Source: Fidelibacterota bacterium
GTDB taxonomy: Bacteria; Fidelibacterota; Marinisomatia; SCGC-AAA003-L08; TS1B11
Direction: 5' to 3'
NCBI GenBank assembly: GCA_030640955.1
Contig: DAOWIJ010000218.1
Location: forward strand, 1-22,624
DNA: 22,624 bases
In this document: one piece after another, positions 1 to 22,624 of the stretch
How positions within the stretch are numbered: the first letter of the stretch is position 1
Layout of the letters: every line of letters starts with the position of its first letter
Position numbers and translations under genes: made by a program
The notes under the pieces: generated by a model
Seen by the model: only the letters and a program-made list of their open reading frames with translations
Databases searched by the model: none
Told to the model about the DNA's origin: nothing

Positions 1-453
1 CGCCTGGATGACCCCTTAAGTTCGCTTGATCTGCAACCATTAACCGTTGTAAAAAAGACTACAACCATTAAAGATGCGGTTGGCCTCATGATGAAGAATA
101 AGGTGGGCTGTGTTCTGGTCACCGAAAGCGGCAAGCTGGTCGGCATTCTTACGGAGCGGGATTTGATACGGCGGGTAATGGGCCGTGGCCTGGACCATTC
201 TGCCGAAACTACGGGCTCCCACATGACCGGGCATCCCGAATACCTGCGGATGGAGGATTCCGTGGCCCACGCCCTCAACCATATGTATGATCGTGGTTAC
301 CGGCACGTACCAATCGTTGATGAAGACAAGAAACCGGAAGGATTCGTCTCCATGCGGGATATCGTCTATCACCTGGCTGCATTTTATGAGAAGGATATAC
401 TCAACCTGCCTCCGCGCCCGGTGCGTAAGGCCTCGGCCCGTGAAGGGGGTTGA
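1..453 (+). CDS. CBS domain-pair protein, 5'-truncated by window edge
   Basis: Frame 1 is open from base 1 to the stop at 451-453, so the listed ATG at 88 is internal. The translation contains two CBS-like modules (TVVKKTTTIKDAVGLMMKNKVGCVLVTESGKLVGILTERDLIRRV and VAHALNHMYDRGYRHVPIVDEDKKPEGFVSMRDIV). Confidence 0.7.
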   Translation, partial: RLDDPLSSLDLQPLTVVKKTTTIKDAVGLMMKNKVGCVLVTESGKLVGILTERDLIRRVMGRGLDHSAETTGSHMTGHPEYLRMEDSVAHALNHMYDRGYRHVPIVDEDKKPEGFVSMRDIVYHLAAFYEKDILNLPPRPVRKASAREGG

Positions 454-510
454 TCCAACTCCGTGGATTCGGTCTCAATAATTATCAGTAAATGAAAAGA
501 GGTTAATGCT

Positions 511-1902
511 ATGGGAACCAGGATTGAACGGGATTCGATGGGTGAGATGCAAGTGCCGGAAAGCGCATACTACGGAGCCCAAACCCAGCGGGCCGTGGAG
601 AATTTCCCTGTTAGTGGACTGACCATACCGGCATGTATGGTTGAGGCCTTGGGCATGATCAAACTGGCCGCCGCGAAAGTAAATCATCGACTGGGATTGC
701 TGGACAAGGAACGAACCCAGGCCATAATTCAGGCCTCCGAAGAGGTTGTTGCCGGGAAATTCAATGACCAGTTCCCCATCGATGTGTTTCAGACCGGGTC
801 GGGCACATCCAGCAACATGAACGTTAATGAAGTAATCGGCAATCGCGCCTCTGAGCTTATGGGCGGCCAGATCGGGTCTCGCGAGCCGGTGCATCCCAAC
901 GATCATGTGAACAAGGGGCAGTCCAGTAATGATGTGATTCCCACATCGATTTACGTGGCTACGGCCATCGCCCTTGAAAAACGATTGAAACCGGCCCTCA
1001 CGGCCCTGCACCAGGCACTCGCCGAGAAATCCCAGGCTTTTGATCACATTGTCAAGATCGGCCGTACCCACCTGCAGGATGCCACACCCATCCGGCTGGG
1101 GCAGGAGTTTTCCGGCTACGCAACCATGGTTGAACATGCTATCGGGCGTGTTGGGCAGGCACAGCAGGCGGTAAGCCGATTAGCCATTGGCGGGACCGCC
1201 GTGGGAACCGGTATTAACACCCATGTGGAATTCGGTTCAAGTGTAGCCCAGGAATTATCAGACCTTACCGGTATGCGCTTTGATGAGGCGCCCAATCATT
1301 TTGAGGCCCAGGCTATGGCTTGCAGCGCAGTGGAAGTTTCGGGAGCGCTGAAAACGGTGGCCGTCGGCATGAGTAAAATTGCCAACGACATCCGCTGGCT
1401 GGGATCTGGCCCCAGGGCTGGTCTGGGTGAGTTGATACTACCGGCAGTGCAGCCCGGCTCGAGCATCATGCCCGGCAAGGTAAATCCGGTTATCTGTGAA
1501 GCGGTAATCCAGGCATCGGCTCAGGTTATCGGTAACGACACAGCCATCACCCACGGTGGCCTCGGTGGCGTGCTTGAGCTCAACCTCATGTTGCCCCTGA
1601 TCGCCCATAACGTGCTGGAAAGCATTGGGATTCTGGCAGGCGCCGCAACCATGTTCAAAGACAAGCTGATTGTTGGCTTGGAAGTGGATGAAGCCAGGTG
1701 CGCCGACTATATTGAAAAAAGCCTGGCCATGTGTACTTCCCTGGCGCCGGTGATCGGCTATGATGCCGCCGCTGCTATCGCCAAGGAAGCCCACGCTTCC
1801 GGCCGCACGGTCAGGGAAGTCGCCCGGGAAAAGCAGATTGTCTCGGATGAAGAGCTGCACCGGTTGCTCGACCCGCTAAGTATGACCAAACCTAAAGGCT
1901 GA
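511..1902 (+). CDS. fumC: class II fumarate hydratase (fumarase C); aspartase/fumarase superfamily
   Basis: Start ATG preceded by AAGAGG SD. Carries the superfamily signature GSSIMPGKVNP plus FumC-like blocks: GAQTQRA, TGSGTSSNMNVNEV, NKGQSSNDVIPT, IVKIGRTHLQDATP, GGTAVGTGINTH and KIANDIRWLGSGPR. The QSSND and TGSGT motifs fit FumC better than AspA (QSTND, GGAGT). Confidence 0.85.
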   Translation: MGTRIERDSMGEMQVPESAYYGAQTQRAVENFPVSGLTIPACMVEALGMIKLAAAKVNHRLGLLDKERTQAIIQASEEVVAGKFNDQFPIDVFQTGSGTSSNMNVNEVIGNRASELMGGQIGSREPVHPNDHVNKGQSSNDVIPTSIYVATAIALEKRLKPALTALHQALAEKSQAFDHIVKIGRTHLQDATPIRLGQEFSGYATMVEHAIGRVGQAQQAVSRLAIGGTAVGTGINTHVEFGSSVAQELSDLTGMRFDEAPNHFEAQAMACSAVEVSGALKTVAVGMSKIANDIRWLGSGPRAGLGELILPAVQPGSSIMPGKVNPVICEAVIQASAQVIGNDTAITHGGLGGVLELNLMLPLIAHNVLESIGILAGAATMFKDKLIVGLEVDEARCADYIEKSLAMCTSLAPVIGYDAAAAIAKEAHASGRTVREVAREKQIVSDEELHRLLDPLSMTKPKG

Positions 1903-1995
1903 TGCATTACAATCCGGTATTGACGACCACTTTAACACGATTTCGAAGTCACAGCCATGTTCGCGTAGTCTTGACAGGGCTAACCGGCCATACCA

Positions 1996-4251
1996 ATGAC
2001 TGAACCACTACGGCCCAAGGATGATCCAGGTCGCATTGTAGACCGCCGCAATCTTAAAGGCGCACCACAAAATCACCGAACAAAATCAGCCGATAGCTGG
2101 TTGATTGCCTTCCGTAATGCCCTCATCATTTTGCTTTTTAGTGGTTCCGCAACGGTAGCCATCCTGTTTTACCTGTCCCGGGACTTACCATCCCTGCGAC
2201 AGCTGCAGGATTTCAGTCCGGCAGTTGCTACCAAAATAATCTCCCGTGATGGCAAAGTCATATCCGAACTGTATACACAGCAACGGGTATTGATACCATT
2301 GAATGATATGCCGCTGGATATGCGGCACGCCCTCATTTCTATGGAAGACACACGCTTTTACGATCACTGGGGAGTCAGCCTGCGGGATTTTGCCCGGGCG
2401 GTCGTGGTTAATATTGCCAGTCTCAGCTATTCCCAGGGTTTTAGCTCCCTGACCCAGCAGCTGGCCCGTAATCTATATGAAGTGATCGGAACCAGGAAGA
2501 CCCTGACCCGGAAGATCAAGGAAATTCTGACAGCGATTCAGGTCGAGCGCACCTGTACTAAAAACGAAATAAGGGAGATGTATTTGAACTCCATCTATTT
2601 TGGGCACGGCACCTACGGCATTCAAGCCGCCGCCAGGGATTTCTTCAGTGTGGACGCGCGGGACCTGAACCTGGAACAATGCGCCCTGCTGGTGGGTGTA
2701 TTGCCGTCACCGGCCCGCTTCAGTCCGAAGGCCCACCCTGATCGTGCCTTCCGCAGACGTAATCTGGTGATGGCTGCCATGCTTGAACATGGCTATGTTG
2801 AGGAATACGATTATGAGCGCCTGCGCTATAAACCGATTGACGTGCACCGTACTGATGCCATTCCAGGGTTCGCCCCATATTTTACCGAGCATGTCCGCCG
2901 CCAAATGGAAATGGAGGACGAACGTCTGGGGATCAATCTTTACCGTGACGGACTGGAAATCCATACCACGCTGGACTCACGGATGCAATCTATTGCCACC
3001 CGCATTTTCCAGGAGGAGATCAATAATAACCAACGGGTGTTGAATGAATCACTGATGCAAAACGACACCTTGATTTACAGGGTCATCGATACACTGATCT
3101 ATCCCATTGATTCCGTGCGGGCCATGATCGACGGTGATATCGCCATCCCGGAGGAACTGAAAGATAAGCTGCTGGTGCAGGGCGCCTTTGTTTTGTTGGA
3201 GAACGATACGGGCAATATCCTGGCCATGATCGGCGGACGCACAGATTTCCCCGACTATTGGAACAGGGCCACCCAGGCCAAACGTCAGCCGGGTTCCACC
3301 TTCAAGCCGTTGCTGTACATGACCGCAATTGACCAGGGCTACCCGGTATCAACTCAGCTGCTCAATCAGCCTCTGCCGCAAACCGGAGATGCCATCCTGA
3401 ACGGGGCGGATACCAGCTTTTACGATCCACGTAACGATGACGGCTCAACCAGCGGTCTGGTCACCTTGCGTCACGCCCTGCGTCACTCGCTGAATATCGT
3501 TTCGGCACGTATGGTGATTCAACTGGTTACGCCAACTCAGGTAGTGGATATGGCCAAACGGTTCCACATCACTACGCCCCTCAGAGCGGTTAGATCGATT
3601 GCCTTAGGCACCAGTGAGGTCTATGTCCTGGAGCTAACGGCGGCCTATGCCGCGCTGGCCAATAACGGTGTGTGGGTGGAGCCGTTAGCGGTAACCCGGA
3701 TTATGGATCGTCGGGGTAAGGCGCTGCGGGAGTTTATTCCTGAGCGCAAAGAAGTGATAGAGGCCGAGAAAGCCTATATTATGCTTGATCTGATGAGGGG
3801 CGTCGTAGACCTGGGCACGGGAGCGCGCGTACGCTGGATGTTCGGATTCAATCGGCCGGCTGCCGGCAAAACCGGCACTACCGACGATTGGAATGATGCC
3901 TGGTTTGTTGGTTTCACTCCTCAACTTACAGCAGGTGTCTGGGTAGGTGTGGATGATCCTCGAGTAAGCCTCGGTGAAGAGCGTTTTGGCAATGTGGCGG
4001 CTTTGCCCATCTGGGCCAGAATCATGAAGGAAGTGCATCAGTCTTTCGATATGCCTGTGCTGAGCTGGCAGATGCCGGCGGACCTTGTCAGGCTCGATAT
4101 CTGCAAGGTTACCAAGGATCGTCCCACCAAGTATTGTCCCCGGGAGAAGGAAATCTTTATCCGGGGCACCGAACCCCCCGATGCCTGCCAGGTGCATACC
4201 GGATTTGAATCACAGCCCTACAATCCCGACGATGACGTTTTTCTGAACTGA
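1996..4251 (+). CDS. mrcA: class A penicillin-binding protein (PBP1A-type bifunctional transglycosylase/transpeptidase)
   Basis: 751 aa with an N-terminal TM segment. GT51 glycosyltransferase motifs are present (SMEDTRFYDHWGV and related blocks). Transpeptidase motifs are present: SxxK (QPGSTFKP), SxN (RHSLN) and KTG (AGKTGTT). Confidence 0.9.
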   Translation: MTEPLRPKDDPGRIVDRRNLKGAPQNHRTKSADSWLIAFRNALIILLFSGSATVAILFYLSRDLPSLRQLQDFSPAVATKIISRDGKVISELYTQQRVLIPLNDMPLDMRHALISMEDTRFYDHWGVSLRDFARAVVVNIASLSYSQGFSSLTQQLARNLYEVIGTRKTLTRKIKEILTAIQVERTCTKNEIREMYLNSIYFGHGTYGIQAAARDFFSVDARDLNLEQCALLVGVLPSPARFSPKAHPDRAFRRRNLVMAAMLEHGYVEEYDYERLRYKPIDVHRTDAIPGFAPYFTEHVRRQMEMEDERLGINLYRDGLEIHTTLDSRMQSIATRIFQEEINNNQRVLNESLMQNDTLIYRVIDTLIYPIDSVRAMIDGDIAIPEELKDKLLVQGAFVLLENDTGNILAMIGGRTDFPDYWNRATQAKRQPGSTFKPLLYMTAIDQGYPVSTQLLNQPLPQTGDAILNGADTSFYDPRNDDGSTSGLVTLRHALRHSLNIVSARMVIQLVTPTQVVDMAKRFHITTPLRAVRSIALGTSEVYVLELTAAYAALANNGVWVEPLAVTRIMDRRGKALREFIPERKEVIEAEKAYIMLDLMRGVVDLGTGARVRWMFGFNRPAAGKTGTTDDWNDAWFVGFTPQLTAGVWVGVDDPRVSLGEERFGNVAALPIWARIMKEVHQSFDMPVLSWQMPADLVRLDICKVTKDRPTKYCPREKEIFIRGTEPPDACQVHTGFESQPYNPDDDVFLN

Positions 4252-4372
4252 TTCGGCTTTCCCGCATCCCATAGTAATCACGTATACAGCAGCAGAAAGC
4301 GTTAGTGCCACAGGTGCGGGCGCGTGTTAAGTTCCCGGCACCAACAGGAATATCGATTATCATTGAGAATTC

Positions 4373-5767
4373 ATGATTAGAGCAGTACTCTACTGGTTTT
4401 ATCAAAAACGCTGGTTACTGGTGGCCGTGATAGTAGGCACTGTGATGCTGTTCTTGCCGGTACCGGATGGCCTCACGTTGGCCGGTTACCGGACTCTGGC
4501 AATAGTCCTTGTAGTAATTATTCTGATTGTCTCTGAAGCGGTACCACTTCCGGCGACGGCCCTGTTGATCGCTGTGCTCCAGGTTATCCTCGGTATCGAT
4601 GAACCCACCCATGTAGCCCAAACGTACATGTCCGATTCCGTATTTTTTATCATGGGATCGCTCATGCTGGCGGTGGCGGTAGTGCGCCAGGGGCTGGACG
4701 CCCGCTTGACCCTGGGCATCCTATCGCTCACCGGCACCAGCGTTTACCGGATTATGTGGGGATTTTTTATCATTTCCCTGCTCCTGACTTCCTTCATGGG
4801 GGAGCATACCATCGTTGCCATGCTGTTACCGGTAGCATTGACGTTGATCAGAAGTACACCTGAAGACGATACCGAATTGCGCAATTTGACCCGCCTGTTA
4901 CTGTTTGCCCTGGCTTATGGCAGTGTACTGGGTTCCTTTGGCACACCATCGGGCGGTGCGCGTAATGCTATCATGATCGGCTATCTCTCCGATTTCGGCC
5001 TGGCCAAGGTGAGTTACCTGCGCTGGATCGTCTTTGCCTATCCCCTGATGTTGGTTCAGATACCCCTGGGCGGCTATATTCTCGGCCGTACATTCAAGCC
5101 GGAGGTAGCTTCGTTGTCGCAGGCGGTATTTCGCTTGAAACAGAAAGTTGCCGAAGCGGGTCCTTTGACACCGCAGCAGCGTCTGGCAGTAATTCTGTTT
5201 GTGCTGGTTTTTCTGGGCTGGGTATTTCTTAGCGATAAGATCGGTATCGGTATTGTTGCCCTGGCCGGTGTATTTCTTTATCTGGCAACAGGCCTGGTGG
5301 AGTGGCAGGATATCAACCAGCGTACCAACTGGGGGGTTGTGCTGTTGTATGCGGGCACCATTTCACTGGGGATTCAACTGAAAAATACGGGAGCTGCGGT
5401 CTGGATAGCGGACAACTTTGTGGGTCTGATGGGCTCTCTCATGACGCAATTTGAGGTAGTGCAATACGCGTTTGTAGTGATTATCACGACGATTGTGGTA
5501 AATATAATGAGTCCCAGCGCAACGGTCGCGGTCATGGGCCCCATGTTCATGAACCTTGGCGCCGAGCCGCTATTGCTTGGCATGGCTACGGCGGTGGCGT
5601 CGGCATTCGGTTATATGACGGCAGTGGGATCCGCTGCTGGTATGATCATCGCGTCAACCGGCTACTTGAAGCCAAAGGATTTCCTTCGGGTTGGCTGGCG
5701 CTTTGCGCTGATGTCGTTGATTTTTCTGATGGGCGCGCTGCTGTTTTACTGGCCGCGGCTGCTTTAG
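4373..5767 (+). CDS. anion permease of the SLC13/DASS (ArsB/NhaD superfamily) type
   Basis: 464-aa polytopic membrane protein. Hairpin-tip-like motifs are present (SEAVPLPATALL and GSFGTPSGGARNAIM), resembling the SLC13 signature S-x2-F-x2-P-x-G-x3-N. Family assignment is by motif resemblance only. Confidence 0.55.
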   Translation: MIRAVLYWFYQKRWLLVAVIVGTVMLFLPVPDGLTLAGYRTLAIVLVVIILIVSEAVPLPATALLIAVLQVILGIDEPTHVAQTYMSDSVFFIMGSLMLAVAVVRQGLDARLTLGILSLTGTSVYRIMWGFFIISLLLTSFMGEHTIVAMLLPVALTLIRSTPEDDTELRNLTRLLLFALAYGSVLGSFGTPSGGARNAIMIGYLSDFGLAKVSYLRWIVFAYPLMLVQIPLGGYILGRTFKPEVASLSQAVFRLKQKVAEAGPLTPQQRLAVILFVLVFLGWVFLSDKIGIGIVALAGVFLYLATGLVEWQDINQRTNWGVVLLYAGTISLGIQLKNTGAAVWIADNFVGLMGSLMTQFEVVQYAFVVIITTIVVNIMSPSATVAVMGPMFMNLGAEPLLLGMATAVASAFGYMTAVGSAAGMIIASTGYLKPKDFLRVGWRFALMSLIFLMGALLFYWPRLL

Positions 5768-5802
5768 GTATTCTGGAGATAATTGAAGCTTGGGAGATAT
5801 AA

Positions 5803-6678
5803 GTGAGATTCCTGGTTGCAATTAGCAGTCCCATTTATTCTGAGAGAACCCTGCAGATTGGCAGTTCCATCGCCGAAGCTTTCAAGGCGGAGCTGTCAGT
5901 GGTGTACGTCGGTGACCGGCCAAAAGCCCTGGCCACGGGGGGTGTGAATCTGGCTCGTGACGCCATGCTGAACTGGGACATCCATCATCCTGGAGTTGAC
6001 GTGCTCAGGTGGGCCTACAGTCGTCTCCAGGAGTATGAATTCATCGATGCTGACGCTGAGCAGTTTGATCCCAAGGACCTGGTGGAGGACGATGGCCGTC
6101 TACGGGTAGTGGTGCCCCATACTCACGGGGAAAAGATCAGGCTGATCCTCCGCGAAGGTGATCCGGTAGAGGAACTGAAACAGGAAACCAACATCCGCGA
6201 TTACCCGCTGACCATTGTGGGAGGTGGCTCGCGCAAGCGCCTCACAAGACAGCTGATTCAGTTTATCGACACCAGTCTGCTGTTCGTGAAAAACTTCGAT
6301 GTTGATAAGAAATACAAGCTACTGCTATGCGTGGATGATTCAGCCGCAACCAGACGGGCCGTGATGTTCTGTGGTCGGGTGGCGCAGGCTTTAGACACGG
6401 AGGTAATGCTGGTGACAGCCAGTAAGACCAAAGGTTTTGGTCCCGGCTACTCGAAGGCCGCTGCCTGGGCCAAGCGCTATATGGAGCGGTTGAAAATAGC
6501 GCACACGCAGGAGTTCGTAACCGGTGATCCGGCCACTACTTTTGTGCGTCTGGCAGGCTCGGACCATATCATTGTAATGGGCAAGTCCAAGATGCATCCC
6601 CTCAAGGCCTGGCTGACAGGCACAAAGCCGGGCGATACCGTACTGAAAGCTGATAGTCCCGCCATACTGGTAAAATAG
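5803..6678 (+). CDS. tandem universal stress protein (two UspA domains)
   Basis: GTG start. Two repeats each end in a USP-type ATP-binding region (PLTIVGGGSRKRLTRQLIQ...LLFV and HIIVMGKSKMHPLKAWLTGTKPGDTVLKADSPAILV). Lies directly downstream of the permease. Confidence 0.6.
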   Translation: MRFLVAISSPIYSERTLQIGSSIAEAFKAELSVVYVGDRPKALATGGVNLARDAMLNWDIHHPGVDVLRWAYSRLQEYEFIDADAEQFDPKDLVEDDGRLRVVVPHTHGEKIRLILREGDPVEELKQETNIRDYPLTIVGGGSRKRLTRQLIQFIDTSLLFVKNFDVDKKYKLLLCVDDSAATRRAVMFCGRVAQALDTEVMLVTASKTKGFGPGYSKAAAWAKRYMERLKIAHTQEFVTGDPATTFVRLAGSDHIIVMGKSKMHPLKAWLTGTKPGDTVLKADSPAILVK

Positions 6679-6696
6679 TATTAACTATAAGCAATA

Positions 6697-6724
6697 CGCC
6701 CTCCTGGAATACTCCGGGAGGGCG
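6697..6724. terminator. stem-loop between convergent genes (candidate bidirectional terminator)
   Basis: CGCCCTCC-TGG-aatact-CCG-GGAGGGCG gives an 8-bp perfect stem extendable to about 11 bp. It lies between the USP stop (6678) and the M3 peptidase stop (6747). No clean U-run on the plus strand, partial on the minus strand. Confidence 0.5.
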
Positions 6725-6746
6725 CATCATATTCAGATCGACGCGG

Positions 6747-8738
6747 TTATTTTGAACTCAGCCAGTTGGCGAAGGCCTCAAAGTTATATTCCCGGCCCAG
6801 AAAATCCTGCACCAGTTCGGCAGCCGGTTTGGAGCCGCCCGGTTCCAGGATGAATCGCCGGTACTGACCGGCCACCTCGGGATTAAGCATGCCTTCAGCC
6901 TCAAAGCGGCTGAACAGATCCTTGGCGATCACCAGTGACCACATGTAGGTATAGTAAATGGCCGAATAGCCATCCAGATGGCCGAAACTGCACATGAAGT
7001 AGGTGTCATCAATATAGTGGAAGGGAGAGTACTGCTCCATCAGCTCCACCATCAGGTCCGTGGTGTTGATTTCATCGGGAGAGCGGTTGTAGTAGTTTAA
7101 CGACAAGGCGGCGTAGTACATCTGGTGCCGCGTGCCCAGCCCGTTGCCGAATTTGCGGGCGGCCTGCATCTTCTCCACCAGTTCATCGGGGATCGGTTCG
7201 CCTGCTTCGTTGAAGGCGAAGCTCTGTAGCGATGCTTTGTCCCAGATCCATTCTTCCAACAGTTGTGAGGGCGCTTCCACAAAGTCCCATTCGGTTGCAA
7301 TGCCGGAAAGTGCTACCCATTGATGGTTACCGCCCAGAATGTGATGCAGCAGGTGGCCAAACTCATGGAAAAAAGTCCTTACCTGGCCGTGACTCATGAG
7401 TCCCGGAGTGCCGTCACCTCCTGGGACATTACACACTAAAGCAACCTCCGGCAGTTGCTTGCTTGTGACACCCGGCAGCATGGGGAAGGCCGCGGCGTGC
7501 TTAAATTTGCCATCCCGGGGATGCATATCCAGGTGGAAGCGGCCGATGATCTCATCGCCATCCCACACCTCATAGCTTTGCACACTGGCGTGCCAGACTT
7601 CCGCTTCGTACGGTTTGTAGGTCAGTCCCAGCATGGTCTGTGTAAGTGTGAACAAACCATCGCGTACCTTGTCGTACGCAAAATACTGTCTCGCTTCCTG
7701 AGAATCGTAGCTGTATTCTTCCAACTGGACCAGTTCGCCCAGGTAAGTTTTCTGCCAGTCGCCCACCTCGATGGCGTCGGGTTCCAATTTCTTCAGGCGC
7801 CGGAACAGCATCTGGTAATCCACCTCCGAAGCTGGATCCGCCACTTCATTTACCCGTTCAATAAACTCGGCCACTGCCTGAGCGCTGCCGATCATCTTGT
7901 CACTGGTGATATAGTCGGCCCAGGTTTCGTATCCCAGCAGATTGGCCAGCTCGTGCCGCCTGGCAATCATTTGTTCCAAGACCTCCACATTGGCGGGATA
8001 GCCACGCTGCTTGTATACGATATAGAGCTCAAAGCGCCTGGCATCTGATTCGGCGTAGGTCATGTAGGGGAGGTAGTCCGGGTAATCGGTGGTGATGGTA
8101 ATCATGCCGTCATCACCCGGCTGGTGGCCGGCGATGAAGTCATCCGGTAATCCGGCCAGCTCAGCGACGGAATCGAGCTTGACGGATCGCACATCTTCCC
8201 GGATATTCTTACCGAAGTCCTGCCCGATAACCACCAGTTCCTCCTGAAGGGCCCTGATCTTTGCCCTGGTCTCGGCATCCTGATCCACGCCGGCACGCTT
8301 GAAATCACGGATTGTATTGGCGTGGTAGCGCTGGGTCGCGGCATCGGCGGCCGAGACATCAACCGCCACGACATTATCGTATGCCTCGCGGGATAAACCC
8401 AGCTCCGTTGCCAGGTTGGAAAAGGCCTGCTGGGCCTGCTCCGCGCTAGAGCGCATTTCTTCAGCAGGATGTACATTGGCCATCAGTTCGGCGCCGGCAC
8501 TGCCCTTGAATAGCATAAATTCCAAATCGTTCAACAGGGTCAGCGTACTCTCAACCGAGGCTGGACCCGAGTAGGTTTTCAGCGAGTTAAAAAGCGTCTG
8601 GGCCGATGCCAGGTCAGCCTGCCATGCGGACTCATAAGCCGGCACTGAGTCAACGGCAAATTTTCCAGTCTGTGAGACAGGACCGGCACAGGTTGCCAGG
8701 ACCATTAACAATAACCCGGATAGATATCTATTCAGCAT
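6747..8738 (-). CDS. M3-family zinc metallopeptidase (peptidyl-dipeptidase Dcp / oligopeptidase A-like), secreted or lipoprotein
   Basis: HEFGHLLHH zinc-binding motif typical of the M3 family. Size about 660 aa. I prefer the second ATG (8738) because GAGGAG lies 9 nt upstream, whereas the first ATG (8753) has no SD. N-terminus MLNRYLSGLLLMVLATCAGP looks like a signal or lipoprotein peptide. Confidence 0.8.
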   Translation of the reverse strand: MLNRYLSGLLLMVLATCAGPVSQTGKFAVDSVPAYESAWQADLASAQTLFNSLKTYSGPASVESTLTLLNDLEFMLFKGSAGAELMANVHPAEEMRSSAEQAQQAFSNLATELGLSREAYDNVVAVDVSAADAATQRYHANTIRDFKRAGVDQDAETRAKIRALQEELVVIGQDFGKNIREDVRSVKLDSVAELAGLPDDFIAGHQPGDDGMITITTDYPDYLPYMTYAESDARRFELYIVYKQRGYPANVEVLEQMIARRHELANLLGYETWADYITSDKMIGSAQAVAEFIERVNEVADPASEVDYQMLFRRLKKLEPDAIEVGDWQKTYLGELVQLEEYSYDSQEARQYFAYDKVRDGLFTLTQTMLGLTYKPYEAEVWHASVQSYEVWDGDEIIGRFHLDMHPRDGKFKHAAAFPMLPGVTSKQLPEVALVCNVPGGDGTPGLMSHGQVRTFFHEFGHLLHHILGGNHQWVALSGIATEWDFVEAPSQLLEEWIWDKASLQSFAFNEAGEPIPDELVEKMQAARKFGNGLGTRHQMYYAALSLNYYNRSPDEINTTDLMVELMEQYSPFHYIDDTYFMCSFGHLDGYSAIYYTYMWSLVIAKDLFSRFEAEGMLNPEVAGQYRRFILEPGGSKPAAELVQDFLGREYNFEAFANWLSSK

Positions 8739-8863
8739 CAGGGGGCTCCTCATAATATTACGAATTGGATTTTACCGACAGTGTGGCAGCGATCAGAGTA
8801 GGATAGTTGCCGAAAATGTATTCGATGCATCCGGCCCGAATTTAGGCCGCGATAACTTGATCT

Positions 8864-10177
8864 CTAAAACAGTTTTTTGACTATAAAGCCGGACTCACGG
8901 GCATAAGCATACAAATCTTCCCTGAAATCGGGGTGGGCGATGCTGATGAGCTGTTCGGCGCGCTCACCCACGGCATGCCCATGCAGGCTGGCAATACCGT
9001 ACTCGGTGACCAGATAGTGCACGTCACCCTCGCTGGTAACAACTCCCGCTCCGGCATCCAATACGGGTACTATGCGGGAAATGGTCCGGTCGCTCACGGT
9101 AGCGGTCGACGGCATGGCGATGATGGGCTTGCCACCCGGTGACCGGGCGGCGCCGCGAATAAAATCCACCTGCCCGCCAATGCCGCTGTAGAACTTCCTT
9201 CCCAGGCTATCGGAGCAAACCTGCCCTTTAAGGTCGATGGAAAGGGCCGAATTGATGGCTACCACCTTGTCGTTGCGGGAGACGTTATAAGGATCGTTGG
9301 TGTACTCGGTGGGGCGCATCTCCAGCACCGGATTGCGGTCGGCCCAGCTGTACAGGTCGCGGGTGCCCAGCATAAAGCTGGCGATCACCTTGCCGGGGTT
9401 GATGTGTTTCCGCTCATTGGTTACAGCGCCGCATTCCACCAGCCTCATGATGCCGTCAGAGATCATCTCGCTGTGGACACCCAGGTCCCGGTGACCTTTC
9501 AGGCAGCTCAGGGCCGCATCGGGAATGGAGCCGATACCTACCTGTAAGGTAGCGCCGTCTTCTATAAGGGTGCAGATGTTCTCGCCCACTTTGCGCTGTT
9601 CATCGGTCGGTTCTTTGGCGGCGTAGGTGTACAGGGGATAATCAACCTCCACCAGGTAATCGAGCTCATCAATGTGCACGTAGGAATACCCCTGGGTCTG
9701 GGGCTGTTGGGGATTTACTTCCGCTATAACCGTTTTGCTGGCCTTGTAGGCTGCCCGGACCACATCCACCGATACACCCAGCGAGCAGTAGCCTCGTTTG
9801 TCCGGGGGACTCACCTGGATTAGCGCTACTTCCGGGGCTACACGGGTTATGGCGTTGGGGACTTCCGACAGAAATACGGGAATGAAATAGGCCCGGCCTT
9901 CGTTGACCGCCGCGCGCGTATTGGGACCGATGAACCAGGCGTGATGGGTGAAACTGGGTTCCATGCCGGGGGCTGTATAGGGAGCGGTCTCTTCGGTGGC
10001 GCCCAAGGTGAGGATGTGGTGCACCTGCACGTCCCGCAGCTCGCCGTGCCTGGCGGTCATGGCCTGGACCAGCTCCCGGGGTACCGCCGCCCCCGAGCCC
10101 ACGAACACCTTGTCCCCGGACTTGATCACACTGGTGGCTTCTTCAGCCGATACCCATTTCGATTTAGCACCAGACAT
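8864..10177 (-). CDS. acetyl-CoA hydrolase/transferase family protein (4-hydroxybutyrate/succinyl-CoA:acetate CoA-transferase-like)
   Basis: Begins MSGAKSKWVSAEEATSVIKSGDKVFVGSGAAVP with a GGGGG SD 5 nt upstream of the ATG at 10177. The 27-codon upstream extension to 10258 in the ORF track lacks an SD and is probably not translated. Length and N-terminal block match the CoA-transferase family. Confidence 0.75.
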   Translation of the reverse strand: MSGAKSKWVSAEEATSVIKSGDKVFVGSGAAVPRELVQAMTARHGELRDVQVHHILTLGATEETAPYTAPGMEPSFTHHAWFIGPNTRAAVNEGRAYFIPVFLSEVPNAITRVAPEVALIQVSPPDKRGYCSLGVSVDVVRAAYKASKTVIAEVNPQQPQTQGYSYVHIDELDYLVEVDYPLYTYAAKEPTDEQRKVGENICTLIEDGATLQVGIGSIPDAALSCLKGHRDLGVHSEMISDGIMRLVECGAVTNERKHINPGKVIASFMLGTRDLYSWADRNPVLEMRPTEYTNDPYNVSRNDKVVAINSALSIDLKGQVCSDSLGRKFYSGIGGQVDFIRGAARSPGGKPIIAMPSTATVSDRTISRIVPVLDAGAGVVTSEGDVHYLVTEYGIASLHGHAVGERAEQLISIAHPDFREDLYAYARESGFIVKKLF

Positions 10178-10312
10178 GATAACCCCCTGGTCCAGGATGA
10201 AAGCTACAAAGAAAGTCAAAACAGGACCAATTAGCCCCGTTAAATTTAGGCAATTCAAATCAGCCTAGGAAGGGGGAGTGGAGTTCCTGGTGTCGAGTTC
10301 CGGGTTCCTAGT

Positions 10313-10361
10313 ATCCAATATCCAACATCCAATATCCAATATCCAACATCGAGTATCAATC
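10313..10361. repeat. tandem heptanucleotide repeat, copy A: ATCCAAT ATCCAAC ATCCAAT ATCCAAT ATCCAAC ATCGAGT ATCAATC
   Basis: Seven consecutive in-phase 7-mers read directly from the sequence. Intergenic, between the lipoprotein gene 3' end and the CoA-transferase 5' region. Preceded by GAGTTCC direct repeats (10280-10310). Confidence 0.9.
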
Positions 10362-10374
10362 TCCCTGCCATCAC

Positions 10375-11556
10375 TCACTCCATCCGCCTGCCTATGATGA
10401 TGATATCCTTCTGAACTCCCTCGCTGAAATCTTCACCAATAATGACGACCATATCTTTTAACACCGCCACCGAACTGAAATAATAAATAGGATTATTGAA
10501 TTCATTATACTTCTTCCAGGTGGCACCATTGAAGTGCCATATAAGCCCACCTGAACCAACAATAAATATATTATCTCGCCCAGAGCCACGTACTTTGTTC
10601 GGAAATCCCTGCAGTGAAATCTTCAGCGGTTTTGCCTTCCCCTCGCCCCTGATATCCTGCCACCAGATGCCATTGCCTCCTACAACGATGAGGCTGTCCT
10701 CGGTGGCCTGCCACAGGCTGCTGATATGGCCCACATAGCTCTGTGTCGTATCGGAGATCAGATTTGCGTTTTCATCGTAGTACTGGTACCAGTGGGTCTG
10801 CCAGCCGATGCCATCGTTAAGCATGAGCACGCTGCCAGCACCGTCCGTCACCTTGTACCCGCAGGTCCACACATACGAGCCATCGGACGAACCCCACACA
10901 TCTCTCAGATAGACATCCGTGGCTGTGTTCATGGGAGACACATACGAGCCGTTGTATCTAGCGATACCACCGTTATACCCAACAAGATAAAGGATATTAT
11001 CTGAAGGCCCCCACATTTCCCAGACACCCCCAAATCCAAAGTACCTAGGGTGAAAAAAAGTGTAATCTCTCCCATCCCACCGTGTCAGGGATGCGGTATT
11101 TGCGTTGAACCAAATGGTGCTATCGGGCGGAAAGCCGTAAACGGATCTCATATCATCGCTATAAGAGGTATCGATGGTTCCCCCTGGATATAAAGGTGAA
11201 TGTGGGATCCGTCTTAATTCCCATTCATATCCGTTCCAGTGGGCGGTATTGTACTTGCGCCGCCAGGTGGTTGAAGAATCCGCGTGAATGGTATCCGTAT
11301 GCATGATCGCTCCCACTGCCCAGATATCGTCCTCAGAGGCGGCATATACGTCGAAAAGGCGCGAGGTCAACTCACCCAAATGGTATACTTCCCAGACAAA
11401 TTCGTGGCTGGTTGTGTCGGGGCAGCAGATGTCGGGATCATCGGTGCAGGGGTGGTAATACTCGGGGCATACCACCGGGTCGGGTTCCGTGGGGCAGGCG
11501 ACAAACAGACCCAGGGCAAGGAGGGCATACAAGGCAAGTCTTAACGGTGAAACCAT
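10375..11556 (-). CDS. hypothetical lipoprotein with Cys-rich N-terminal segment and beta-propeller-like repeats (Ycf48/BNR-like)
   Basis: Signal peptide plus lipobox (LALGLFVAC). The next 30 residues contain 6 Cys (CPTEPDPVVCPEYYHPCTDDPDICCPDTT). Then a recurring motif of the form hhhVG.NGG.I..W.. occurs about 6 times (LYLVGYNGGIARY, LIVVGGNGIWWQD, IFIVGSGGLIWHF and others). Parts of the gene are markedly AT-rich, for example about 33% GC in line 10441. Confidence 0.6.
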   Translation of the reverse strand: MVSPLRLALYALLALGLFVACPTEPDPVVCPEYYHPCTDDPDICCPDTTSHEFVWEVYHLGELTSRLFDVYAASEDDIWAVGAIMHTDTIHADSSTTWRRKYNTAHWNGYEWELRRIPHSPLYPGGTIDTSYSDDMRSVYGFPPDSTIWFNANTASLTRWDGRDYTFFHPRYFGFGGVWEMWGPSDNILYLVGYNGGIARYNGSYVSPMNTATDVYLRDVWGSSDGSYVWTCGYKVTDGAGSVLMLNDGIGWQTHWYQYYDENANLISDTTQSYVGHISSLWQATEDSLIVVGGNGIWWQDIRGEGKAKPLKISLQGFPNKVRGSGRDNIFIVGSGGLIWHFNGATWKKYNEFNNPIYYFSSVAVLKDMVVIIGEDFSEGVQKDIIIIGRRME

Positions 11557-11810
11557 GGCCCGAATGTACGGGAAAATTGAAAGAGTTGCGAGTATCGAGT
11601 TACCCTGTCATCGCGAGTCCCGACGCTGCGGTAGGGACGTGGCGATCTGCCTACATCCCGGATTGCCACGTCGCTGACGCTCCTCGCAACGACAGGTGTT
11701 GCTCAGTTTACGGCCTGCGAGTTTCGAGATTCGGGGATCAAGCCCCGCCGCCTGTCCCCGACGCTTCGGGTCGGCGGATGACGGGGTCCCCCCGCATTCT
11801 GCGGGGTCCC

Positions 11811-11845
11811 ATCCAATATCCAACATCCAATATCCAGTATCGAGT
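11811..11845. repeat. tandem heptanucleotide repeat, copy B: ATCCAAT ATCCAAC ATCCAAT ATCCAGT ATCGAGT
   Basis: Five in-phase 7-mers, same family and orientation as copy A. Lies immediately 3' of the OsmC gene (minus strand). Preceded by the perfect hairpin CCCCGCA-ttc-TGCGGGG (11790-11806). Confidence 0.9.
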
Positions 11846-11861
11846 CCCCAGCCTCCAGCCT

Positions 11862-12293
11862 CTAGCCCGCTTCCCCCGGCTTGTGCACAATCACTTCGGT
11901 GGTTACCTCGGCAACCTTGTTGAGCATGTTGGTGACGGGGCAGTATTTCTCATCGGTGAGCTGCGCCGCCTTTTTCAGCTTGGCCAGGGGCAGATCGGTG
12001 CCCCAGAAGTGGTACTCGACGTGGATTTTGGTGTAGATGCGAGGCTCCGTTTCAGCTTGTTCGCCCGATATCTTCAGTCGGAAGTCGTCCATTTCCACGC
12101 TCATTTTGCGGAGAATAAGATCGATGTCGATGCCGCTGCAGCCGCCCATGGCGAACAGCACCATTTCCATGGGCTGGGCGGCGCCGTCCTGGCCGTAGTT
12201 TTTGGGCGTGGAGTCCATCACCACCCAGTGGCTGGAGGGGCCTTTCGCCATAAAAGTGCTGCCTTCCAGGCGGCGTACTTCAACTTCAGTCAT
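11862..12293 (-). CDS. OsmC/Ohr family peroxiredoxin
   Basis: 143 aa with AGAGG SD 8 nt upstream. OsmC-family blocks are present (PMEMVLFAMGGCSGIDIDLIL and KYCPVTNML) and both conserved Cys residues. Confidence 0.85.
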   Translation of the reverse strand: MTEVEVRRLEGSTFMAKGPSSHWVVMDSTPKNYGQDGAAQPMEMVLFAMGGCSGIDIDLILRKMSVEMDDFRLKISGEQAETEPRIYTKIHVEYHFWGTDLPLAKLKKAAQLTDEKYCPVTNMLNKVAEVTTEVIVHKPGEAG

Positions 12294-12322
12294 ATTAATA
12301 CCTCTAGATCATTATTGAAATT

Positions 12323-12592
12323 CTACTGGTTGGTGTGGCCGGTATCCCCACCATTTTCGCGGTGGGGTAGCGAGAGCACCTTGTACAGGCGCTCTTCCAC
12401 ATTGCCAGGGAGTTGCTCATCGGTATGTGCCTTGCGGTAGATTGAAACCGTTTTCCTGATGGAGTCGAACTGGGCCCGGCAGTCGGGGCAGCCCTCCAGG
12501 TGCCGCTGGACCTCTTTACAAAGTTCGGCGTCCAGGTCTTCGCCCAGCTGCTCGCAGACGGTGCGCTTGAATTTGTTGTCATGGTTGCTCAT
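12323..12592 (-). CDS. ZAS-type anti-sigma factor (zinc-binding, RsrA-like)
   Basis: 89 aa. H-x3-C-x2-C motif (HLEGCPDC) plus upstream Cys residues. The start overlaps the sigma-factor stop by 4 nt (ATGA) and a GGGAGGG SD lies upstream. Confidence 0.7.
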   Translation of the reverse strand: MSNHDNKFKRTVCEQLGEDLDAELCKEVQRHLEGCPDCRAQFDSIRKTVSIYRKAHTDEQLPGNVEERLYKVLSLPHRENGGDTGHTNQ

Positions 12593-13134
12593 GTGTTCCC
12601 TCCCTGCGGTCTCACGTGGGCCAGCAGGTTGCGCAGCTGGATGCGGGCGCGCATCAGCCGGACCTTTACGTTGGCCACGGTTATGTCCAGCATATCGGCG
12701 GTCTCCTGGGTGTTGAAGCCTTCAACGTCCCGCAGCAGGAACACGACCCGCAGGTGTTCCGGCAGTTTCTGCAGCGACCTGTCGATGGCTTCCCGCAGAA
12801 ATTGAGTGTCGTAATCGTCCTCGAAGTGGAAAGTGTGTTCCGCCAGCCCTGATGAGAGGGCCTTAAAATCATCGGGTTCGATATCCACATCGGGCGCCTT
12901 CCGCAGTTTGCGCAATTTGCCCAGGGCAATGTTGGTAGCGATGCGGTGAATCCAGGTGTAGATGGCGCTGCGACCCTGGAATGTATCCAGCTTCTGCATG
13001 ACAGTCAGGAATGCTTCCTGCAGGACATCTTCGGCATCGTCCTTATTCCCGGTCAGGCGCAGGGCCAGACCGTACACGCGGCTGGAGTACTGCTCCACCA
13101 ACCTGGCAATATCTGGTACATCTTGTTCCTGCAC
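12589..13134 (-). CDS. ECF (sigma-70 family, group IV) RNA polymerase sigma factor
   Basis: 181 aa starting at GTG. Region 2 (VYGLALRLTGNKDDAEDVLQEAFLTV) and region 4 (LPEHLRVVFLLRDVEGFNTQETADMLDITVANVKVRLMRAR) are both present. Translationally coupled to the anti-sigma gene. Confidence 0.85.
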   Translation of the reverse strand: MQEQDVPDIARLVEQYSSRVYGLALRLTGNKDDAEDVLQEAFLTVMQKLDTFQGRSAIYTWIHRIATNIALGKLRKLRKAPDVDIEPDDFKALSSGLAEHTFHFEDDYDTQFLREAIDRSLQKLPEHLRVVFLLRDVEGFNTQETADMLDITVANVKVRLMRARIQLRNLLAHVRPQGGNT

Positions 13135-13190
13135 GCAGGGAATTTACGCCGGAAGATTGCAAGTGTACCATGACAGCCACAGTCTTCCGG

Positions 13191-13526
13191 TTATGACTGA
13201 GCCGTTTCGGCAGTCAGGTGATAATCCAGCCGCTCGGTGATCATATTCTTGGGTACGGCGCCAACGATGCTGTCTACCAGCTTGCCATCACGGAAGATTA
13301 GCAGGGTGGGAATACCTGTTACACCGAATTCTCCGGGCTTCCTGTTTTCGTCGGCATTCAGCTTGCCAACTTTGGCGCGTCCCTCGTACTCAGTGGCGAT
13401 TTCTTCCACAACGGGACCAATAATGTGGCAGGGGCCACACCACGGCGCCCAGATATCTACCAGGGCCAGGCCCTGATGCTGGTCAATTTCCTGATTCCAG
13501 GTTGCGTCAGTTAAGGTAACAGGCAT
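13191..13526 (-). CDS. trxA: thioredoxin
   Basis: 111 aa with a WCGPC active site and AAAGGAG SD. Confidence 0.9.
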   Translation of the reverse strand: MPVTLTDATWNQEIDQHQGLALVDIWAPWCGPCHIIGPVVEEIATEYEGRAKVGKLNADENRKPGEFGVTGIPTLLIFRDGKLVDSIVGAVPKNMITERLDYHLTAETAQS

Positions 13527-13723
13527 TTGATTCTCCTTTGATTATGCCATTAAGGTGAAATTTTATGTATCCAGAAGTTAGATGAAAATCGTGGGCCCAG
13601 GTTACAAACAGGATAAAACAGGCGGCCTTGCCACCAGTAGGGCGCCGGCCTAACTTCCTTCTACGGACAACCTGAAAACATGACTCGATCCATCCAGATG
13701 CAGGGCACAACACTTCTTCAGCC

Positions 13724-14572
13724 ATGAACCTGGCTTTACTGGTTGGGTTGGTGGCCTGTTTCCTGGTCCTGGTGATCGGGGGAGCAATTCATTTCTACCG
13801 GGAGCGCCGAAGACGGTCGTTCCCCTGGTTTGAGCCGGAGCAATTATTACTGTTTGCCCACCGGGGAGTACCATCACGGGCGCCTGAGAATACGATCCCG
13901 GCTTTCGAGGAGGCAATCCGATCCGGAGTCGACGGCATCGAGTTGGATGTAATGGAGACGGCCGATGGTCAGCTGGTAGTGCGGCACGATTGGGACCTGG
14001 AACGGACGACCGATGGCACAGGCTATGTCTGGGAACATAGTTATGCCGACATACGGCAGTTCAACGCCTCCCATTCCTGGAGCGGTGATTTTGCCCGAAC
14101 TGCCGTGCCGACAGTGGGGGAAGTACTGGATATTATACCTGCGTCGATGCTGGTCAACATCGAGATCAAATCCTACCATTGGAGGTCTACCGCCCTGGAA
14201 GATAAAGTAGTGGCCGAAGTGCGCCGGCGCGGCATGGTGGACCGAACCATTATATCAAGTTTCAATCCCTTCTCATTACTGAAGGTGAAACGGCTGGAAC
14301 CGAGGCTGGCCATCGGCTTTATCTGGTGGGACATCAATATGCCGTGGGTGCTGCGCCGTCCCTACCTGCTGCCGCTGGTGCGGCCTGACTTTCTCCATGC
14401 AACTGACCGGGTAGTGACGCCCCGGGTGGTCAAGTGGGTGCACCTGCTGGGCATGAAGATCTACGTATGGACCGTCAACAACCGGCCGGCCATAGAGCAT
14501 TTCAAGGCCATCGGTGCAGATGGTATCTTTACCGACTTCCCCGAGTTAGTAAAGCAGGTTAACCGGAGTTAG
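13724..14572 (+). CDS. glycerophosphodiester phosphodiesterase (GDPD family), membrane-anchored
   Basis: N-terminal TM helix, then HRG...ENT..AFEEA...G.DGIELDV..T.DGQLVVRHD, the GDPD catalytic signature. Confidence 0.8.
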   Translation: MNLALLVGLVACFLVLVIGGAIHFYRERRRRSFPWFEPEQLLLFAHRGVPSRAPENTIPAFEEAIRSGVDGIELDVMETADGQLVVRHDWDLERTTDGTGYVWEHSYADIRQFNASHSWSGDFARTAVPTVGEVLDIIPASMLVNIEIKSYHWRSTALEDKVVAEVRRRGMVDRTIISSFNPFSLLKVKRLEPRLAIGFIWWDINMPWVLRRPYLLPLVRPDFLHATDRVVTPRVVKWVHLLGMKIYVWTVNNRPAIEHFKAIGADGIFTDFPELVKQVNRS

Positions 14573-14580
14573 CGGGGCCT

Positions 14581-16101
14581 ATGGGGCGGTCTGATTTAAT
14601 TAGCATTATCGTAGCAATCGGATTAACCGCCGGTTGCTCATCCAAACGCCCACCTGCGGTCACAGACGTCCGCTCGGAATTCGCGCCCTTGACGCCGCAA
14701 GCCCTCCTCGGTCACGTGGAATTCCTGGCCGACGATGCTCTGGAGGGGCGCAAAGCAGGCACAGCCGGCGCCCGGCGTGCCGCCACCTATATTAGAAATC
14801 AATTAGCGTATGCCGGGTTGGAACCGGCTGGAGAAAGCTATTACCAATCCTTCCCATTTTCCGCGGAGATTGAGCTGGGCCCGGGTAATCAGATTGCATG
14901 GCGGGGCGCCACCGCAGGTCAGTTGAGACCCGGTATTGACTTCAGACCGCTGGTTGCTTCACCGAACGCTGCCGTTTCCGGCCAGCTGGTTTTCGCCGGC
15001 TATGGTAAGCGTGATGACGAGATCATTTACGATGATTACGCGGACATTGATATGGGTGGGAAAATCGCATTGCTGCTGAGTCCCGGACCGCTGCTGGATG
15101 ACGAGCAATCGCAGACCAACCGGCGCAAACAGGTACTCACGGCCCGGCTGCAAGGCGCCGGCGCCGTCCTGCTGGTGCATTTAGGATCCAGTGGCTCGCC
15201 CTACGAGCTGCCGGTCCTGATACCCCGGAGCAGCCCGGCCCAGGCTGGGATACCAACGGCACTGCTGACCCAGGCCGCCGCCGACAGCCTCCTGGCTGGC
15301 GAACGCCTGACGGTGGAGGACCTGAGGCGTGAAATCGATACCTCACGGCTGCCCTTCAGCCATGAAATACGAGGTTTGACAGTGAGTCTCACTACCAATG
15401 TAACCGCCGTTGAGGATACCTCCCGCAATGTGGTGGCGGTGCTGCCTGGCAAGGGTAAACTGAAGGATCAATGGCTCATTGTGGGCGCCCACTACGATCA
15501 CGTCGGCATGGGGGGACCCGGTTCCGGTTCGGCGGTACCACTGGAGACGGCCATTCACAACGGAGCTGACGATAACGCCTCGGGGGTGGCCCTGCTGATC
15601 GATGTGGCCCGCTATCTGTCGGCCAACCAGCCTAAGGGCACCCGGCGCACGATGGTGTTCCAGGCCTTTGGCGCTGAAGAGCCGGGTCTGTGGGGGTCCA
15701 AATATGCCGCCGTACACCCGCCTTTACCTATTGAGACCGTTACCGCCATGGTGAACATGGACATGGTGGGCCGTCTGCGTCAAAACCGCCTGAGCATTCA
15801 CGGCGCCGGGTCATCCAGCGAGTGGCCCAGCCTGGTGAATACGGTTAACACGGACCAACTACTGCTCGATTTCACAGCCCAGCCCCAAGGGGCCAGCGAT
15901 CACCTGACCTACTTTCTGCGTGAAAAGCCGGTGCTGCACCTGACAACCGGCGGGCACGACCAGTATCATACACCCGATGATGACGTGGGCCTGATCAATT
16001 ACAAGGGTATGTCGCGTATCGGTGGGCTGGTGGCCCGCCTGGTGAGCGACCTGGCTACCCGGCCCGAACCGCTGCCGGTGAATCCGGTAGTGCCTGAATA
16101 G
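14581..16101 (+). CDS. M28-family zinc aminopeptidase lipoprotein (PA domain-containing)
   Basis: Lipobox LTAGC. LLGHVEFLADDALEGRKAGTAG, HYDHVGMG and NGADDNASGVALLID are hallmark M28 metal-binding blocks. Confidence 0.8.
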   Translation: MGRSDLISIIVAIGLTAGCSSKRPPAVTDVRSEFAPLTPQALLGHVEFLADDALEGRKAGTAGARRAATYIRNQLAYAGLEPAGESYYQSFPFSAEIELGPGNQIAWRGATAGQLRPGIDFRPLVASPNAAVSGQLVFAGYGKRDDEIIYDDYADIDMGGKIALLLSPGPLLDDEQSQTNRRKQVLTARLQGAGAVLLVHLGSSGSPYELPVLIPRSSPAQAGIPTALLTQAAADSLLAGERLTVEDLRREIDTSRLPFSHEIRGLTVSLTTNVTAVEDTSRNVVAVLPGKGKLKDQWLIVGAHYDHVGMGGPGSGSAVPLETAIHNGADDNASGVALLIDVARYLSANQPKGTRRTMVFQAFGAEEPGLWGSKYAAVHPPLPIETVTAMVNMDMVGRLRQNRLSIHGAGSSSEWPSLVNTVNTDQLLLDFTAQPQGASDHLTYFLREKPVLHLTTGGHDQYHTPDDDVGLINYKGMSRIGGLVARLVSDLATRPEPLPVNPVVPE

Positions 16102-16103
16102 CG

Positions 16104-16385
16104 CTAGAGCGGCTCCACCTTCACTTCCAGAAGCACCCAGTCACGGCCTTCTTCCAGAAGAGTGTTGACGGCCGACACGCGCTTCTCCACCACCTCCTTT
16201 TCCGCCGCCACGGTGACGAAGGCCAGCTCGGCCCGGTTCCACACGTCGTGCTGGCCTACTTCCGCCACCGACACGTTCATATGTTTGGTTACCCGGTCCT
16301 TGATGGAGCGCACCACCGCCCGCTTGTCCTTCAGGTTGTGGGCGTCGGGGATGTCTATGATGGCGCGCAGCAGGGCGATGTGCAT
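16104..16385 (-). CDS. DUF503 (YlxP-like) protein
   Basis: Assigned by resemblance to the DUF503 core MHIALLRAIIDIPDAHNLKDKRAVVRSIKDRV...VAEVGQHDVWNRAELAFV. I prefer the internal Met (93 aa) over the 107-aa ORF-track start, which would overlap the upstream gene. The stop lies 2 nt from the convergent M28 stop. Confidence 0.55.
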   Translation of the reverse strand: MHIALLRAIIDIPDAHNLKDKRAVVRSIKDRVTKHMNVSVAEVGQHDVWNRAELAFVTVAAEKEVVEKRVSAVNTLLEEGRDWVLLEVKVEPL

Positions 16386-16396
16386 GGGGGAAAGAA

Positions 16397-16984
16397 TCAT
16401 CTGATGCTTTGGAGTGATGATAAGCATCTCTGGAGACTATCACACACCCTTGAAGCATCCAAAGGGGACCAATGATTTTGGGCAAAATCAGCGATTCGTG
16501 AAGCGTATGCAGGTCCCTCTTTTGCAGTTCCGCCAGGGATTGGTACAATCTCCTCTCTCATATCATAACTGCCAAATCTGCTCACAATACGAATCAATTC
16601 AGCTTTGGGATCTTCTAGATTTTCAGGGTTCAAAGGGAATTTCGATTTTGAGATACGAAAATATTGCGCACACTTGGTGCGATCGCCCAGTATCCACGCT
16701 TCAACTTCTCTTACTACGATTCTAAAATGCATTTTAGGCGCAGGAGAAGGTAATAGTTTATCGTAAAGCTCTGGAGCACACACAGCATCATGATCCAAAT
16801 CCCGAAGTACAAACCAAGGGGCGAACCTTGCGGCGTTATTATAGCCTAGAAGATTCTTATCAAGCTGGTCTTTACCTCTTTTTCTATGAATTACCGCGAT
16901 ACCAAATCCAGCCATATCACAGATTCTTCGTACAACTGCTTCATCAGGATACCCCTCAACAGCAGCGGTGATGAAAGGACGCAT
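16397..16984 (-). CDS. small TOPRIM-like partner protein of the ATPase (resembles DUF4276 family)
   Basis: 195 aa. N-terminal ITAAVEGYPDEAVV (E-G...DE) and downstream LRDLDHD (DxD) form a TOPRIM-like acidic constellation. The ATG at 16982-16984 shares one nt with the ATPase TGA (TGATG). AT-rich. Family assignment is from memory of motif patterns and was not searched. Confidence 0.5.
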   Translation of the reverse strand: MRPFITAAVEGYPDEAVVRRICDMAGFGIAVIHRKRGKDQLDKNLLGYNNAARFAPWFVLRDLDHDAVCAPELYDKLLPSPAPKMHFRIVVREVEAWILGDRTKCAQYFRISKSKFPLNPENLEDPKAELIRIVSRFGSYDMREEIVPIPGGTAKEGPAYASRIADFAQNHWSPLDASRVCDSLQRCLSSLQSIR

Positions 16985-18126
16985 CAATCCCCAAAGAGAG
17001 CAATTTGAGAGGCATTGCTCGGTGATGTTCTCGGAAGCACTGCATCAGCGATAGAAAGGTCACCATTCTCAAGCAGAGCCACAATTTGATCATCGTCTTG
17101 GGCAGTGATAACTCTAGTCCCATCATAACTTGGCAGGAGCAATAGTACTTCATTTGCATCAATGCCCGAATCTTGTAATAAATCCCCCGAATGTGTGCTG
17201 ATAAATACTTGGCGGCCCCTTTTCCGACTTAATCTTGCAAACATTTGTGGCACGTGACGGATTAATTCGGGGTGAAGAGATAATTCTGGTTCTTCTAAAA
17301 GTAGCGGACCCGTCCCTTCAAGCACAGACCATAATAACCCTAGAAGTCTTAGGGTGCCGTCCGAAAATTGATCTTCTGTTTGCCACCCGGCATTTGGTCT
17401 CCAGTGCTCATAAAGACCTTGAATATGAGGGGTTCCTCGATTATCACGGACTAATTCTAAATCTTTAAGCTGGGGTACTGCCACTCGTAACGCGGTTCTT
17501 ATTTTATTTAGTCTGGATTCCAACGTGCTTTTAGGTGTCCTCGCGAGCCTCTCCAGAAAATCGCCACCATAAGGATCATTCACTTTGCCAGTCGAGCGAT
17601 CGGGTTCTCTTACTAATTGAGGGACAATATGGAGATACCTAACAGTGTTGAGAAATTCAGATATTTCCCGGAACTGCTTATTTGCATTTACCTGTTCTAA
17701 GTGCGTTTGCCTGAGACGTTCAGGGTCTGATTCATCCTCTTTGTCAGGTCTTGATAGAATAACTTCTCCAAATCTCTCAACAATTTCTTTTTCAACAACA
17801 GGTTTGCTTGCTCTATCCTGGACTATCTCAAGTCTATAGGTCCAATCTGGGTTTTCGCTATCATTCGCGCCAATATCTATTTCAAGAATAACTTGGGGGG
17901 CTCTCCGCGCAGCCAAACACCGAATCTTTGATACACCATCCCGTTTGTTTACTGCTTGCTGAAGTCCTCCCCCTACTGATGCAATGTCCTGTAAGAAGCG
18001 AAAAGCGTCCAACAAGTTTGATTTTCCGGCGGCATTCGGACCAACAATGAACGCTCTTTTCTGCAGTTTGATCTCAACCTTGCGGAAGTTTCGCCAATTA
18101 CTAAAATTGATTCGTGTAAACCTCAT
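16984..18126 (-). CDS. ABC-like AAA family ATPase (AAA_15/AAA_21 type, OLD/AbiLi/AriA/PtuA-like)
   Basis: Walker A (VGPNAAGKSNLLDAF), Walker B/D-loop (LLLEEPELSLHP) and H-loop (VFISTHSGDLL). I prefer the ATG at 18126 (MRFTRINFSNWRNF, the canonical N-terminus of this ATPase class) over the TTG at 18150 in the ORF track. AT-rich. Confidence 0.8.
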   Translation of the reverse strand: MRFTRINFSNWRNFRKVEIKLQKRAFIVGPNAAGKSNLLDAFRFLQDIASVGGGLQQAVNKRDGVSKIRCLAARRAPQVILEIDIGANDSENPDWTYRLEIVQDRASKPVVEKEIVERFGEVILSRPDKEDESDPERLRQTHLEQVNANKQFREISEFLNTVRYLHIVPQLVREPDRSTGKVNDPYGGDFLERLARTPKSTLESRLNKIRTALRVAVPQLKDLELVRDNRGTPHIQGLYEHWRPNAGWQTEDQFSDGTLRLLGLLWSVLEGTGPLLLEEPELSLHPELIRHVPQMFARLSRKRGRQVFISTHSGDLLQDSGIDANEVLLLLPSYDGTRVITAQDDDQIVALLENGDLSIADAVLPRTSPSNASQIALFGD

Positions 18127-18690
18127 CCTATAATTTCCCAGTATTGGCAATTCTAGAAGTGTGAATATTATTCATATTACAACAAATTACAGTCGATCTC
18201 ATTCTCATAATTTACACAATACATTTATTTCCCAAATACTTTAGATGAGATCGCTCCAAGGCGGAAATTCCTTCCCTCATCTTGTCCCCCAAGTATAATC
18301 CTTACCCGAGCCGATGACCACCAGCCCTAGACAAGCTCAGGATAGGCCCTTCGACTGGCTCAGGCCCGTATCAAATATCCTGCATCAAGACCCGCCTATG
18401 TCGGGATAGACATCGAGCCCTTCGGCAGGCTTGTCCCGCGGAATGCGGGGACGGGCTCAGCGTTCAAAGTTAATAGGGAAAGGTGAGATCAGGTTGGCAA
18501 TATTGCGTGGCGGGCAGGGGCGTTACCTCACCCCCGGACACTGCGTGTCGCCCCCTCTCCTGAAGGCGAGGGGTAAGACCGGAACCCAAGACCAAGGAAT
18601 AACTACATTAATGCAATCCATCCCCGTCAGGCCTGTACTGCGGAACGCGGGGGGATTGGCTGCCTGTACTATGATCCATCGTATAAATAA

Positions 18691-18704
18691 GCAATATATA
18701 TTGC
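18691..18704. promoter_or_regulatory. perfect 14-bp palindrome GCAATATATATTGC in the promoter region of the DUF4143-type ATPase gene
   Basis: Identical to its own reverse complement. It lies about 100 nt upstream of the ATG at 18803 and about 37 nt upstream of a TATAAT hexamer at 18741-18746. Confidence 0.5.
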
Positions 18705-18802
18705 GTTTAACCCATTTTATAGTTATATTAGACTCAGTATAATGATATAACATCGACATAAATATCTAGTAAGATCAATGTATTAAGTTTAATGGAAGTG
18801 AA

Positions 18803-20215
18803 ATGAGAGAGATTACAGCTGGCGAAATTGCGGCGCGTTATCGCTATGATAATCCGTGGTGGAGTTCTCATTCAAATTTACCTTATGCGGACCTGCCTGG
18901 GCGGGCATACCTGCCGCAATTCTACAAGTATATTTCAATGCCTGATCCCAACAGGGCTGTTGTGCTAATGGGTCCACGGAGGGTCGGTAAAACAGTACTG
19001 ATTCATCATGCCATATACGAACTGATCGATAATGGGGTTCCAGCCAATAATATACTCTATGTATCTGTTGACGCTCCTGTATTTACTGGCACGCCTCTGG
19101 AGCATCATGTTAAGAACTTCATTGATATCATACAGCAGCCAGGTAGTGAAAGACTTATTATTTTCCTTGATGAGGTGCAGTACCTGGCAAACTGGGAAGT
19201 GCATCTCAAGAGCCTGGTAGATACCTATCCCAATTATAAGTTTATAGTTTCGGGTTCTGCCGCGGCTGCTCTCAGATTCAAGAGTATCGAATCAGGTGCG
19301 GGCCGTTTTACAGACTTTATGCTGCCACCACTTACATTTGCAGAATACCTTGGTTTTATTGAAATAGAGAAAGACCTGATCAAGGCTGATTCTGAGAATC
19401 AACGCAACTATATAGCGCTGGATATCGGTGAACTAAATCGGCATTTTATCAACTACCTTAATTTCGGTGGATATCCTGAGGCGGTTTTTTCCGAGCAGAT
19501 AAAGGCAGACCCAGCAAGATTTATCAAGAGTGACATTATAGACAAAGTTCTCCTACGGGATTTGCCAGGTTTATACGGTATCAGAGATATCCAGGAACTC
19601 AACCGTTTATTCACCAATATTGCCTACAACACTGGTGAAGAGATCAGCCTCGAAGATTTATCCCAGAAGTCAGGCGTCCAAAAGAATACGATTGTGAAAT
19701 ACCTGGAATATCAGGAATCAGCATTTCTGATCAAAAGAATCAGGAAAGTGACACTGGCGGGGCAGAGATTTAAACGCGATCGCCATTTTAAGGTATACTT
19801 AACAAATCCGTCTATGAGAGCGGCCCTGTTTGGTCCAGTACAGATCGACTCAGAGGATATGGGAAAACTGGCAGAGACGGCGGTATTCGCGCAGTGGCTT
19901 CATGATAAAACGTATATTGAGAGCATCTATTATGGCCGTTGGAAGGAAGCCGAAGTTGATGTAATAGGTATTATCGAAGGCTCGCCTCGCACTATCTGGG
20001 CTGTTGAGATAAAGTGGAGTGATAAATCCTACTCCAATCCAAGTAGGATCAAAGGGATAATCGACTACTCCAAGAAACATTCGCTTAGTAGAAAACCAGT
20101 GGTAACAACACGTACCATTAGAGGAGAACTCATCGTGTCTGGAGTTCCAATAGAATTTTGTCCAACCAGCCTGCATTGCTATACGATTGGTAAAAATCTG
20201 ATCCAGAACAAGTGA
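18803..20215 (+). CDS. AAA_14 / DUF4143-type ATP-binding protein
   Basis: 470 aa. Walker A (LMGPRRVGKTVL) and Walker B (LIIFLDEVQYL). Length and N-terminal organisation are typical of the widespread AAA_14+DUF4143 ATP-binding protein family. AT-rich, about 43% GC in a sampled line. Confidence 0.75.
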   Translation: MREITAGEIAARYRYDNPWWSSHSNLPYADLPGRAYLPQFYKYISMPDPNRAVVLMGPRRVGKTVLIHHAIYELIDNGVPANNILYVSVDAPVFTGTPLEHHVKNFIDIIQQPGSERLIIFLDEVQYLANWEVHLKSLVDTYPNYKFIVSGSAAAALRFKSIESGAGRFTDFMLPPLTFAEYLGFIEIEKDLIKADSENQRNYIALDIGELNRHFINYLNFGGYPEAVFSEQIKADPARFIKSDIIDKVLLRDLPGLYGIRDIQELNRLFTNIAYNTGEEISLEDLSQKSGVQKNTIVKYLEYQESAFLIKRIRKVTLAGQRFKRDRHFKVYLTNPSMRAALFGPVQIDSEDMGKLAETAVFAQWLHDKTYIESIYYGRWKEAEVDVIGIIEGSPRTIWAVEIKWSDKSYSNPSRIKGIIDYSKKHSLSRKPVVTTRTIRGELIVSGVPIEFCPTSLHCYTIGKNLIQNK

Positions 20216-20308
20216 GTAACCTTTTTCTTTGTCGCCGGATCCTAAATGAAATTCGATTGTCTAAAACCCACCTTAAAGCAAAATTATTGATACATTTACT
20301 ATATAAGT

Positions 20309-20337
20309 AAAAAACCGCCCCCATCTCTGAGGGCGGT
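20309..20337 (-). terminator. rho-independent terminator (minus strand)
   Basis: ACCGCCC-ccatctctga-GGGCGGT gives a 7-bp GC stem. On the minus strand it is followed by a 6-nt U run (A6 at 20309-20314 on plus). It lies downstream of the SPFH gene and repeat copy C. Confidence 0.7.
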
Positions 20338-20338
20338 C

Positions 20339-20421
20339 ATCCAATATCTAATATCCAATATCCTGCTTCATCCCCACCAATGGCGGGCTAAACATCTAGT
20401 ATCGAGTATCGAGCATCCAGA
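20339..20421. repeat. tandem heptanucleotide repeat, copy C (split): ATCCAAT ATCTAAT ATCCAAT ATCCTGC ... ATCTAGT ATCGAGT ATCGAGC ATCCAGA
   Basis: Same 7-mer family as copies A and B, interrupted by a 27-nt spacer (ttcatccccaccaatggcgggctaaac). Lies between the convergent SPFH gene and DUF4143-type gene ends. Confidence 0.85.
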
Positions 20422-20424
20422 CCG

Positions 20425-21327
20425 CTAGTTCACGCCTCCCAGGATAATCGGCAGGCCGTCTTTGCCTGAGCCGATCACCACTACCTTGGCATTGTTGCTG
20501 CCGGCCAGGGCGTTGGTGGCCTCGATCCCCTTCCAACGCAGGAAGTTATCCGATATCCCTTCGGCCACCGTCTTATTGAAATCCCGGATGCCCTCGGCTT
20601 CGATCCGTTTACGGGCCGCCTCCTTCTGCTCCTTCACCAGGACGAACTCCATGCGCTGGCTCTCCTGCTCGGCGCGCAATTTCTCCTCGATGGCGGCTGC
20701 CAGGTCCTGAGGCAGGATCACGTCGCGAAGCGGAGTGGACTCTATCGCAATTCCCCGTTCGGAAACAGCTTCGGCTAGTTTGGCCGAGATGGCAGCGGCC
20801 ACCTCATCGCGCTTGGAGGCGTACACCGCTTTGGCTTCAAATTTGGCGGTCACATCCCGGACCACCGAGCGGAAATTGGGCAGCAATACCTTGCGGATGA
20901 GATCTTCCTCCAGGCCGACAGTCCGTACTATCTCAGGGGCGACCGACGGTTCCAAATGGTAGATCACGCTGATCTCCAGGCCCACGGTAAGGTTCTCCTT
21001 GGAGGGAGCCCGCATCTCCTCCCGGCGCTCCTGGGTCTTGATGTTCATTTTAATGATATCAGCGAAGGGATTACGCACATTTACCCCTTCACGCAACACC
21101 CGGCTGTCAACCTTGCCGAAGACCTTGATCACGCCCACGGTGCCGGCGTCAATGATGGTGATCAACTGGAAGGCTGCCATCAGCAGGGCGATGAACGCTA
21201 TTCCCTGGAGCAGACCCGGACCCAAGCCCATCTGCTTCAGATTACTTGACAGCACCGACGATCGCTTGACATAAACGGACAGGAAGAGCACGACTACCGC
21301 GATGACGGCAAAAAGTAAAAAACGCAT
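20425..21327 (-). CDS. SPFH/band-7 (prohibitin/HflC-like) membrane protein
   Basis: 300 aa. N-terminal TM helix, then an SPFH core (GTVGVIKVFGKVD...NVRNPF) and a C-terminal coiled-coil rich in EAEQ. AAGGAG SD 8 nt upstream. Confidence 0.8.
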   Translation of the reverse strand: MRFLLFAVIAVVVLFLSVYVKRSSVLSSNLKQMGLGPGLLQGIAFIALLMAAFQLITIIDAGTVGVIKVFGKVDSRVLREGVNVRNPFADIIKMNIKTQERREEMRAPSKENLTVGLEISVIYHLEPSVAPEIVRTVGLEEDLIRKVLLPNFRSVVRDVTAKFEAKAVYASKRDEVAAAISAKLAEAVSERGIAIESTPLRDVILPQDLAAAIEEKLRAEQESQRMEFVLVKEQKEAARKRIEAEGIRDFNKTVAEGISDNFLRWKGIEATNALAGSNNAKVVVIGSGKDGLPIILGGVN

Positions 21328-21440
21328 GATTGAGCTCCTTGTAAATCTTATTTCACGTTAAGAAATGCAACACCGAATGTACTACCGGCAGACGGGCAAA
21401 GGGGCCACTTTCGGTGTGTGGGATTGGCAGCCGGCAGGGA

Positions 21441-21797
21441 TTATTCGGGGGCGATTTCTTTCGTCAGGTTGAGGCGGCCCATGATGTCCAGCACCAGGCG
21501 GCGGGCCTCATCGCGGTGATCGTCGCTGATGTGGCACTGCACGTGTTTCCAGACCAACCCCAGCAGGGCGATATCGTCCACCAGCCCGATGGGCAGCAGG
21601 TCGGGCAGGGCATCGAACGGGTTAATCAGGTAGAGCAACGCCCCGATGACCTCGGCCTTGGCGGTGGCCGGCACGGCGCTGTCCTTCAGCATGACGAACA
21701 TGGCTACCACCTGGTAGAGGGTCTCCTTCAGCATCTTGCCGTCGCGCAGGGCGTTGGCAAGCTTCAGCAGCAGGCGCTCTTTCCTGATTCCAGGCAT
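21441..21797 (-). CDS. DUF1232 (YkvA-like) family membrane protein
   Basis: 118 aa. LYLINPFDALPDLLPIGLVDDIALLGLV matches the DUF1232 hallmark (P.D.IPD.IP..G..DD). Confidence 0.6.
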   Translation of the reverse strand: MPGIRKERLLLKLANALRDGKMLKETLYQVVAMFVMLKDSAVPATAKAEVIGALLYLINPFDALPDLLPIGLVDDIALLGLVWKHVQCHISDDHRDEARRLVLDIMGRLNLTKEIAPE

Positions 21798-21894
21798 GAC
21801 CTGAAGATACGAGAAAAGAACTGGCGGGTCTACACAAAATATGCAAAAATCTGCGTAAGTTTCAGTCTGTGTATGAAGGGTGACGTATAATCCA

Positions 21895-22624
21895 CATGAG
21901 CGCCCCTAAAAATATAGAAGCTTCCTTCGATCTGCTGGTGGTCGGCGCCGGTCCCGGTGGCATGGCCGCCGCCACCCGGGGCGCCATGAAGGGCCTTAGT
22001 ATGGGCCTGGTCAACGGGCAGCGGATCTGGGGCTACGGCATTCACGGCGCGTACAAGTCCAAGGGCATGTACGAGCTGGCCAAGGATCACATGGTCGCCC
22101 AAAAGCCGGGCCGTGGCTATGTCCCGGCCGCCCGCCAGGTGGATTTCCACCAGGTGTATGATCAACTGATCACCGGCAGCGAGGAGCTGGAGGCCCTCTA
22201 CAGGCAGCAGATCGCTGTTCTGGGCATACACGAAATCAAGGGCTATGCCGCCTTTGACGATCCCCAGACCGTCGAGGTGGGCGGTAAGCTATACCGGGGC
22301 GAGAATATCATTATTGCCACCGGCACCAAGCCCAGGTGGCTACCGACCATTGAGCAGGACGGCAAACGGATCATGTCCAGTGATGAGATCGTATCCCTGC
22401 AACAGTTGCCTAAAAGCATGCTGATCCTGGGCGCCGGGGTCATCGGCTGCGAGTTTGCTTCCACCTTCAACTCCTTCGGTTGCGATGTAACCCTGTTGGA
22501 TAACAAACCGGCCATCCTGTCCCACGAAGATGACGATGTTTCCGAGTTCATAACCGAGAACTTCAGCCAGAACGGGATCAACATCATCAGTTTGGCCAGG
22601 CTGAAGAAGATGTATGCCACCAGC
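21895..22624 (+). CDS. FAD-dependent pyridine nucleotide-disulfide oxidoreductase family protein, 3'-truncated by window edge
   Basis: Not in the ORF track because there is no stop before the window end. Open frame from the ATG at 21895. DLLVVGAGPGGMAAA (FAD GxGxxG), ATGTKPR and ILGAGVIGCEFAS (NAD(P) GxGxxG) are present. The antisense ORFs at 21830-22231 and 22243-22620 are rejected. Confidence 0.75.

Follow-up and report, generated by a model that had tools for sequence, protein, structure and literature searches.

Heptanucleotides are the most abundant class of long SSRs (units of 5-11 bp) in many bacteria, and polymerase slippage has been suggested to underlie them (Mrazek, Guo and Shah 2007, as cited in PMC4679880 and PMC4692102). 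The STRRs (short tandemly repeated repetitive sequences) are dispersed tandem heptamers of heterocystous cyanobacteria (Mazel et al. 1990, as cited in PMC4692102). Direct repeats of TAACTGA occur in marine Beggiatoaceae, Cyanobacteria, and Bacteroidetes, with 2-43 copies at many intergenic sites, and S1, Csp or CsrA have been proposed as their readers (MacGregor 2015, PMC4679880). GGGAATC and GGGGAYT heptamers are found in Xanthomonas and Nostoc (Rehm et al. 2015, PMC4692102), and one preprint reports modest regulatory effects of heptamer repeats in Nostoc.

The stretch of DNA analysed here (“the window”, 22,624 nt) is a complete contig of Candidatus Marinimicrobia from NCBI (DAOWIJ010000218.1), and exact matches to its proteins led to no longer contig. 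It encodes an acetyl-CoA hydrolase, a protein of 393 aa, OsmC, an ECF sigma factor together with an anti-sigma factor, and an SPFH/prohibitin (Band_7) protein, and a low-GC block carries AAA_21 and AAA_14/DUF4143 ATPases. The 393-aa protein has a lipobox-like N-terminus (LFVAC), and no Pfam or NCBIfam match was found for it. A tRNA/tmRNA scan of the window detected neither. The window contains the following heptamer arrays.

10278..10364, plus strand: locus A, 12 in-phase heptamers (GTGGAGT TCCTGGT GTCGAGT TCCGGGT TCCTAGT, (ATCCAAY)x5, ATCGAGT, ATCAATC) between the stop of the 393-aa gene and a conserved region upstream of the acetyl-CoA hydrolase gene
11583..11601, plus strand, i.e. the strand of the main arrays: mini-array of xxxGAGT units (TGCGAGT ATCGAGT ...), just upstream of the start of the 393-aa gene
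11718-11745: second mini-array
11811..11866, plus strand: locus B, 8 in-phase heptamers (ATCCAAT ATCCAAC ATCCAAT ATCCAGT ATCGAGT CCCCAGC CTCCAGC CTCTAGC)
18370..18418, plus strand: decayed fourth copy (ATCAAAT ATCCTGC ATCAAGA [CCCGCCTATGTCGGG] ATAGAC ATCGAGC)
20339..20366, plus strand: distal array of locus C (ATCCAAT ATCTAAT ATCCAAT ATCCTGC), flush with a terminator stem
20394..20421, plus strand: stop-proximal array of locus C (ATCTAGT ATCGAGT ATCGAGC ATCCAGA), ending 3 nt short of the SPFH stop (20425-20427)

Across the tracts of the window the units belong to one family, ATC[C/G]A[A/G][C/T] (ATCSARY), and are arranged as in-phase tandems of 7 bp. TRF found period-7 arrays at 10312-10350 (5.6 copies), 11811-11841 (4.4 copies), 20339-20363 (3.6 copies), and 20394-20417 (ATCGAGT, 3.4 copies). 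When the whole window was searched for ATCCAAYATCCAAY, i.e. (ATCCAAY)2, with up to 2 mismatches, 11 matches were obtained, exclusively on the plus strand, compared with an expectation of 0.60, and none of 100 shuffles reached this number. Sliding autocorrelation over the whole window gave high-identity windows at lags of 7 and 14 only, and at loci A and B only. All three loci are confirmed at the places where a previous sequence-only reading of this DNA had noted in-phase heptamers. Its positions stand; the extents had to be revised. Locus A is wider, because 12 units are in register there and the “GAGTTCC repeats” that had been regarded as adjacent belong to the array. Locus B is longer, since three further units (CCCCAGC CTCCAGC CTCTAGC) continue the register, which places the OsmC stop (CTA, 11862-11864) within the last of them. 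Locus C consists of two arrays that are mutually out of phase and are split by a small hairpin (20372-20388).

All arrays of the window are intergenic, and their 7-bp units are repeated in tandem at least three times (3.4-5.6 copies at four arrays according to TRF) and above chance, which are features of heptanucleotide SSRs. The sequence-only reading was incorrect in finding no standard feature class for the repeat, because this class has already been described (PMC4679880, PMC4692102). A coding function of the arrays was rejected, as they follow stop codons and the 7-nt unit is out of frame. We propose that the tracts are probably lineage-specific heptanucleotide SSRs beside REP-like mini hairpins, that is, slack 3′ DNA with a fast, slippage-driven turnover. 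The arrays would arise and change their lengths by slipped-strand mispairing of whole units. A point-mutated unit could itself be amplified, which would generate the observed blocks of ATCCAAY, ATCCAGY, ATCGAGY, and CYCYAGC as well as 14-mer super-units, as exemplified by GTSGAGT-TCCKGGT in locus A.

The three loci lie at the 3′ ends of minus-strand genes. The stop codons of the 393-aa gene (10375-10377), the OsmC gene (11862-11864), and the SPFH/Band_7 gene (20425-20427) are separated from the respective tracts by 10 nt, by 0 nt (overlapping), and by 3 nt, so that the proposed location next to the lipoprotein-like, OsmC, and SPFH genes was verified. The same is true for their equal orientation relative to these genes: on the mRNA strand, loci A, B, and C share the order stop codon, ACUCGAU-type units, RUUGGAU units. 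At loci B and C the RUUGGAU units are followed on the mRNA strand by a GC hairpin. Locus A is without a hairpin and borders on sequence in front of the acetyl-CoA hydrolase gene that has been conserved in a relative. The hairpins and the terminator of the window are as follows.

11790..11810, unstranded: GC hairpin CCCCGCATTCTGCGGGG with the tail TCCC, flush with array B; its mRNA-strand sequence is CCCCGCAGAAUGCGGGG
18434..18450, unstranded: inverted copy of the locus-B hairpin (TCCCGCGGAATGCGGGG)
20309..20338, minus strand: intrinsic terminator of the SPFH gene (GACCGCCCTCAGAGATGGGGGCGGTT plus TTTT), kept in the array-less SPFH orthologues L332 and L333
20372..20388, unstranded: mini hairpin of the CCCACC-AAT-GGCGGG type, interrupting locus C

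An intrinsic terminator is present at locus C only; it consists of an 11-bp stem and a U6 tract, and the heptamer arrays are not themselves the terminator there. The mini hairpin at 20372-20388 is homologous to an element at 18391-18405 and to GTTTAGCCCGCCAT, which is found in the SPFH 3′ region of a related locus (L331; comparison loci are denoted by L and a number). In relatives, the arrays begin right after the 3′ half of a hairpin (...GGCGGG-ATTCC/ATCC... or ...GCGGGG-TCCC/ATCC..., with the slash marking the start of the array). This boundary was found in L009, L216 (whose SPFH protein is 77% identical to that of the window), L224, L227 (twice), L238 (twice), L249, L277, and L331 and at window locus B, and the polarity from hairpin to array is fixed at every locus that has the boundary motif. 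Hairpins of the family CCCGCC-GYT-GGCGGG are present in L227, L238, L277, L331, L216, L224, and L249, some of them as nested copies. The hairpins occur in both orientations (those at 11790 and 18434 are inverted copies), are nested in L238 and L331, and are inserted within arrays in L227, L277, L329, and L331. They are thus short, GC-rich, dispersed, intergenic palindromes, and their behaviour (location inside arrays, nesting, inversion) is REP-like. A genus-specific REP-like element had been among the options listed from the sequence, and a lineage-specific one fits the way in which the arrays set in right behind the conserved GGCGGG-ATTCC or GCGGGG-TCCC tail. In our preferred reading, these small dispersed REP-like hairpins would seed or anchor the arrays, with the ATTCC or TCCC tail running into the first ATCC unit. 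We also rejected the notion that a hairpin is invariably located on the ATCCAAY side of an array, as the folding energies of the left and the right flanks did not differ (243 arrays, among the matches listed); this rule is valid only for the Marinimicrobia-type GGCGGGATTCC boundary.

The sequence-only reading had also offered slipped-strand-prone minisatellites as an explanation, and had suggested that unit numbers should be compared across strains. The outcome of this comparison was divided. The arrays of the window loci were free of indels in two assemblies that are nearly identical to the window (99.9% and 98.7%). Orthologous pairs of loci were identified by flank similarity among the matches listed, and for pairs with 100% identical flanks the arrays were identical in 8 of 8 cases (among the matches listed). 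In contrast, relatives differed by whole units: L283 and L323, with 99.2% identical flanks, have 11 versus 6 units, and L292 and L322, with flanks that are about 96% identical, have 6 versus 4 units. Because the two near-identical assemblies show no length change, slippage at the window's own loci is inferred from the relatives. The turnover is visible in the 3′ regions of SPFH orthologues, which are listed here with the identity of the SPFH protein to that of the window.

Window, 100%: 88 nt of arrays and mini hairpin, then the same terminator as in L332 and L333 (GACCGCCCTCAGAGATGGGGGCGG-T6)
L331, 82%: GTTTAGCCCGCCAT in common with the window, other unit numbers, one extra hairpin
L329, 81%: yet another arrangement, with a 21-nt GCCCTGAGCTTGTCGAAGGGC insert within a unit
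L332 and L333, 78% (aa identity): stop, 32 nt, then the terminator GGGCCTCCAGAGATGGGGGCCC-T6, without an array
L334, 69%: gap of 11 nt after the stop, without an array

According to this series, the arrays are a lineage-specific, dispensable insert between the stop codon and the conserved terminator, and one that is quickly remodelled. The whole-unit differences at orthologous loci and the fast turnover at the SPFH 3′ end are in accordance with the minisatellite option. The trait is not phylum-wide, since L206-L208, distant Marinimicrobia contigs that were reached via the 393-aa protein, contain no comparable arrays. The arrays of the window would have grown within the spare sequence that separates a stop codon from a downstream hairpin or terminator, and would therefore be transcribed as 3′-UTR filler reading (RYUSGAU)n. 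They would be near-neutral, i.e. without a sequence-specific function.

A separate observation concerns the age of the SPFH arrays. They persist in three lineages at about 81% protein identity, which is long for purely neutral bacterial DNA and runs counter to our preferred reading.

The arrangement of hairpins and arrays could alternatively indicate a composite miniature mobile element, in which the GC hairpin and its heptamer tail form one replicating unit (REP/REPIN- or SDR-like) that spreads to intergenic sites. The cyanobacterial small dispersed repeats (SDR) reportedly have hairpins like those of the window. The layout from ATCCAAY to ATCGAGT that is shared by the loci would then reflect the common descent of copies and not independent slippage. 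The fixed polarity of hairpin, tail, and array and the inverted, nested, and inserted hairpins described above are compatible with this proposal, as is the similarity of the decayed copy at 18370-18418 to the interior of locus C (37 of 49 positions identical), although the core similarity score of this element, 11, is just modestly above that of shuffled sequences (mean 5.4, maximum 13). Arrays A and B are near-identical direct repeats on either side of the lineage-specific 393-aa gene, and synteny breakpoints were found at 4/4 array-bearing spacers of more than 100 nt, versus 0/4 array-free spacers. However, neither conserved ends nor target-site duplications could be delineated, the sequences that flank loci A, B, and C are unlike one another right up to the array, and locus A has no hairpin at all. 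In addition, the arrays of locus C are located within the conserved interval between stop and terminator and did not arrive with foreign DNA, neither a transposase nor a RAYT was found among the genes of the window, and mobility of the hairpin alone would not explain the heptamer periodicity. We thus regard a mobile composite as unlikely.

To evaluate the specificity of the unit, one genome per species was scanned for (ATCCAAY)3. The matches listed include Verrucomicrobiota, Bacteroidota, Chloroflexota, Acidobacteriota, Patescibacteria, Planctomycetota, a spirochaete, and others, and their flanks contain nearby arrays of many other heptamers, often as inverted arrays that yield long hairpins. 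In 873 kb of array-bearing loci (among the matches listed), 385 of 838 tandem-repeat clusters had a period of 7, compared with 56 clusters with period 6 and 69 with period 8, and the period-7 clusters comprised at least 160 distinct units. In viral contigs, ATCCAAY was found in 34 stretches and two composition-matched permuted heptamers in 24 and 25, a difference that is not significant. A single homologous family across phyla was therefore rejected: the permuted controls were nearly as frequent in viral contigs and at least 160 period-7 units were present, and the cross-phylum matches are an expression of the generic heptanucleotide-SSR phenomenon. A metagenome scan for the junction ATCCAAY-ATCCARY-ATCSAGT retrieved arrays of up to at least 30 units of ATCCAGT, ATCCAGC, ATCGAGC, and ATCCAAY (among the matches listed). 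An invariant core of the unit was also considered and rejected. Which positions vary depends on the seed pattern that is used, so that there is no universal core, as expected for drift and not for a fixed binding core. Arrays possibly inside an ORF amounted to 11/133 and 6/123 in two comparison sets (among the matches listed). Our literature search found no mention of ATCCAAC or GTTGGAT repeats.

The orientation of the arrays relative to genes was analysed in selected relatives, for which the neighbours were verified by Pfam. The layout of the window, with an mRNA that reads RYUSGAU and an array at or over the stop, is present in L238 (NtrC-like gene), in L277, where the glnA stop is within the unit ATCTAGC, and in L222, where the array is at the atpH stop and the whole atpH-atpA spacer consists of heptamers (RYTGGAT). 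L009 also has the RYUSGAU strand in the mRNA, 75 nt past the stop. The opposite orientation, with a GGA-free mRNA, was found twice each in L216 and L227, 55-96 nt past a stop, in L256, where the array is in the 5′-UTR right before the Shine-Dalgarno sequence, and in L331 (2431-2587), where it overlaps the SpoU stop. For 240 comparison loci, genes were predicted with a home-made composition-based caller that was validated on the window only, where it reproduced the known genes; naive longest-ORF calling was discarded as unreliable because arrays extend ORFs. Among the matches listed, co-directional contexts had the C-rich strand in sense in 50 versus 29 antisense cases in the genome set and in 30 versus 24 in the metagenome set, which gives 80 versus 53 for the pooled 240 loci (p=0.02). 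In the metagenome set, the AGY end of the array was at most 10 nt away from the stop of an opposite-strand gene in 13/32 cases, versus 3/32 for the other orientation (p=0.008, among the matches listed), an asymmetry to which the one-directional search pattern may contribute. It hints at a polarity or constraint that is not obviously predicted by neutral slippage.

These orientations bear on the possibility of an RNA-level protein-binding array, in which the transcribed (RYUGGAU)n in the 3′-UTR would titrate or recruit an RNA-binding protein and thereby tune mRNA decay, termination or the translation of the gene that follows. Candidate readers would be CsrA/RsmA via the GGA motifs, which the sequence-only reading had listed first, or a reader with a 7-nt footprint, e.g. 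a cold-shock domain or a HutP-like oligomer. The count of about 9 GGA motifs in about 100 nt at locus A was reproduced; the minus strand has 9 per 100 nt, compared with 1.74 per 100 nt for the window background. The unit UUGGAUG is akin to the CsrB repeat, which is CAGGAUG. The position between stop and terminator, at which the arrays should be transcribed, the L222 operon spacer made wholly of such heptamers, the presence of the GGA strand in the mRNA in all four Marinimicrobia-type cases that were first looked at (window A, B, and C, and L009), and the enrichment of stop adjacency in the GGA-mRNA orientation (among the matches listed) are likewise compatible with an RNA-level function. The three proteins proposed for TAACTGA provide a precedent (MacGregor 2015, PMC4679880).

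Several results speak against such an array. The orientation is reversed in L216, L227, L256, and L331, and the pooled contexts (among the matches listed) favour the C-rich strand in sense; thus the orientation relative to genes is not fixed, neither among relatives nor across phyla, which argues against GGA/CsrA arrays. The sequence-only reading had itself named random orientation as an outcome at odds with the CsrA proposal, and the orientations counted here (among the matches listed) correspond to that outcome. In predicted centroid structures, the arrays of both strands remain unpaired and folding is confined to the hairpins and the terminator, so that the GGA motifs are not presented in hairpin loops; CsrA/RsmA sites would be in the loops of short hairpins or in an A(N)GGA context. 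Their distance of 7 nt is smaller than that of GGAs bridged by a CsrA dimer, which are spaced by at least 10 nt. Rfam yielded nothing at the gathering score or at E<=1, and hence no likeness to a Csr/Rsm sRNA family; no CsrA was present among the scanned genes of the window, and a literature search retrieved no paper that connects Marinimicrobia with CsrA. In addition, orthologous 3′-UTRs are devoid of arrays, and the unit drifts at every position. A CsrA-binding role of the window arrays is not supported, and an RNA-level array of any kind appears improbable to us.

The C-rich strand was considered separately. In duplex DNA, heptads could be contiguous protein sites, or the C-rich, G-free (AUCCAAY)n could be a Rho-loading (rut-like) tract, also for antisense or read-through RNA that runs into the minus-strand genes at their 3′ ends. 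The units are indeed contiguous without spacers, and 7-bp heptads are the binding sites of the omega/RHH repressor. With 0% G and about 43% C, the ATCCAAY strand is fully unpaired in the prediction, the tract of locus C is just past the terminator stem in the read-through path of the convergent AAA_14 gene, and the C-rich sense is mildly favoured over phyla (among the matches listed). However, the tracts abut stops and terminators where genes end; none is at a promoter, an origin or a partition site, and no RHH, Rep or Par gene was found among the scanned neighbours. Their position likewise gives no support to the iteron-like sites of the sequence-only reading. The sequence of the unit is not conserved, and orthologues exist without arrays. 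The 7-nt spacing of YC dinucleotides differs from that inferred for Rho primary sites. Taken together, a signal at the level of DNA or transcription is very unlikely.

A more far-reaching proposal is that hairpin and heptamers form a functional or self-propagating module that is common to many uncultured phyla, which we regard as quite doubtful. It could be a miniature mobile element with a tail that a dedicated mechanism would lengthen by 7 nt at a time, or a 3′-end module that would be read in heptad register by a protein setting termination or mRNA decay. Such a module would explain the stop-abutment bias (13/32 versus 3/32, among the matches listed), the fixed polarity of hairpin and array, and the direct-repeat arrays around a lineage-specific gene. 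If it existed, it would offer the first mechanistic handle on 7 bp as a favoured bacterial repeat unit.

Independent of these alternatives, the tracts have practical consequences. They inflate ORF calls, being free of stop codons and offering ATG, GTG, and TTG as codons on one strand, and a longest-ORF caller was misled by them here. In MAGs, assemblies are likely to break, and recombination is likely to occur, at these tracts. The SPFH 3′ region represents a concrete case of tract birth and turnover, with an insertion between the stop and a conserved terminator and with unit numbers and hairpins that vary among relatives.

The long SSRs of the Mrazek survey, as reported in PMC4679880 and PMC4692102, are built, like the arrays of the window, of head-to-tail 7-bp units, mostly intergenic, sporadically distributed over phyla, with genome-specific units and variation by whole units; in these reports Marinimicrobia are not included in the survey, and attachment to hairpins or abutment to stop codons is not among the features described. 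TAACTGA is likewise a single heptamer that is repeated at intergenic sites in distant phyla, but it occurs mostly in the forward direction just upstream of start codons, whereas the window arrays follow stops and their orientation varies among relatives.

The GGGAATC arrays are also intergenic, sometimes form inverted pairs, and vary strongly in length and sequence at one site among close relatives. In contrast to RYTGGAT, GGGAATC and GGGGAYT have runs of three to four G and can form G-quadruplexes. A G-quadruplex requires at least four runs of at least three G; the units of the window hold only GG and would at best allow a weak two-tetrad structure, so that this possibility was rejected. Similarly, CsrB/RsmZ RNAs have dense GGA motifs, and UUGGAUG resembles their repeat, but the GGAs of the window are outside of stem-loops, have a strict 7-nt spacing and an unfixed orientation, are without an Rfam match, and are dispensable in orthologues.

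The mini hairpins resemble REP/REPIN sequences, which are GC-rich intergenic hairpins of 15-25 nt that occur in both orientations, can be nested, and are often near 3′ ends (Bertels and Rainey 2011, PMC3116915). REPs are, however, not normally fused to heptamer arrays, and neither a RAYT nor a REP doublet was identified in the window. As for STRRs, the likeness, as far as the account in PMC4692102 goes, lies in dispersed, intergenic families of tandem heptanucleotides with few favoured units per genome. The window belongs to Candidatus Marinimicrobia, i.e. another phylum, and its units are ATCSARY; the term STRR is a cyanobacterial one, so that the arrays are not STRRs in the strict sense. The STRR units are CCCCAGT, TTGGTCA, and CAACAGT. 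The class of heptanucleotide SSRs is thus already known, and the unit family of Marinimicrobia and, as far as could be found, its attachment to hairpins are the new parts: Marinimicrobia, with the new unit family ATCSARY, can be added to the bacteria with abundant heptanucleotide microsatellites.

All four spacers longer than 100 nt in the window that carry heptamer arrays (in-phase 7-bp tandem repeats) coincide with synteny breakpoints, compared with none of the four array-free spacers, and the arrays may be markers, or mediators, of rearrangement junctions. Two near-identical direct-repeat arrays (ATCCAAT ATCCAAC ATCCAAT ... ATCGAGT; 10313-10354 and 11811-11845) bracket the gene for a 393-aa lipoprotein-like protein at 10375-11556, the best homologue of which has an identity of at most 33%. 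This gene is absent from the syntenic relatives L329 and L333.

At the same position, the window contains OsmC, array B (the array between OsmC and the lipoprotein gene) and the lipoprotein gene, whereas the L329 intergenic region between the anti-sigma and acetyl-CoA hydrolase genes (8530-8600) has an apparent remnant of the OsmC N-terminus (ATGACTGAGGTCGAAGTTCGCC...), which suggests gene decay or deletion in this relative. Upstream of the acetyl-CoA hydrolase gene, the segment AACGGGGCTAATTGGTCCTGTTTTGAC (10205-10245, minus strand) is conserved, with the counterpart TAATTTAAGAGGACTGATTTGTCCTGTTTTGGG in L329. It is terminator-like by score and may represent a leader or an attenuator-type element that has been conserved.

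The SPFH and DUF503 genes enclose an interval with different cargo in each of the relatives compared.

Content of the SPFH-DUF503 interval
Window, 16397-20215: block of low GC content (0.43-0.46) that encodes two ATPases, one AAA_21/AbiEii-like and one AAA_14+DUF4143, and has an ORF of 195 aa
L329, 1052-3369: AAA_21 and a 197-aa ORF
L331, 7446-10401: SLFN_AlbA_2/HATPase_c_4 and CbiA
L333, 1758-6274: dCMP/MafB19-type deaminase and others
L334, 10901-10913: no cargo, 11-nt gap

The interval looks like a variable island hotspot, possibly a defence-related one.

The 652-nt spacer at 18151-18802 contains, at 18330-18366, an element of about 21 nt like GCCCTTCGACAAGCTCAGGGC, and a similar element interrupts a heptamer unit in L329 (1070-1092). 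Some fragments of the spacer, i.e. GGGATAGACATYGAGC and GAGCCCTTCGGC, are shared with the comparison locus L009. The entire spacer looks like a graveyard of small element fragments.

Small GC hairpins are dispersed in two forms, CCCCGC-N5-GCGGGG and CCCGCC-GYT-GGCGGG, in either orientation and with one hairpin nested in another.

Places with small GC hairpins
Window, 11790-11806
Window, 18434-18450
L238, 1467-1559
L331, 2460-2570

Their dispersal, occurrence in both orientations and nesting suggest that the hairpins form a family of tiny elements, either mobile or REP-like.

The arrays have no stop codons in any frame and their G-rich strand offers ATG, GTG and TTG, which lengthens spurious ORFs. 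At 11412-12440 (plus strand), longest-ORF calling prefers a 342-aa shadow ORF, antisense to OsmC and the anti-sigma gene, over the real genes.

Arrays of this type also occur in other phyla. In the spirochaete Candidatus Haliotispira prima (NZ_CP123443.1; L011, L038, L070, L094), promoter-like boxes (TTGACT-N17-TATAAT) are directly followed by (ATCCAAT)4-5, in a gene family recurring every ~1.3 kb; given this arrangement, the first heptamer would be predicted to lie at the transcription start or close to it. Acidobacteriota and Verrucomicrobiota have the ATCCAAC heptamer in inverted arrays, GGGAAAC(ATCCAAC)n-loop-(GTTGGAT)nGTTTCCC, which form long near-perfect hairpins.

Inverted ATCCAAC arrays
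L002, 43-117
L020, 2575-2663
L105, 1507-1600
Also L047, L221 and L291

The architecture of the window arrays differs from that of these hairpin-forming arrays, in that the window arrays have a single orientation.

Follow-up and report, generated by a model that had tools for sequence, protein, structure and literature searches.

Two candidate defence cassettes in a probable gene-insertion hotspot between the SPFH and DUF503 genes of a Marinimicrobia bacterium

Analysis of a 22,624-nt stretch of Marinimicrobia (SAR406/Fidelibacterota) DNA (hereafter the window) located an AT-rich block of three genes between two core genes. The native left flank is a DUF503 gene on the minus strand (16104–16385; Pfam DUF503, E-value = 4e-26; GC3 0.85), whose start, yielding a 93 aa protein, was chosen after the gene call in L082. 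It presents 67–71% identity in all relatives, the empty-site genomes included. The left edge of the foreign DNA is an 11-nt junction on the same strand (AGATGATTCTTTCCCCCATG, 16386–16396) between the HEC-01B stop at 16397 and the DUF503 ATG at 16385, exactly the distance given in the first-pass annotation, and the same geometry was found in L094 (12 nt). Transcription of DUF503 now probably proceeds by read-through from the HEC-01 operon.

Two adjacent, co-oriented genes follow on the minus strand. HEC-01B (16397–16984) encodes a 195-aa TOPRIM protein (DUF4276-related), a predicted nuclease effector, while HEC-01A (16984–18126) encodes a 380-aa ABC-type ATPase (AAA_21/AAA_15; Pfam AAA_21, E-value = 5.6e-39). 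The HEC-01A ORF matches the PADLOC model PDLC04180 (E-value = 1.2e-158, 526 bits; ORF residues 9–384 against profile positions 1–379 of 382) and, as second-best model, AriA (5.7e-37). It bears the Walker A (GPNAAGKS), Walker B (LLLEEP), signature (SDG) and H-loop (HS) motifs, and its sequence matches in the PDB are GajA and OLD. HEC-01B matches PDLC04194 (5.8e-57, 191 bits), both models being covered nearly end to end; its predicted metal-binding residues E10, D62 (DLD), E95 and D101 are invariant, and its predicted TOPRIM fold (AF2, pLDDT 96.5) has OLD and AriB as top structural matches. The HEC-01A stop overlaps the HEC-01B start (TGATG, 16984–16986), and the same A–B pairing occurs in L087, L094 and L096. 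Judged from sequence, the two genes are translationally coupled, and both models together with the operon layout place them in the HEC-01 candidate system. The AT-rich leader and putative promoter region of this operon (18127–18250) has low GC and is collinear with the DNA upstream of HEC-01A in L094; promoter-like sites lie on the minus strand at 18196–18167 and 18320–18292.

HEC-01 (Hma-embedded candidate 01) was defined through its embedding in known defence loci (Payne et al. 2024 preprint, 10.1101/2024.01.29.577857). In the copy described here, as in that family, an ABC ATPase and a small TOPRIM protein with conserved metal-binding residues form a two-gene operon, but the operon stands alone in a core-gene slot and not inside an Hma (helicase-methylase-ATPase) system. 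PARIS combines the AriA ABC ATPase with AriB, a TOPRIM/DUF4435 protein of ~300 aa (about 35 kDa), whereas HEC-01B is DUF4276-like and shorter, and identity with PARIS was rejected because the AriB-type nuclease partner is lacking. Gabija and class 1–2 OLD were also set aside, since ATPase and TOPRIM are encoded by separate genes (in contrast to class 1 OLD, the domains are unfused) and the HEC-01A model outscores those of GajA and Old by far. Moreover, gene and Pfam annotation revealed no UvrD-like GajB partner or helicase gene in the block, which also speaks against Gabija.

Next to the HEC-01 operon there is a native-type, GC-rich spacer (18251–18680; GC 0.572). It contains a degraded relic of the SPFH 3′ end on the minus strand (18277–18326), recognized by blastx (LVVIGSGKD against VVVIGSGKD of SPFH, followed by a stop) and sharing 92% identity over 25 nt with the 3′ end of the L087 SPFH gene; the relic marks where the HEC-01 cassette ends on the SPFH side. 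The spacer also holds two degenerate copies of the CCTGAGCTTGTCGAAGGGC motif, matches to which are confined within the window to 18323–18364, and a second copy of the hairpin/heptamer spacer that follows SPFH (18369–18420), which is 80.8% identical to L086 7534–7483 (E-value = 2.7e-7); the longer segment 18298–18420 matches L086 7608–7483 (E-value = 2e-9). Furthermore, 18527–18573 matches an intergenic site in L096. A search of the spacer against Rfam returned no match, and its folding was no better than that of shuffled sequences (z 0.27). Concerning L094, window positions 18326→16173 align to 5751→7913 at 81.4% identity, beginning at the relic, and 61 nt of L094 (5746–5806) match the 3′ end of SPFH in the empty-site genome L092 at 86.9% identity. 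Relic gene ends border cassettes in L090, L086, L094, L096 and the window. On these alignments the inner GC-rich patch is homologous to the spacer that follows SPFH in relatives, which makes the block a two-cassette structure and not one unit.

The second cassette starts with an AT-rich promoter region on the plus strand (18681–18802; promoter-like TTTATA-16-TATAAT at 18716–18743). It is followed on the same strand by a gene (18803–20215) encoding a 470 aa protein with an AAA_14 ATPase domain (Pfam, 2.4e-30) and a DUF4143, PD-(D/E)xK-like domain (5e-23), which matches the PADLOC model of PDC-S01 over its full length (PDLC04787, E-value = 4.9e-58). In all 11 sequences compared, Walker A (G57–T64, GKT), Walker B (D123–E124) and D386...E402-x-K404 are unchanged. 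Model, domains and motifs agree in assigning the protein, by sequence, to the PDC-S01 candidate system, with which it shares the single-gene layout, the ATPase plus PD-(D/E)xK-type architecture and the intact motifs. PDC-S01 is a very common family, a guilt-by-embedding candidate awaiting validation (PMC12988326); the nearest metagenomic relatives found for the window protein are only 44–53% identical, and no donor of the cassette was found among them. The cassette ends in an AT-rich tail (20216–20312); according to the GC profile, the foreign DNA stops within this tail or at its end.

The terminator and the heptamer element that had been taken to mark the right edge do exist, but they belong to the native SPFH flank. 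Homology to the post-SPFH DNA of relatives starts at the terminator, an intrinsic one on the minus strand (20313–20338; 11-bp stem, then a T-run), outside the island; the same CAGAGATGG-loop terminator is also found 3′ of SPFH in L089 and L090. Behind it lies the native post-SPFH spacer (20339–20424, minus strand), composed of a heptamer array, a GC hairpin and a second heptamer array (TRF, 20339–20363 and 20394–20417), with 84.9% identity to the DNA downstream of SPFH in L086. Similar heptamer-type arrays were detected by TRF elsewhere in the window, at 10312–10364 and 11810–11841. The native right flank is the SPFH/Band 7 (prohibitin-family) gene (20425–21327, minus strand; Pfam Band_7, E-value = 1.6e-27; GC3 0.74), which shows 67–84% identity in relatives.

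The composition of the block deviates by every measure applied. Its GC (16386–20312) is 0.44, compared with 0.555 for the remainder of the window, and in 400-nt windows it falls from 0.60–0.625 at 15000–16400 to 0.42–0.46 over 16400–20400 before returning to 0.60. In 60-nt lines the mean is 0.443 inside (n = 65) and 0.555 outside (n = 311; Mann-Whitney p = 1.4e-19). GC3 is 0.34 for HEC-01B, 0.36 for HEC-01A and 0.44 for the DUF4143 gene against 0.60–0.87 in 14 flanking genes, while the tetranucleotide distance of each 1-kb window within the block to the remainder of the window gave z = 6.7–8.3. The composition is not uniform, as the native-like 18251–18680 separates two AT-rich parts (16386–18250, GC 0.433; 18681–20312, GC 0.415). 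The first-pass annotation had proposed an AT-rich island of about 4 kb with an ABC-like ATPase, a small TOPRIM-like partner and a DUF4143-type ATPase; both the deviation and the three genes are as described, its spot counts are exact (18181–18240, 0.267; 19381–19440, 0.433; 15181–15240, 0.683), and all three proteins gave strong PADLOC matches. The block is foreign DNA in a slot between SPFH and DUF503. Its low GC need not imply a recent arrival, because every cargo of this slot is AT-shifted, even HEC-01 variants sharing only 56% identity.

Comparison with relatives revealed the empty form of the site in two more distant Marinimicrobia (L091, GCA_022560655.1; L092, complete chromosome CP070638.1), where SPFH is followed by DUF503 after 13–14 nt and the downstream genes, M28 peptidase and GDPD, are likewise the same. 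These junctions are compact and carry no scar or relic. Compared with L092, L094 has a 2,083-nt insertion in place of 11 nt. In closer relatives the slot is filled with AT-shifted cargo, and the occupied loci have five distinct contents: a Schlafen-AlbA_2/HATPase protein with a ParA-like protein (L086/L093), a divergent HEC-01 (L087/L088), a dCTP deaminase (PADLOC, E-value = 1.6e-151) with four unknown genes (L090), HEC-01 without DUF4143 (L094/L095), and the arrangement of the window; the HEC-01 cassette of L096 also comes without DUF4143. In relatives, the three island genes show no synteny with the flanks, and other cargo fills the slot. L094 shares 88% identity in HEC-01A and 75% in HEC-01B, yet only 68% in SPFH and 45% in M28, while L087 shares 56% and 47% in the two HEC-01 proteins, yet 83% in SPFH. 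Closer HEC-01A homologues occur in Cystobacter and Rokubacteria (64%) than in L087. By these pairwise identities and the homologue list, the cargo is incongruent with its flanks.

Deviant composition, an empty allele with the same flanks, varied defence-enriched cargo and the incongruence of cargo and flanks come together at this site. We consider it probable (roughly 80%) that the SPFH–DUF503 junction is a gene-insertion hotspot holding two independently acquired candidate defence cassettes. The proposal of a horizontally acquired defence or mobile island, borne out in all three checks suggested with it, thus stands as regards acquisition, but the island consists of two cassettes split by a native-type spacer, and defence is a candidate assignment. 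SPFH and DUF503 would ancestrally have been a tight pair, 13–14 nt apart. Cassette 1 (16386 to ~18326) is the HEC-01 operon abutting DUF503, and cassette 2 (~18681–20312), the single PDC-S01 gene for a putative ATP-dependent nuclease, lies nearer SPFH and may have been inserted later; the old native-type spacer with its relic SPFH 3′ end lies between the two. On the model of OLD, Gabija and PARIS, HEC-01A may sense an infection cue and control or release HEC-01B, which would cut nucleic acid and abort the infection. The HEC-01 cassette travels between Marinimicrobia lineages with pieces of both flanking genes, and because it carries these pieces, it may have used homologous recombination via the conserved flanks, or may have integrated at the 3′ end of SPFH in the Campbell manner. 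Against this reading counts that the insertions have no integrase, transposase, tRNA or clean target-site duplication to account for them.

E. coli, Pseudomonas and Vibrio are known to have defence-island hotspots in which the cargo varies while the slot, between conserved core genes, stays fixed. The present locus is a clear but ordinary example, with the same conserved flanks, empty and occupied alleles, diverse and mostly defence-type cargo and deviant composition. It differs from them in that no integrase or mobility gene lies in or beside the slot and in that successive insertions leave relic copies of flanking gene ends; this integrase-free stacking is a small mechanistic puzzle. Our literature search found no report of such hotspots for the Marinimicrobia, an abundant, uncultivated phylum whose phage-defence biology is barely described, and here one is cleanly resolved: the site is seen empty and with five different cargos, and one cassette demonstrably crosses between lineages. 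The window offers compact natural versions of two very common candidate systems for testing, and new defence genes might be discovered in marine metagenomes by using the slot as a "bait" locus, the unannotated genes of L090 being an example. Current understanding is not overturned by any of these findings.

The cassettes could be foreign without being anti-phage, as selfish addiction or toxin-like modules, or as ATPase–nuclease pairs for DNA repair or maintenance at a permissive site. HEC-01 did not protect E. coli against the phages tried in its only published test (10.1101/2024.01.29.577857), PDC-S01 is a candidate as noted above, and another variable insertion in the window, a 393-aa lipoprotein-like gene, is not defence-like. 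However, a validated system type, the dCTP deaminase, occupies the same slot elsewhere, HEC-01B has the predicted nuclease fold of OLD, AriB and GajA with conserved metal-binding residues, and the HEC-01 family owes its definition to known defence loci, and we therefore regard a role other than defence as unlikely.

Somewhat more doubtful still is a dedicated, trans-acting cassette-capture mechanism serving the slot instead of plain homologous recombination. Under this scheme, every incoming cassette would enter at the last 30–60 nt of SPFH, duplicating the gene end and sometimes the terminator, and older cassettes and relics would be pushed towards DUF503, like tandem integration at tRNA 3′ ends or the stacking of integron arrays. 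The period-7 arrays with hairpins by the cargo and around the 393-aa gene might serve as recombination or protein-binding sites, and the gene for the recombinase would lie at another genomic location.

That all three genes arrived at once in a single integrative mobile element, the picture implicit in the first-pass annotation, would agree with the contiguity of the low-GC block between two core genes and with the presence of the three genes together in all near-identical assemblies. It is nevertheless very unlikely, since the 430-nt mid-stretch has native GC, homology to the post-SPFH spacer and a relic SPFH 3′ end, HEC-01 lacks DUF4143 in L094/L095 and L096, and homology between the window and L094 ends at the relic, at 18326. 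Additionally, the island contains no tRNA, no cargo gene of the window or of relatives has a recombinase domain (integrase, transposase), and no terminal repeats bracketing the whole block were found; the repeats seen are relic gene ends or REP-like motifs, none of which brackets the entire block. An integrase-mediated integrative element with att-type repeats was rejected on the same grounds.

Under a further alternative the genes are ancestral, their low GC reflects a local mutational or selective bias and the "empty" genomes have lost them. At least four lineages (window, L087, L094 and L096) do have a HEC-01 pair at this position, with AT-richness kept between copies only 56% identical; but the identities of cassette and flanks run in opposite directions, the HEC-01A homologues of unrelated phyla are closer than that of the sister genome, unrelated cargo fills the slot of other relatives and the empty sites are compact (13–14 nt) and free of scars or relics, leaving this alternative highly improbable. 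Finally, an assembly or binning artefact joining low-GC DNA of another organism to a Marinimicrobia contig has a negligible probability: the sequence does come from a metagenome-assembled genome, and one MAG has a contig break within the island (L082/L085), but among the independent assemblies L081–L085 both junctions are spanned at 99.8–99.9% identity in the ENA assembly L081, the left one also by one NCBI MAG contig and one Logan contig and the right one by a 98.7% strain variant, and SPFH–HEC-01–DUF503 junctions recur in samples and lineages other than this one (L094, L095).

Analysis of the interval between the SPFH and DUF503 genes led to three genes, all of which match candidate defence models of PADLOC strongly, as the first-pass annotation had suspected of a defence or mobile island. 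The SPFH/Band 7 gene (21327-20425, minus strand) is followed by a heptamer/hairpin spacer with an intrinsic terminator (20424-20313, minus strand) and by an AAA_14+DUF4143 gene on the plus strand (18803-20215; PDC-S01, E-value = 4.9e-58, 195 bits). Beyond an intergenic stretch of 652 nt (18151-18802) lies a minus-strand pair, namely an ABC ATPase (18126-16984; HEC-01A, E-value = 1.2e-158, 526 bits) and its 195 aa partner (16984-16397; HEC-01B, E-value = 5.8e-57, 191 bits), whose start overlaps the ATPase stop (TGATG). An 11-nt spacer (16396-16386, minus strand), the distance already stated for the left edge of the block, precedes DUF503 (16385-16104, minus strand). No exact match was found for the 388 aa TTG-start ORF of the ATPase, and its true start is the ATG at 18126. 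The ATPase scored far more weakly on other PADLOC models (AriA, 5.7e-37; AbiLi, Old and GajA likewise). Neither tRNAs nor Rfam families were found within the window.

The compositional break is strong and real. In 400-nt windows, GC is 0.60-0.625 immediately before 16400 and 0.42-0.46 from there to 20400, and then returns to approximately 0.60, while the mean of the 60-nt lines is 0.443 inside 16386-20312 vs. 0.555 outside (Mann-Whitney p 1.4e-19). Additionally, GC3 of the three island genes is 0.34, 0.36, and 0.44, compared with 0.60-0.87 for all native neighbors, and each 1-kb window inside the block deviates by 6.7-8.3 SD from the tetranucleotide profile of the window. Three earlier GC spot counts proved exact on recount (0.267, 0.433, and 0.683). 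The AT-rich block of about 4 kb is thus upheld by low GC, GC3 and tetranucleotides, but it is not uniform, as a host-like GC of 0.572 is present at 18251-18680.

A chimeric assembly was ruled out, because near-identical copies of the island (98.7-99.9%) in independent ENA, NCBI MAG and Logan assemblies together span both junctions. An SPFH protein search, which identified the contig as part of a Candidatus Marinimicrobia MAG, was used to gather relatives (60-82% identity), after a scan of species-representative genomes with the M28 peptidase had given a best match of 41% identity and none with synteny. The empty-site allele that the first-pass annotation proposed to look for exists in two of them, L091 (GCA_022560655.1) and L092 (complete chromosome CP070638.1). 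Both have SPFH and then DUF503 at 13-14 nt, co-oriented (10001-11196 in either locus), and past DUF503 convergent M28 peptidase and GDPD genes, as in the window. Their SPFH is ~70% identical to that of the window, and these genomes belong to the more distant relatives. Since SPFH and DUF503 are co-oriented and so closely spaced there, they probably represent an ancestral operon. HEC-01B and DUF503 are separated by 11-12 nt that contain no terminator, both in the window and in the occupied relative L094, and DUF503 expression may now depend on the promoter of the inserted operon.

In every one of the closer relatives (SPFH 81-84%) the slot is occupied, with different contents and with a cargo GC 10-12 points under its flanks. 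Specifically, L086 and L093 carry a Schlafen-AlbA_2/HATPase_c_4 protein and a ParA-like ATPase (slot of 2,956 nt), L087 and L088 a HEC-01 pair (2,318 nt), and L090 a dCTP-deaminase defence gene (PADLOC dCTPase, 1.6e-151) with four unannotated genes (4,517 nt). The slot is therefore a hotspot and not a one-off. The AT-shift is common to all of its cargo, even to HEC-01 variants that share just 56% identity, so low GC is doubtful as proof of recent arrival and may rather reflect a lasting feature of the mobile gene pool. The locus fits the concept of known defence hotspots between core genes and is a good, ordinary instance of that phenomenon; the original observation is correct and has become well documented. 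The literature gave no account of hotspots of this kind in Marinimicrobia. It differs from known defence hotspots in being devoid of any mobility gene, as recombinase, transposase and tRNA are absent from every version of the slot examined, and in its stacked insertions that leave relics. This stacking without an integrase, together with the period-7 arrays at cargo borders, constitutes a minor mechanistic puzzle.

Concerning the cargo of the relatives, the unannotated genes of L090 (3619-6022; 63, 268, 245, and 146 aa) adjoin the dCTP-deaminase gene, three of them forming an operon on the reverse strand. All four lack Pfam and PADLOC matches and qualify, by guilt of location, as candidate parts of a defence system not yet described. 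The 396 aa protein of L086 (7871-10059; also in L093) is weakly similar to Argonaute-associated (Aga/pAgo) PADLOC models (7.8e-16), and the end of its gene is overlapped by that of the 333 aa ParA/CbiA-like ATPase; no known system matching this pairing was found. No recombinase was found among the unannotated cargo genes.

On sequence comparison, the HEC-01 cassette moves between lineages. L094 and L095 have the gene order of the empty-site L092, yet bear a HEC-01 pair between SPFH and DUF503; relative to L092, L094 has a 2,083-nt insertion replacing 11 nt, with a GC of 0.437 vs. 0.579 for the rest of the locus. Identities of cassette and flanks to the window run in opposite ways: L094 shows 88% for HEC-01A and 75% for HEC-01B, against 68% for SPFH and 45% for the M28 peptidase, whereas L087, the closest by flanks, shows 56% and 47% against 83% for SPFH (the M28 peptidase is not in that locus). 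At the DNA level, 18326 to 16173 of the window is 81.4% identical to L094 over 2.17 kb, and the SPFH genes 71.7%. HEC-01A proteins of Cystobacter, Rokubacteria, and Alphaproteobacteria (63-64%) are nearer to that of the window than is the same-site copy of L087. In L096 (HEC-01A 77%) the pair again lies directly after SPFH. Equal contig sizes in separate protein match lists, namely 25,656 nt (SPFH P0036 and HEC-01B P0242) and 4,083 nt (SPFH P0034, HEC-01A P0128, and HEC-01B P0245), suggest at least two further lineages with HEC-01 and SPFH on one contig.

The GC-rich patch inside the block has no Rfam match at gathering or relaxed thresholds, and a structured RNA was rejected because its fold energy is no better than that of shuffles (z 0.27). 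A simple target-site duplication of the SPFH tail was also discarded, as the pieces are not collinear with the native copy. The patch proved instead to consist of an old relic and a spacer shared with L086 and L094. The point at which homology between the window and L094 sets in is precisely a degraded duplicate of the SPFH 3′ end (18326-18277, encoding LVVIGSGKD). Its counterpart in L094, 131 nt past the real SPFH stop codon, spans 61 nt and is clearly recognizable, with 86.9% identity to the SPFH 3′ end of the empty-site L092. A second, diverged copy of the post-SPFH hairpin/heptamer spacer lies at 18369-18420 (80.8% identical to L086 7534-7483, E-value = 2.7e-7), and 18298-18420 is collinear with the L086 spacer (7608-7483, E-value = 2e-9). 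Beside the relic stand two degenerate copies of the motif CCTGAGCTTGTCGAAGGGC (18323-18364), perfect copies of which flank the HEC-01 cassette in L087, at distances of 20 nt from the end of SPFH and 17 nt from the start of DUF503. The patch thus looks native in GC, relic, spacer and motif, and it separates a HEC-01 cassette (16386 to ~18326) from a DUF4143 cassette (~18681-20312). No direct or inverted repeats above chance bracket the whole block. We infer that DUF4143 probably arrived later, given that it sits between the relic and SPFH and that HEC-01 stands by itself in L094.

Relics also occur in other relatives. The deaminase cassette of L090 lies between two copies of the final 52 nt of SPFH (83% identical) and of its 54-nt terminator (91%), the second copies being 2.2 kb downstream; L086 has duplicated both gene ends, 3′ for SPFH (74%) and 5′ for DUF503 (89%), and L096 has a decayed DUF503 5′ end after HEC-01B. 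Taken with those of the window and L094, these relics mean that the SPFH end was duplicated independently at least twice. In L087, the bracketing 20-nt motif CCTGAGCTTGTCGAAGGGCT lies within a 35-nt repeat (1059-1093 and 3322-3356, 83% identical), and its translations (PEPVEG, LSLS-type peptides) resemble a dispersed GC-rich repeat. Spurious ORFs of this kind occur in other phyla.

HEC-01A retains intact Walker A (GPNAAGKS), Walker B (LLLEEP), signature (SDG), and H-loop motifs, and its sequence matches in the PDB are the GajA and OLD nucleases. The HEC-01B profile found nothing in the PDB by sequence, its TOPRIM kinship being revealed by fold comparison only. HEC-01 has been described as an ABC ATPase with a TOPRIM protein sharing the OLD metal site (Payne et al., 10.1101/2024.01.29.577857), DUF4276 is assigned to the Toprim superfamily (PMC12065111), and the PARIS paper (PMC11464382) lists it among AAA15/21-ATPase defence systems. 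As motifs, PDB matches and published fold and family agree, HEC-01 can be regarded as a putative ATPase-controlled TOPRIM nuclease and candidate defence, in which the ATPase would control nuclease B, active on infection as in OLD, Gabija or PARIS. The working logic is alike, but the nuclease family or architecture of PARIS, Gabija and fused OLD differs from that of the window's HEC-01. In the one published test HEC-01 gave no protection (10.1101/2024.01.29.577857). PDC-S01 is a very common candidate family in which an ATPase is fused to a PD-(D/E)xK domain (PMC12988326). The invariant motifs of the DUF4143 protein (Walker A, Walker B, and D386...E402-x-K404) fit this description, and it is a putative ATP-dependent nuclease. 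Both assignments thus agree with every feature that sequence and fold could address here, for systems that are themselves candidates. Concerning origin, plasmids were rejected as a source on partial matches of just 65% to a DUF4143-type gene on two Acinetobacter plasmids, and phages because neither ATPase has a close relative among viral contigs, the PHROG matches being generic function-unassigned ATPase families. A metagenome scan for a donor of the DUF4143 cassette gave none above 53% identity and none adjoining SPFH.

The terminator and heptamer repeats, previously taken to mark the right end of the island, turned out to be native features of the SPFH flank. The terminator (20338-20313) has the loop CAGAGATGG, as in the post-SPFH terminators of L089 and L090, and the heptamer/hairpin spacer is 85% identical to post-SPFH DNA of L086, placing the end of the foreign DNA at about 20312. 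Period-7 tandem arrays are present in the window at 10312-10364, 11810-11841, 20339-20363, and 20394-20417, with a relic at 18369-18387, and in L086 (7515-7548, 10352-10389), L087 (1088-1116, 3311-3329), and L096 (7599-7634, 9916-9939). Their units vary (TATCCAA, ATCGAGT, TGGATAT, TAACTTG, GCTCGAT, and others), a GC-rich hairpin often adjoins them, and at several loci they sit at both borders of variable cargo. None was found in the empty-site loci L091 and L092 (41.8 kb together), nor any Rfam match. Such arrays may serve as recombination sites or protein-binding iterons, or be REP-like elements specific to this lineage.

Finally, a second, milder anomaly (10375-11556, minus strand; GC 0.51, GC3 0.59, tetranucleotide z ≤3.3) corresponds to an orphan gene bracketed by heptamer arrays, between OsmC and acetyl-CoA hydrolase. 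It encodes a 393 aa product with a lipoprotein-type signal peptide and Trp/Gly-rich repeats, without match in Pfam, PADLOC, NCBIfam or PHROG. Because OsmC and acetyl-CoA hydrolase are adjacent in L092 and L094, the gene is another variable insertion, apparently not related to defence.

Follow-up and report, generated by a model that had tools for sequence, protein, structure and literature searches.

A Standalone Copy of the Candidate HEC-01 ATPase-TOPRIM Gene Pair in a Fidelibacterota Genome

Introduction

The question raised by this locus is whether two overlapping genes on a MAG contig of a Fidelibacterota bacterium (Candidatus Marinimicrobia; DAOWIJ010000218.1, assembly GCA_030640955.1) make up an anti-phage system and, if so, whether that system already has a name. 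The stretch of DNA that was analysed, here called the window, is 22,624 nucleotides long, and a sequence-only reading of it had proposed that an ATPase gene and a small TOPRIM-like partner at positions 16397-18126 form a split OLD-like candidate defence pair. That proposal is supported by searches against family models, by the comparison of folds and by the linkage of the two genes. The family searches also supplied the name: the locus holds HEC-01, a candidate that had been catalogued before, in a standalone copy, and this split OLD-like module is therefore not new.

[quoted passage not shown] In the same study the predicted structure of HEC-01B had a metal-binding site in common with BpOLD (the OLD protein of B. 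pseudomallei), and the HEC-01 representative gave E. coli no protection against the BASEL and classic coliphages (bioRxiv 10.1101/2024.01.29.577857). A HEC-01 from cold-seep genomes, in which the system ranked among the twelve commonest types, did protect E. coli B against at least one of T4, T5 and T7, a result obtained in spot assays under IPTG induction and reported in the text without a fold change for HEC-01 (PMC12881386). Other authors still regard HEC-01 as unvalidated. The guess that the pair may be an under-characterised variant was a fair one, since HEC-01 is poorly understood and the published defence tests conflict.

A Coupled Gene Pair and Its Family

ORF calling and translation placed both genes on the minus strand, a detail to be added to coordinates that were otherwise correct. 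The first gene, HEC-01A (16984..18126), encodes a protein of 380 aa from an ATG start (MRFTRINF), and an alternative, longer ORF with a TTG start extends to 18150. The second, HEC-01B (16397..16984), encodes 195 aa beginning MRPF. They meet, again on the minus strand, at a TGATG junction (16982..16986), in which a single base (A) is common to the TGA stop of the ATPase gene and the ATG start of the small gene. This start/stop overlap had been claimed beforehand and was verified, and overlap or near-abutment recurs in relatives, as TAATG in loci L001 and L003, as GTGA in L005, and as a 2-nt gap in L007. A wider sample of loci gave the same picture: an ATPase homologue ends at the start of the small gene, on the same strand, in 79 of 80, which is to say in all 79 that could be assessed, the single exception being cut by a contig end that leaves 85 nt upstream. 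Wherever this could be assessed the two genes stand next to each other, and as a rule they are translationally coupled.

Both products match HEC-01 models of PADLOC over nearly their full length and in the same architecture, with the ABC ATPase first and the small TOPRIM-like protein second. Residues 1-376 of the ATPase align to positions 1-379 of the 382 in HEC-01A model PDLC04180 (E 1.1e-158, 526 bits), and residues 4-194 of the small protein to positions 5-197 of the 204 in HEC-01B model PDLC04194 (E 9.2e-57, 190 bits). Membership of a named family, which the earlier reading had offered as an inference, thus found an answer in HEC-01, and the HMM searches led to the rejection of AbiL, PARIS and Gabija as its family. 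HEC-01 as defined is Hma-embedded, whereas the present copy stands alone in a low-GC island beside a gene of another candidate, PDC-S01. Detection of HEC-01 by PADLOC needs no Hma embedding. An existing tool would already label this gene pair, and as annotation the finding is an ordinary one.

The motifs picked out in the earlier reading (GPNAAGKSN, LLLEEPELSLH, STHS, VEG..DE and DLDHD) were all found again on translation. That these ORFs and motifs are more than chance follows from the large homologue families of both proteins and from the invariance of motif residues across 78 homologues of the small protein and 35 of the ATPase.

The ATPase

The first gene encodes a compact ABC ATPase in which the set of catalytic motifs is complete. 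A Pfam HMM search matched both of the ABC-like families to which it had been assigned, AAA_21 (5e-39) and AAA_15 (1e-17). Conservation was read from an alignment (A2) of 35 homologues, 60-91% identical, with all motif coordinates on the minus strand. Within Walker A, GPNAAGKSN (G29-N37; 18016..18042), residues G29, P30, N31, A32, G34, K35, S36 and N37 are invariant, as is the whole of SDGT (S255-T258; 17353..17364), a variant of the ABC signature motif. Walker B and the D-loop, LLLEEPELSLH (L275-H285; 17272..17304), include the catalytic E279 and are invariant throughout, and the H-loop with its switch histidine, STHS (S310-S313; 17188..17199), has S310, H312 and S313 invariant and T311 conserved at 90% or more.

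The fold is that of an SMC/Rad50-type ABC head lacking the long coiled coil, and RecF heads are alike. Fold comparison also brought out the ABC ATPases of defence systems, with values of about 19.5 for those of retrons Eco7 and Ec83, 19.1 for PtuA, 17.5 for AriA, 16.2 for GajA and 14.5 for TsOLD. Sequence similarity to the solved relatives is confined to the surroundings of the conserved motifs, and there is a weak NCBIfam match to RecF across the N-terminus.

The Small TOPRIM-Fold Protein

The second gene encodes a TOPRIM-fold protein that bears the greatest resemblance to the nuclease part of class 2 OLD and to AriB of PARIS. Its model (pLDDT 96.5, pTM 0.91) is an alpha/beta fold with a four-stranded parallel sheet that matches solved TOPRIM domains, followed by a C-terminal helical domain like that of the C-terminal region of class 2 OLD. 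A comparison with the OLD TOPRIM had been suggested at the outset. In Foldseek the sole significant match was to the C-terminal region of Xanthomonas OLD; the best TOPRIM matches in the fold comparison were defence nucleases, not RecR. It is on fold comparison that the TOPRIM assignment rests, since a PDB sequence search with the small-protein profile returned only spurious kinetochore matches (E >= 0.43).

The acidic residues expected of a TOPRIM domain are at the expected strand ends, in keeping with the TOPRIM-like character claimed from the sequence. Strand 1 (residues 4-9) precedes the putative TOPRIM glutamate E10, which with a second acidic residue, D14, lies in EGYPD (16943..16957, minus strand), and strand 3 (57-62) leads to D62, the first residue of the putative DxD in DLDHD (D62, D64, D66; 16787..16801, minus strand). 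E10, G11, D14, D62, C69, E95, D101 and K127 are among the residues invariant in all 78 homologues; D64 is kept in 66 of them and replaced by N in the other 12, and position 66 has D in 63 and E in 11. Two further features, both on the minus strand, are suggested by their position: EVE (E93-E95; 16700..16708), where the helix that follows strand 4 begins, is a candidate metal-B ligand in which E93 is conserved in 67 of the 78, and K127 (16604..16606), in the helical domain, is a candidate counterpart of the catalytic lysine K562 of BpOLD. In BpOLD, E400/E404, D455/D457, T506/E508 and K562 bind two metals and the scissile phosphate (PMC6755086), and E10/D14, D62/D64, E93/E95 and K127 follow one another in the same order and with the same spacing within each pair. 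The two-metal mapping that this suggests is a putative one, drawn from order and spacing rather than from superposition.

The resemblance to DUF4276 (PF14103) stood in part. For the 195-aa protein itself the match is limited to residues 74-135 and reaches 17.5 bits (E 0.005) against a gathering threshold of 30.2; at the level of the family, 53 of the 78 relatives match at E <= 0.01, the best at 1.8e-9, and precomputed annotation assigns DUF4276 to about 10% of relatives. Judged by these 53 matches, the small-protein family is a divergent edge of DUF4276, even though this member falls below the cut-off. The Pfam OLD-like_TOPRIM model matches one of the 78. DUF4276 has been placed in the Toprim superfamily, with a catalytic E and DxD, and its homologue Mad4 is a component of MADS (PMC12065111).

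Comparison with Named Systems

Of the systems with a comparable architecture, PARIS (AriA/AriB), the so-called class 4 OLD system, is the one that AriB's fold brings to mind, yet its proteins are larger, AriA having 464 aa against the 380 of the present ATPase and AriB about 305 against the 195 of the partner. DUF4435/AriB gave no match to the 195-aa protein at E <= 1 and none to its 78 relatives at E <= 0.01, and for want of that match in the partner PARIS was rejected. The AriA model PDLC02980 does match the ATPase at 5e-37, although in length and coverage it is like the generic AAA_21 model, and the value compares with 1e-158 for HEC-01A, and the AriA sequence in the PDB matches over residues 243-315 only, the Walker B region. 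The PARIS trigger, Ocr, and its target, tRNA-Lys, are not to be assumed for the HEC-01 pair.

AbiL (AbiLi/AbiLii) is likewise an abortive-infection system of two genes, an ATPase and a small partner. AbiLi matches the ATPase at 1.2e-26, over part of the model only and far more weakly than HEC-01A, and the AbiLii models in PADLOC gave no match to the small protein at E <= 1; on this ground AbiL was set aside. Class 2 OLD and GajA have ATPase and TOPRIM fused, and Gabija pairs GajA with the helicase GajB; here there are two separate ORFs, no helicase in the window, and the best 150 representatives of the small-protein family are all standalone proteins of 175-271 aa, none long enough for a fusion, so that neither Gabija nor the fused OLD classes 1-3 apply. 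MADS, with Mad3 and Mad4, and the DUF4276-type effectors of Menshen likewise combine an ATPase with a DUF4276-type TOPRIM. MADS was rejected since the match to the NCBIfam MAD3 model (NF047739) reaches 78.6 bits, far short of the cut-off of 420, and the window holds no methyltransferase or MADS gene; the small protein gave no match to the PADLOC mad4 models. The pair probably works like a split OLD/PARIS-type system, while by sequence it is not PARIS, AbiL, Gabija or MADS.

The Setting of This Copy

The pair lies at one end of a 4-kb low-GC island (16397-20424; 44.2% GC, as compared with 55.5% for the remainder of the window). The gene that shares the island with it (18803-20215, plus strand) encodes a protein with AAA_14 and DUF4143 domains and matches the PADLOC candidate PDC-S01 at 4.9e-58. 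Elsewhere in the window are genes for a fumarase, a class A PBP, a transporter, peptidases, an ECF-type sigma factor, a thioredoxin, GDPD, DUF503 and a Band_7 protein. Methylase, helicase and Hma genes are absent from the 22.6-kb window, and the HEC-01 pair is in this sense not Hma-embedded.

In two close relatives the pair directly follows the same Band_7 gene, and the PDC-S01 gene is missing. Upstream of the ATPase gene in the window, at 18299-18323, is a 25-nt copy of the 3' end of the Band_7 gene (reading VVIGSGKD). L001 carries this duplication as well, there as a perfect repeat of 37 nt whose copies stand 198 nt apart. The duplication at both loci, together with the relatives that lack PDC-S01, indicates that the PDC-S01 gene occupies a repeat-bounded slot. 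A third copy of the repeat downstream of the small gene was absent from the window, L001 and L003, which led us to reject an att-flanked insertion of the cassette. Another repeat, of 17 nt (D2; 17706 and 20461), is attributable to chance, about one such match being estimated per 5 kb.

Positions 16321-18326 of the window align to L001 at 80% identity, and the alignment stops 200 nt upstream of the ATPase ATG. The conserved 5' region of the cassette (18127..18326, minus strand) probably holds its promoter. Sigma-70-like consensus matches occur on the minus strand at 18196-18167 and 18320-18292, and these are no commoner than in shuffles, as held for the promoter and terminator scans in general. 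Rfam and tRNA scans found nothing in the window, nor, at a permissive threshold, in the 650-bp intergenic region.

The low GC of the island argues for a horizontal origin, as does the composition of the pair elsewhere, which lies below that of its flanks by a median of 2.9 points in 66 genomes and by more than 3 points in 33 of them. The cassette would have reached this genome by horizontal transfer and come to lie in a low-GC slot downstream of the Band_7 gene, beside PDC-S01.

A Possible Mode of Action

The most likely explanation, and one that we hold with fair if far from complete confidence, is that this standalone HEC-01 cassette encodes a TOPRIM nuclease gated by the ATPase and triggered by infection, both the complex and the nuclease activity being putative. 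The ATPase and the small protein would form a complex in which the ATPase senses some infection-associated cue, and ATP binding or hydrolysis would gate the partner. The latter, as a two-metal TOPRIM nuclease, would be released or activated and cut nucleic acid, which may be DNA, the substrate of OLD and GajA, or tRNA, that of AriB. Such cleavage would halt phage replication, probably at a cost to the growth of the host.

What the cue might be is bound up with the relative conservation of the two proteins. In pairwise comparisons the identities of ATPase and small protein are 88 vs 77%, 78 vs 70% and about 62 vs 50%, and across phyla they are 55-63% vs 40-48%, the ATPase always being the more conserved, which would be unusual for an ATPase that directly binds fast-evolving phage proteins. 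A bolder form of the defence reading takes HEC-01 as an autonomous class of its own, the fifth among split OLD-like systems, with an ATPase that senses a conserved cue and a small DUF4276-like TOPRIM that amounts to a minimal OLD-type nuclease. Such a cue might be some structure in nucleic acid, the ends of DNA or the condition of a host process, and not a variable phage protein. We regard this fifth class as doubtful. In a variant of it, the cassette may serve methylation-based systems such as Hma and MADS as a portable nuclease arm, while remaining able to function by itself.

Hma Loci and the Question of Methylation

The nearest neighbours of the pair were examined in 80 genome loci scanned with PADLOC, with ORFs taken by a simple greedy picker, so that the neighbour counts are approximate. 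The gene directly upstream of the pair is HmaA, an SNF2 helicase, in 13 of 68 loci, and the one directly downstream is HmaB, an adenine methylase, in 8 of 73. With these counts the signal of Hma embedding is independently reproduced for the subfamily of the present copy, about a fifth of copies being placed between HmaA and HmaB. The other copies, some 80% and this one included, are surrounded by housekeeping genes and do not form part of defence islands, and six contexts retrieved by exact protein look-up were all standalone, with unrelated and mostly housekeeping neighbours.

The embedded fifth speaks for an alternative that we consider unlikely, namely that the pair is the nuclease arm of an Hma- or MADS-like methylation system and cuts unmodified DNA while a helicase and methylase mark the host's own; standalone copies would then use a methylase encoded elsewhere, or be orphaned. 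MADS, too, has its ATPase Mad3 beside the DUF4276 homologue Mad4 (PMC12065111), and the present ATPase matches PADLOC mad3 at 6.9e-20, near full-length but weakly. Against this, the MAD3 score falls far below its cut-off and mad4 is not matched, most copies stand alone, and the window offers no methylase or helicase. The history of the pair is also at odds with such a role: on a neighbour-joining tree of the concatenated pair, with ORF size as a proxy for Hma embedding and the counts accordingly approximate, embedded and standalone copies are intermixed (15 parsimony changes vs a shuffled mean of 15.6). The intermixing suggests a self-contained cassette that has repeatedly entered and left Hma loci, and it fits an autonomous unit for which Hma is an insertion site.

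Distribution of the Pair

The small-protein family is large, with 2,978 clusters at 50% identity reaching E <= 1e-3 and 1,365 reaching E <= 1e-30, and relatives were confirmed in at least 589 species genomes among 185,579. Among the matches listed are Planctomycetota, Acidobacteriota, Chloroflexota, several proteobacterial classes, Actinomycetota, Desulfobacterota, Myxococcota and others, and the genomes, again among the matches listed, are almost all environmental MAGs. No copy was found among 50,697 phage records, and 72,556 plasmids yielded a single weak match (28.5% identity, on a Ralstonia megaplasmid).

A selfish, toxin-antitoxin-like addiction cassette, in which a nuclease toxin is restrained by the ATPase and there is no net anti-phage benefit, might be expected to look much like this two-gene unit, with its tight coupling, foreign base composition and variable insertion sites; the Pfam description of AAA_21 ties the domain to the AbiEii toxin of type IV TA systems, and one of the two published tests showed no protection. 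It is nonetheless decidedly improbable, given that the pair is missing from the phage collection and almost so from plasmids, where addiction modules are common, that it recurs inside defence loci (Hma), and that the other defence test was positive (PMC12881386). The addiction and defence readings are not mutually exclusive, since abortive-infection systems are often TA-like. A housekeeping module of DNA repair or recombination, analogous to RecF-RecR or SbcCD, where an ABC ATPase has a TOPRIM or nuclease partner, would account for the SMC-, Rad50- and RecF-like head, the weak RecF match, the strong conservation of the ATPase and the housekeeping neighbours of most copies, but is very improbable in view of the patchy spread of the pair, its foreign composition, a genomic position that differs even between close relatives, its embedding in Hma loci, and a TOPRIM domain whose nearest matches are defence nucleases.

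The reading of the pair as an infection-triggered, ATPase-gated nuclease draws its support as a defence system from the Hma neighbours, the intermixed tree and the positive cold-seep test (PMC12881386). It is weakened by the negative test of Payne et al. and by the nature of the positive one (spot assays, induced, with no fold change given), by the housekeeping surroundings of about 80% of copies, by the near-complete absence of the family from phage records and plasmids, and by how strongly the presumed sensor, the ATPase, is conserved.

Concluding Remarks

HEC-01 is common in environmental bacteria, yet the published tests of whether it defends its hosts disagree. A standalone copy with all of its motifs intact, such as the one described here, would be a reasonable construct with which to settle both whether HEC-01 acts in defence and what its TOPRIM nuclease targets.

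Band_7 3′ end as an apparent insertion slot

The HEC-01 pair, an ABC ATPase gene with a small TOPRIM nuclease-like partner, lies downstream of a Band_7 gene whose 3′ end looks like an insertion slot. In the window, a 25-nt copy of this 3′ end, reading VVIGSGKD, precedes the ATPase gene, and the two copies (18299-18323 and 20459-20483, both on the reverse strand) flank the gene matching PDC-S01, a single-gene defence candidate of PADLOC. Two close relatives have the pair directly after the same Band_7 gene; L001 carries a perfect 37-nt direct repeat of the 3′ end (4051-4087 and 4249-4285), its copies at a spacing of only 198 nt, and L003 has one copy. In sequence, the upstream copy in the window resembles that of L001 more than it does the 3′ end of Band_7 in the window itself. 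No integrase is present, however.

The PDC-S01-like gene (18803-20215, forward strand) encodes a 470-aa protein with AAA_14 and DUF4143 domains that matched the PADLOC model at 4.9e-58; this gene and the HEC-01 pair share one low-GC island and are divergently transcribed. It is missing from the corresponding position in L001 and L003, and a PDC-S01-like neighbor occurs in only one of the 80 other HEC-01 loci. The segment is further bracketed by an imperfect 19-nt direct repeat (18369-18387 and 20352-20370, with 17 of 19 bases alike and a spacing of 1,983 nt), which is suggestive only, because by our own rough estimate ~0.07 such matches would be expected by chance in 5 kb.

Surroundings of the island

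Between the ATPase and PDC-S01 genes lie 650 bp of intergenic sequence, AT-rich except for a GC-rich stretch at 18400-18660, for which an Rfam scan returned nothing, even at E <= 1, and whose ORFs (18431-18742, forward; 18523-18759, reverse) had no family match. The edge of the island carries a strong terminator-like hairpin (20313-20338, reverse strand) ~90 nt downstream of the Band_7 stop; it has 11 pairs, including 7 G-C, and a T run follows it.

Beyond the pair, the DUF503 ORF as listed (16104-16427, reverse strand) shares 31 nt with the 3′ end of the small gene. Since its Pfam match begins at residue 17, the true start is probably Met15 (16385), 12 nt past the stop of the small gene. The GC switch coincides exactly with this probable start, and DUF503 may therefore be read through from the HEC-01 cassette.

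Elsewhere in the window, two long ORFs on opposite strands, of 393 aa (10375-11556, reverse) and 342 aa (11412-12440, forward), have 5′ ends that overlap by ~145 nt; at E <= 1e-5 neither matched a Pfam family.

Conservation of the two partners

When the pair in the window (16397-18126) was compared with the loci of relatives (L001-L087), the nuclease partner was consistently less conserved than the ATPase, the respective identities being 77 versus 88%, 70 versus 78%, and about 46-52 versus 57-63%. The identity of the ATPase holds at 55-63% over many phyla, a pattern not usually seen in a protein presumed to sense fast-evolving phage factors.
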